Below are positions 1 through 64,000 of a stretch of 64,000 nucleotides of DNA, in pieces (positions within the stretch are counted from its first letter, which is position 1; each line of letters starts with the position of its first letter). A model generated the notes under the pieces. That model had not been told where the DNA came from. It did no database searches and was given only the letters and a program-made list of their open reading frames with translations. The stretch lies in NCBI RefSeq assembly GCF_964204645.1, contig NC_134035.1, forward strand, positions 3,906,001 through 3,970,000. The letters are read 5' to 3'. The position numbers and the translations under genes are program-made. Origin of the DNA: Tubulanus polymorphus (taxonomy: Eukaryota; Animalia; Nemertea).

Positions 1-725
1 CACGACTGATGGTTGATTCTGCTGCGCAATATATCTTTCCTATCGCACGTTCGTAATCTGTAAATGTCACCGTAATCCGTAACAGTCACTCGTAATATGT
101 AACGGTTTCCGTGGTTGGGTTTTCACAGACGACTGATCGTCTAATTCAGTTGAAGAACGACTGTAAGACGTTTCAACTCAAATGCAATGAGCCTTTTGTT
201 TTTTTCAATTACAATTGAATCAAAACATTAACATCTGCAGGGGACGGGACTTGTGCAGGTCCACAAAATCTTTTTGAGTTCCTGTTACCATTTTGTGCAA
301 GAGTACATATAGTAATACCGGTATTGCCTTTTGGACATCAGAGTGCCCTTTTAGGTCACGGCAAATCCTTCGCAATTCATAGCCTCTCAATCCACCCCTG
401 CAAGTTCTTACAGTTTTTCTTCAATTGCGGGTTTTATTCGTCTCTCTGGTGTTCATTTTCTACTTTGAATTTCGTTTTCTCGGTCTCGTTCTTCGTTGAC
501 ATTTCGGTGCTTGAATCTATTATGTATGAATTGAACTGGAAGTGTTCCATGAATTAGAATTAGAAACGTTTTTAATCAATTTTAATGAGCAACTTCCCTG
601 GTGTGAATACGCATTCTTTTTGTCAAGAAATGATTAATTCCAAATGATGTTGGCGCCGACTCGGGTGTCGAATAAAAATGTGAAAATTACATAAAGTGAC
701 GTTAATTGCGTGTTTTTATTTCCAG

Positions 726-3700
726 TGACTGTGACGGAAGATGCGAATTCGCGAGCGGGCCCCGTTCGTTACAAGTTGATCACTCGTCGCGCGGGCGCCG
801 CGGCCAATCGGGCCGCGTCTCAGAGTTTGAGCGTACAGCCGTCAAATCGGGTGATGCTGGAGCACGCCGTCGCCAAGCAGCAGCAATACCCAGACGCGAT
901 GGATATCGTCTATAAAAAGGTAGGATATATCATGAAGCGGTGTGGTTGTGGGCGAGTGGTTAGAGCGTTCGACGAAGCCAGGTCGTTGGTTCGAACGTAA
1001 TGTCCCTGGGCAAGTTGTCTCTTGAAGGAGGTGCCACTTTTCTTAAAATGCTAATGAGAATGTAACGTCTCCTCAAAGTGCCGGTGAACCCGAAGTCAAA
1101 TTCTTTAAAGATAATAGTTCAAAACTACAGAGAAAATATCACTGAATTCATGACCGTAGCCCCTCGGGCAAGACGCCCATCATCGTAGTCCTGGAGTAAA
1201 TGGATACCTGGCCTGATAGATCACTCCTGAGTGCTTGTAGCTGCTCAGATGTTTTTCTCCTCCAGGAGAAATGACTGATACATTGTTAGAGATCGAGTTG
1301 CTGAGGGTAGTAATACCTATTCAATAGAAAAATCAGCGGATGTTGAACATCGTATCACAGCTGAAAAGGGCGCTTCGATATCATCATTATCATCATTGTT
1401 GTCATCATAATTTTTATATTTTTATATTCACATGGCTTATAGACTTATGAATTACTACCACAAAATGGTTGAAATGAAATTGATTGCTAACCGATCATCG
1501 TTTTTTGAAAATATTCTGATTGTTAGGAAAGCAACAAGGTGAAATTGAAACCGTTAAAGGAATCGTTGAACGAACATGTTGTCGATTCCGATCTCAGTTC
1601 CGAAATGGTAAAAAATGTTGTTATCTATAATGGCAGGGTTCATAGCAGTCCGTGAATGTCCTTAACAGTTTTGAAATGCGAATGGGTCAATACAACACCT
1701 TGAATATCATTGAATGGGCTCCAAATTCCTTGAACCATTGGTCATTGAATGGCATCAGTCATTAGTTATCAGCCGCAGATCCAAGATAGAAGTTCACTGT
1801 AACAGCTCTTCAAACTTCTACTGATTATAAGAATGCCTGGAATTTTCCTATATTAAGCATGACGATTATATATAAGTCATGGAATCGAAGTCGAAAAAAG
1901 TCTGTGAATGTCGTTAAATGAGCTTAGTCTTGGACACTATGAACCCTGCTATCGAAGCTTGCATCGTCTAGCTATAGCTCTGTGTATGTTATGAATTGAA
2001 ACTGTCTTCATACACAAATTTAAAAGATTAGAAACAAAATCTATACGAAAATCGATTCGTTCAAAAAGATACAACGTTTTGGACTCGGTAGAGATCATCA
2101 ATACATTGGTCTCTCAGTATCCTCTGCGACAGGTTTTAGAGGGGCGCCCATCCCCTTTCATTTTTACATCCACCCCTATGAAAATCAGCCACACCTTGTC
2201 AAATATCTGTTGCACATATATTCTATCAATGTTGATAATTGCTTTGAAATATATTGAGCTAATGTCACCAATAGAAGATTACACCAAAATTAAGCTTTTC
2301 TGTATTTTTCGGGGGGATCAAAAGTCTTGATACTTCAGCTGCCACAATGTCATGATGCCCTTAACAATGAATGCAGCAAAATCCCAGCATACTGAGAACG
2401 ATGTCTCTGGTGAGAGTCCTAAACGTGTCTTGATTTGTTATTCAAATTCACGAATAGATTTATATTTTTACTCTTTCAAATTTGTACAGCGAGTTTCAAT
2501 GCTATTATCTATTAGTCCATGTTTGAGTGTACGCGATCTATTCTACTATTCTATGTAAATTATATATCTAGCTGGATATACAGCAGTGCTATTCTTAATA
2601 CACTCATCTGATATTATCTACTACATGTACATATTATATAGGCCTGAGCTGACTACTGATTTTTCAATGCTTCGCGCTGTTTCTCAAATCCTCCCACTTC
2701 CTTCTCTCTTTTCTCACTCAATTTCCCCCTCTATCCCGTCGTTATGATTATCTATACCATTTTTGGTGCCCTATTCAGTGTTAGATACTGGTTCTGCTCT
2801 AAGGCACCTACAAAGTAGATTTACATACAATCTACTAGAGGTAATGAAAGTTTTTTGACCCCGAAAAAACCTTTACAATAATGTGTATATACATTGATAC
2901 CTAGTCTATGTGTTAAGGAGTTCTGTGTGAGTCAATGTGCACTACATCATCAATATTGGTGTTTCAAAATAATAATAACTAGTATTGTGAATTGTGGCAT
3001 TTATTCTTTAATTGAATATATTTCATAATTTCATGTTTGAAAAGTTGAATAATCATTTTTGAGTGGATGTGCACTACGCCATCAATATATTTCATTATTT
3101 GTCGACAATTTTAAGCGATACGTGGGTTATTTATCAAGGCGTCGATAAACTTTCAAGTTATATCTCTCTCCGTCCCCTCTCTAACAACTGTCGTTGCAAT
3201 GTGACATCTTACGCTGCGTGAAGGGAGAGAAAATTGCTCATTAATTGATGGATGAACCACATATATGATAACTTTCTTACTGCCCGTGCGTGCGTAATGT
3301 AATGTATATATTTATAAACCATGTACGTCAAATGATATATATCTATCATATTCTCGTACAGATTCTATGTATCCGAGAATCTAGCGAAAGTATATATTCT
3401 TATGACGTTTGCAGTTAACATACTGGCTCAGTGTTTCTTTCATGGGTATTCATAGTTGCTGTCACACTATCCTCGGGAACGATTATGATGATAATGCCAT
3501 CTTTCGTGTTATTGAAATTGATGAAAGTCTATCGTTGTTTTGTTGATATTTTGTGGCCTTCGAAGTTTGACTCAAAATTGCGGCTTTCAGTTTTACAAGT
3601 GTGTTTTCATCTAATTGAAAATACGAATTAATCCCTTTCAATGCGGACTTATACCCGAAAGTGCTGGAGAACTTGAAAATTAAAAAAAATTCCACCCCTG

Positions 3701-6604
3701 TGTGTTGAATAACAGGCATACCACTATAGTGTGTCTACACCGTGGTGCGGTGTATCGTTAGCTGCTATTATTTCAATATGGTGCTTCCATCTTTCAATAG
3801 AGATAAAAATTAATTACTACTTATGTCAATACACTGCAATGCGGTGTACTAGCAAAGTCCATCACCAATTTATACACCGCACTGCAGTGTAGAGGCGCTG
3901 AAAGGGTAAATTGCCGATACCAAACATTTGGGTTGAAATTAAGTTTTCACAGAACCGACTGATTAATTTTTTTTATTTCGTTTTACCCAGGACCCGCGTT
4001 ACTGCGGCGACGACGACGACGGAGGCGGCAGTAGCCCGTTGAAGCAGCATCCACCGCCCTTCGATCAACTGCTCGAACGCGAAAAATCGCACGACTACGT
4101 GAAAGTTTCCAGGGGTAAAACTTCGCAGAAAATTTACTTAAAAAAGGGGTTTAGATACAACACCTTGTTTGATTCAATTTGATGAACATTTTTGTTCAGT
4201 TCGTTGTTTATTTTTTTCGTTGTAGAGAAATCGTCGACGCAGTTCCATCGGCCGCGAGTTCCGTCGGCTACTGCCACCTATATTTCGACCCCGACGGCGC
4301 AGGTGGGCTCGGAGATCGGTGACCAGTTCAATGACAATAGAGGTGAACGTAACCATTTGGAAAACGCGAATCCCGGTACGAAATTTACAGTAAACATCAC
4401 CTCCGGTGAACTGGGAATGCCATGCAGGGTAGCCACGTACCTGGTAGCTGGGAAATTTAATAGTAAAGCTAAAAATCAGGGAAACATCAGGGAAGCGACG
4501 ATTAGATCGCGCGTAAAACATCAAACAGTTTCCGTCTATGTCTTACCTATTTGATTGTGTTAATTGATTAAATTCTCAGCAGATGAAGTCAAGGAAAACA
4601 ACGTGCATGTCTGGGTATAGTGAGGGGCAAAAGTCAAATAAAAGTGGCCACACTGTGGGAATGTTGGACAGGGTGGCCACCTACCTGAAGATCGGGGAAT
4701 AGTCAGGAACATTTGTTGAGATTTGTTAGATCACGTGACTGCGTTAATGGATTGGATTCTTAGCACATCGAGTCAGGGGAAAGAACGTGCCTGGAAAACT
4801 ATGTCCGGGGAAAAAGCAAACAAAATCAAAGTGGCCACGCTTAGTTAAGGATCGAAACAACAATGAATACAAATCAGAAAATAATGTCGTTTTGTCGCAG
4901 TTAGTCGACGTTGGTAGAACGTAGAATTCAATGACGGTTTATCGACGAGAGTGATTCGATTAAGCGCGTCGTGTAGCTCGATTCCTAATTAAATCAGTCT
5001 CGTTGATTATTTGCAGCTGGAAGCTACGGCTCCGACGCGGCGTCGCACAATGGTTCATCGATCAGACAACAGCAGCGCGGCGTTACGCCGAAAGAAAGCG
5101 CTCGTAAAAGCCGCGAAATAACGAGCACGATCGACAGCATTCAGAAACTGCGCGCGTCGGTCATTAGTTCGGCTAAACGCGCGAATCTGAGTCCGACTAC
5201 CGGGTACGTACGTGTTTCGCGAAGGTGGCGAGAAATCTTGTCAATTTTTCGATCGCGTCAGTCACATTCATCGGTTAATCGTTCTTACAGGGAGTGTATA
5301 GAGCAGATCGTAAAGATGACCGGCGACGAAGTGAACTCGATCACGGCTGAGATCGAAGACACAATCGAGGTATAACTACGAAATCCCTCATGCTCCAAGA
5401 CCGTGCGAATTATCCGAGTGACGTGTACAAATCCAACGATAATCTTAATTCTATCATCAGAAAAAAAGATGGTGACAAAATTATAATAAACAGTACGGTG
5501 TATTTTGAAAAATATGAGACGTATTTTATATTTTTGAAAATACAGTGTTTTGTTTTTAAGTAGGAATGTTTCATTACTGTTAGATTGATTATTTCTTCAC
5601 TACTTTTTTCTGAAGATGAAATTGAAAATGTCCTAAGGAATATTAGAATGATAGGGGCGAATCTAAGGTCTGATTCAGGGAGGGTTGTACCTTTAAGATA
5701 GGGCATATCATATCATCGAAAGGGCAAAGATAAACTCTTCGGAAGTACAGAGAACAAGCTTATGAATTTAAACTTTTTTAGTTTCAATGTTCTCAATCTC
5801 AGCTTTGAAAAAATCGAAATCAAGGCGAGTTCATTCATAATTTCTGTAAAATTTCAGGCCAAGTTGACATATTTAGAGGGGGGTGCGCACCCCCTGCCCT
5901 TTCCCCTTGAATCCACCCCAGATAAAAATTCAGTCATCATCTACACTAAAAATACATCGTTTTATTTGTCAGTTTTACATTTAATTTCTTCCTTTCCTTT
6001 TTTTTTAGAAAAAGAAACTAGATTCTCTGTCGAAAGGGGCAACGACGACGAAACAGACTGAGGCGCGATGGTCGAAATCCGAGGCTTACAACGATTCGAG
6101 CGACAAGTCGAAGCCGGTCGTCGCGAACGTGAAGCCCGGAATCCACAAAGAAACGCCGATTCATCTGAACCGCAATTCGCCGTTCGGCCAGCAGCACGCC
6201 GCGTCGCCGTCGTCGCCGTTTTCCAATTCCGACAACGACAACAACGGCAACAACAGCGACCGCGTGTTGTTCAGTCGAGCCGAGTCGGCGCGACGCGGCA
6301 AAGCGACGACCGCGACGCGTCTCCGCGAGGACCACACGACTCGTCGGTCGCGCGCCGTACGCAGCAACTCGGTCGGACCGTTCATCAACGAGCAGATCGA
6401 GCTGATCAAACTGGAAGAGGGGAGTCGCCGCGGCAGTCTGGGTAGTAACACGTATCGCGACGTTAGCAGCACGTCGTGGGATAATAGATCGGGAAACGTA
6501 TCAGAGGTAATGAGGTCACTCATTATTACTGTTATTATTATTATTATTATTACTGTTATTATTGTTATTATTATTATTATTGTTATTATTATTATTATTA
6601 TTAC

Positions 6605-6647
<43 letters not shown>

Positions 6648-9600
6648 GATACTCTCCTACTCCTCACACGCAATTCATACTGGTTTTTTCATGTATTGCG
6701 TCTTGCTTTCAAGTTTGAACGTTTTTTAATGTGTTGTGTCATTTTTTAATATACATTTTGCTGGATTTTTCTCGCATTTATACTCTTACGGAGCTGCCAA
6801 CTGTTCCTGATATTCCAGTAGATATAGTTAACACTTTTAGCTTCTCAGAAATACTGATTAGATAATTTCAAGTGTGCAGAAAATAAGAAAGAGTTGCTGA
6901 GGGTCTTACCCCCTTGATTACTGATTAATTTCAACAGAAATATGAAAGATGTTACTGAGGTTTTTATTGTTGATTACTGATTAATTTGACTGAAATATGA
7001 AAGGTGTTACTTAGGGTCTTGCCCCCCTTGATAACTGATCAATTTGAACTGAAATATGAAAGATGTTACTGAGGGTCTTACCCCCTCCCCCTTGATAACT
7101 GAATAATTTACGAAGAAATGTGAAAGGGTTACTGAGTGTCTTGTGTAGATATGTGAAACTAATGGTGTAAAGGGTCTTACCCCCATTGATTACTAATACT
7201 ACTATCCCCCTTGATTTTTACAGAAATGTAAAAGATGTTAGGTCCTAATCCCCCGAATACTCATTTACTTATGGGTCATTTTCTTTCGTATTTCGATGAA
7301 ATTTCCCTGAAACCATTTAAACTTGTTACTGGCAGCTCTGATTTACAAGATTACTCATTATCGATCTTCTGTCGTCGTTCATTGCTTTACGGTAAAAACC
7401 TTTCAATCTTTCCAATCGGTTTTTCCAATCGACTTTTCTCGTTTTATTTTCATCGTCATCAGGAGACCAACAACGTCGTTAGAACGGCGGAGGAGGCTAC
7501 CGATAGTGGCAAGCGTAGCGGCGCCGGCGCCGGCAACGAGGCCAAAGCGCGTGATAATAATGACGTTGTTAAACGAAATGTAAAACGGGTAGGCATGATG
7601 TCTATGGGTTTATAGTCGGTGTCACGCACGTTTACAATGATATGCAATCCGTTCCATTCGCTACACCAAGTCACAGCTAGTCGTAGACGAGTGGCTGTCT
7701 GCACTCAGTTGAATAATAAAATCCACAATCGAAGAACTGAACGCTATGAGCCATTTTCAAAGACTTTCGAAATGACATTCGAGTTGATACGTCCAAATCC
7801 TCTTACAGTTTTTTTTTTATTGTGGCTTTTATTCTTCAAAAGCCACGACTAGTTCTGCTCAGTTGAGTTAGTTCATCCACGCGCAGTATTTTCAGTCACT
7901 TTTCCGTAACTCGTACACAAATTTTTATTCGACCTATTTTTCGTAGGAACACGTAACGTAATGCTTTTAGTTGTTGCTAGTTTAGAATTGAATTAAATCG
8001 TAGCCAAACGTCTCGGGATTCTAACCTATCGATCAATTTCTTCTATTGAAGAACCTGGTAAAATGTCTTCTGCACGATAAAACACTTTGTGAGTTCATTT
8101 TCAATTGCAACTGTCTGGCGTGAAGTCCTGGACACATTTGAATCCTTGATGATCAGTTTTTGAAAGTGCGCTGATAAATTGTCTAATGTCTGGTGTTTGA
8201 AGTACATTTTCAATCAAAAATGTCTTGGGTGAAGCGTGCAGGATCAGTTGTTGATTGAGTGCTGATGAAACGTCTAATGTCTGGTGTTTCTAATTCATTT
8301 TCAATCAAAATGTCTCGGGTAAAGTTTTGAACGCATGAAATGACAATAATTGTCTGGCGTTTGAAGTTCATTTTCGATGAAATATGTCTCGGATGAAGTT
8401 CTGAACACATGTGAACTGTGGACGACCAGTTTTTGAAAGTGTGCCGATAAAATGACGAATGTCTGGTGCTTGTAGTTCATTTCCAAACAAAAATATCTCC
8501 GGTGAAGGAAGTCCTGAACACATAATATGTGAAAGACTCATCGAAAAAGCAATTTATTTACATCAGCACCACTGTCCTTGCTAGCACCTGTGCAAACCCA
8601 GACTACTAATTGAATAATTTCATACATGTTTTTCGTTAATCCGCATTCATCAGATTGTATATGTATTTATTTTGCAGGCTTTGCCTCCACCTTCAGGTGG
8701 CTGTCTAGCGCCTAATTCTGTATGTAGATCTCCCAGTGTGAGGTATTCTCGTTCAATTGCGTTCTGATTTTGTTTTCGTTTTTTTCCGCGTTCATCCTCT
8801 CGTTCCTTTTCAATTCACCGAACCGTTTATCGTCGTTACGCGCTAGTTTTTTTCTCGTTTCATCCGAATTAATTTCCGCGGGTTTTTTTTCGCATCCAAC
8901 CACAATACCTCTCTCTTTCTCTCTCAACACAATCTTAAACCGATTGCTATTGCAATTATCCGATGCCTTTGGCGAACTGTTTGAACTGAAAATGTCATAA
9001 ATTCGCAATGAACAATTTTGTTATTTTGATTTACATTTTTTTACTCGGTGCGTTGATGAACATTAGCTCACTATTCATTTGTTTGTTACGCAGACAAAGC
9101 ACACAAAAAGCGTCATTACCAGGAGCTGCTGTTTTCTCATGGCTTCATAAACTAGAGCGTAGAGAGAGGGAGAGAGAGATTGTCTACGAGGGTGGATCAT
9201 AAATGGCGGCTGCAGCCAAAATTTTTAGAGTAATTTGCGCTTTCTTTTGATGATCAAAACAAATCAGTGGAATATTTGATACTTGTGATAACACTTGCCA
9301 GCTTCTGATTACTAGATCAAACACCAACCCCAGAATATTTATTTAGTGGAACCTCATTTCAACGACCTCGGCATAGAGCGATTTATCAGTAGATCACAAA
9401 CCAGAAATTTCATCCCAGATTGGAAAAAGAAATTCCAATAATTTCATACTTGATATAGCAACCTTGCGGTTCGCACGGATCTTAAGGTTTCCTATGAAGT
9501 TCGTTGTGACGAGGTTCCGTCGTAGTTGCTCTTCTTTGGCGAGTTGTTTGCCACTGGACCATTGAGCTGCGGCTGTAGCAGATATCACTTCTTTCAATGT

Positions 9601-10879
9601 TAAATTACTGATGAACTTCTCAAGTGGCGTAATCATAATCTTTGAAAATTTTTATCAGAAAAATCGTCTGAATTCATCATGTTGATTTTGCTCTGTGTGT
9701 GCTAGTGTGCCTCCTCCTCCTATTTCAGGACCCAGTGACACACATACGCAAGCACTTGTAGCTCCTTTTGATTCTAAGCACGAAAAAAAATCAGTTCATT
9801 TCTGAAGATTTAACTCGTTTTCAAACTCAAATTATACTGTGGAACTGGATTCGAAATAGTTTCGTTGCTTTGCATCTATACCTTTGTGTGTGCACGTTAC
9901 GCAATCTCCTTCGTAGTTTTACAATTTTAATTTCGGGGTAAAAATGACACGCGTTACTTCGTCATCTACGTATAAACATGATGTATAGGATTGTATGATT
10001 ATTTTTTTCAGGGTGACAGGAAAGCGCGCATCCGGTCGGGCAAAGGGTCGAAAGGCGTCCAAGGTTCGTGTATATGGCTATTTTTTTCACTATTTTCTGC
10101 AAACGAGATACGCACGGTAGACTCCGCTTAGTCGCACGTTTCGGGACTGTAGAAAATATTTCGACTCGAGTAGATAGCGTCACGAGAAGAAAAAAACATT
10201 TCAACTAACATTCGACTTGAGCGGATCAGACTCTAGCCGAATCTACTGTATTTTTAGAATTTCCTCTTTGTTGTTATGTACGATATTGTAGCCACTTTGT
10301 CTCGATCCATTACGCCGAATAAACCGTTACTTTTGATATTTTCTAAATGTGGAAAAAATATGAGCAATCCCGCAATATTGATGAGATCATAAATTTTGGG
10401 ATCGTTCACTGTCATCTGCTGTAGGAATGGATCAGCGTATCGGTCAAGGATAAGATATATGCACATTTAGGCATGTCTGCTGAGGTTCGAAGTTGACCCA
10501 GCCGGCGGCCTATCTACATAACTTTTTGAAGAGAAATGAACAGAAAGAAATGAACTTAATTTCATTGATGTTTACAAAATGACCCGGCCGACTAGGAGAA
10601 GCAAGATATCATTTTTTTAAGCCCAACCCGAATGAGGAATCCTTTTAATAATAAAGACCCAAACCGTTCTCCCTAAATCCGCCCATTTTTCGGTAATTCC
10701 GTTTATTTTACATTTCAGAAGTTACTTCGCCGACGAAAATCTCGCTCATGATTTCCGACAAACACCATCACCCGGCCCACGAGCATCACTCGATGTTCTA
10801 CCCGACGAGCCGGTCTCATCGGCCGCCGCTGTTGCGCATGGCTCCGTCGACGACGACGACGAACCAGTCGAAGAAGTAA
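726..10879 (+). CDS. 3' part of an uncharacterised, largely low-complexity protein (>=~539 aa, 5' incomplete). Exons 726-919, 1527-1607, 3991-4114, 4226-4342, 5017-5203, 5291-5369, 6009-6506, 7463-7588, 10012-10063, 10719-10879
   Basis: Each exon is a GC/CpG-rich island with a polypyrimidine-AG acceptor and a GT donor. Phases chain (1,0,0,1,1,2,0,0,0,1) into one open frame ending ...STTTTNQSKK* (TAA 10877-10879). No domain recognised. Confidence 0.75.
936..1380 (+). mobile_element. tRNA-derived SINE, interrupted copy
   Basis: A-box-like GGCGAGTGG and B-box GGTTCGAAC, then a core (GGGCAAGAC...GGAGTAAATGGATACCTGG) that aligns by eye with the reverse complement of 20975-21284. Confidence 0.65.
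1633..1948. mobile_element. MITE-like element, TIR CAGGGTTCATAG
   Basis: CAGGGTTCATAGCAGTCC ... GGACACTATGAACCCTG termini, no coding capacity. Confidence 0.55.
3628..3910. mobile_element. piggyBac-like MITE (CCCTTTCA termini)
   Basis: TTAATCCCTTTCAATGCG ... CGCTGAAAGGGTAAA, with internal inverted sub-repeats. Confidence 0.45.
4426..4840. mobile_element. Two adjacent copies of a MITE family, TIR CAGGGTGGCCAC
   Basis: CAGGGTAGCCAC...GTGGCCACACTG and CAGGGTGGCCAC...GTGGCCAC; internal sequence shared with 13974-14216. Confidence 0.6.
6522..6648. repeat. (ATT)n microsatellite in an intron
   Basis: Seen directly; it explains the poly-Ile ORFs on both strands. Confidence 0.95.
6850..7240. repeat. 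Degenerate ~55-60 bp tandem repeat
   Basis: Recurring GAAATATGAAAGATGTTACTGAGGGTCTTACCCCCTTGATTACTGATTAATTT units. Confidence 0.75.
8060..8522. repeat. Degenerate tandem repeat (alternating ~90-180 bp units)
   Basis: Recurring TGTCTGG(C/T)GTTTGAAGTTCATTTTCAATCAAAA(A)TGTCTCGGGT blocks. Confidence 0.65.
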
Positions 10880-11306
10880 TCGCTTGCATCATCGTCTGCT
10901 CTGGTCAATGACCTCTCCGTCCTTTTCTTGGTGCAACTGTCTGCTGACATGATCACGCCGACGGCGAGAACTTGAAGTCGGTAAAAGTGGCTTCGATTTT
11001 TTTTTGTGCGTGTGTGTGCGTCGATAGATGAATGGAAGCCGCCCGCGCTCGTGTGGCGGTTTAATCAGAATTCCATTCGAAAAACCAATTAGTTGATGAC
11101 GCGTATATGATATCTCTCGCTTAAAAGAGAGTCTTATAAAAAAAAGGAACGTCTGTTTATAATGCAGACCCAGACGCCGCTCCCAAACGCGAAAAACTAT
11201 GTCCAGCTTCAGCGATATCGGAGTTAGGTATTTTCGCGATTCGTATTAAGTGCCACGAACATTTAACCAAACGAAAATATTCCGATTTGAATCGAGTCAA
11301 CTGTTT

Positions 11307-11520
11307 ACCAATGCTCATGACTGTAGTGAACTGATTTAAATCTCAGTATAGTTAACAAATAAAAACCCGCGGTAGATTTTGTAGAAAAAGTTTATTTTCT
11401 TACAGTTTCGATGTTAATTCTAAACCTCATCTTCAAAGGAACTAAAATAATGATAATGTTAGGAAATAAACTTTGTCTACGAATTTTCTATGGGTTTTTA
11501 TTTGTTAACCAATGCTCATG
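11307..11520 (-). mobile_element. Truncated Penelope-like fold-back insertion with degenerate minimal hammerhead
   Basis: Direct repeat ACCAATGCTCATG at 11307-11319 and 11508-11520. Inverted arms ~11351-11404 / 11457-11509. 31-bp tail 11320-11350. Minus strand reads TTGAAGA-TGAGGTT..AACATC-GAAAC. Confidence 0.6.
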
Positions 11521-12209
11521 TACATATATAAAGTGTATGCTGATTATATCCGTCCAATATCATCAGAAAAACTGCCCGATCTACGAATGATTTAATGAAC
11601 ACCTTTTTACGGTTTTGTTATCGCTAAATAGTTATTTACGATGTATTTGTTAAGATGTTTGTTGATGATAGATTCTCACGCTGTTTTAGGTTGTTTTTTT
11701 TTAAAATGATTTCCTGTCCGTCCATCCGTTCGTTTGTTCACCGTTTAATGAATTGTCCTTTTTTAGGCAATCATAATTGACTCGTCGATTTACTTGTATT
11801 ATCAACGCCATTTATCAGGGATGTGAAGAATATAGCATTAATATATATATACTCATTTTTGTATCGGTGCTTAATTCTATCGTTAAGATATTGTATGTTT
11901 ATATTTGTTCAGCTCCGTCCTTGTCATTCACTTTCGATAATCACACAGAAAGACAGAGAGAGAGAGCCAAACAAACAGCAGAAAGTGTTTTTGTCGTGAA
12001 AATAGCCGTTGTTTTCTGTAGACGGCATCCGTTTCTGGGGGGTGTATTTGAGTATTTTTACCGCGGCAAATTTAGCCGTGTCATTTGTGATTAGAACTAC
12101 TCCCAGAGGGTCACTTGAACGTCACTTGGAAACGTTTTGTCGTGAAAATAGCAGTTGCTTTCTGGACGTCATCCCTTTCTGGGTGTAATTACTTAAGTAT
12201 TTTTACCGC

Positions 12210-12211
<2 letters not shown>

Positions 12212-12262
<51 letters not shown>
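12212..12262. repeat. (AT)n microsatellite inside the second copy of a ~130 bp local duplication (~11985-12115 / ~12135-12303)
   Basis: Seen directly. Confidence 0.9.
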
Positions 12263-12264
<2 letters not shown>

Positions 12265-12651
12265 CCGCGTAATTTGTGATTAGAACTCAGCCCAGAGGGT
12301 CACAGTGGAAAGTTGAAACGTCGTCGCCACATGGGTGCTTATTTTTAAGCACACTTCGGGATATGTGGCGTAAATTCTGTTAAATATTTGCGAGGTTTTT
12401 ACCGTACTAACGTGGGCTGGGTTCAGGGCCCTTTTATGTCGTCGTTGTCGGTTTGTTTTTCTAACGCGTATATCTTCATATCGCTCTGAGACACCGGTGA
12501 CTTAATTATGGGGAAAAGTAATATCCGGTATCACACTGGGAGAGACCTTATTCGTGCGTTAGGTCACGGCGTACATGTATTATATACAATGTCGAGCAAA
12601 CCGGCAAGCGGCTATCAGAAGTTAAATGACCGCCGTTTTGACCGACAATGT

Positions 12652-12907
12652 AGCCGCGATTACACGGAGACGATTTGGCCCGGATCAGGTCCTAGTCAAA
12701 TTTGGCACGTGCCTAATTAGAGAGCGCGTTCACACGTAAACCACTCACGTGATACTTAACGATGCTTAGACAAAGCGAAGTGAGTCACTCCCGGAACCAG
12801 TTGCCATTCACGCGCGATTATTTGGCTCGGGCCTGGTCACATGTGCATACCAGTTGTTCTGGGTCAGGTTGGGCCAAGGCCAAAAATGGTCGTGTGATGT
12901 CGCGGCT
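12652..12907. mobile_element. MITE family, TIR AGCCGCGAT(C/T)ACACG; other copies ~25972-26270 and ~28360-28470
   Basis: AGCCGCGATTACACG...CGTGTGATGTCGCGGCT termini and shared internal GTGAGTCA(C/T)TCCCGGAACC. Confidence 0.55.
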
Positions 12908-13973
12908 CAAGAGACGCACGTTGACGCTATATACGCCGGTGAATAAGGTCTAGTTACGGCCAGGTGCAAGCCGGTAAGTGAATTAAGAAGTCACTGATGG
13001 ACAATTACGCCGCCACATGATCGTGGCGATCTCGACGAACTTCCGTTTCCGTAAATAGTCAACTCTACAGCGCTGCTGGTCGCGGAGCTAATAACCCTGA
13101 ACGCGCTTTAGTTCGGTGACGTTACGTATTTCGCGGCCATCTTGAACTATACGGCGACCGCGTTCAATCGCGTGGCTCGCTATTTTCGGACGACAGTTCA
13201 CTCCCATCTCCCTGTTCGGACTGACATTCAGTTTGACCGATATCAAACATGTTTGATATTGGGCGACGGAAAATAATTATCGCTCGTCGCCGAGAAATTG
13301 CTCATCGATCGCCGCCGGAGTAAACGGCAAGCAACTGATCAATTAGCCAATGAGAGAGCGAATGATTATCACGTGATATTTCCAAATTTATCGTTCACGA
13401 GTAGCCAGTCGACTAATTCGGATAACCGAAGTTCGCCGTAGATGAGCAGCTCATATTCGATGTATACGATTTGAATGAGACGAACGCTTCTATTTGTATG
13501 ATGTATTATATGTATATACACGTAGTTATAGGCATTGACATATCGAAGATATACATCCATTCGAATAGGTTCATAACGGAATAGGTAAACAATAGATCGA
13601 TTGATGACATAAATGAATTAATAAATAAATAAATTGTTGCGCATTGAACGAATTCGTTGATGGTTATTATATATAGCTATAGTCCCGTTGACGGTTTGGG
13701 GTTCGGCCGCTGCCTTCGTTTCAGATGGAACCATCACACTTGAAGAACTTTTCTCGTTGTCTCGTTTTAGATCAGGCTCTGTCGAAACTGAAAAATAGAT
13801 CGAAAAGCCGCGTGATTTTTCAAGATTGTCTCGGTGTTAATATTTTCAAGGTACCGTAAACCTACGTTTGGCATCGCTTGTTAAAAAAATGCAGCGCTGT
13901 TTTGGTTTAGCGTTCGATATTTTACGTGTATCCCAACCTGGACGATTAATAGGCCAATTTCAACAAAACCTCA

Positions 13974-14216
13974 CAGGATGGCCACTTACCTGGAAATCAG
14001 GGAATAGTGAGGGGGGAGCTAAAAATGAGGGTAAAATGAGGGAAATTGCGATGAGATCGCACTACATCACGCGTAAAATCAAACAGTTTCTATATGTCTT
14101 ACGTATTTGACTGTGTTAATTGATTGGGTTCTTGTAACAGATCAAGTCAGGGAAAACAACGTGCATTACGGGGAATTGTCTGAGAAAAAGCAAGTCAAAG
14201 AAAAGTGGCCATCCTG
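13974..14216. mobile_element. MITE, same family as 4426-4840
   Basis: CAGGATGGCCAC...GTGGCCATCCTG termini; internal similarity to 4426-4655. Confidence 0.6.
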
Positions 14217-14638
14217 TTTCAGATGTAATTTTAAAGAAAGGTAAAAGAAAAAAATCACCAAACACTAACTCTACCTACGCATTGTTTCTATGATCTCGGA
14301 CGTGTCGACCAGAATTGTTGAAAAACAAACCATTAAAAAGTTACATCCACATCACATTGAAATGCCGGTTTTGTGTGTGCGTAAAAGGGTCATCGGTTTC
14401 CTGGTCAGTTTTTCGATCGAGTCCACGCTATAGATTCGAATTCCGTGTATTCAAACTGTGCTTGTAGTCCTATGGAACGGGCGCGATGCGTCGCGGTCGG
14501 ACTTCAGTTAGATCAGCGATTCTGGTTGCGGGGCGCTGACGTCCTGACCGCGTGTGCTGGGTTCACTCGCGGGCCGCGAACCCGCCACCTCTCGGCTGCG
14601 AGTCGAGCCACGTATATCTAGATTATGACAATACCCTG

Positions 14639-17600
14639 TCATACGTAACTGATCGAACCCGCCGAGTCGTCGGGCGGCAGTTCGTCTATTCTATTCGCTT
14701 CCAGGTCGCTAACGTTGCGTCTCGTTCGCGCCGCCCTAATCTGTATTTCTCGATTGGTGGCTCGGCGATCGGCGTTGCGCTGATCGTTTTTCGTCACGCG
14801 GACGCCGTCTGCGGCCGACCGGCGATTGCCGCCGCCGCCGTGTTGACACAAGCAGGACGAATACGACGGACGAAAGTCGACGACGACCAGGTAGCATACG
14901 GGATACCCGCAGCCGAGCGTCACGAACAAGGTCACGTTCGACAAGACGACGATGCTCGACGATATCGGCAGCCCGCCGCCCGCGCAAATATTGATAATCC
15001 AGTAATTCAGATAGACTACGTAGATGACGCTGCAGGCTACCAGCGCGGAAATAGCCATGCGGTACTCGAAAGAGCTGGCGCTGAGTTGTAGCGTTACGGA
15101 TTCCAGGTGCCGATAGGCGTTGACGATGCAGTATATTAACACGGCGAACGGCGAGAAAACTGTCGTAATTAAAACTAATCCGAGGAACGAACCGATGTGT
15201 TGGTTGACGTGAGAGAAATCCAAGCTACAGTGCATAGCGCCTGAAAATATGATCGAATCTGAATTATATTTAGTGCAACGACTTCTATACTGGCGTATTA
15301 TCAACCGTTCGCTAGATATACAGGGGCTGGTATACGAACGGGTTCGCGCTAGCCCATCGCAACTTTAACGTGCCCTCTCGAAAAGCAACGGCAATTTCTT
15401 TCGAGGCAAATTTTCATTTAGAATTCACGTGTCCCTCTCGAGCCTCACTCCCTCTTTCGGTCGTATCAAAATGCACCAGAAGACTCCGCTTTGACTTCGC
15501 GGGTACTTGCCCTTTTTAACAGCCCTTTTCATTTTGTTCGTGCTCTTGGCAAATTCTGCCCCTCGACTCACCAGAACTGGACAATATATCATTATACCTT
15601 CCCATCCCAGAATTGGAGTTGCAACAACTTCCCCTCATTCAAGTGTCACAGTTTCGTATTCTTCGACTCTGGATTTGAAGAAATTACATGCCTTTTGGGA
15701 TATGACAAGTTCAGGTCCTATTACAAAAATGGTCAACAAAGGATAGCTGAGGGTGTACGGTTTGACTAGCCCCTCGGTGCGGAGTGACCTAATATTGCCT
15801 TTTCAGACGTCAAAGTGCCCTTTTGTGGAATGTGACAAGTTTGTCCAAATATTGACCCCCTATATACTAACTAACCTTGATACGATAATTCCTTCTCGAA
15901 GTAAACGGCGAATTTCATCACGTCGATCGTCGTTTGGAACCTGACTGCGGCGGTCACGTTCGAACCCCGCGCGCCGAGGAAAATACCGAAAGATCGTTGT
16001 AGATTGTTCGACACGGTCGCGTTGTAGTATTCCTCGGCGCTGACGTGGTCCTCAAATCGCAGGGTGACGCACACTTCCGCGCGTTGGACGACGCTGCGAC
16101 GAACGTGAACAGCGCGCACGATTCGAAAATAATCCATCAGCAAAGCTTTTAATTCCATCGTCTCGGTTTGCGTCGGCGGCTCGCACGGCGTCGATTCGTT
16201 TCTCCCGGGGAGGCACTCGGACGTATTTCGTTGCAAAGAAATGCACAAATCTGTCGAGCCTGGAACAAAGAGATATTATCGGGTATTATAGATCTCGTCG
16301 GAGTCTATCGCGCGTAAAACAAAAATGGAAGGAAAAAGTGGCCAAGTAAAAAGACTGATTTCTAAGAAAGCATCTTGTCAGCGGTGGATATCGAATGCTT
16401 GTCAGCATTCTCTTTTTGTCAACAGCGCTTCATTTTATATACCGGTTAATGGTACTTGACAAGACGGCGCGCTGTCAGAGGCCGTCGTAGTCGGGAAATC
16501 CTGTCGGATTAGGTATAGATTGGCAAAACCGAAAAAAAAAGAAAGAGAGATGGAGCGAAGGAGCGAAGGAATAGAATGCATTAGAAAGGGAAAAAATGAA
16601 GGAGAGAGTTTTTGAGACGTATTCGTCCTGTTGGAAATGTACACAATCGAATTGTAGAAATATTAACAAGCTATCGTGGATGATGAAATAAGCAAGGAGT
16701 ATTTAGATTATTATCATTTTGTGGTTCCGTGGCGTTGAGGTGGTAACTTCGGCAGTCACCTGCACAATCCGAAACGCTTACGACGCGGCTAATGATATCT
16801 CTAATTTCAAGAACCTACCTTTGAAATAACCGAATTCGCCCCAGGCGTAGATAGGACTTAGAAAGATCAGCACCAGTAGGACGTAGATTCCGACGACTAT
16901 CAATTTGGTGTTCGCGACGGAAAATGTCAGATTGTACTCGGTCGGTTTAATAAGCTTTGTCATTCTAAACAGAAACAGACAGAGAAATAGAGAGTAAAGG
17001 CACGTGCGTATATATAGCTACATGTAGAAACTTTTCTTTTCAAACACTGTTGGAATCGTAGCGCGAAAAACTTTTTGAAACCGCTTGATCATCGATTATT
17101 TGTATCCGTGGTGCCGTGAAGCCATTAGCGTTTGAGGATATTGTTTCAAAGCTATTGCTACGATGCTATTATATAGAACCACTTATCGACTGCGATTGTG
17201 GTGCGCAAATTAATCTTCAGCTAGCTTCAGTAGCTTCCGTTGTCAGCTATCATGAATTTGATACTATATGAAATAAATTTTACCAAATGAAAGCCCATAC
17301 ACGAAAACCTGAAATTAGTGTAATAGCGGGCTACTTAGGACCTTGGTTTAGGAGCTACATACTTTTTAAAGGATTTCTATCTATGAAATCAAATTAGGTA
17401 TTGGTTGCCTTGGTATCCGTTTCCATGGAAATTGCACCAGTTTCCATGGAACGGATATCGATTCCCCAAAGCTTTCGAATGATACCAAATTTGTCCATAT
17501 GGTATCCCTGTTGAACCGAACTTAATTTCTAGAGGACTTTTTTTGTACTTTGGTGCCCGTCTATATGCGTTGAAAGCGAAAAGGTTATATCTCCGGTGAT

Positions 17601-20600
17601 ATCTCCGGTCAAAGTTCTCTTCAATCATTGGAAAGCATTGGCAGCGTTATAAAGAATGGTATTTTCATCGAATTTCAGTTCGATCGAGCGAATTTGTTTG
17701 CAGCGTTATAACCGACTTGGTAGTAAATCTATAAAGTAATATCTCTACTTTTTTTACTGACCCATAACACCAGGTTTACGCGGCTCCTTTACAAATCTCG
17801 TTATGTTTCGATGTTTCGTTGGAATAATACGATATCAAGAATGATGACACCGCTTTGAGCAGGACGTTTTTTTTAAGCAAATCTTACGAAGCAAACCCGG
17901 AAATATAAGAAATATTAATTTATTTTTCACTTAAAGATTATGAACGATTCAAATGCCGAGTTAACGACGTAAGTGAGGGTGCAGTCACAGAGCCCACTGG
18001 CTGTAGCAACTTTGGACCAAGCCAAGCGGTGCCCGAACCCAAGGGACCAATATTCGTTTCTTTAAAGAAAAGCTTACCTTTCGAGGACCGTGACGGTGGA
18101 AAGCCAGACGGTGCCGGAAATCATGACGTAGAAAATCACCCCGTACAACTGACAGCCTATATACGTCATCACCCATTTACCTAGAAATCGATTTGAGAAA
18201 GAAATTCATTTCCTTAAATTGTTAATTTTCGCAGCGAATTTTGAGCGTATATTTTTTTCATTTTAGAAGAAAATTAAATCGAAGAAATTTGCTGTTATCT
18301 TTTTCAACGTCTTCCGGAATGCGTGCATGAATGAAACGCTGTGGCGAGTGAGGCTTATCGATGTTCGATGCTAATGTTCGTCGTGTGACAGTTTCAACGA
18401 AAAGGTGGTGTTTTTCTTAATAATTTGAACGATGAATGCTCATTCTCGGTAGCAATTGAAAAGCTGTTTCTTTGCTGGTTTTCATCAGCAGCAAATGGCT
18501 GCTGACGTGCGTGGAAGCCACGGCGCGTTATCGGCTGATGCAGTCTGCGCTTAGATCGTCTGACTCGTCTACACGACGTCGCTACAGATCGATGAGAGAT
18601 AATTTGAATAAACGAACACATCAGAGACGCTCGTAATACGATTTCTTTCTCTATTTCGCGCCGGTCATCTCGTCCCCTCGGCCCTCTCGAATACACGCTG
18701 AATTCTCCGTTTAATTTATTCTGTCTCGACATAACATCAGGTAGCCGGCGGGAGACCTGGTTTGTAGACACCTCCTACGCGGAATGAATAGGAATGAATA
18801 ATGGACGAAATTGACCGTGCATGGCGATAAATAATGGTTCGGTATAAGATTTCAGATTTTATGCTGCCGCCGCAGCATTTCGTGAGCTGTTGCGTTTTAT
18901 GAAGCGTGCAGTAGGTTATTGTCAATTAGGCTGCCTCTAATATAGGCAGTTTTTATGCATTTCTCATATACCTTATTATTTTCTTTTTTCCAAAACGATT
19001 GATTTATGTTCTACACGGCGGCGGGGCATTAGGTACTTAGCGATATCAAACCGACTGACCCGATCCCGCGCTCCGGAGTCCGTGGTGACGAAGCCGATAA
19101 GCTGGACTAGACCGACCAGACTTGTAGCTGTCAGTTTTCGGTATACGGGGTATATGATTAACGACCTTGTTTATCGGATCATATTGTAAACTCGAGTTAT
19201 TCATCCCTATACACGGTATACATGTATAAATCAAATATCGGTAGGTTCGTTTACCGATAAACTGCAGGGGAAGATATTAATTGTGACGACAGGTGGTCAA
19301 ACATCATAACACCTAAACGAACGAACCAATATTCGCTCGAAGAAAGACGCGTCAATCAGCTACCGACTTTTTTTTCTTAATCTCGAAATATAGGAAATTG
19401 TCCCTCCATTGATTTGGTGTCCCTTACGAACCCACCAGTGATACCACTACTGGGAACGAAACAGGAGGTTCGCTGTCGATATCGGAAGTAAAAATATGGT
19501 TGGATCGGGCGGCCGAATTTACCGAATTGTTTGTATAAATTGAAAGAGTATACGTAATATTGGAAATTTCGATTTCGGTTCGTGTTTACAATCTTCCACC
19601 CAGCCTGACCCGGCAAGCGACTGATTGGGTTAAGTTTTGTTGGTTGCCTAATTCCATGCATCGAGATTTGGAGGTGAAACTCCTCTATGTTGTTTGTTGA
19701 CTAGATAAGAAGCCACTCGCGTATGTCGTCACGTCTTCTGCAGACGACACCAATTTCACCCCGGCCCGAGTTGATTAAAGCGGCGTACAGCGGATTTACT
19801 TATCGCAGACGAGATCGACTCTGATCGGATTGTTATTGATAATCGATCGATATTCTATGCTGCCGACGTCAAACATAGACGACAAGAACAGATAAGTTCA
19901 CGGGGAGCCGTCTCGTACCCACGTATAGAGTTCACTAAGTGAACTCTAGATTGCAATTCACGTGAAATGAATAGATGCATGCTTATGAGATCAGCATCGT
20001 TAACGCAAGGAGCTGCAGATTTTTAAAGAGCGGTGGCTGATTTTTAGAGGGTTTGATGTAGAAATGACAGTGGCAACCGCTCTACATAAGTGTCACCCAA
20101 TTTGACTTGATATTAGATTTTTAGATCATTATAAATCATCCCATTTACGCGACAGCGCCACAACGCTTTCGAGGACATTAAGATGGGAAAGAATCCTTGT
20201 CCCGGCTATACGGGATGAGACTTTAAGTCCAAAGTGTTCGTAAATCTTGTCTTAAGTTGTTAGATTGGCTTGAGAACAAAGATGGCCTTAGACTGGTCTT
20301 GAGTAAAAGCCGTGACTATGGAGCCTGGCGGTTTGACGATGTTTTTGAGTTCCCGAACGGTCGATGCTTTTTCGATTTGTCGATTTCAAAGCAGCCTCAA
20401 AAATAGAATTGAATCTTTGCATTTGACAAATTATTCGAAAGCAAATCGTCTATCTGAAACATAATTTGAAATCATTCGAAGGCAAATCGATCTGTCGTAT
20501 AGGAAATTCCTCTTGAGAAGAATTACCCTTTTTTCTTGTGTGGAAGAAACGTCGTTTGCCAACGAATACTCTTTTATAGTTAACCAAGGTGAAAGTGTGG

Positions 20601-23600
20601 CTGCGCGAGTTTGATCGAGGGACGCGTTTACTATATTGATTCCCGTTGTCTGTTTAATGAAACGGTCTTGCGGGGAAAATCAAACAGCTTTGCCGGTGAT
20701 GATTTACGCAGCGGAACTATAGAAACCAACTGTGCCGTTCATCAACCACTTGTCCATACTTATTGGATCTCATTTTATTCTCACTTCCAGCAGTCAATGA
20801 ACCTTAGTCAGCGTGGAAAATCTATCGAAATATCACCAATCATCTGTTGTGGGTTTTAAGTTTTGAATGCTTCATTTTCAAATATTAATTTGCAGCATAG
20901 CGTATATAGATACCATATACAAAATACAGTTACTTAGACTTGGTGGGGTCTGTAGAAACTAAGAAATCGTAATAGTTATTTTATTTCAATTGCGACTTCT
21001 CACTGTGGTACAATGTACATCGGCGCTCTCCATCTATAGAATTGGTATTTGACCACCAGCCTATAACTCTTAACCATTTATCAGTCATCTCTCCTTGGAT
21101 AGATGTAACGTCAGAGCAGCTGCAAGCGCTCAGGAGTCGTCTATCGGACCAGGTACCCAATTTACTCCTGGGTGAAGAATGACAATGAGGATAAGTGTCT
21201 TGAGTACACACGGTAATGTACGGGGTTCGAACACACGAACTGGCTTCCCAGAGCCGAACGCTCTAAAGACTCGCCCACACCGCTCGCAAAATGGTTAAGC
21301 AGGTCCACCGAAAAGAAATAAGTGAAGAAAAGAGAGAGAGAGAGAGTCTACACTGAACAAGTCAGTCATTTGATGACAAATGGAACACGTCAGAGCTAAA
21401 TCCTATTAGCGAAATTCGATGCATTTTTTTACATCTTCGTCGGTTGATAGAAAAAGCCTTAATTGCTTCGACGCTCAATTTACGGCCATTCGATATAACA
21501 CGAAACGAAATATACAACGATTCGTAGTGTCAGAAAGTGATTTAGTAGTTCATTGCAGCTGAGCCTGAGTTTGGTATATAAATACGCGAAGTGCCCGATG
21601 GGGAAAGCGGCGACGCCGTGTCACGCAACAATACCCGTTCAAACGCCCAGCACGCTATAGGACTTGCACCTCATCGATCAACAACAACACTGTCCTCTGT
21701 GTATATGTCGAATTTATCCGAAGAAATATTCGCGTCTCGAAAGATAGTGCGGAATGTGGTACCCGCGAAACCAGATGGCGAGACGATCAGTAGGTTGTCA
21801 GTTCGCAAAACTGGATTTTTAGACTCCCTAGTCCATATATCATCATAACACGGCCCCCACCAAATATGCAATACTTTCATTCTTCAACTCGGATATCCGT
21901 CAATTTTCTTGACCAATTGATTCATTTGAGAGAGAAGTTCATTTACATTTAATTGAAATGTAGAAGAAATCGAACGCAGACAACCAACTTATCTACTAGC
22001 GAACCTGGCGGATCCTCGCTTGCCATACGTGGAATCCTCGATTGCCAAAGTAGCACTGCGGGTAACCCATCAAGAAAGGGTTTTGAATTTCAATAATGTT
22101 GTTCACGAGTTGAATCCCACAATTTGAGGAAACCGTGTTACACGAACATATTTCTTATTTTTCTATTCGGACCCCTGCAAGTATGATTTGCTGTGGTTTG
22201 TATTCTGTACTTTGTACACTCATATTTGAAAATTATGCATTCATTCATTCAAATTAAAACGGTAGGCTCCCGGGAAGATGATCATTGAGTTAATTTTCGC
22301 CGATCGGATAATTATGAAATTGATTTAAGTTGTGGTGATTTAATTGAGTTAAGAAGTCGGAATTCGATGGCCGCCGGCTCGGGAAAAACATTGAATTGAA
22401 TAAGAAATCGGATTTTCATTTGATTTTATGATATTTCAATACGCAAAACCATTTTGAAAAAATGATTAAGATCCAATGAATAAAATGAGTGTATTCAAAC
22501 GTCTACTTAATACACTGACGCAAATAGTTATAGCCATCCTCGGGTGAACCCGAAGGTGCGGTTCCTTATCGTCTCATTTCATTTCCTCTGTCGTTGATAC
22601 ACGAATTAACACATCTATTATGACTATCATCCGGTGTGACTACCGTGTAGGATTTACGTAATCGTGGGCGTTAAGACTGCGGCTTACGTCGACCTGCGGC
22701 AACTGAGAGCAACCGCAATAACACAGCTCATGTCGCGTGCGCTTCGATTCCTGAGCAACTGAGAGGGATATGAGATCGAGCGAGTTGCTTCTCCGCTTTT
22801 AATGTCGGTACTCTCCACGAGTGTCTGATGTAGATGTTATAAACTAGTTAATTCCTGCGAGCGTTCTGGTAAGGTAAGAGTGATACGCATGGCGACAAAC
22901 TTTATTACCACTGACCAACTGGACCAGTGATATTGGTATACTTGGTTTGCGCGCGAAAATAGACCCGGGTTCGAACCCCGTTGAGTGCGCGTAATTTCAC
23001 TGTCATTTGTCTTCATCATTTGTCGTTAACATTGGTGGACAACCGAGTTTGGGAGAACCCGATGGTATTACTGATAGTTTTAATTATATCAAGTAAAGAC
23101 GTGGCCTATGGGGTTCAACAAGGGAAGGTCTCCGGGGACTCGTTATCGAGTTTTTCATAACATATTCTAATGATATCAAGTACTAACGAGGCTTGAAATT
23201 CGCTAACAGCCTTATGCAATAACAAGATGCATCAAGCGCGTTACATTCTCAGAAACATCGGAACAATAAATATTCAAATCGCACTCGGTAAAAACGATTT
23301 GATTAATCATTGTCGGTCATTAGAAAACCTCCGAGAGAATTCCGAAACGTTATGTTGCCATTCTTTACGGCGTCTGCGCAAAACGAATCGGCAGCCGAGC
23401 GAGTCCCAATTCGGCCTAATTAATCCCCAGATGATCATCCGATACGTAGTCAACACACCTTCGTTCGTCGTCACAAATCGAGACGCAGTTTGATGACGTT
23501 ATGACCTTAATCAAGTGCCCACACACGCGCGCACAAATTACCATTTGACTTTCAAAATTTCATCTAAATTCGCTCTGTTTGTTGCTCTACAGTTTACTGC

Positions 23601-26600
23601 TATCTGCGTCATCCACAGTATCTCTGATTGCGACGGTTCGTGTCGCCAGACGATGCGAAAAATCTACAACTTTTTTTTTGTTTTTATTCAACTCACGAAT
23701 TCCACTGGGAAGCGATTATTTTTCACCGCAGCAGACACGATTCCCACGCGTTGACGAGTTACAAATTCTCCGAAATAGTCCATGAATAAATATGCAATGA
23801 ATGATTTCACCTATAATCATGGCCAGTTTTTCTGATTGATATTCATTTTCCAATCTCTAGTATTTGATTCTGTCAAGTCTGATCGGCTCTCTTCGAGGCC
23901 GCTTCACAAACTACCCCGGTGGCACTGGAAATGTTATGACACGATGCGAAGGTTCAACAAGCTGGTTTCAGTCGGACGCCTGGACCGAAGAACCTGCGAC
24001 CTCCGCGGCATTTGAATCTCGGTGAGCCCTAACCGCGTGGTGATCGACCTAGTTTTTTTTCTTTTTTTGCTACGGCCCTATGTGTGTACCGTATATACAA
24101 ATTTAATATACAAAGGAATGCTTTATTCTTTTTATCTTGAAATAGGGATTGGCCCTGTTATTTTATTGGTAGATTTCGTCTAATTCTATGATTTGTTGTC
24201 CCTTACAAACCCACCATACCTGCCGGGAGCGAAACAGAGGGTTTCCTATAGTTTAAGAAGTATGTCTTCGGATTTTTTTTGTTACGCGTGTGGTGTCTTG
24301 TTTAGTCGGCTGGGTCGCGGCGACCGTCGGGCTTGCCGAGGTCTCGACCGGGATCTAGAATATTTTCGAAATAATAGTAGTTTTTGTACGGAGCAGTAGC
24401 TGTTATTTCCTTAACTCAGGCTGTATAAGCTATTCGATTAACTTTGTTGGGACAAGAATCATTCTCGCAATGATTAAGAAGGGTATATACTGTTATGACG
24501 GGCGGTAATTCATTTTGCGATAGATGATGAATATAAAGCTGATTCTCAGTGAACGTCATTTCCGAAACCAACTGCGGAAATATTTGTGGGTTCTTTTAAC
24601 GACGTTCAGTATGATCGAGGCATTTTGTACGGCGAGAATTGCTCCACTTTTTTCAGACGGGAATGATAGGTTTGAGTGAAGGTGGACGATGTCCCCCCAA
24701 CAGGGGCGTCTAGCTCAATGCCTACGTATGGACTTTGTTCGTCATGGCTTATACATAGAAGACTATATCGGGCTTTCTCTTTCAGATCATACACGGCGAA
24801 GGGGACCACGGGCTCCATGCGTCCTTTTCCAGTCATTTTCAGGTTGCTCCTATAGTATCATGCCTGATATATGGGTGGTATAGAGAACGTCGTATATACA
24901 GCTCGGAGAAGGCGATGCTGAATTAGTGAACACGGAAATTGACCAACATGGGAAAATAATCGATTTCTATCATTTTCCATGATGTTCTATTTCCGAATGT
25001 GACTATACTATCAAATTCCAGCACTGGATTGTTCTATCTGATTCCAATTAGTAGTCAACACTGTGCCTCTACCCACGCTGTGCATTTTCCAGATGTGACA
25101 ATTCTATTATTCCAATACTGGATTTTTAGGACATTTTCGTGTCGGTCGGTTTCCACGTTGTACTGTCTATGATGGGTATATATATTTCATGTTGTACCTT
25201 GAACTTGAACATTATTTTATCGCCCCGAATACTTACAAATTGTATATTATAGGGAATACATGCAATGAGATATTAACAACAATACAGGACGGTACATTAA
25301 ATATAAACATCGCCCGATGAACACGTTCCCCTCAGCTGGGACTCGAACCCGATGGCACCGCACGACTGCACGTCGACGCGGTATACGGTGCCACAGGGTT
25401 CGAGACTCCGCTAAGGGTGAATAAACATATGTAAAATAGGCCTACTTTTTTAACATATTAAAGTAGGAAACTACGAAATACCAGTAATAACGTGAAAAGA
25501 GGTTAGGTGTACCGATTCATCTCTTGATTATTCAGTATAGCATTACGTCTACAAACATGAAGCCGTTCTATAAAATACCAAACGGCGATATTTTGATACG
25601 ATATTTTCCTAGAATACCGCGTTTTAACTCAAACGACGAATAATTTCCTAGGGTTTCCTTCCGAGAATGGACGGTCACGATTGCGGGACACGGTTGCGAC
25701 GCAACTCGCGTGCCGGTGTCCCCGTTCTCGCGCACACGCAGACAAATACATCGTGCCGCGAGAGACGATATTAATTTGTTGACATCCGTTGCGACCGTCT
25801 CGACGGCGAAATCGTGTACACTGTGTAAAACATGTACAAAACGAAGATGTTATTTGATTAACTATAGTGTTGTTCAGAAACATTAGCGAAGATGGACACA
25901 CGGCTTTGAGCGATATGCCCACGCATATTTTTAATTCGCAAAAGAAACATCTACAAAGTTGGACCGATTTTAGCCGCGATCACACGAATTGGCCCGGGCC
26001 AAATTGGCACGGAATCAGGCCCGAGCCAGGTTTGGCGCGTGCCTTAGAAAGGTCGCCCACACGCAAACTACTAACTCGATGCAGCTTAAACATAGCTTAG
26101 TGAGTCATTCCCGGAACCGGTTGCAATTAAAACGAGATCATTATTTTGACCCGTGCTAAAATTTGGTTCGGACTGCTCCGACATTTTTGGTCGGGCCAAA
26201 TTTGGCCAAACAGGCACGGGCCCATTGGAACCCGTGTGAACATTGTATCGGGCCACTCGGTGATCACGGCTTTTAAATGTGTTTACGTTTTATCAGACTT
26301 TGAAATCGTTTAAAAGAAACATGATGGTAACGGGAAACAGCGGAACGTTTGAATCCGTGTTTCATTGTCTCCCTACGTTGGCTGCGTTAGAGCGTTAAAC
26401 TTCGATGAAAACAGAGAACAAAAAAGACGCAGTGACGAATGTTCGAACTTATTGAATCTAATCTGAGGCGGCAGGTTCTATACACGCGATTGAAGCTCGC
26501 ATCAAAGTCACGATTCATTCCGGTGCCGGTTTTGATTGAGTTGATATCCGTGTAGATGTGTGCGTACTGCATTCATACGACGAACCCATTATATCCATCA

Positions 26601-29600
26601 TCATTAGCAGTTATAGCCACGACAGATCTCTCGCTTGTACGTGTTCTCCTCGCTCGAATGCGGAGAAAGCGAACTTCTCTGTGAAGAGACGCCTTGAACG
26701 CATGAACTCCCGATCTTTCCGATCTTCACTCGCTTGTAATGAATAATATAGTTATCATCCGCACTGGATAAATTACTTACATCAGCTAAATGCCCTGATC
26801 GTATACCGTACAATTGTTATCGTGACGAAAACACTGAATGCAACCATTCGACCCGGTGAATATTGCTAGAAAGCGGTGCTACATCTGATAACTTAACATC
26901 TTGAATGTATCATACTCCGGCTATTACTTATATCATATTGTTCATTACTTATATCATACTGTTCATTACTTATATCATATTTTTCATTACTTATATCATA
27001 TTGTTCATTACTTATATCATACCGTTCATTACTTATATCATATTGTTCATTACTTATATCATATTGTTCATTACTTATATCATATTGTTCATTACTTATA
27101 TCATATTGTTCATTCATTAATTTCGTAAAAATTCATACCATATCAAAAATACATTTTTTCATGTATTTTTACATAATGATGCCTTGGATCATGAATTGAG
27201 ACCGGGGTCGTGCCTCCTTCCTATACCACCCCCACCTTCAACCGATGACTCGGGTTAAAGATGAGACAGTCATTGAAATTTGATTACATTTTCTTTGTGA
27301 AGCTCTCTAAGGAAATGTCACGTTCCGTTTGGAACGAAGCCGCACTTTAATGTTAGATTCTATCTTGTTTTCGAAGTTGTTTTTGCGACCTATTATCCGA
27401 TGTTCAAGGTTGTTCTTCTATTTTTGCAAGGCCGTTGGCGCTCTATCTGAGATCCACGATGACCTTTAGATGTACAGTCGTGACCTAATATCTTAAAACT
27501 GTTCACAAGACTCTGGTCGTTAGATTGACTCCAGGAATGACATGTTCTTAGACCGGTCTTAAATTCAGGTCAGACTGGCGCAAGTCCTCTGATCTACAAA
27601 ACACCTTTGATAGACTAAGGGTATTCCTGGATCACGCCTACCATACTAACAATGAGGAACCATGGTAAAAACAGAATCTTCGAAATGTTCAAAGGATTAT
27701 TTTGCTCATCTATGAAAACCCGTAGCCCACGTCGATAACCAAGCCCCGTTTCAGGCGATAGCTACGGGATTTCCTTTCAAAGATATAGGAAAGACTCCCC
27801 TCCATTTTTTGGATAGTTCGATGCACAATGAAATTATTTGTACGGATCAACGTCTAACGCACAGAAATACACCTGAAAACCAAATGCATTTTCGCAGATG
27901 TCCATAAAGAGTGTCTGAGCACGCCATAATTATTGCAGTTACATTATGTCTTACGGCGCAGAGCTTTCTAGCGTGTTATCGCGTCTCGCTGGTTCTTGTT
28001 GATTGGAGAAAAGAAGCAATTTATAATTCTCTATATGGTGATTGGGCTCTGTCGCAAGCAGGTCTAATTCCACCGCTTCACTCTAGACATTGAACAATCG
28101 AATTCATACCAACAGCCTTGTAGTTTCTGGCTTACCCGCGGCAATGATCTTGGTCGTCACCTGCGTATTGATATACACAGCGAGCAAGACATCAAAATGC
28201 GCCGCATGCGATCCTTTATTTTCCGGGTTTATGCTCGATTTGCCGATCAAACAAGGGCTGAGTGATGGTCAACGCAGTCGGTTGCGTGGGAACCGAACCG
28301 AAATTCGGCAGAATATACATCAAACAGACCTAGTCGGAGTCGACTGGCTATTTGCGAACTTAAGTCACACGGAGGCGATTTGGCACCCGTGTGAACAGAG
28401 TTGTTCCGTGCAAAATTTGGCAAGAGCCAAATTTGGCCCGGACCAAAAATTTTCGTGTGATCGTGGCTTAAGTGAAACCGAATGTCAGTAGTCAGAAATG
28501 TAGTCCGGAAATAGTCATCTGTACGGAATTCAGCACGTTCGCACCATAGTTCGGACCAATATTTCCAAGATGGCCGACACTGTGAAATGCCTTACGACCG
28601 AACTGCGTTCGGTTATTAGTTCCGATTACTAGTCGACTAGCTACGAAAACGAAGTTCCCTCTTGAACTAGCTGAACGGTCGCCACCACGTTCCAAAAGAG
28701 CGACTTGCTTTCACGAAAGCTCGCCAGCGCAATTGATATCATGCGATTGGATTTTTTAAGAAGGATTTAAAACGAAGCTTTCATATTCTATTCGATTCAG
28801 TAATCGGATTATACGCAATCCCGTACAATATCAGGCCGATCCTGAGCTATCTATCTCTCTCCGTCGTCTCTATGTCATTCTCGCTCGAATCCCTCGGGTG
28901 TCGCGTCTGTTCGGTGTTTGATTGCAAATCTCGGCATTCGTCCGATGGGATGAACGTGTGTCGGCGGCCAGCATGTGTCTCGCCGTGCGAGGATAAAGGT
29001 TGTAATCAGCGGCAGTATCTCCCACGGCGATACGGATAACTACGTAACTCGATCGTTAGGTGCGAGAACGACACAAATACTGATTTCGCCTTTTTTTCTA
29101 ATATTAACTTATTCATACGGCGAGCTTTCGATTAAAAAGCATTGCGGCGGCCACACGGAAAGTACAGCCATTAAAGGAGCCAAGATTAGACATTTTGTCG
29201 TCATTGTTGTCAGAATGACCGCGAGCGTGAGCGAAAAGTATCCTGTTTCGAAGGTCACCTCAAACGATACCCGAGGCCAGGGCTGAATTGCACCAAGGGC
29301 AGCTACCTGGTCACGGCAGCGACTATGGAACTGAACTCCGAGGTCAGAGATCTTAATACTGGTCGTAAGTTGTCAGATTGGCCATAGAACTAAGATGATC
29401 TGCCATGACTTCGGAATGGGCCCCGTCTTAAATCGTAAAATAGTATTATGTCGTTAGATTGGCTATAGAATTAAGATAGTCTTAGACTGGGTCTTAAGTC
29501 TAACCCATGACTATGGAACCAATTCCTGAGGTCTTAGATGTTTAGACTTGTCTTATAAGTCGTTAGATTAGAGACACACGTTGGTCTTAGACTGGTCTCG

Positions 29601-30698
29601 AAATGTAAGCCGTGACTAGCCCCAGTGACTAGTCCTAGGCCTAATGAGATGGATTGTTCACTGTTAATCAAAAATATCGGTCGAAACGAAAGTAACGAAA
29701 ATTAGCAGTTATTGTTTTGTAGTCGCGGTTAGCTCATAGCCACAGGTAACAACCACAAAAGGTTCTCATTAACGGTTAGTTTGTACATGTAGATTGGCCA
29801 CAGTTGATCGCCGAAGGTTCCTCTATTAGCGGTTAGCCTGGTAGATTAGCCACCGAAAACAACCACAAAAGGTTGCTATAAACTTCAGGGTCATATACAA
29901 ACTAGACGTGCAACTGATATTCAAATTTCTAGCTAGCTGCATCAACGGTTGCAATAAGCTAATTATTAGATGGAACGATGCTAGGGCGAAATACAAGGAT
30001 GAAAATATAGAAATACCGAGTCCGAAATGTTTCTTTAAACAGGGTTTCTGTAAGCTAGTAGTTTATTTTCAACATTTTCGATTATATATGATTTTTATAC
30101 CCGAATGTTTTTATTATAGAAATTTTAGGGTTCAATAAAGTTGTGTTTTATTGTATTTTATTGTATTGTATTTCCTAAAGTTTGCTCTATTTTAGATTTG
30201 TTTAGTTCTGTTTTTACGTCTAGTTTGTATCAACACTTTTCATTATACACAAGTCTCTGGATTGGAATGTATATTTCTCAACTTCTGCTGTGCAGTAACT
30301 GTGCGGTAGTCCTGAGGATGAGTTTCCAGTTGCAGTCGAAACGTTGGAATAAACTACAGCCCGAGAAAGCATTCCGGGTTCGTTTTTCTTTAAGCTTCGC
30401 AAGGTTTTTTACCTTTCTCTCCTCGCAAATAGATATTTCACCTACCTGTCAGTGTCGATATGGCGTAAATGCAACCGTTTCCTACTCCGTTCACCAGACC
30501 CGTTACGGCGGTACATTTAACCAGCCAGTGCAGGCCTTTTCCGCCACCGAATTCATCGACTGTTAGCTTTTTCAAGAAGCAAACGTTGACGATCAACGAC
30601 ACCAAAACCGCAAAAATATATCCGGCGGCGGTAACGAAAGTGGACACCGGCGGCGGCGTTTTGAAATCCATTTCGGTTGAATTCGACTCGAAGACCAT
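14639..30698 (-). CDS. Class A (rhodopsin-family) 7TM GPCR, opsin-like but without the retinal Lys, 495 aa. Exons 30698-30446, 18180-18078, 16964-16819, 16259-15876, 15240-14639
   Basis: All introns are GT-AG with matching phases (1,2,1,1); 1488 nt in total. Motifs: N-terminal NST sequon, TM1 ...LIVN, ECL1/TM3 KWVMTYIGCQLYG, ER(M) at the DRY position, TM4/ECL2 SPIYAWGEFG...HCSLDF, TM7 GYPVCY (NPxxY-like), tail SCLC. Confidence 0.85.
15876..16259 (-). CDS. Symmetric phase-1/1 exon (128 codons) encoding an extracellular SEA/ferredoxin-like module in GPCR ECL2
   Basis: Acceptor TTGTTCCAG, donor G|GTTAGT, open frame, four N-glycosylation sequons (NTS, NES, NAT, NVT) and four Cys. The fold call is inferred from the hydrophobicity pattern only. 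Confidence 0.7.
20975..21284 (-). mobile_element. tRNA-derived SINE, near full-length, in GPCR intron 1
   Basis: Reverse strand: A/B-box head (GGCGAGT...GTTCGAACCCC), then CAAGACACTTATCCTCATTG...CCCAGGAGTAAATTGGGTACCTGG, resembling Deu/Nin-type SINE cores; homologous to 936-1380. Confidence 0.65.
26923..27113. repeat. 21-bp minisatellite ATTACTTATATCATATTGTTC, ~9 copies
   Basis: Head-to-tail units with no spacers. Confidence 0.95.
29320..29620. repeat. Dispersed repeat with internal ~45-bp units TTAGATTGGCTATAGAACTAAGATGGTCTTAGACTGGTCTTAAG; also ~20215-20325, ~27480-27580, ~43245-43290, ~47925-48150
   Basis: The same motif recurs at five loci. Confidence 0.7.
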
Positions 30699-31038
30699 CG
30701 TGAGAAAATAGCCCCCCGAAATATCCGAATAATCGACGCTGATAGTTTATCAACACGTGTTTAGTCGCATCCACCGATTCGTGAAACTGCAGGCGAAAAT
30801 GTCACCAGGTATTTACGCGCTGTTCCCGGAGCTGCGTCAGCCGTCGAATAGATAGACAGTCGTTGTAGCCGCCTCGTCGGGTCGGAGCATGTCGCTATAC
30901 TGCGATTACTTAACGTCTGCGAACGCGACGATTTTACACGCGGATGCGACATTTCGTTTCGCCGTATCTATCACGTTTATCTAGAATATTTCGTATAACC
31001 ATTAAAAAAACACCGCAGCCGTCTAGACGGTAATCTGT

Positions 31039-31188
31039 GTAGCCAATCCCACAATAATGGCGAAATAATAATTTTAAGTCAGAAAATGTTTCCTAGGTTA
31101 TGATAGTCTTTGTCGCCGTTTCGACTATATTCTGATAGTCATCTTTAGGAATACCGTCAATTTTCGTAATTATTGTGGCATTCGCTAC
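31039..31188 (-). mobile_element. Fold-back element with degenerate hammerhead, same family as 52221-52452
   Basis: Inverted arms 31039-31067 / 31160-31188; minus strand CTAAAGA-TGACTAT-CAGAAT-ATAGTC-GAAAC. Confidence 0.55.
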
Positions 31189-31793
31189 CGATAGAATTCA
31201 CGGTTGGAAAATGCCATGTGTGGCCGCGTCGAATCATACTTCCGATACGGTTTAAACGCGACACTTTTCAATCGGACGTATCGGCGGCTGCTACCGGCAT
31301 GTTTTCTGCAGTTATCAATTTACCGTACGCGATCGATGCCTAGACGACGAAATCCGCAATATCGTATGACGTTCGCTTGACTGGTTTCCTATCGTCCCTG
31401 GTGGTTGGTTTTTTCGCCCGCGAGTCCCGGCGTATACGCTATCGTCTGTCGAATGTGGCGTAAACAGCAACAAATTCTCATATCGCCACATATGTTTAGA
31501 GGCAGTAGCCTACATCATTGGTGAGCTGAGAGATACGATAAAGCTTTATTCTCCGCCAGACTGAGATATAACGTTGGGGAGGTCTGAAACCCCTGGTTTC
31601 GCTCCCGACAAGCGTGGTGGGTCTGTAAAGGGACACTCAATCAAAAAAAAAAAAAAATTTACCAACCAAATAAATAACAGGGTCAATCCCTATTGTAAGA
31701 TAAAAAGGAGGTCTAAAAATGTAATTTCTTACAACAGAATAACGAACAGTATAAGATACTTTGAAGGTTGATAGATTTGTAGTTTTTCTTTAA

Positions 31794-31835
31794 GTACGAG
31801 CTTTCGTTACCTGTGCATTTGAGGCTCGTCAGGTA
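31794..31835 (-). ncRNA. Minimal type I hammerhead ribozyme motif
   Basis: TAC-CTGACGA-(imperfect stem II)-GAAAG-CTC-GTA; stem I TAC/GTA. Confidence 0.5.
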
Positions 31836-32522
31836 AACGAATCAAAAAATATTTGGGAAATACAATTTCTTTACAATACAACTACACGGAGAAATCTAAC
31901 AAGAATAGATTTGAATATACAGAGGTAATTTGGCTTCACAATTTATTAGTTTACGAAGTGAGTGCTCAACGCGAGCAATATACCCATTCCGGAGTCTTCC
32001 CCACGCGTAGAGGAGGTTGTCGGGTGAATTGACCAGGATTTTGTGTAATACGATATTTTCAAAACCGTGAAAAAGTTGTGTTTCTAAATCTCATCTTCAA
32101 TAGTATTTTTGTTGGATCCAAAAATTAAATAAAAAGTTCATTAAGTGCGAATAATTAATTTTTTTTTCTATATCTTATGTACATGTATGTATCTACAACT
32201 TTGATACCTCAACAACTAAGAATAAGGACATTGCTTAAAGCAAATGTTGTACGGGAATATCGAATGTTTTGAATACTCCTCGGCTGCAAGATGTCTTGAC
32301 GTCTATTGAAGCGGAGCTCGGAGATTTCTATAATACGTTTCTTTATCCTGTAATTTCAAATATTCTATTTTCTAAACTGATCAGTTCTCCACCTGACCCC
32401 CGCGGGTGTGACTTAGTCTGTTATGGAGCTTTCTACAACCGGCCGCTCAGCTTTTGCGGCAAATAAACTTAAGATATAAAGAAAAATACCTCCATCGTAG
32501 CGATACCGGAGTCTTCACGTGG

Positions 32523-32556
<34 letters not shown>

Positions 32557-34505
32557 CAATAGCACCCCTTCAGTTAACGGCGAACACGCATCAGACCTAT
32601 AAAATCTGTTATTATATGGTAACGTTGCCATAGTAATTGGTGTTTTCTCATGATCGGGGCCCGCTAAAGACGTCACCGACCATGATGTATTCGATGTTGA
32701 TTATATGTTTTGTACACACAGTGAAAAAGCTCTAGTCGTGGACCGTGCGTCAGAGAAGCACATATAACGAATCAACCATGCAATGCACTTTCTGTTTTTC
32801 AAAACGACATCTATCATCCGAGGGATTTATTTTTCGAATTTGATCCTGACGAATAAGTTATTTTATTTTGCATTTAGCCGAAGAGGCCATTTTGTACAGG
32901 CAAAACAACGCCGAAGCCCATTTGGGTTATGCAGCCAACCTAACAACTTGGGGTCAGTTGTTTATGATTCTTGACTGCGCAACTTGTGTCATAGAATGAT
33001 ACCCGTCCCGTTTTTGTGCCACCATAGATTTAAGGATTAAGGGTTAGGGGTTAAGCGCAGCAGGCCCATCATGACTCAATGCTTAATCCGTCAATCTGTT
33101 TTGGGTATCAGACATCGAGGGCACCTGATTCTATGACACCGGAACCAGTGTTACGCGCACGAGCTGTACGCCCGCTCCTGGTTCGATCCCCGGAGAGTGC
33201 TCGTTATACTTAATTGCGTCATCCTTATCGTTTCACCAGTATCGTCGATAATTGTTTGGAAATATCCCGCGGTGTTTTGTAATTATTTTAGCTATATGTA
33301 TCACTGTCATTGCGCCGTGCTTTTCGTGTCGGTTGCTGTCAGTGGGGAATGCCTATACAGGATTCAAAACGTTTTTTGCATCAATTTCCTCAGCAATTCG
33401 CTGGTTTTTAAAAACGTGAAATTTCCGTTAAGATATGATAATAACACTTATTCGAAAAAGGTTTTTATTTGTTTATACGTTGCAGTGTATTGCAAATCTT
33501 AAAACAATAGACTCGATGACAAACACTGTGTACTGGCTTATCGTGTAGCCAATTAGACGTTTGGCTTTTGAATCCATACTTCTTTGGGTTCGGACACATA
33601 AAAGGTGTCAGTAATTGGGGAATATCCCTATATTCTGACACTTAGTTAATTACCTTGGCTGTAACACGATTCATTAGGTTTCATTTCCGCGACGTGGATA
33701 GACGAAATCTCTGATTAAAGCAATGCAAATTTTGCCATTTGGACAAAATATCATCATCTCCGGCAAACCGTTTTGCCTTCATAGTAACAAGCCGCCTCTT
33801 TGGTAAACGAGAAAGTGATTAAACACGATTTGATCTGCTTCGGGTAGATTTTCAACCGCCATCAATCACGGGGCCTTTTTTACTGCAGAAACGATACTGC
33901 GTTAAATCTGTAGTGTGTATAAAATAACGATTGTTATTGTAGATTTTGTTCATTCACATTATCGCTTTTTAGCACCAACAACTCAAAAAAATACCGTAAA
34001 CAACACTGAAATTGCAACCGGTAAGAAAGTAAGGTTCCGCCCGTTTGCCATTTATTTACCCAACCACTTCCGCCTGGTCCATTCGAGGAAATTGACGTCT
34101 AGGCGCACACACAGTAGTGTGGAATAGCCGAATAGAGTACGAGGTTAAATTCAGGGTTTATATATGCATAGTGGCAGCGACACTTGAAGAATAGATTAAA
34201 ACCCATTATGTATGCAACAAACGATTAAAAACCAAATACATTTGATCAAAAATCAAAACTCGGAAGACATGACGTTTCTTTTGACTTTCGCACACATGAC
34301 GATGGTCCCTAAAAGGGGGAGAGAGAGAGAGAGTTTAAAACGTCGTGTTTTCTGACTTTAATTTTGCAAGATAAACTTTGATCTTATATATGAATTCAAT
34401 AGAATAGTGATTTTGATAGCCAGCCAGCATTCGACATTATGCTACGTTTTGGTGTATTTAGAAGGCCAATCTGTCTGACAGCCGTTTCTAGTATTTCCTC
34501 GTTCT

Positions 34506-34537
34506 GGGGATTCCCAGTTCTATTCAATTTCCCTTTC
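34506..34537. promoter_or_regulatory. Adjacent NF-kB site (GGGGATTCCC, 34506-34515) and IRF element (TTTCCCTTTC = GAAANNGAAA, 34528-34537)
   Basis: Both match consensus exactly and lie ~420-440 bp upstream of the TPR-TIR start codon. Confidence 0.5.
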
Positions 34538-34949
34538 GATTTGGGTTTCAGGGTACTGTGTGATATAGCTTCGTTATTTTCATTGAAAGTGCAATGCTTT
34601 TGTAAAGCATTTTGCTAAGAAAAATTTTGTAAGAAAACTTCTCGTTTCATTATTTGAAAAGGTCATATTTTGTTCATGTATATTGTATATCCTATCAGGG
34701 ACAGACAGAAAATCAAGACACAAACAACGTTGTCTTTTAAAAAAAATTAAACGTCATGTTATGCAACAGCTGTTGGACTATCGGTATATGTTAGTATATA
34801 CACTCGCTTTCTATGTACGAGCCCGGGTTCGATCCTAGGTGCGCGTATAGGAAATTCGCTTCTTAATATCGTTTAACAGTCGAAACCGATCTACAAAACG
34901 CGAGACGTACGTCGCCTCCTGCTGTATATAGCTACACACATCCGGCAAA

Positions 34950-37513
34950 ATGTTAAGATCAGTAACAGAAGAAAATCTACGGCGCCTTCCGAACCATTTC
35001 CAATACGTGGACAACGAGCGTTCGTGTTTACAATTTCAGCTGATACCAGACACTGATACTGCGCACGGATACCTTGATTACCGGCTCGAAGCGCTACATT
35101 GCGATTCGGACAAAGTCTACGGCGAAAGTGAAACAAATAACAATCTAAATGATTTTTTCGTTCGAGCCGCTGGAACTCTGAGGATATTTGTCGAGTATCA
35201 ACTCAGCTCGTCGAATACAACTACCGACGTGGAAAAAACTCTGCAAGGCTTCCAAAGTCAACGATACAAATCGCTATCCGGTTTGGAAAGTGTTGTGGCA
35301 CTGACAGACTGCGCGTACGTTTGTTTCAGACATAACCGAGTCTCCGAGGCGACAGAGTTTCACGAAAAAGCGAAGCGACTGTACGATGAAAATGCGCTTG
35401 CTAAAATATCAGCGTGGGGTGAGATAGCGTATTCGCATCGACGACTAGGACCCAGGCACATACACAGAGCTAAACTCATGTTTTCGCACGCGCTCGATTA
35501 CATAGATGATCACGTCGATGACCTGACGCCGCGAGATGCGGTGGAACTTCTGAAGGCCATTTTTCAGATGGAGTTCTGTAAGATGATCCACAGGCGCTTG
35601 CACTCGTCGCTGCTGATGGAATGTCCTGAAGAGTTCGACGTTTATTCCGACGTTTGCGACACCAACGTTAAAAAAGCGGCCGCGATGATTCAAAATCTAC
35701 TCGACAGAAATGTCCACCCGATTCTAACCGGTCGTGCTTGGGCGCACATCATTGAAATAACCATTCGTTATAAAGATGCCCAAATCGCTCTGGAACGGTT
35801 GAATCCGACACCGTTTAGATTAGAAGAATTTGAAATATTACCACGAAAATGTCTGACCATTCACGCATCTCGGGAATGGCTCTACAACGAGTATCGTTTG
35901 TCGAAAGACAAGAAAACGTTAACGATTTTGGGTCGTCTGCTAAAATACGATAATCAAATTGATAGGGCAATCGAAATATTTGAACGCGCACTTGAATTTG
36001 GAAGGGAATCGTCGTGTTATCATCATTTGAGCATCATATACAGAAATAGAGCTTTCGACGACTTCGAACTACATTCGCAAACCGATAGATTGGCGCTGTC
36101 TACAGAATGTCCTCCTCCGCTGGAAGTCGACTGTAGCGATCGAATAAAGTATCTGACGGTTCCACCGATAAACGTTAAGGGTAACTTACGAGAAACCAGC
36201 GATAAATATCGACGGATTATTCGTGTACCAGGTTGGTATGTTCATTTGTCTTTAAACGTTTAATACTATCACGGTATATATCTATTTTGTCTTAATTGCT
36301 TTCAGATGATGAAAACATGAAGCGAGCTTTGCATTACATCGAACAAGCTCATGAAATAGACGTCAACGCGGCCACATTTCTGAAAGAAAAAGCACACATT
36401 TTGTCGTGTCTTTCCCAAGATCTTGAAAACGATTTCGACAAAATCTATGATCTTCTGGACAAGGCTCTAAAGGAAAATCGCTTTCGACCTAATTGCGATA
36501 GGGGTCAAGTGTATGAGTTGATGGCTTTGCTTTGTAGAGACACAACAAAACGTCACAATGATTTCCCCACGTTTTATTACAAAGCCGTGAAGAATATGGG
36601 CGAAATAGGCATGCTTCCACCCGTGGCATTTCCAGATCTGAGTGACCTGCTTTACAAGGCGGCAGAGAAGTCAGACAACCCGTCCGAAGCTTTGCGCTTC
36701 TATAAGGAGTTGGTCGATTTGTACGACGCGACTGGTCAGATGCACGAAGCCGTGGCCGGATTCCTGGTTTTAGCCTTAGTACAAACTGCGGTGAAAAGCG
36801 GCGAGGAGAAACTGATTTTGGGACGACTCGTGACGACCTACGTTCAAATGGACGATTTTGAAAGGGCTGGGCACTGTCTGAATCAACTGATCGAAAACTG
36901 CGACGGGTTACGCAATAGCGACATAACCGCCGAGCTTTACTGGAAAGTTCGGAAAAACAACGGGCAGTTTAAGTTGGTTATTGAGGAGGTTTATCCCGAC
37001 GCGGCGGAAACTCCCGTCTTGTTCGTCGTGTCTGCGAAGGACAGCAAACAAGAGATCGCGCAGAATGTCAGTGACTCGATCAAGCAACTCGGCTTCAAAA
37101 ACCTGATGAATCCGCAGATTGACGGGTTACCCGGTCAACCGAATATCGGTCAGTTCGGAGAACTGATTGAACGGTCGAAGGTGATAGTGATTTTGTTCAC
37201 GGAAGAAATGTTCGTAGACAACGAAATAGGTTTAGTCATTCGAGAATGCGCAGCGATGAAAAGACGCAGTCAAGTGATCACTGTTTTCACCCCGGGCATC
37301 CAGGAAAAATCCACCGAACTCGACCACGACGCCGAGGACATTTTCATGATTTGTCGGCATCTTTCCAACGCGCAAGTTCCGCGCGACGCGGAGAAAAACG
37401 ATGAATTCGAGGAAAGATTTGTGGAGGCGATTCTTGAGCGGAATCGGTCGCTGAAGTACGCCATTTCTGAAAACGCGAGCGAAGCCGAGGCGATGCGTGA
37501 GAATACACGCTAA
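34950..37513 (+). CDS. IFIT/TTC22-like tetratricopeptide-repeat protein with C-terminal TIR domain, 829 aa. Exons 34950-36231 and 36306-37513
   Basis: Two long ORFs joined by a 74-nt phase-1 GT-AG intron; in-frame stop upstream of the ATG. LRRLPNHFQY and WGEIAYSHRRLGPRHIHRAKLMFSHAL resemble IFIT/TTC22. TPR helices such as LGRLLKYDNQIDRAIEIFERALE. TIR-like LFVVSA...DGLPGQPNIGQFGELIERSKVIVILFT. Confidence 0.85.
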
Positions 37514-37619
37514 ATCTAGTTCCGATTTTCAAAATAACTAATGAACTAAATCAACAAAGATATCATCCCGCAATACCTCTAGTCCGAAAGGTTTCCTTGG
37601 GCTGGTAGTTTATTCAACG

Positions 37620-37882
37620 CTTTGACTTCATCCTTATAGGAATATGCACTATAGCGTGACAACGCAATATGAGATACACATATCGCGTCATTTAAACTGT
37701 GATTTTAACTTTAAGATAAGAAAGACGAACGAGTCCGAACTGTTATTTTTTAGCTATTAATTTACTCATTTTTCGACTTCATCCTCTGGAATATGTACTA
37801 TACAACGCAATATGAGATATACATATCACGTCATTTAAACTTTGATTTTAACTTTAAGATAAGAAAGATGAACGAGTCCGAA
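37620..37882 (+). repeat. ~115 bp direct duplication in the presumed 3' UTR
   Basis: ACAACGCAATATGAGATA(C/T)ACATATC...AACGAGTCCGAA occurs twice. Confidence 0.85.
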
Positions 37883-39700
37883 GCGTATCGTTGAGCTGGT
37901 ATATGTAGTTTATTCAATTATTCGACTATATCTTCACGAATACTCGATTGTCGTTTGTATCGCGGGATTTCATCTTGAACCGTCGTATGAGTATTTTCAT
38001 CGATAGCTTTTACTGCGATTTGATAGTATTCTAACAAAATGGTGCAGTGTTAGCGAACACCCAAAACTTGCATCTACACGATCTCGAATTAAGATTCAAA
38101 CAGCTTGTTAAAAAGTGAGTCATCGTTAAGCCGTCAAATTTTAGACAATTGCCGAAGTTTTCAAAAAATGATTTATAATTACGTTCTATTCAACATCCGT
38201 CCACGTTTTCATGTGATCAGGTATTTGTGATAATGTAATTTTTATGGATGAAAATGGATCCGTGCTCTTTATTGGACTCTTCTTCATTCGGAATCGTAGT
38301 AAATTGTCTTGTAGACACGGTGCTTGATATTTTCGTACCAACCAATCTACTTACTTCCATTCGTTTATTTTGTTTTGATTTAATCTTGTTTGAAATAATA
38401 TTTCAAACAATATTGCACTCCCATCGAAGACTTAGCATACAAATTTTTCCTATTGAGATTAATTTCGTGTTATTTATTGCATCGAGCAGAAATATATGTA
38501 TATTATTATATCGTATCAATCGATATTGTCAATTCATAAGTATACACGCAACGCGTATAAACATGTGCGGCGTAATCAAAACCAAAGCGTAGCAGCTGCG
38601 AAAATAATCGTAAGAATATTGCGACCAGGCTTTGTATTTCAGGCTTTACTGACTTGCTAAATCAGTAAGTATATATGTATTTATATATACATCAATGCTT
38701 GCGTCCGATCGAGATTTCTACACCAACGGAATTGTTTTGATAATAGGTTTCGTCTTCGATAACTCGTCCAGAATTCTTATAGAATTAAACGATTTTCTCA
38801 AGATTGTAGTAGGCACGTATGAAAATGGACTGCTTTGTCACAATGAAAATCGATAGTTATCGCGGATAATAAAGCCCGCATTGTTATTACCAAATACTCT
38901 TGTATATACGGTCGAAAGAGATCAAACATTTTTTACATTTACGTCGGGTCGGTTTTCTATAAATCACTCTTGACCTCGCGTGTTATTATGTTATAAGACA
39001 AAACAAAACGTTTATGAATAAACAGTGTATAAGTTGACATTTGATCGTTATTTTTATTTTCAACGCCCTCTTGAAGATCCGAACGCTTTCAGCTGCTCAC
39101 GAACGAATGATTAAGATTTATAATTGCTGTAGTATATTTTGAGTGGTTTGTGATGGAGAGGGGCAGCTATGTCAATGTATACATGTCGATGACATTAGCG
39201 CACGCGCGCGAGTTTAGAGTTCTATCGAAGGCGACGATTGTTAAAGTGCACGCTAGCTATTTGTGAAACTCGAAAAAAGAAGGCAGTTTCTGGTTTCTCG
39301 ACGCTCGTCGCAAGCGCGGTTCCAGTCCTGGAAGTGGTTAAGTATCCGCAGAGATGATGGTCGCTCTACGATCCTAGGATAGCCACCAGTGCAATCCGTG
39401 GTAACAACAGAGACTTTACGGTGTTTGTTGAACGCAGGGCTATGCATTCTATATGGACTGGAAGCAAGTGTGGTGGAAAAAACCAAGTTATACCTAGAAT
39501 ATAAGTCTAAATTTTTTCAAGTTAGCTATAAACATTGGAGCTTATTGAAAATCTCGATGTAGGAACAATCTGTTGCTCAACCGTTCACGCTGTTCTGTTC
39601 ATTATATAGTTCGACAAGTGGCAACTGTCGCCGATACGCGAAACGCATGTGTTGCGAACATTAAACCGAACACCCTTACTGCAGATTTCCCGAAACCGAC

Positions 39701-42700
39701 ATGGCGACAAAAATCAAATGCTTATCGTTAACTCGTATGGTAGTCATAAACGCGATTGTTTTCGGCGTCGAACTTTGCGCCAGTGCCGGATTTACTTATA
39801 TACCGCCGATGCTGCTGAAATCGGGGATTCCGAGTCGATACATGAGCCTGGTGCTCGGTCTAGGACCGTTGATCTGCGTGTTGACAGTGCCCGTTATCGG
39901 GCAGCTCAGCGACAACTGCACGAGCGCGTACGGCCGAAGACGCCCGTTTATTTTCGTACTATCTCTAGTCGTGTTAGCGTCGTTATTTCTAATACCTTTC
40001 GGCGGTGAAATATCGAACTATTTCGGTGGCGGAGCCGCTAATACCGAGGTATCCGTGATTTTGTTGACGGTCAGTGTTGTGCTTTTCGATTTCGGTACCC
40101 AAGCCTGTTTGACGCCTTGCGAGGCGCTTCTCGGAGACATGAGCTCGGCCGATACGCACAGTCGGATATTCGTCGTGTACTCGTTCATGTGCAGCGTCGG
40201 GGGAGTTTTCGGGTATCTGGTCAGCGCCGTCGACTGGAGCCGTTTTTCGATCGGGAATTTCGTCGGCGGTCAGGAGAAATGTACGTTCTTCGTGTTGATA
40301 TTCTGTTTCGTCGCATCGATGGCGGCCACGCTGGTCGGCACGCCCGAACAGCGACACCTTCTGATCAGTAAATCTAAAACAACGAACGGCGCGACGAAAC
40401 GATCGAATCCTTCGTACGTCGAGCGAGAAATCCGACCGAAAAATGAGAATGGCGTAGTTATTTTCGAGGCGAATCCGCCGAATCGTTTAAGCCATATTCG
40501 TTTGCACATAAACGATACAGCGATAACCAGGGCGTCGAAAACGTGTCCCTGTTTGCTGCGCAATTTCTCAAACATCCCGGCAGTTGTGCGGCGCCTTTCG
40601 TTAGCGAATTTCTTCAGTTGGTCGGCCATCTTGTGTTTTACGATATTCTACTCGGACTACGTCGGTCAAGCCATCTACAAAGGGCGCCCGACTGACAACG
40701 TCGTCGACAACGACAGCAGCAGCAGCGGCGGCGGCGGACAGTACGACGAAGGCGTCCGCATCTCGAGTTTGGGATTGTTTTTTCATTCGGTCGTTTCGGC
40801 CGCATTTTCCGCCGTGATCGAATTGTTTTTCCGGCGTTTCGGCGCCAAAGGCACCTATCTGTTCGGGATGTTCAGTTTTACGTTGTCTATGCTAGTCATC
40901 GCCGTTTCGGATGATATAGTCGTTGTGAACATTTTAGCCTCGTTCACCGGTATCGCGTACGCCGTGACGACTACGATACCGTGCACTCTGATCACTCTAT
41001 ACCACGACGATAAAAAGGTAGCTTTATGACCAATGGGATACCGGCAAGCGAGGATTCGGCGATAATCCGCCAGGATCGCTAGTGGCACCGGGTTACCGCG
41101 CTTCCATTTCCTTCTGCCGTTCTAATTAAATTCGAATCTATTTTTCTCACTACTCAATCAATTTTCCATGAAATCCATTCGCTGAATGAGAAAGCGAATC
41201 TTATATCCGTCCGGTAACTTCTAAATTTTCGGATTTGGCGGCTTAGAAATCAAGTTCGGATTTCATCGAAAATGAACCGATTTTCACTACTAATAACGAT
41301 TACGATTATGATTTTATTTACACTCCAACCATTTCCATGGTATATGGAGGAAAACTATTATACATGTATATACAATAACCCAGTTTTTTGTTGCGCCATC
41401 TGGTGAGTGCCGGTATCCCGCTCAAATGACGTTCAAAAGCAATGAGAATACGATGAACATTTTCTTGTCCATTAACAATCATCGTAAAATAACGGACTAA
41501 TTCTATATACAACGGGGCTTTATTACAACGAGTTACTGGGCACCAGAAATTAGTTTTTCGATGTATAAAATCCCACGCTATACTAATGGTAAATTCTGAG
41601 AAGTTTCATCGAGCTAGAACAGAAACATGTTAATTACAGTTGATGAATGAAGTACTGTAGAAACTTCATCCATGTGATATGTATTTCCAAGCGTGTACAT
41701 GCCGCCATTTGGTCGTTTGTCACATGTTGAGATACGTTTCGGCTAATTACTAAATGCGACATCTGCCATGCATGAATATATCGACTGAGATTCCATGTGT
41801 GCTTGCCAGATTGTGCGAAGAAATATTCAAAATCGCGAAAAATTTCATTAGATTAACGAAACGATTTTTGTCAGCTTCACGTGAAAATGATTCTCAGAAT
41901 TACGATACTAATTTGAAGGAAAAACAACTCACGGGCTTCGATGATTTTGTTTGCACGTTGAAACTTGACCGTTTCAAGTGGAGTCTTACTATAATCCCAC
42001 ATGTTGAACTGTGGAGTCTAACTATACTCCCAAAGGGCTTGAGTAGAAATATTTTACGTTCAAAGTACGGGGCCCAGTTTTATATATAGACTGGTTGTAA
42101 TCGAAATTAGAAAAATGGATTTTGGCGGTATAGTTGAGTCGAAAATTATAATCTCAGCAACCGCGGTCCTTTCCAATGTGATAAAGGGTTTACTTTAACC
42201 CGTTGGCTAACTCAATTCATTTTCACTGGTTTAAAAGTTAATACCAGCCTATAAAACCGGATTGGTTCGATTTATTTTGGCTGATTTTATTTCGCAATAG
42301 TAGTCAATTTTCATAATGTAAATGACCTATTAGGTTTTAAATGTAAATTCGGAAATAAATCTAAATGTAACAGCGTAATGATACTCATTTTTGATACTCA
42401 TTTTTAGAGTTTAGATGATGAATTATTCCAATATATGCGACCTTGAATTTCAATACTTCGAGATGAAAAGATTTGATTTTGATTTTGCTCGTGGTAGTTT
42501 ACCGGGTGTAGGGGCCATTTGCACAGTCATTGCGCTTTATACATTACCAGTCTAAGAACGCCTTAGTTCTTCTACTGCCAATCAAACAACTTGAGAGTCT
42601 CAGTATAGGAGATCATTTTTAGGCTTGCCTCGACTATGGAAACGGGCCTAGGGTCCGGTGAAAAAAATCTGCGTTAAGCTTTGACTCAAGAGTTAACTCA

Positions 42701-43606
42701 TCGAAATGAACTTACGTTAACTCGCGATTCAACTCTATAATTAACATCTGTGGAACTGTCATGTTCTTCGATAGAAGGCCTTTTCTTAAAAAATTGGAGT
42801 ACCGATTTTATTAAAAGAAAAAAGTGGGAGGGCGCAGGAAAAAATCTTTTCCGACGAAAAAATGAAAATATAAAATAAATTTTATTATAGGCGTTTTAAA
42901 TGTGAGGGGACACGAAAAAAAGTAAAACTAATTTTTTTCTCTTATCTGAGAATTTTCACATTAAACCTCGGAAGGACTGCTGAAAAAAGGGGGAAAATGT
43001 GATGAATTTATTCAAATGAATGAAAAAAAAACATTAATTTTTTGCATATCGTAAGATTGAAAATTGAGATTTACATAACTTTTACGAGATACTTGATTGG
43101 AAATCAAGACGGAAATATAAAAAAAATCTTTTCTATTGAAAAATTGTGATGAAAACGCGAAGGACTAAAAAAATTGAATTCCTTTTAATTCGATGATTTT
43201 TGCAGAATTCTCGGAGGCGGATCCGTACTCCAAGTAAAGAAAAAAGCCTTAAGACCAATTGGCTATAGAACTTAGATGTTCTTAGATTTTATGAATTAAC
43301 TACGATATTATGTATTTACACGTATTGAATTCTTTGTTTCAGATGTTCTTCCACGACCGGCAACATGGCGCGGAGCAGCACGGATTCGGGGAAGACATGG
43401 CGACGATGGATTCGGCGTATTTCCTCGCGCAGATCGTCCTGTCGTTATTCACCGGGTATCTAGTGCACGTGACTCAAGCCGTCTTGTCGTACATTCTACT
43501 AGCCGCCGTTTTAGGCGTACTATCCTGTATTTGTATCGTCAGAATCGTCTGCACCGAAAGTGACGTCATATCGCTTCTGAATCGAAATAAAGCAAGTCGG
43601 CGATAA
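39701..43606 (+). CDS. SLC45A3: Solute carrier family 45 (SLC45A3/prostein-like) MFS H+/sugar symporter, 526 aa. Exons 39701-41017 and 43343-43606
   Basis: NAIVFGVELCASAGFTYIPPMLL, SDNCTSAYGRRRPFI, DFGTQACLTPCEALLGD, YDEGVRISSLGL and DMATMDSAYFLAQ match recalled SLC45A3 motifs; phase-0 GT-AG intron. Confidence 0.9.
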
Positions 43607-43797
43607 CCTCGTTGTGGTTTTTCGTCGTCTGTCGTTATGTTTTTATACCGCCTTTTTTCTTTCTTTTTTTAGGGGGAGGGGGTGTAGTTTTTTATACATT
43701 TCTTATCCACATAGGTGACACTATCGTACCTTATTCAGTAGAACAGCAGTCAATACATAGACATGTACAGCCAAGCTCGCTTAATTCGTAGTATGGT

Positions 43798-43981
43798 GCC
43801 GGTGTCATAGAATCAGATGCCCATATGCCCCCGATGTCTGATACCACCCAACACCAGATTGACGGATTTTGTGGAGAGTCATCATCGGACTGCTCAACCT
43901 AACTCTGATCCTAATCCTTATTCCTGAAATCTATTGCAAGGGGACGTGAATAAGGGAGGCATTTCATTCTATGGCACCGGC
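43798..43981. mobile_element. MITE, TIR CCGGTGTCATAGAAT; second copy in opposite orientation ~32986-33142
   Basis: GCCGGTGTCATAGAAT...ATTCTATGGCACCGGC; internal sequence shared between copies. Confidence 0.6.
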
Positions 43982-46376
43982 AATGTTTGTACGAATGAAG
44001 TGATATACGAAATATGTTTTTGATTGAATAACTAATAATGAGCAAAAGGGGATTGAAAACTAACAGAATTCAGTGATATACGAATTAAGCAGACTTGACT
44101 GTGCGCAGTAGACTTCTCCATAGCGGCCTTAGGTCGACATTCAACATTATACATTATAGCATCAAAGTCAAAGTGGCTTTCTTTCTTTAAAAAAAAGAAG
44201 TAAATTCTAACCTTGTTCTTTTTTCAAAGTGATCATAGTCTGACTGAAAGGATTGCCTCATCGCAAAATACAGTGACAATTTAAAAAAGAAAATGTAATA
44301 ATTCTAACAGTCGTCTACAGCAAAGAGAAGCTCGATTGGCTGGCGGGGCATCCATAATAAGATTACAGTATAATCTTACTGGCGATAAATCACGATTAAT
44401 AGAACGGAAAAGAGGAGCGATTGAATTCTTATTCGATTGTTAACGCAGATTTGAGAAGCCGCTTTTCAGATATATAGCCTATACGGTGTATGAGGGATCA
44501 CCGGATTCCAACTAAAAGAACTACGTATCTTCAAGCCCAACGCACGCGACGCAGGGAAACACGGCATTGAGCCTGAGATGACCTTCCTTTAGTTAGTCTT
44601 TACAGCTCACTGGACTGTGGTCACCCATGGACATACAAACTAGATTATTAGAGAGATTTGATTATCACTAGATTATATAGTTTATACGTCCATGGGTCAC
44701 CGCAGCAAACCGCTGCGGATATACGCCATACAACTTTCGTTTTTAACATCGCTTCTTCAAGGTCGTCGGATGGAATGTCCTCGGAGCGTTTCGGGAGGTA
44801 ATCGTTTCTATCTAGAGATCTATATAAACATAACGACAATGCGACTGAATATGATATTTATATATATATACGTATATAGATACTTGTTTGAGAGTGACAA
44901 GTCTATGTGTACGGAGCCGTATGGATGACAGACATTCCGACGGTTCGTTAGCGGCGACTCTCGACAACTCGCCGCGGTTAACGATCTCACTCCGTCGCGT
45001 AGCGCGCGTGCGCGCGACATTCTATCGAAAATGACCACGAGCGGCGAAAACAAGGATTGAAATCGAGAACCCTACACCGGACGCGCACCGAACTGTCCGT
45101 CTTGTACAGTCAAATCTCGAGGGAGGATTTCTAAACGATAATCAACTTCTACGTCGACGACGATAAGCACGGTAAATTTCCTAATTTTTTAATTTCTCGA
45201 AATACCACCTTACTCGTTCAGACAGACAGTATGTTTCGCTGTCTTTTGTGCAGTCTTATTTTCCTTTACGAAATCTTATTGAAAAGCACGAAATGTTGCC
45301 TAATCTGAGCGTAAATGTAGGTTATCGCGTCGCGTTTCAAAAACGCGGCTTTGTAAGGAAATTCTATTTCTTATTTCGTCAATTTTTAATAGAGTGTGAC
45401 GTATTCCTTTTCCGAACTTAGGAACTATATAGCACGTGACGTTGTAAATTTTAAAATGGTATTTTCTCTATTTTCTGAATAAGATAACCGAATCTATCGG
45501 ATACGGGCTGTTATGATTATCTAGATAAAAAAAACGGAAAAAATTTCGTACGAAAAATAAAAATGAAAACCTTGTCAGTAAGAGCAGCACTTTTCATCTC
45601 TGGATATGGAAACGAAAACAAAAGCTTGGATGTATGCGAATTCAGCGAATTAATGAGAGCCCTGTTTCGCATTCTGTGCCACGGATATTTCAATGAGTGA
45701 ATCACATTGAAATGATAGATCTATGGACGGCTTTATCAATGATCCGCGCGTTCCGTTTGTTCCCCGCTTCTCTCTAATTTCTCAATAATTTATTCGTCGA
45801 TAATACGAACTCGTTGTGTGTGTACCGTCTCCCGTTTCGAACGATGGATTTTCTTGCGACGGCGCGCTTAATTTTAGATGAATGAAGACAACGTGTATTT
45901 TCGCATGAATCCAGCGAGATACAATGGGCGAAGGCCGCGCATCAACGTATATCCGCGTATGCGAAGCCTGAATACATAGCATGAGTTTGGAAATCAGTTT
46001 ATACCAATAACGTTTACAATGTTCCGATCTAATCTTGTTGCATTTTGCATCAAGACCTAGATGAGATATTAGGCTAAAGTCTTTATTTCTTCACGCGTGG
46101 TTTCTTCATAGGCAGGCACAGGTTTAGGGGACCTCCATGTTTTTGCTAAGATAACATTATTGCGTGGTAATTTTGTTTAAAGATGCTTAGAAAATGGTTT
46201 TTCCAAAATTGATAGGGTGAGGCAAACCCTCCATCGCTTTTGGCACTCTCAGAATAAGGCCTAGGAAGTTTTGGGCCCCCTATTCTAAATTCGCAGATCC
46301 GTCTCTGGTAGTTTCTACTATATCCTGTGCTTCTTGAACGGTATCGACCATTTTAGGTGGAATATTCTGATGTTTT

Positions 46377-46408
46377 CTCCGACGTTTCGGACGAAGGTTC
46401 ATCATCGC
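46377..46408 (-). ncRNA. Degenerate hammerhead motif
   Basis: Minus strand GATGA-TGAAC-CTTC-GTCC-GAAAC-GTC-GGAG; 5' core eroded. Confidence 0.35.
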
Positions 46409-49400
46409 TGCCCTCGCTCTCTCCTCTCCCTCCCTTATACTGTGGCTCTATCGAATGTTTGTCTTGTAAATTCAAGAACGCCAAGAACGAGTGGCCCTGC
46501 AGATTATACCGTTGTATCTCGAAAAGCCTAAACGGGAACGACCACATACGAAGAAGTGTCTCATGCAGTCTGACAGTTACCCGTCAATGACCCTTAAACC
46601 ATAACGTCCTTGCTGTCCGCTAATAAAAACAGCCATCGATATATTCATCCATTTGACGAAGGACCCTTCTTTTTATGGCCATTAGGCATGTATTTCTTTT
46701 CTTGCTCTTGCAGTGCATTTGGTTGCCATACACATTAGGCTTTAAAAGTAATACGCAATATAAAGTCTGAAAAGGCGTGCCCTTTGCAAAAACCGGTTTT
46801 TCGAATCAATTACTACCGGTATACAGATGATTTTATTCGTCAAAACTTAATTTATGTAGTACAGGTCTAAACATATAGTGCTTTGGCGGATGAATGCCAT
46901 TACATTTCATGTTGTAACCCTTGATATTTCAAAGACCAAATCAGGACCGTAGAAAATATTCCACCGCTATGGAAGTAAATCTGTTTAGAGATTAAACCGA
47001 ACGGTTTTTAACGGTTTCTTATTCGTTAAATGAATATAGATTAAACTACAGGAAACTACGATATAAATCCGTACGTTACAAGGGCCGTATTTATGATGAT
47101 AATACGAAACGATCGAAAAAGTTGGTTGAAACTAAGAGTTTATAAAATTAAGTCCAGATCTCGTGTCTGAAGGTAGGACATTTTTTCATAATTGAATTTC
47201 GCTGATTTTTGGTCGCTTTTTTGAATATCTATTTCAATGGATGTCATTGCTCATGTCATGACTGGCGATTTTATGAACGAAACAGAATTTCACCCGATCG
47301 ATGACAAGACTGATGCGTGATTACGACATGAATATTATTGACACCCCTGTATAGGGACCGGGAGTGTCATCACTTTGCCCTCCCTGATTCCGTGGAGACC
47401 TTTGCTTAATTCCCGGACTCGCTGTTGTGTTGGGTGTTGATTTTTGATTCGGTTATGTAGGTCGTTACATCCTCGTTGAAGGCAGAATCGACAATCAGCT
47501 ACCGGCTGATTACGGGCAGAAGCCTCGCGGATTACGCAAATGAACGCGTATTGATGACTGTCTTAGAGGGATTAGCGTTACCGGTAATGTGACATGATCC
47601 GTTCCTCGTAATAACATATGATCATATTACTATCGGCAGCCACCTGACCCCACCTCATTCCATCATTACGAACGGACTATACTCTTGTGCTATTTGCTTA
47701 TTCGAATCTGAGCTCCATCTAGGGTATCCATTAGCAGGGGTTCGGCCCTGAACCCACGAACTGGGCGTCATGCATAGCATTACAAGCGGGTTCGAGGTTT
47801 CTTTTCCATTTTCGAAAAGGGTTCGGTCAGAGAAGAACATTTGACCTCAAGACCTTAACCCAACTCAGTCGCTTCTACGATTTAAACGCAAAGACCAAAG
47901 AGTCCATTGATTTGAGCCCCCAAAACGGTCTTAAATCTTTAGACTTCAGTTGTTCGATTGGCCATAGAACTGAGCTTAGGCTGGTCTCAAAATCGTTAGA
48001 TTAGCTATAGAACAAAGTTTGTCTTAGACTGGTCTTAAGTTGCTAGATTAGCTATAGAACTAAGTTTGTCTTAGCCTGGTCTTAGGTTGCTAGATTGGCT
48101 ATTGAAATAAGTTGATCTTGAACCGGTTTTTAAATGTAAGCCAAGACTGTACAACTGCCCCCCCCCCCCCCCCCAGTATTTGAAATCCACGCTGACACTG
48201 TGTCCCTTGAATTTCGGTTCGCTCTACTTTTTACAAGTTTGAAAGGTTGTTTTTTTTACTGCAGATAGGTGCTTTCTTTTCTTCTTTTCAACGCTAGGTA
48301 CGTTAATATTGTATTGTATTGGTAGCTTTATATTTCTGAACAAACTAATATTAATATTCATTTTTGAAGTGTTCAATAATCTGATTTCTTTGAAAGAAAA
48401 AATGTCGATGACATTTCCCAACCTGACGATAGCCCGCTCAATGTAAATAGGTTACACGAGTTTTCAATGACGAAAACCCGAATGACACAAACGCCATTGC
48501 TTTCGCTGAATGGAACGCTATTGTTTTCTGTAGATGTAATAATTCATCTATATGCCGCATAAAAGAATATCTGATTAGACAGCTCGAATCAGCGGCGTTA
48601 GGCGAATCCGCTTCCAGTCATCAGTGTCGATACAATCCGTGTCATTCGATAATCAAATAAGAACCGTATGACCTACATTCGTTTAGAGCATATACGGGTA
48701 ATAATATTCGAAAATGATATCTAACGCATAGCCTTCGTTTTCATCCTTATAAAAACCTAAATTTCATATCAGGTTTGAAATATTTAGTCAGGTTTTGATT
48801 GAACGCGCATTCCGGTATGGGAATAGCTGGAACGGATTACAAACTCACACCGGCCGCTTCTATCAGGTTCAACCAACATTTCTAAATTAAACAGTTCCGT
48901 TTTTCTAGTTTGACGGACCTCCCCCAACTCAGAATGTTGGCCATATGCCCATGCATAGATTCGATGAGATACACGGACGTTACACGCATTGTTCACTGTG
49001 TAATATTGGCCGTCAAATGGCCGTCAACTTTCCGATGAGCGTCGCATAAGTTAAGAGAACGAATGCGATGTATTTCTATCCGCCATTTTTGAAGTCTGAT
49101 CATCACTCTCAGAAGTAACGACTGTGTAATATGTTCTGAATTTCTCGTCACTGGTTGCTGAGGAAGAATGTCCGTTTGTCCCTTTAAAGCTGCGTTCAAG
49201 TTAAAAAGCCAGATGCGGCCCAAAACAGCACAAAACCTGAATATATATATTACATTCCATTTCAAAGCGCAGTCATTAATGATGAAAATCTAATTCGGTT
49301 GTAAACATGAAATAGTTTATTAGACGGCTTATAGAACGAGCAAGTTGGATCGATGCGACTTTATAAGTCAAAGTCAATATGTCGTGAGCAATATACGATG

Positions 49401-50813
49401 ATGTCGTAGATTTTTTTTTTGTATCTTTTTTTCGCTTTTTGCATCTTTTGGATTATGTTTTTTCCCCAGACTAACCTTATCGGGTTATTCATTTAACCCC
49501 GCGATGGGACAGTTTTGCACGCTCACTGTGAGCAGTAGCCAGCAGGACTCGAACCCGCCTGTCACTCGGGAGCGCTGATAGCGAATTCGGAAACATTGCG
49601 CCTTATCCCACCGAGGCTGAACTTGCGAAAGAAATTTCAAAGCGTCTTACGCTCTCGGAGAACGGAAATAAGCGGATGATTGCGGCAGCGGATTTTTTTT
49701 TCTGAATGGAATAATTATTCATTAGGTCATTTTTGACGAATGCCGTTCGTGATCCCCATTCGAATTACTGCATATGACGTCGCTGATTAAAAATGGTTTT
49801 AAAAATGAACTTTGTGTCAATGGGAAAGCGTGTTCTCTACAGCCGTACAGGTCCTTCCTCTAGAATGAAAGAGATAGCCGCAAAGAAGGCAATATGAAGA
49901 ATCGGTTTTTAGTACTTTGCAAAGCAAAACTTTACTAATAGTTAACTATAGATTCGTTCAACCAATAGAAATCCACTATGAGCACAACTGGAATGTACGA
50001 ATGATATTCTAGAAACCGTTGTAGAACCTTGATTGTCGAATTGTGCTCTTAAAACCACGCTAAATTGTTCTAGAATGACGTACTAGAAACCTTGGCCAAC
50101 ACTGTCCTTATGGTTGGTAAAATCTTTATAGTTCTCTGGCCTTCGTGGAGTAAGGCCTATTGATTGTCTATACGCGACTACGGTTAATCTCTGAAACAAG
50201 CATCCCCATGTTGGAGCGGTGCGTTGACCATCCAGCAGAGGATCTCGTCGCCCAGAGACTCCGTTGAAAGGCCGAACAGACTTGATATTAATTACAACGT
50301 CATTATATAAGTCATCCAAATCCCAAGGTAGCCAAATCTTCCTCGATTTCATTTGGTTAATGCATAAAGCGTATTCCCCGGCGGGGGCTGGTAGTGTAAT
50401 CGGTTTCCGCATGAGGGAACTAAAAGAAGCCTTCAAATTGACGCACTCAGGCAGCCGTCGACTTTCGCTAAAATCCGACTTGAATAAGAATGCGATGTCT
50501 ATCCGGCCGTCTGTTAATAAATCTATCTGTCTGTGGTAACGTACTCTGTCACATCAACGAAATATCAACACATTCACGATTCCCGCTGCCTAGGTTCACG
50601 CACGTTTTCACCGATGGTTCACGGCGAGATTTCTACGAATCAAAATCTAGAATGAGAACTATAGGAACTAGCCTTCTGTGAAGGTCCTGGGTTGATGTGA
50701 AGCAGCCTAAAATAAAACTTCAACTGTCTTACGTTTCCCTTGACTGGAGTATACTACCGTTGGGCGCAAGTATGTGGTGATATCATTTGACTTGGCTTTG
50801 AGTTTATCATTTT

Positions 50814-51054
50814 CAACACAGAAAAAGTAACGAGACGAGTAGTACTTAATAGGTTAACTATTTCATTTGACGCACGAGCTTTCGCTACTAGTGTATAGTA
50901 GCATCATCTCTCATACACCCGATGAAGCTTCTATACATAAGTAGCGAAAGCTCGTGCGTAAAATAAACTAGTTAACTTATATGGTATTACTCGTCTCGTT
51001 ATTTAATCTAAACCCGGTTAACGCGGCTACTCAACGAATCCAACACAGATAAAG
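50814..51054 (+). mobile_element. Truncated Penelope-like fold-back insertion with hammerhead motif
   Basis: Near-perfect 14-bp direct repeat CAACACAGA(A/T)AAAG at 50814-50827 and 51041-51054. Arms 50828-50889 / 50940-51001. 39-bp tail. CCGATGA...GCGAAAGCTC-GTG at ~50915-50957. Confidence 0.65.
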
Positions 51055-51140
51055 GAAAAATGAGTTTCTAAAAGAGTCTATCAATTAGAGAATACAGTCT
51101 GTAAAACCAGACAAAGAGTTTATTTAGTAGACCGCATCAG

Positions 51141-51282
<142 letters not shown>

Positions 51283-52331
51283 CTTTACCGAACTATGACG
51301 TGCAGTGTCCGTATAATATGGTAAAAGTATGCTAACTAGGTTAAATCAGATGTGTCCGGGGGTCCCTCGGTACAGCGCCATTTGGTACGGTTAGTCGTTG
51401 TTATATGGCTTCTTGTGCGACATGACTCGAATTGTTTTATCATTGTCGCGGCCGCGATAAATCTCGTTAACTCTCGTGGATCTAAGATCTGTAAACGTCA
51501 CAGGTGACGAAACATGAGACCGAATGATGAGAACCTAGTCGTCATTGACTGCGAAATGGCGAGGCAGGGGATTTATTCCACTTAACCTGAAACTAGCGCT
51601 ATCTTAAGAAAACTAACTGGGAGGTTCGTTGGCGCTTTGAAAAGTAGCACGTTTATTGTCGACAATGGCATAGTAAGAATGAAATCGAATACTAAGGATA
51701 AATGAAGTTGTTTTGAATTTGAAAATATCGACAGTGAATTGAAATGGTTTGACCGGCAACCAGTCTAGCCCTGGTATTAATGACGTATTGCACATCAACC
51801 AACTATCAATTCTCATCAATGATCAATTCTCGCTCCTTTTCCACTTGTTCTCTCTTTCTTCCCTTTTTACTGGGCGCTTGCGACAGCGTTCTTAAGGATT
51901 TGCTTGGCCCACACAAAGAAAGCTATTTTTCTTTCCCTCTTTTCATTTTTTGCTGTTGAAAACATTGTAAATTTTGTTGTTTGTTTTTTTCTCTCCTTTT
52001 CCGTCACGCTTTTCGTGACATAAATTTGAACTCACACACCACCCACTTCTCAACGCATAGTAGTTAATCGATATAGTTATCAATGGCTATAGAACCAAAT
52101 AACACGGGTTATAAATCGAAGTCTTTGGCCGGGAAACTGGCCACATGATCCAACTCCACGATGTCGGTTAAGACGCCACCTGATAGTCAACTTCATCATC
52201 GTGTTCAGATGGAAATATTTTGTAACGAGAATCCCACGATAAAGACGAAACTGTAAGTCTCTTAAATTAGTCTCTTTGTTCTGGATTGTATATATACTTC
52301 ACGATTTTCTGTTATAACTGAATAGCTATAG

Positions 52332-52375
52332 TATTCCTGAAGATGACTATTGGTATATAGTCGAAACGTTGAATA
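52332..52375 (+). ncRNA. Minimal type I hammerhead ribozyme within fold-back element ~52221-52452
   Basis: TATTC-CTGAAGA-T-GACTAT-TGGTAT-ATAGTC-GAAAC-GTT-GAATA: perfect stems I and II, intact core; flanked by inverted arms ~52226-52258 / ~52393-52425. Confidence 0.7.
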
Positions 52376-55300
52376 AACTACCATCTCAACGTACTTTATA
52401 TTTCGTTTTTATCGTGGGATTCTCGCACAACGCGGATATAGTGTTTTATCAATGTTGATTGATATCTTATCCACTGAATTATGAGGATATTCCACACAGT
52501 TCCGACCCGGTTCCGCATTCATTTCGGATTGGAACGGACTGCTGAGCGTATAGTCGCAATTATTTCATTTTCAACCATTTTTGACTTGCGAGTTGAAAAG
52601 AAGGTTACATACATCGTAGACAAAGCCGAAGAAAGGTTTTTCATGGAAAGCGCCTATTCACCGTGTATAAACAACCGAACTAACAAGATTAATTTGACGG
52701 AGTTTATTTTCTCTTTTACAAAGCGACAAAAGCCACACCCACGCTTTGATATGATTAGCTATAAATAGTGGCTCCGGGCGTACATAAACGAACTATACAC
52801 GGGTACTGGTTTGTCAAGGCAGATTTCTATTTTTTTGAAACACAAAAAGGCTCAACGTGGCCGTATAGGAAAGATTTTGCTGACATTTTCAATCGATCAC
52901 AAAGGTATATATTTAGATGTCGTAGTCATAGGCGTACGCATTCAAAGTGGCATTTAGTTCGTGTACATCAGAATTGAAATTGACCTTGGAATGGAGAGCC
53001 TTCGATAATCTGAAAAACTGAAATCATTAGCATGCGGAAAAAAGAAATTGTGGCTTCGTGTGAGAAATTTTGTTGCATTTGGGTTAACAATTTGTCCTGT
53101 AAAAACGGTTCAACTTTTCATTAGCAACGTGATAGGTATTTAGATTGACTTGTCGGGTGTAGATAGTTTGAAAATATTTTTCTTCGGTCACGTTTACAAA
53201 CGCGCTTGACATGGTTAGATGTACGATACATGGAGATTTAACATGACGAATTACAAAATCGTGCGAAGCAACAGCAGACAATAAACCACCGCATTGCATT
53301 GAAATAAAGTACTAACCACATTTCGGACTCGTCTCGTAGGCTCAAAGTAGACCCCTGTTGAACTCCGGAAGTAAGGGTTAGATAAACAGCTATTTAACTT
53401 TAGTTAACAGTTAATTTTCTACCTTACAGATGGAACCGAGGTGAACCGCGGACACCGTTATTTCCTATGTTTAGTTATTAAAAGCTCTATAGATATATAT
53501 ATAATATATAGTGTCGAATGCTTTTGAAAGGTCGATAACTACACCAGTTTTAATTACGACCTTGTCAATTTTACACTATCAGCGCTATTTCATCAGTAAC
53601 GAAACAATGAATTGATTTTCTGAAACCAAATTGGCGTTCAGCTGAAAGTTCTAATTACCTGTTATATGTTCTATAATTTTAGAGGTGGGTGGAAGGACAG
53701 AAATGGGGCGATAATTGCTAAAAATAGTTCTAAAACCCGTTTTAGAAATTGGTGTAACGTGCCATTTTGAAAATATTGGGTAAATCTCCCGCGAATTGAA
53801 ACTGCTATGTTAAGGATTTTCGCTACATTATTAGAGGCTGGTTTTCAGTTTGAAACAGCCCTCGTGAATACAGCCTTAACCGTGAAACCCTGCCTCACGG
53901 CGAACCGAGTTTTAAACCGTATCCTTTTATGCGCGACGGATGAATCAAGTCATCAGCAACGATGCTGCGAATTTAACTATCCCGTAGATGAAGCGTCGGG
54001 GCGCTGTATGGTTGTTTAACGCTCGGCTATACAATCATGATAGAAAATTAAGTATCAATCTAAAGCTGGATGTTGCCAGTAAATACCGTGGAAATGATAT
54101 TCCGGCGAAAACATCGCCGGTTTAACGATCGCCTATAAAAGGCCACCGTGTTATTGCTTTCATGGGCGTGCGGTAATCAATTACATGGCTGCCCCGCTGG
54201 TAGATTGGCCGTTAGCGCGATTAGCCGCCAGATCGCTGAAACTCTGGTGGCTTGTCGAGTAAAAAGAACGCGCAGCTTCGTGAACGCGACCGCCGACAAT
54301 AACGCCCCGCGTCGCAGCGACGGCTTTTAGCGTAGTTGATATCGCGAAATTAAACCGCGGATATATAGTAAAACATATCCGAAAGAGAGCGGCCAGCTTC
54401 GCTAAAAGGTTTAACTGTTAAATTGATTTGATCTCTCGTCATTTATTCGGTTTATCGAAATCGATTTTGGAGTTAATCATGGGTCCAGGAGAACCACTTT
54501 TCGTGGATTTTCGTTTAATCTTTTGCGAAAAAACGCATTCGTTCAAAAATAATTTTGCTGTCACGATAACTTCAAAGATCAAATACTTATGGACGACTGT
54601 ACCCAGGACGGCACCTAAACATTTGATGTATTTTTTTTCAGTGGGCCAAAGTCCAAAATTCATGTTTCAGTTAAGCTGCCTTTAACGGTGTTTCTCATCT
54701 TAAGCTCAACGCACTCGAATTCACCATTACATACACCTGTATCAAGCTACGATAGAAGCCCCATATTTCCACCATACAGTCACGTCTGGTCCCTCGTCGA
54801 AGTATTCTGCGCTCTCCAACAACAACGCCACCAAATCTCGTTTTTGTCTGTCGAATTATGCGTGAAAAGATTGAATTACGTTTCTAAAAATATCACCGAG
54901 AGATAAAACGACGCGTGATGCCGGTTTCGTTATTAATCCGCTGGGCTTGACTTATGAAAACGTCGAACAAACCGCGGCTGTCTGTCGCGCGCGCTAATCC
55001 CCCTTCCTCGTATTGAGAGCGAAATAATCGCTGCGTTATACACAAATCTATCAACTGAAATCTATTTAGCGTCGGGATACAGCGCGTCAGAAATTGAATT
55101 TCGCGGCGCAAGCTCGAGGACATAATGCCTTTTCCGTTGCACAAATATCGTAATTTATGATTATAAAGACCGATTCGTCGTAGCTTGAACTGATTTGCGT
55201 CAATTAAGACGGCGACTCGATCCGGCGCGGAGACCGTCGCGGCTGTGTTTATCAGAAAGGTTACCGGGGTTATTCCGCGTCCTGCGCTTCTGGTTTCATG

Positions 55301-58300
55301 TACCGAACTCATTTTTCTCCAGGTTCCGAATATTGTCTCCTCTCTCTCTGATCTAACAGATCGGTCATAAAATACTGTGTCAAGTTGGCTAGACAAAATC
55401 GATTCGGGGTTGTGAGTGCCCCTGGACGGAGCCAGAATCTATACGTTTTTATGTTGGCCTTTGAAAGATAGAAAAGACATGTCATTATATTGCGGTTGAA
55501 TTCGAAGGAGTTCACCGTGAGCTCTCGTCAGTTACAAACGGGCGCCTGGAATTCAAACTCAGCGTTCCGTCTTTACATTCGAAATTCATCGTCTCTCCGA
55601 AGCCTTTGAAAATAATGATAAATAGTTGTCCATAAGACGGAGTATAGAGTCACATGTATATTGGACACGAAATGGCAGTCAACCTTGACTTTTTATTTGA
55701 AGTAGCTTTTTACTTCACTTGATGTCCGATATGACGCGCTTCGACGTCACGTCAGGGGCATTCCCTCTGTAAAAGACCTAATCGGAATGCGAGTCCAGCG
55801 TAGTTTATCAAACGCTGCATTTCTGTTGTTTTTTTTTGTCATATATGTCGATCGTCACACTCACACGCAGCAGCAATTCCCCGAAGAAAACCCGAATCGT
55901 ATTCAGATGAAGAGCGAGCTTTTAGCCGGTTATGAGCAGTGCTAATCGATGTAACGTATGTATATGCGTATAAGTAATATACGCTCGGTGCAAGGCGTAC
56001 GAAAAGTTCTGCCGCATGCACTGTAAATAACCGCGGCCATATTTTTTTCGAACGATGGACTGCGCGACGTAAAAACGACGTTTTCTCCTCGGCGTCGACG
56101 TGACACGACACGCGAAGCTCCGTTACCGGAAGTGACGAAACTGTATCCTGCGCAGCGAGGATAAACAGACGATGCGGCAGGTATTATTTCAAAGTAACTC
56201 TCGGTCGATGTGTCTTTTTACACAAACATCACAAACATCGTCGTTCCCTGATATAATGTAGTGACGTTGAGATAAATCTTGACGTACGCCGTCTGTGTTA
56301 TGTATGTTAATCGTAAAATAGCCACACTGACGTGATGAACAGATGATAAGTTTAAAACCCACTATATACCGAATTTAAAAGTTTAAAACGAATTTCATTT
56401 GTCAAGAATTTGAATCGAAATACAATCGAACTTTCGCTATAGTAAGTATACGTCGTATATTTTGATTTAAATTCTTGATAAATGAAATTCGTCGAAATAC
56501 TCAGAATAAATGGAATGGCCCCAGCGTAGAACTTATTAAGAATTTATATGTCGGACCGAAATATATTCATGGGCATTTCCTTCAACTTTTTGCGAGAAAA
56601 TATCTGACGGAAAAATTACTCGACAACCGTCAACATATACAATAAGTCGACAGCTCGCGTAACTTCGTACGTACTTAAAATGTGAGCAAAGCAAAACTCG
56701 CTGAAAATCGTGCGAAAGGTGAGAAACTTTCGGATAGTAAGTTTGTAACAAACCCCTTATCGGACAGAACTGTCATCAAACGTGTGAAAATACTTTCATC
56801 AAACTCTTTGTTATTCGAACGCGAAGGCGCGGAGACTTTTTACATTAATGATGAAGAGGCCACGTTGGCCTTGGATAAGTAAAGGTCCTCCGTACGCGTG
56901 CGTGACCTTTTCGTAATCAATAGCACACATGTCGCATTAATTCTACCTAAGACATGGCGCGTTACGAAAGATGTAAATACTATTCGTAGTTACGTATATA
57001 CACGCTAGTTTTGAGACGATATAGACAGACCCTGTAAATGTGACACCGTATTGGATGCATAGTTGATGTTGTAGGGTTTTTAAATCTAGCTTTCTAACGC
57101 TCCCTGTTGAACTGGATTGTTCGTATTTCAGACGTTTTGCTTATCGAGAGTTTATAAAGGTGAACCGCACGATATAGCAAGCAAATCGAAACTGAAACTT
57201 CTAACGATTAACTACGGAACAGATTACAGATTATAACCGTTTAATTCTCAGCATTAGAACGATCAATTCGTTTCGAAATATCTAAATAGATCCCGTTAAA
57301 GTTAGAATTATGTCTAATGTAACATTCAGCTCCATCGAATTCAAAAATGTATTACGAATGGCCTGATTTATACATCAACCTATTTCCGCCTATATTTACA
57401 CTTGAGTCACACATTTTATTCAATATTCAATAGCCTACGTTTTCTTTTTTTTCAAATTTTGTGTTTCGAATTCAAATAAGAACAAAAAATCATATACCTG
57501 TGTATCTATTTCTCTCTGCTCGTCGAATGCGGCAGACACAGGTTGTTTCGTGATAATTTCCTCCGTCAAAATCTGAAATTTATTCATATCGTTTTCGCGT
57601 ACGGTATTTTTACGAAACATTTAATTTCAACGTTTGCGTGGTTTTAGGTCGTAAAAACTCGTCTGGTGACTATGACGGCGCTATGGAGTCTGGCGGTTGT
57701 ATTTTTCTTTACGTCAAACGGAGGAAATAAACGCCGATGTTATTTGTTTTTTGTACGACATTTTCATTCCCGCGTTTTGAATTCGTATTTATTCAGCATT
57801 TGAAAGTCGATGTATTGTAGTTTTCGATGGCGCGTTTAACGGTGCAAATAGTCAACCGTACAGCGAGTTTTTCCATCGCCGGAGCTTAGAGTCTAGTGCG
57901 GGGGTCTATCACGACAAGTATAGTTGAATAGCCAGTACTCGGAACGTGGGAATGTACATCGTGTAAAGGGCATCGAGTTGACACGAATATTCGGCATCAA
58001 TTCCATCAATTCATATGAGTCCAGTGTCCGGATTTTAGTCGTAACCTAAAAGGGTGGAGGCATATTCACGAAAAAAAAAACATAATCGGGAGAGGAATGT
58101 TATAAGGGATTTTCTTTCCCTTGGAGATTATTAGAAGTGGGCTTCATCATTCGATTCCCCATGCAGCAAAGAAACGTACATAGACCGGAACAAAGTGCGG
58201 TACGAGCGTAAAGGAATGTCCAAGTCCTTCTCGGTAAAAATCCTTTCGATCAATTTTCGAATACTCACTCATACGTGGAAAACACACAATCAGATCAAAA

Positions 58301-58745
58301 CCAAGATCAAAGATCGGAAACGAATTCTATTCATCCAATATTAGAATCAAATGACATGACATTTCGAAGTCTCTGTCTGCGTTTTTATTTCTGCTAACTT
58401 CTAATTCTTGATAGGTAAATTACGTTTTTAATCTTTTATATTTTCTAAGCAGTCTTGGTTTTGCCCACGTGCGCCGGAAACAATTCCCAAATTGTTTTAA
58501 TCAACATCACACGTCATTTGAAATGATATTCGAGCTTGAATCGCACACATGTCTGATATAAGAGTGTAAATATTTTCTGGTGAAATTGTTTGCCTTTTCG
58601 TATTGATTGTACGATTATGGTATCTGTTTAGAACGATAACCACACTCAAACGTGGTGAACGGATAATAAGATAAAATCCCACTATTTACAGATTAAAAGA
58701 ATTTAAAAACCAGAATTTATTTATTAAATCTAAAATATTTAAAAG

Positions 58746-58787
58746 ACACGACGTTTCGATCTCACCCTAGAGATCATCGTCAGGTGT
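58746..58787 (-). ncRNA. Minimal type I hammerhead ribozyme
   Basis: ACAC-CTGACGA-T-GATCTC-TAGGGT-GAGATC-GAAAC-GTC-GTGT. Confidence 0.75.
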
Positions 58788-58880
58788 GAGAAATAGACTA
58801 AAAACAGTTCTTCACTCACCAATTTACTCAATTTACCTGTCCTCCTCTGTATATATACCCCTGTTTTTAGTCTGTTTCTC

Positions 58881-58922
58881 ACACCTGACGATGATCTCTA
58901 GGGTGAGATCGAAACGTCGTGC
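58881..58922 (+). ncRNA. Minimal type I hammerhead ribozyme, inverted copy
   Basis: ACAC-CTGACGA-T-GATCTC-TAGGGT-GAGATC-GAAAC-GTC-GTGC. Confidence 0.75.
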
Positions 58923-61067
58923 CTTTTAAATATTTTAGATTAAATAAATAAATTCTGGTTTTTAAATTCTTTTAATCTGTAAATAGTGGGATTTTATCTT
59001 ATGGTATCTGTTTATTTCTTTCAATTTCTTTGTCTTGTGGTGTGTATCTTTTTACTTTTGTATTCGAACTGATACGATGAATGAATAATCGAAGTCGTGA
59101 TTTAAAGAGTTGACTCTGTGAATCAGGAGCCCGGGTCGTAGAATAGGCCCTATACAAAACTATTTAGACGGTTACAGTTTTGGCTAAATGCAGTACAATA
59201 TGCATCTCAGTCAAACCGAATAAGAATTTATGGCCCAAAACTAAACTAAAACGGAAGAGTGACGCAATGACTGTAAACACGCTTTCAGTTCTCGTTTGTT
59301 TGAGTGGGTGTCGTGATTTCAAGACGTCATATATTCGACTCAGATTCTGTGGCTAATTTGCGAGAAAGGGCCGCGGGCGTTAGCGACTCTCATCCAACGC
59401 GTTGTGATAATACAGCTTCGTTTTTCTTCCAACGCGCGCGCACTCGAACGGATTCCCGGCCGGTTTTCGACGACGACGACGACGACGACGAATCGAGTCG
59501 TCGAATCGAAATCTGAAAAATACTCGTTTCGCAGACGCGATCTACGGTTAATTTATCCACTTGGATCCGATCGCTACCATTAGTGGTTCGACACTCGACG
59601 CCAATCAACCCGTTGCTCGAGTATTATAAAATGACAATATGTCAGCCACTACACACAGCGCTCTCTCTCCTCGTCACTCAGTGTAACATGGCTAATATCG
59701 AAATATAACCACGTGCCACAAGTCAGCGCTTACTCGCTCTTGAAGTCTTATTATTCGTAAATCCCGGTTTATTTATACTGATATCGTTTTTTGACGTTTG
59801 TTCGCGTGTGGTGTAATTAGTTATTCGGAGAAAAAAAACGAGTGATACACCGGCAATGCCGTAAGAGAATTTACGTATTATCCGCGCCACAAGCGATCGG
59901 CAACCTGAATTCACTCCCTTAAAATACAACGAATTAACACTTAAACCACCATCTTTCTCTTACATGTACAGGTTTCCTTTAATGCGTCGAGGACTTCACA
60001 TTAATGAATTAGAAATTAACTAACAATTTTCTAAGCGAGCTTTTCAAACGTGGTCGGTCAGACTTCACTCATCGATCTTGAAGTTATACCGCAACGTAGA
60101 TCGGTATCTATACTTGCCAGTTATTTGGTAGTGTCGTACATTAAAAAAAAATCCATTCTAAATCTTAAATGAGGTCCTGCATTTTTTTTTACAAGCGGCA
60201 GCTGGGGCGGTCCAGGGTTAACGAAAGTATAGGGCTGTCAACTTAAGAAATCTAGGGCCTCTTTCTTCCCAAGCTATGCGGCGATTTCGTTGTTCGCATA
60301 GACTACGACTTTTTATAACCGCTTCAATTGTAAAAAAAAACAGCAAATTGCCACTATACAAAAATTGTGATATTTTTCCATTTTTCAAGGTTAAATTCGA
60401 CTTAACTTCCGAAATCATTCTGTCCGAAATGTTTTGGGACGGGTTTCTTAAGGGACTGCGAAACTCTAGGGTAGGGGTGCCCGGACCCCTACGGACAACC
60501 CCTGTATCCGCCGCTGGGCGGACTTAAACGATTTTGAAAAAAACCATCGTTATTTTCTGTCGAGTTGTCAGACGTTTTCGTCAATTCTTATTGGCTGGAC
60601 GCATTGATCGACAGACGGAATCAAAAGTTGAAATTCGCCCTAAACATTCCACATCTGGCAAGAATAATTGACTACTTTTCTTCATCAATTAATCGGTTAG
60701 TCGTATATTTTGAGATTTACTCATTCGTTCAGAGGTTTTCCGGGGATAGCTGTAGATTGATGATACCCTGCATGAGTATACCGTCTCGGAGCTCGCGGCG
60801 TATAACTCATCATAACCCGCTTCGAAAACAGAGCCGTGACATTTTTACAGCGAACGCGCGTTCTCCTTCTTTCGCGAACACGTTTGATTTTAATATCGGC
60901 CCCGAAATTGTTGCCATTCGTCACAAACCTGTTGTGGAATTCACGGCAAACTGCGCGAATTTTCTAGCGCTGATTAAAGTCAAATATTGGACTAAACTCT
61001 TGAATATCTTTCGACGTATTTAGCATTTTAATGGCGCGTTTTATTCGTCACCATCGCCTACGTTGCA

Positions 61068-61104
61068 GCTGCTGCTGCTGCTGGTTGTGGTGGTGGTGCG
61101 GCGC

Positions 61105-61138
<34 letters not shown>

Positions 61139-61316
61139 GCTATTGCTGCTGGTAGTGGTGGTGGTGGTGGTGGTGGTGGTGGTGGTGGTGGTGGTGCTGC
61201 TGCTGCTGCTGCTGCTGCTGATGCTACTGCCGCTGGTGAGGTAGTGGTGCTGTTGCTACTGTGGCTGTCACTGCTGCCGCTGCTGGTGCGGTGGCGGTGG
61301 TGGTTGTAGTGGCGGT

Positions 61317-61383
<67 letters not shown>

Positions 61384-61618
61384 GTGAGGCGGTGCTGCTG
61401 CTGCTACTGTGGCTGTCACTGCTGCTGGTGCATTAATGTTTTGCAATGAGCATTCTTTTTGGGTGCCCTTTTAATTATATAGGTCCTATTTTTAGGGTGC
61501 AGCTCTCCCTGAATCAGATCTTAGATCAGCTCCTGCTATTGTGGCTGCCACTGCTGCTACTGCCGCTGCTGCCGCTGCTGCCGCTGCTGCCGCTGCTGCC
61601 GCTGCTGGTGCTGGTGCT
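61068..61618. repeat. Compound (GCT)n/(GGT)n/(GCCGCTGCT)n trinucleotide repeat field
   Basis: Seen directly; two blocks, 61068-61431 and ~61528-61618. Confidence 0.92.
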
Positions 61619-62332
61619 TGGTTAAGGTGTATATTTGCACTAAGCCCGACGCAAACGGCAAAACGAAGCACGTCGAAAACGTCTTTCTTCACACAAGCAA
61701 AAAAAAGATCTTTCCTAGCCATCTGCGTGGGGCCGAAAATGTTTGCACAAATCATCATCGACGTCTTTTGTAAATACCTATATTGACGTCAAGCGTATAT
61801 CGGCACCGCGCGTGTGTTCTTTTTTATTACGACGAACCAATTTAGCGGCGAGAATTATAGAAAATACTAAAATCAGATCCCTCGAAATCTCTTCTGGATT
61901 ACGACGTTCACTTTAGTTCGTATTTCGGAATTCGGAATTCTCGGAAAAGCCGCACGCTAAATGCAACAAAAAATTGGAATCCGCGCCGACGAGTTCCTGC
62001 TATACATCAAAAGTATTAGTCTTTTGAATAAGTCGACAGTGACGCCGGCAAACGAATGCTTTGCATCGGGACTGCTGGAAAAAAGGTTGGATCGACTATA
62101 AAGGAATATTCGCGCGCGTCAAAATGTCTTGACATTCACCGCGCCTGACATTCAAGTTTTACTAGTAAAAAAAAAACAAACTATATACACATCGAGTGAA
62201 TTCAGACGACATTTTGTGGGTTTAATTTCGAATCGGATCATTCCCATCGTTCGCGTTTCTGATGAATTCGCAAATGCGATATGAAATTCGCGAGAAAATT
62301 AAAATCTTCTTTTCAACCAAGATCGTAAACTC

Positions 62333-62610
62333 GGGGGTGGATCTAGCCTAGGTTAGCCTGTCGATTTTGATGGAACATTTGGAATTTCTACAGCTCTGAG
62401 ACGCAATCCGAACACATTTTTGGGCATCTATCCTTCTATATCCATCCGCAAAATATGGAATTTTGACGAAAGAAGACTCGTAAAAGAATATTGAGAAGTT
62501 TACTAATTTCGATTATTCAAATTTCGACCATTCTAATTACTTCTACCGGAGCTTGAATATTAATAGAGCACTTACAAACGTGAAGTAGCGATAGGCTGGA
62601 TCCGCCCCTG
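62333..62610. mobile_element. MITE-like element with GGGG(C/T)GGATC(C/T)AG termini
   Basis: GGGGGTGGATCTAGCCTA ... TAGGCTGGATCCGCCCCTG; related ends near 60204-60516. Confidence 0.5.
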
Positions 62611-62832
62611 ATAGCCTGTAAACACGCTTCAGAAGTGTTTATTACCTGATTAGAGTGTAGGTGGGCGTGTAGCTAAAAGCTAACGCGTGATATTTCAATT
62701 ACGCGAAAGTCCAAAAGCACGTGGCAGTTGGTTAAACCACACCTAAAAGGAATGCGGGGTTATCTGGAGCCTACGTATCCAAGGTCAACTCATCTTTGAT
62801 CCGAGCATTTGGTTAAGTAGTTCCAGGACAAA

Positions 62833-63230
62833 TCCAAGTCATCCAGTCGCCCAGTCATCCACAGTCGCCCAGTCATCCAGTCGTACAGTCATCCAGTCAC
62901 CCAGTCGACCAGTCATCCACAGTCGTCCAGTCAACCAGTCATCCAGTCACCCAGTCATCCAGTCGACCAGTCATCCACAGTCGTCCAGTCAACCAATAGT
63001 TCAGTCACCCAGTCGTCCAGTCACTCATTCAACCAGTCGTTCAGTCACCCAGTCATCCAGTCACCAAGTCATCCAGTCACCCATCATCCACTCACCCGGT
63101 CAACCAGTCGTTCAGCCACCCGGTCAACCAGTCGGTCAGTCACCCAGTCATCCAGTCACCCAGTCAACCAGTCATCCAGTCATCCAGTCAATCGGTCAAC
63201 CAGTCGTTCAATAATCCAGTCAACCAGTCG
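62833..63230. repeat. Degenerate 8-10 bp satellite (CCAGTCAT / CCAGTCAC / CCAGTCGT)
   Basis: Seen directly. Confidence 0.9.
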
Positions 63231-64000
63231 GCCTTTATACTTTGTCAACCACCTATCTACAGTCGGCGCGAGTCGCTTCCAACGTATGGAATATGCCTAT
63301 ACACCATTCCTTGCACTAGGACCCCGTATTCTTACGCTTGGGCCCGATCGTCCTTCATTTACTTGCAACGTAAAATAGCTTTATGTCTAAATATACACAT
63401 CATATTCGTGAACATGGGCGTCTCTTCTAAATCTTCGTATATATATTTATATATATACATACACATAAGCATGTTTTAGGACCTTGAAGCGTCGGATGAA
63501 ATAATCAAATATCAATAAGTTATCTCTCCGTTTAGATTAAATCTTTTCGTTAACCGTTTATGAAGTCGCGTTCGAATGTTACATAAAACGATCTTAAATT
63601 GATGAGAAAATCAATTTGCGAAACATCACCGTTAAAAATGGCGTGTTTCTCACTCATGATTATGTATACACCCGGCTCTCGCACCAGCGAAAACGATTTA
63701 GAAACCGCGGCTGTGATCTGAAAGCTCAGCATGTTCGCTAGATGATTTTGCAATGAATTTGATAATCAGAAAGTTATTAAGTATACGTTTCGAAAAACAG
63801 TTCACGTTTAGGTTAGTCCCTAGGGTTGAGTCTGCGGAGTCTTGCGGGCCCTGTACACGGCCTTCAAATATATTCGGTTTTCCACCTCTGAATGAGCTCT
63901 TCAACTTCACTGCCTTATCATACGGACTTAGATCTTTTGAAGTACGTGTGCGTCACGCAGACTGCTAAGAAAGTGTTTAAGTTTACTTGGACGAACAGTA

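Follow-up and report, generated by a model that had tools for sequence, protein, structure and literature searches.

An intact exon of 128 codons, with strong support at the DNA level as a real coding exon, was found within the region encoding extracellular loop 2 (ECL2) of a class A G protein-coupled receptor (GPCR) gene of the palaeonemertean ribbon worm Tubulanus polymorphus. The gene lies on the minus strand of a window of 64,000 nt (contig NC_134035.1, positions 3,906,001 to 3,970,000), and the positions given below are those of this window. Its architecture is odd and the exon (exon 4) looks real; the labels of opsin for the receptor and of SEA domain for the insert, proposed in a previous sequence-only reading, failed testing. 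Judging from the DNA, exon 4 is very probably included in the mRNA, most likely as a constitutive exon.

Organization of the receptor gene

The gene was found to comprise five exons, all on the minus strand. Exon 1 (30698-30446) encodes the N-terminus, TM1 and TM2 in 84 codons plus one nucleotide, ending in phase 1. Exon 2 (18180-18078, phase 1 to 2) contains the ECL1 tryptophan, Cys3.25 and TM3 as far as the E-R of a degenerate DRY motif (ERM), while exon 3 (16964-16819, phase 2 to 1) encodes ICL2, TM4 and the first half of ECL2, with a WG..GY motif as in GPR52 and GPR21. Exon 4 (16259-15876) encodes the ECL2 insert, and exon 5 (15240-14639) supplies the ECL2 cysteine, TM5-TM7, the helix 8 region, the C-tail and the stop codon. 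Exon 4 is flanked by two phase 1 introns, namely intron 3 (16818-16260, 559 nt), which is single-copy DNA, and intron 4 (15875-15241, 635 nt). The latter contains two short repeats, at about 15685-15850 and 15480-15570, belonging to two dispersed families with dozens of copies (72-86%) across chromosomes. A 21-bp tandem repeat (9 copies, 95% alike) was also observed in intron 1 at 26923-27114.

All five exons join in frame, each with AG/GT ends, and the product predicted from the DNA has 495 residues when exon 4 is included and 367 when it is left out, in agreement with the 367-aa receptor described previously. Hydropathy of the joined translation identified seven hydrophobic segments, none of them inside the insert. 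The joined translation was used for lengths, hydropathy and motif positions, with database and fold searches being run exon by exon. Comparisons within the species were made against the T. polymorphus genome of 268 Mb in 77 contigs.

Exon 4 as a coding exon

The 384-nt exon, phase 1 at both ends, was confirmed at the DNA level and is open in the frame that links exons 3 and 5. Its acceptor (...ttccag) has 10 pyrimidines out of 12 and its donor (AG/GTTAGT) agrees with five of six consensus positions, which puts both sites on a par with those flanking the other exons of the gene. A weaker in-frame acceptor is situated 9 nt downstream, inside the exon at 16250 (minus strand), and would give a possible exon of 375 nt. 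The counts of four sequons (insert residues 11, 20, 79 and 100) and four cysteines (residues 5, 15, 25 and 63) reported previously were also found to be correct. Four of the six asparagines of the insert fall within sequons (P=0.007), an excess that is as expected if the segment is extracellular, and the insert is predicted to be, probably, an N-glycosylated extracellular segment.

Synonymous codon usage was scored with a model trained on 21,710 codons from the T. polymorphus genome. Exon 4 scored 0.117 bits per codon (0.09-0.15 for the host exons), exceeding all 700 intron 1 windows and all 5000 base shuffles. The coding frame is the highest scoring, with the next frame reaching 0.076, so that part of the signal is attributable to CpG richness. 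GC content by codon position (0.53/0.42/0.66) resembles that of exon 5, with a difference between third and second positions of 0.24 (P=5e-5). Furthermore, a scan of the three gaps yielded no other candidate that was both coding-like and frame-preserving, and no phase 1-1 pseudo-exon of at least 300 nt with comparable splice sites was identified in 93 kb of scanned non-coding DNA.

That the segment is absent from the receptor mRNA, either because its frame is open by chance or because it is an exon in decay or part of a different transcript, is highly unlikely. This explanation is favoured by the lack of a homologue and of any annotated product, as no protein containing exon 4 was found in databases whose records for the worm's own genome may be incomplete. 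Exact look-ups gave no match. However, the coding statistics, the quality of the splice sites, a phase that fits both neighbouring exons and the excess of sequons together argue against it, the exon is single copy in its own genome and is not a repeat, the coding frame is the sole open frame of six across both strands, and no partner exons for it were found in the flanking introns. A transposon origin was rejected, the repeats being located in intron 4, outside the exon. An apparent internal repeat within the insert proved to be at chance level (P=0.49), and there were no tandem repeat or Rfam matches bearing on exon 4.

Position of the insert in ECL2

The placement of the extra sequence in ECL2 was confirmed, with the insert lying between the post-TM4 WG..GY motif and the conserved ECL2 cysteine, upstream of the latter. 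The spacing from the tryptophan to this cysteine is 12 residues without the insert and 140 with it; the GPR161 of T. polymorphus also has a spacing of 12. Similarly, the distance from position 4.50 to P5.50 is 52 aa without the insert and 180 aa with it, compared to a median of 51 and a maximum of 73 among 50 GPCRs of the same genome. The previous proposal that exons 3 and 5 joined directly form a normal ECL2 is thus borne out by loop length, and the aromatic pattern is retained on both sides of this junction. As the loop is normal without the insert, ECL2 was split by a gain rather than merely extended little by little.

These features also bear on whether exon 4 is an alternative cassette, in which case the 367-aa form would have a normal ECL2, possibly a self-activating one, and the insert would disable or gate this loop in the 495-aa form. 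The symmetric phase of the exon, the exactly canonical loop of the skipped form and its retained aromatic pattern are in keeping with such a switch, which is nonetheless considered unlikely. Any exon gained in a phase 1 intron must be symmetric, meaning that phase is not evidence of skipping, and as the splice sites are equal in strength to those of the other exons, constitutive inclusion fits as well as skipping does. In addition, no protein containing exon 5 was found among database proteins of 133-421 aa, hence no annotated 367-aa form was encountered.

Class and ancestry of the host receptor

Assignment of the receptor to class A is supported by its seven TM segments, by the order of its exons on a class A profile and by language-model features (Atlas), with which exon 5 was classified as a class A GPCR (score 0.95). 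The exons align in order on a profile of the 50 GPCRs from the same genome, with exon 3 (TM4) and exon 5 (TM5-TM7) outscoring all 500 shuffles; the match of exon 1 was weak, being equalled by three of 500 shuffles. Cys3.25 (GCQ, exon 2), the ECL2 cysteine (HCS, start of exon 5) and P5.50 are retained, while class A micro-switches are altered, with G at 2.50, ERM for DRY, Y at 4.50, YLNY for CWxP and YPVCY for NPxxY. No Pfam match, 7tm_1 included, was obtained in the exon-by-exon search and sequence searches found no relatives of exon 5; a search in which exon 5 was aligned to a single full-length receptor from the same genome was uninformative, its matches being swamped by allatostatin receptors. 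Judged by its sequence, the receptor is very divergent, and is most likely a fast-evolving orphan class A GPCR.

Comparison of exon 3 to all PDB chains returned nine matches, all of them to GPR52 or GPR21 (best E 0.043), through the TM4-ECL2 pattern IFL.P...WG..GY; exons 1, 2 and 5 gave no match to either receptor. Among 30 receptors of the same genome, the best paralogue of exon 3 (E 8e-5) was an intronless gene of 514 aa (locus L053:988-2529, minus strand), identified as the T. polymorphus orthologue of GPR161 (E 1e-50). GPR21, GPR52, GPR61, GPR101 and GPR161 have been described to form one clade together with placozoan 'placopsin' (bioRxiv 10.1101/2025.04.18.649542). The receptor therefore probably derives from this neighbourhood, a lead that comes from 43 residues and not from orthology, and no GPR52 orthologue was detected in the T. 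polymorphus genome by a DNA pattern search. The chances of an ancestry that is specifically GPR52-like are about even on the exon 3 match.

The earlier description of the receptor as opsin-like was not upheld. The receptor does possess CQxYG in TM3, as in opsins and their relatives, and a WG-aromatic...CSxD spacing in ECL2 which we take to be rhodopsin-like. However, the PxxGW pattern also occurs in amine-type receptors of the worm and in its GPR161, and no opsin was present among the PDB matches of any exon. The TM7 lysine (Lys296) defines retinal binding (PMC10097855), and TM7 of the worm receptor has no lysine, hence no retinal Schiff base could be formed and, functionally speaking, the receptor is not an opsin. 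Pseudopsins, which are present in nemerteans, also lack Lys296 (PMC10097855), but in them the G-protein motifs, degenerate in the worm receptor, are retained. The receptor may nevertheless be an opsin or pseudopsin that has degenerated.

Fold and origin of the insert

No homologues of the insert were found in Pfam, NCBIfam, PDB sequences, Atlas features, 1.84 billion representatives, its own genome or metagenome contigs, and, if folded and expressed, it may represent a new domain family. Two structure models were obtained, both of low confidence and mutually inconsistent. The first has a strand-helix-strand-strand arrangement, and its top structure matches were nearly all ferredoxin-like. The two termini of a ferredoxin-like fold lie side by side, which makes it suitable for placement within a loop; Cys5 and Cys63 of the insert are carried by strands 1 and 3, and these are neighbours in such a fold. 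The insert is rather more probably than not a folded module, with a ferredoxin-like fold put forward tentatively, at somewhat under even chances, from the model. Identity with an RRM, or with the RRM of BRAP2 type, was rejected, as there was no Pfam match and a search for the BRAP2 family in the genome did not recover the receptor locus.

The insert had been proposed to be a SEA domain; SEA and SEA-like domains (PF01390) occur in MUC1, MUC16, EpCAM/TROP2, the Notch HD and some adhesion GPCR N-termini. A highly diverged SEA or SEA-like domain acquired by exon shuffling would be compatible with either constitutive or alternative splicing, which is a separate question. In its favour are the predicted extracellular location and glycosylation, the roughly appropriate size and the strand-helix-strand-strand start of the model, which would allow a ferredoxin-like topology; SEA-like domains are known to retain the ferredoxin fold despite low sequence identity (PMC6586460). 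TROP2 and MUC16 were also listed by Foldseek, at ranks 17-46 with E above 1. Yet no PF01390 match was found, and on a profile built from the first halves of ten T. polymorphus SEA domains the insert reached -0.5 bits, compared to 8-35 bits for left-out members (the profile of the second half was too weak for testing). In those SEA domains that are cleaved, a G-S-V-V site marks the beginning of strand 3. The resemblance to this autoproteolytic site suggested for the motif RSVV was not substantiated, since there is no glycine before the serine and the SVV is placed by the model in the loop preceding predicted strand 3. After re-alignment of the structure matches, no SEA chain was among the top 50. 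Moreover, the GSV half was in a separate downstream frame at nine of ten SEA loci inspected in the genome, in contrast to the single exon here, and the insert is located in a loop between two helices and not at an N-terminus or in a juxtamembrane stalk. Overall, a SEA origin is quite improbable. Among the SEA loci of the genome, a mucin-like gene was observed (L020-L022, contig C9, 2.52-2.53 Mb), in which tandem, near-identical SEA domains alternate with Ser/Thr/Gly-rich stretches.

It is also conceivable, if rather improbable, that exon 4 is translated as part of the receptor yet yields a long glycosylated loop, for the most part flexible and without a fold of its own, acting as a shield or trafficking element. 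The disagreement between the low-confidence models and the lack of homologues in the searched databases would agree with this. Single-sequence models of orphan folded domains are, however, commonly poor, and the insert displays alternating hydrophobic strands, an amphipathic helix and four cysteines. The precedent for a flexible loop is C3aR1, a class A receptor whose ECL2 is likewise unusually long (about 172 aa), its long part following the conserved cysteine and not being a separate exon. The extra sequence of the worm receptor differs in that it is one exon, precedes the cysteine and looks structured, and no sequence relation between the two was seen. [quoted passage not shown]

Possible role of the module

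GPR21 and GPR52 are self-activating class A orphans in which the first half of ECL2 lies inside the pocket and acts as a built-in agonist; in GPR21 the agonist-like motif corresponds to residues 170-178 and Cys181 is bonded to Cys3.25 (PMC9839698). The GPR52-like lead matters because exon 4 falls in the stretch matching this built-in agonist. Both cysteines are present in the worm receptor, but the 128 residues of the insert interrupt the motif when exon 4 is included. Further differences are a glutamate at the position of GPR21 Lys170, a worm loop that is one residue shorter, the lack of matches for exons 1, 2 and 5 and the loss of most class A micro-switches.

The best reading, to which we give roughly equal odds of being right or wrong, is of a constitutively included glycosylated module that serves as a pocket cap and as a binding or gating surface, displacing a plug of the GPR52 type. 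A class A GPCR would have gained the exon within the first half of ECL2, which would encode an alpha/beta module with N-glycans and disulfides, perhaps of ferredoxin-like fold, sitting outside the membrane atop the helix bundle. The TM3-ECL2 disulfide would be kept, as the loop cysteine comes directly after the insert. The module would then cap the pocket and offer a surface for binding of, or gating by, a large extracellular partner, in place of the short segment that folds into the pocket in GPR21 and GPR52. All of these functional steps are inferred, and the role as cap or sensor, taken by itself, is possible but doubtful. Very improbable is a self-activating, GPR52-like receptor in which splicing adds a folded module to the agonist loop or removes it, switching between a constitutively active form and one gated by a protein ligand, a protease or force.

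To our knowledge, additional domains in class A receptors are nearly always N-terminal. No folded domain inside a class A ECL2 was found in the literature searched, which included few subscription journals; C3aR, with its flexible loop, comes closest. If the insert is folded and expressed, a pocket-closing loop can accommodate an entire domain ahead of the conserved disulfide, and the receptor would be a natural model for building sensors into receptors. The weight of the case is limited, as it concerns one gene of one species, for which the searches returned no relatives and the models no reliable fold.

Other features of the window

A pair of long neighbouring frames (437 and 405 aa) was identified at 34950-37513 on the plus strand, with weak TPR matches and a weak TIR match near the end, all below Pfam cut-offs; they probably represent a single TPR-TIR gene interrupted by a short intron. 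Frames over trinucleotide runs were observed at 6068-6749 (plus strand, poly-Ile) and at 61048-61446 (minus strand, poly-Gln/Ala/Pro/His), the latter of which could belong to a real gene as a low-complexity exon. The main exon of an SLC45A3-like MFS transporter, 100% identical to a T. polymorphus protein, is located at 39701-41029 (plus strand) and provides an anchor for synteny.

Follow-up and report, generated by a model that had tools for sequence, protein, structure and literature searches.

Can an invertebrate carry the helical module of a vertebrate interferon effector in one polypeptide with a TIR domain? This question is raised by a locus of the nemertean Tubulanus polymorphus, a species for which we know of no interferon system, whereas IFIT proteins are textbook interferon effectors. 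The window analyzed here is a 64,000-nucleotide stretch of contig NC_134035.1 (positions 3,906,001 to 3,970,000). Its forward strand carries two long ORFs that differ in frame, 34950-36263 and 36296-37513, and every other ORF within the window is far shorter. The original prediction, made from the letters alone, read this region as an IFIT- and TTC22-like TPR scaffold fused to a TIR domain. The features to which the following sections refer are listed below.

34472..34515, + strand: conserved upstream module, consisting of an 18-nt block (34472-34489), a TTTCC element, and a decamer (34506-34515)
34950..36231, + strand: coding exon 1 (ORF, splice donor), residues 1-427 and the first base of codon 428
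36232..36305, + strand: intron of 74 nt, GT..AG, phase 1
36306..37513, + strand: coding exon 2 (ORF), the last two bases of codon 428, residues 429-829, and the stop codon
34950..36059, + strand: IFIT/TTC22-like TPR region, residues 1-370, corresponding to IFIT5 ~4-333 (subdomains I, II, and pivot)
36060..36231, + strand: low-confidence linker, residues ~371-427, proline-rich and probably disordered (AF2 pLDDT 27-47)
36308..36988, + strand: second helical block, residues 429-655, generic TPR
37007..37483, + strand: diverged TIR domain, residues 662-820 (Atlas, hhalign, sub-threshold Pfam)
Residues 700-704, + strand: BB-loop-like DGLPG, aligned with the TIR BB loop by hhalign
37223-37225, + strand: glutamate E734 in FVDNE, at the position of the conserved TIR glutamate

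Gene structure, transcription, and family

Splicing of the two exons yields an 829-aa product that is letter for letter the database protein P0004, which RefSeq lists as "uncharacterized protein LOC141913073" of Tubulanus polymorphus. Exon 1 is identical to its residues 1-427 and exon 2 to its residues 429-829, with D428 encoded by the junction codon. Exon 1 is covered by contigs of runs X1-X4, and a 948-nt contig of run X2 omits exactly the 74-nt intron, which DNA run X1 spans. P0004 and P0001, both derived from RefSeq, continue without a break across the intron site. LOC141913073 is a spliced and transcribed gene, with transcription being evidenced by its presence in contigs from one sample. 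Because of the ORF length and the purifying selection relative to two paralogues, it is a real gene and not a chance reading frame. It had also been described as nearly intronless with an IFIT-like gene structure. With one coding intron, the first part of this description stands, but the second fails because that sole intron sits at codon 428 (for the IFIT gene layout, see PMC3688568). A phase-1 intron is present at the equivalent position in the C4 paralogue, and one distant family member is intronless.

A genome-wide count of paralogues, as had been suggested, gave at least five family members in T. polymorphus, namely three close paralogues and two distant ones, accompanied by pseudogene scraps. 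The family is small and of the birth-and-death type in this genome. The three intact close paralogues are under purifying selection, with dN/dS values of 0.28-0.36 (0.29-0.54 for the TIR part). A patch at codons ~271-330 evolves fast. An exhaustive HMMER search of 1.84 billion proteins with the exon-2 profile found no homologue outside the species and no TIR protein, the sole foreign match being a weak one between the second helical block and a bacterial TPR-CHAT protein. Word-index protein searches, queried once with full-length P0001 and once with the family alignment, found the three paralogues alone. The genome further contains 49 TIR_2 matches, many of them in intronless open frames of ~600-885 aa. 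Open frames of ~770 aa from this set were considered as members of the same family and rejected, as all ten that were fetched encode ordinary intronless LRR-TM-TIR Toll-like receptors.

Upstream of the coding region, a perfect kappaB-type decamer, GGGGATTCCC, is located at 34506-34515, 444 nt 5' of the ATG. The same composite is found 5' of all three close paralogues (at -444, -607, and -828), in flanks that are otherwise unalignable, and the composite pattern has no further copy across the 268-Mb genome. The decamer itself occurs 519 times genome-wide versus 110 times for the reversed control. Counts of ISRE and STAT motifs upstream are unremarkable, with one ISRE-like site in this copy only. 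Judging from sequence, the module is a candidate Rel/NF-kB-responsive promoter or enhancer element, and the conserved decamer may be taken as a hint at immune regulation.

IFIT/TTC22-like module and ordinary TPR repeats

According to the AF2 secondary structure, the protein consists of ~655 helical residues followed by a beta/alpha domain of ~160 aa, which agrees with the ~670 aa of helical repeats and the subsequent TIR that had been predicted. The motifs quoted at that time are indeed present (LPNHFQY at residues 13-19, GEIAYSHRRLGPRHIHRAK at ~157-175, and DGLPG at 700-704). The expected absence of a transmembrane segment and signal peptide is borne out by a top Kyte-Doolittle 19-residue mean of 1.43 and an N-terminus that is not hydrophobic. 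TPR repeats and a TIR domain are therewith found together in one predicted cytosolic protein. In the helical part, TPR Pfam matches range from sub-threshold to weak, and single-sequence searches of each exon against Pfam and the PDB gave nothing beyond sub-threshold TPR and TIR matches. The linker (residues ~371-427) is missing in the C4 paralogue, as seen from a gap in its row of the family alignment. The second helical block (residues 429-655) carries no IFIT-specific signal, and its PDB profile matches are only consensus TPR, OGT, kinesin light chain, and HOP.

For the first ~370 residues, a sequence profile of five family members was searched against 177,635 PDB sequences. IFIT5 ranked first (E 1.4e-8), followed by IFIT2 (3.4e-5) and IFIT1 (2.9e-4), and the next natural TPR protein was BBS4 with an E of 0.04. 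The match to IFIT5 comprises two colinear segments (query 61-183 with IFIT5 44-169 and query 322-367 with IFIT5 251-297), and the best single-domain i-Evalue of the IFIT match is 0.0019. The five-sequence profile is required for this match, as no lone family member significantly matches IFIT or TIR in single-sequence searches and the C7 member alone finds no IFIT in the PDB. HMMER pairs GEIAYSHRRLGP with (E)GWALLK(F/C)GGK, a pairing that had been guessed by eye. In the language-model features of the ESM Atlas, the nearest clusters are TTC22 (0.96, 206/256 shared) and IFIT1/2/5 (0.95).

Structural comparisons were based on an AF2 model of the IFIT-like part (pTM 0.68). Foldseek placed IFITs in 10 of the 15 top rows at low TM-scores (0.2-0.5). 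In VIA-align, the top 12 rows were all IFIT5 or IFIT1 (Z 15.4-12.9, 272-281 residues aligned, rmsd 5-6 A), and the next family followed at Z 10.2. The model of residues 1-427 superposes on IFIT5 4-333 with Z 15.4. An exhaustive VIA-align run over 48,161 PDB representatives again ranked an IFIT, the N-terminal part of IFIT1, first (Z 12.9 versus 10.2 for the next). The Z gap between IFITs and other TPR proteins is about 3-5, although values of 13-15 only modestly exceed the helical-repeat scores that are reachable by arrangement alone. Two shape-only Atlas searches returned generic TPR proteins and not IFIT. The approaches are not fully independent, since Foldseek 3Di+AA and the AF2 model share the same sequences.

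The likeness that had been proposed to IFIT and TTC22 goes beyond generic TPR, with IFITs leading the PDB profile search, Foldseek, and VIA-align and with TTC22 and IFIT leading the Atlas features. The first ~370 aa are remotely homologous to the vertebrate IFIT/TTC22 group and have an IFIT-type fold. The module should be called IFIT/TTC22-like and not an IFIT, because the IFIT gene structure is not found here and a placement within the vertebrate IFIT clade is at most putative.

The 5'-end pocket of IFIT5 is formed by K150, R186, Y250, R253, Y254, R260, H287, and Q288 (PMC9677429 Table 5). In the HMMER alignment, K150 corresponds to R165 (35442-35444), which is invariant in all five family members. 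Kept or similar are also R260 (K332), H287 (H358), and Q288 (H/Q359), whereas R253 (T325) and Y254 (I326) are not kept, and R186 and Y250 lie beyond the aligned stretches. In IFIT5, the K150M substitution cuts the affinity for ppp-RNA about 15-fold (PMC9677429). Both R253 and Y254 of IFIT5 are important for RNA binding. The IFIT-like region of the worm protein is acidic, with a net charge of -6.

A strongly diverged TIR domain

Sequence-based detection of the C-terminal domain stays below the usual thresholds. For residues 640-829, Pfam gives 19.3 bits for TIR_2 (PF13676, cut-off 28) and 16.9 bits for TIR (PF01582, cut-off 21.3). P0001 scores 16.4, and P0003, C7, and C4 have no Pfam TIR match at all. 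The locus is absent from the TIR_2 matches of the genome scan, and PDB sequence searches miss a TIR in the C-terminal part.

The fold itself was judged by the five-stranded beta/alpha order bA-aA-bB-BB loop-aB-bC-aC-bD-aD-bE-aE. In the ESM Atlas model (whole-protein mean pLDDT 0.63), residues 662-820 match ten TIR-family clusters with TM-scores of 0.65-0.70 and nothing else (10/10 structural rows). The feature neighbors of the C-terminal part are likewise all TIR, the nearest being bacterial and enzyme-type (ThsB-like, TIR_2) and not adaptor TIRs. AF2 modeling of the C-terminal domain from five sequences reached a pLDDT of 36.7, and the evidence for the fold therefore rests on the Atlas ESMFold model; the order of secondary structure elements in the AF2 model nonetheless fits a TIR. 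When the C-termini of the family were compared by hhalign with 11 TIRs of the same genome, a score of 30.5 was obtained over 118 colinear columns (P 3.6e-4, probability 37%), while reversed and column-shuffled controls scored at most 14.9. The prediction of a C-terminal TIR is thereby supported by the Atlas structural rows and by hhalign, yet the ~160 aa in question form a strongly diverged TIR with sub-threshold Pfam scores. We count the fold itself as established.

In the hhalign comparison, E734 is paired with the glutamate of the TLR motif WCKYE. All three close paralogues keep this residue, as does C7 (FVKIE); in C4, the assignment is ambiguous. E75 is the conserved TIR glutamate, which is critical for NADase activity where such activity exists (PMC7075850). 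By alignment, E734 appears to be the equivalent of this E75, a presence that does not by itself show activity.

Proposed function and relation to known systems

We judge it fairly probable that this expressed and spliced gene encodes a soluble, cytosolic 829-aa protein made up of an IFIT/TTC22-like TPR module, ordinary TPR repeats, and a diverged TIR domain that is switched by a ligand. The ligand, the TIR output, and the immune role that we infer are as follows. The N-terminal clamp-type TPR module (~370 aa) would bind a ligand, which might be of the IFIT kind (an anionic or nucleic-acid 5' end) or, like the ligands of most TPRs, a protein or peptide. The middle ~230 aa are ordinary TPR repeats. 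Binding would alter the self-association of the TIR domain, which could then recruit TIR proteins of an expanded Toll pathway or hydrolyze NAD+. Transcription would possibly be controlled by Rel/NF-kB. A narrower version holds that the protein is a one-chain antiviral sensor-effector, in which the IFIT-type clamp reads the 5' ends of non-self RNA (R165 taking the role of K150) and switches the fused TIR toward signaling or NAD+ loss. This we regard as unlikely.

A somewhat unlikely rival is a Toll-pathway adaptor or regulator, in which all TPR repeats act as a protein-protein scaffold and the TIR docks on the worm's TLRs, with no sensing of RNA or small ligands. Such TIR partners are plentiful, since the ten loci fetched from among the 49 TIR_2 matches are all LRR-TM-TIR receptors. 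Oyster and Aplysia TIR-TPR proteins have been listed as candidate adaptors (PMC4346834, PMC9334734), and ecTIR-DC proteins have been proposed as adaptors (PMC6321704). The generic TPR nature of residues 429-655 and the lack of the RNA-contact residues R253 and Y254 point in the same direction. However, the likeness of the N-terminal module is specific to IFIT and does not extend to peptide-binding TPRs, the K150 position is basic in 5/5 members, and the clusters nearest to the TIR are of the bacterial enzyme type and not adaptor TIRs. It is improbable that the protein serves as a TTC22-like housekeeping factor or scaffold outside immunity, with its TIR decayed to a structural appendage without signaling or catalysis. 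TTC22, its nearest feature cluster (0.96), has no established immune role, and the TIR has diverged enough to be missed by Pfam and PDB sequence searches. Nevertheless, purifying selection acts on the TIR part, the conserved glutamate and a PG-containing BB-loop are kept, paralogue turnover with pseudogene relics is typical of defense genes, and a kappaB-type site is conserved upstream.

The likeness to IFIT could also have arisen by convergence or be an artefact that appears when TPR solenoids are compared, in which case the protein would be a TPR-TIR orphan evolutionarily unrelated to IFIT/TTC22. Degenerate TPR repeats have earlier given rise to false invertebrate IFIT "homologues" (PMC3688568), and the low TM-scores, the generic TPRs from the shape-only searches, and the partial dependence among methods would fit this account. 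It is nonetheless very improbable, as the HMM profile, language-model features, Foldseek, and exhaustive VIA-align rank IFITs first among thousands of TPR chains, and as the alignments are colinear, begin equally far from the N-terminus, and are separated from other TPR families by a clear score gap.

The ligand-switched TIR protein favored here can be set beside several known systems. With IFIT1/2/3/5 it shares the helix arrangement of the N-terminal ~370 aa and a remote, colinear profile similarity from the N-terminus, an HF-aromatic motif near residue 15, the basic residue at the K150 position, and a cytosolic nature without transmembrane segment. Unlike IFITs, it shows only 12-15% identity, has no equivalents of R253 and Y254 and no IFIT signal in the distal TPR block, adds a linker of ~55 aa and a C-terminal TIR, and has its intron at codon 428. 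IFITs have been reported as confined to jawed vertebrates and absent from invertebrates (PMC3688568). In the literature we found nothing relevant on IFIT-TIR fusions, invertebrate IFITs, or a link between TTC22 and IFIT, and invertebrates go unmentioned in an IFIT review of 2026. TTC22 of chordates is nearest by language-model features and has LPGHFHL where the worm protein has LPNHFQY (a comparison by features and motif), but the TTC22 clusters of the Atlas carry only TPR Pfam families and no TIR. Cytosolic TPR and TIR domains, together with a presumed Toll-type signaling link, are also found in invertebrate TIR-TPR and ecTIR-DC proteins (oyster, Aplysia, placozoans), for which, to our knowledge, no relationship to IFIT/TTC22 has been reported. 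These classes are defined by domain counts alone, and the likeness is one of domain content (PMC4346834, PMC9334734, PMC6321704). SARM1 (ARM-SAM-TIR), plant TNLs, and bacterial TPR/TIR defense systems similarly combine a helical-repeat sensor or regulatory module with a TIR that has the conserved glutamate. The worm protein, in contrast, has no SAM, NB-ARC, or other oligomerization module, and its NADase activity is only putative. In BcTir/Tpr, the TPR and TIR reside on separate proteins (bioRxiv 10.1101/2023.05.26.542521).

If the function were plain adaptor scaffolding, the find would stay a lineage-specific curiosity. If the RNA-sensing reading were true, the IFIT RNA module would predate vertebrates and interferon and would once (or here) have been hard-wired to a TIR, which would give plant TNLs and bacterial TPR/TIR defense an equivalent among animals. 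The coupling of sensors to TIR domains is so far known mainly from plants, bacteria, and SARM1, and the fusion would offer a simple, testable model for the way in which an animal TPR sensor can be linked to TIR output. The little-characterized "TIR-TPR" class of invertebrate immune-gene surveys would gain substance as well. A spiralian family with an IFIT/TTC22-type N-terminus would date the origin of the module before interferon. IFIT-type modules may thus be older than interferon and may be wirable directly to a signaling domain.

Gene model and expression

The forward strand of the window carries two long open reading frames, which differ in frame and are joined by an intron, and an unrelated gene lies downstream:

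34950-36263 (+): first open reading frame
36296-37513 (+): second open reading frame
after 36231 (+): splice donor, CCAG/GTTGGT
before 36306 (+): splice acceptor, TTTCAG/AT
39701-41029 (+): 442-aa open reading frame, 2.2 kb downstream of the TPR-TIR gene, matching the Major Facilitator Superfamily (MFS_1, E 2e-13)

Removal of the 74-nt, phase-1 intron yields a product of 829 aa. Three T. polymorphus (Nemertea) proteins, each titled "uncharacterized protein", were retrieved by protein search. One of them (P0004, 829 aa, LOC141913073) is identical letter for letter to exon 1 from residue 1 and to exon 2 from residue 429, so that an independent annotation agrees with the two-exon model. This database record served as the sequence for full-length analyses, and the exons were searched separately. 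Among public contigs on 34700-37700, a 948-nt contig of run X2 omits precisely the 74 nt (GT..AG), and the gene is thus transcribed and spliced in at least one sample; the DNA-like run X1 reads through the intron. The product has neither a TM segment nor a signal peptide, as originally predicted. Because the downstream MFS neighbor is unrelated, the TPR-TIR gene is not clustered with its own kind.

Over 34700-37700, contigs of runs X2-X4, from another sample, depart from the assembly at 12 coding positions; 5 of the changes are synonymous and 7 non-synonymous, among them L714P, T764I, E765D, and E801A in the TIR part. They may represent alleles, or the contigs may be mixed with paralogue reads.

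The IFIT/TTC22-like N-terminal module

Single family sequences give only sub-threshold TPR matches. When a profile of five family members' N-terminal regions (A7) was searched against 177,635 distinct PDB sequences, IFIT5 ranked first (E 1.4e-8), followed by IFIT2 (E 3.4e-5) and IFIT1 (E 2.9e-4 and weaker); the proteins that stood between the IFITs were all designed consensus TPRs, and the next natural TPR protein was BBS4 (E 0.04). In each IFIT the aligned segments run in the same order as in the query (for IFIT5, query 61-183 on 44-169 and query 322-367 on 251-297), and they recover the motif pairing proposed earlier, EIAYSHRRLGP.H.HRAK with EKGWALLKFGGKYYQKAK. By language-model features, residues 1-655 lie nearest to TTC22 (0.96, 206 of 256 features) and to a series of IFIT1/2/5 clusters (0.95). 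For the second helical block (429-655), similarity is limited to generic TPR.

An AF2 model of residues 1-427, built from a five-sequence alignment, reached a mean pLDDT of 64 and a pTM of 0.68, with residues 113-370 mostly at 70-90. In a Foldseek search of the PDB with this model, IFIT1/IFIT5 filled 10 of the 15 top rows (E ~1e-3), at a TM of merely 0.2-0.5. With VIA-align, the top 12 rows were all IFIT5/IFIT1 (model 1-427 on IFIT5 4-333, 272-281 residues aligned), and their Z of 15.4-12.9, against 10.2 for the best unrelated TPR, is little above the level that helical repeats can reach. A Foldseek-independent scan of 48,161 representatives also placed an IFIT1 N-terminal fragment on top (Z 12.9 versus 10.2). 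Two shape-only searches of the Atlas returned generic TPR proteins only (TM ≤0.47). The methods that indicate IFIT likeness have input sequences in common. On balance, the N-terminal ~370 aa belong, remotely, to the IFIT/TTC22 group, and their likeness to IFITs goes beyond generic TPR in the profile, feature, Foldseek, VIA-align, and 48,161-representative rankings, as the original prediction required.

Mutations in IFIT5 that strongly affect ppp-RNA binding include K150M, R186A, Y250F, R253M, Y254F, R260E, and Q288E (PMC9677429, Table 5). Their counterparts in the HMMER alignment are only partly conserved.

Counterparts of IFIT5 residues in the window protein (HMMER alignment)
K150: R165, kept, invariant in five of five members
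R260: K332, kept
H287: H358, kept
Q288: H/Q359, similar
R253: T325, not kept
Y254: I326, not kept
R186, Y250: beyond the aligned stretches

Arg and aromatic residues are frequent among the family-invariant positions (R165, R215, R262, R329, W264, Y274, Y315, and Y357), and the IFIT-like region is slightly acidic overall. A pocket for anions or nucleic acids is plausible but unproven.

The C-terminal TIR-like domain

The window protein scores 19.3 bits for Pfam TIR_2 (cut-off 28) and 16.9 for TIR (cut-off 21.3), and its relatives score lower or not at all. No match to the C-terminal domain was found among PDB sequences, even by profile, and the locus is not among the 49 TIR_2 matches (a lower bound) of a genome-wide scan. 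All 10 of the long intronless TIR_2 frames fetched proved to be Toll-like receptors. The genome holds a large set of such intronless LRR-TM-TIR genes, with open frames of 570-870 aa and many clustered on contig 10:

C10:1.28-3.45 Mb, C3:8.71-8.72 Mb, C6, C7, and C8: Toll-like receptor loci L017-L026

AF2 modeled the C-terminal domain with low confidence (pLDDT 36.7), in a strand and helix order that fits TIR. In the ESM Atlas model of the exact protein, residues 662-820 align solely with TIR-family clusters (ten different, TM 0.65-0.70), and the feature neighbors of the domain are all TIR, mostly bacterial TIR_2/ThsB-like (0.92). Comparison by hhalign of five family C-termini with 11 TIR domains of the same genome gave 118 colinear columns from helix A to helix E (score 30.5, P 3.6e-4; reversed and column-shuffled controls 7-15). 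In this register, DGLPG falls in the BB loop and E734 (FVDNE; 37223-37225) occupies the position of a glutamate that is conserved in >70% of TIRs and, where they have NADase activity, is required for it (PMC7075850). Although the Pfam scores lie below threshold, we conclude from these alignments and models that the domain is a genuine, strongly diverged TIR.

The gene model and domain evidence bear out the original prediction of a TPR scaffold fused to a TIR domain at 34950-37513. Its argument from an IFIT-like gene structure was wrong, as the window gene differs from IFITs in precisely this membership feature. Given this difference and the Pfam TIR scores, the modules are named IFIT/TTC22-like and TIR-like, not IFIT. 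No report of such a fusion was found in the literature; 'TIR-TPR' proteins were merely counted in immune surveys of oyster and Aplysia (PMC4346834, PMC9334734).

The family and its possible function

The 268-Mb, 77-contig assembly (window, C11:3906001-3970000) contains two close paralogues, on C67 and C8, with the same two-exon structure (62-64% identity in exon 1, 76-77% in exon 2). Profile search added distant members on C4 (~24% identity, two exons with a phase-1 intron at the corresponding position) and C7 (one 869-aa open reading frame). Further members have left two pseudogene relics 2.3 Mb from the window gene, which share 47-59% identity with the final third of the TIR-like domain:

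C11:6229390-6229563: relic L004, frameshifted and stop-containing, last third of the TIR-like domain
C11:6252088-6252261: relic L005, likewise

Between pairs of the three close copies, dN/dS is 0.28-0.36 (TIR part, 0.29-0.54), and it rises to ~0.6-1.0 at exon-1 codons ~271-330 (window 35760-35940) versus ~0.3 elsewhere. This patch, which also contains F289I and A306E, two of the seven amino-acid changes in the other runs' contigs, may form a variable surface that faces a ligand. dS is 0.57-0.71 in exon 1 and 0.36-0.46 in exon 2, a difference that gene conversion, or a more recent common history of the 3' half, could explain. When 1.84 billion representatives were searched exhaustively by HMMER with an exon-2 profile, the sole match beyond the family was a weak one, through TPR, to a bacterial TPR-CHAT protein; no TIR proteins and no homologue outside T. 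polymorphus appeared. The family is small and functional, with turnover.

Probable repeats adjoin two members. Directly downstream of the C4 member, a 606-aa reverse-transcriptase-like frame and a 188-aa frame (L010 1254-3678 (-); C4:6879253-6881677) are probably a non-LTR retrotransposon. Beside the C67 paralogue, ~15 tandem copies translating to TRSILD(L/R)YSI(D/Y) (L002 505-1095 (+)) are probably a minisatellite, not a gene.

A perfect kappaB-type decamer, GGGGATTCCC, stands in the same orientation upstream of all three close copies (-444, -607, and -828), with a conserved 18-nt block and a TTTCC element ahead of it; the remaining upstream DNA is unalignable. The decamer alone occurs 519 times genome-wide (reversed control, 110), and the composite pattern only at these three loci. 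Its retention across a dS of 0.4-0.7 suggests that the module is functional; from what is generally known of such sites, it may place these copies under Rel/NF-kB control. The 18-nt motif TGTCTGAYAGYCGTYTYT (e.g., window 34472-34489) has 83 genomic occurrences at ≤1 mismatch against roughly 6 expected (reversed control 36, mainly on one strand), adjoins a GGGGATTCCC site again at C1:12200150-12200186, and could belong to a repeat or act as a regulatory motif dispersed through the genome. An ISRE/IRF-like GAAAGGGAAA (window 34529-34538 (-)), 14 nt past the decamer, is present in the window copy and absent from the C67 and C8 paralogues.

The main rival to a sensing role is that of a plain adaptor or scaffold, as was proposed for ecTIR-DC proteins (PMC6321704); it is rather unlikely. 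A non-immune, TTC22-like role would suit the feature ranking and sits poorly with the kappaB-type module; we consider it improbable. Pure convergence of the TPR part on IFITs, for which the shape-only searches speak and against which the profile ranking speaks, is slightly less probable still. Lancelet, acorn worm, and sea urchin are reported to lack IFITs, and the TPR matches in them proved not to be IFITs (PMC3688568).

Most likely, the window protein is soluble and carries an IFIT/TTC22-type TPR module, further TPRs, and a TIR in one chain. Ligand-controlled TIR association is the best-supported mechanism: the TPR part would bind some ligand, and the TIR would then either act on NAD+ or engage other TIR proteins from the expanded Toll system. 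In its most interesting and rather doubtful version, the TPR module would sense an RNA 5' end.
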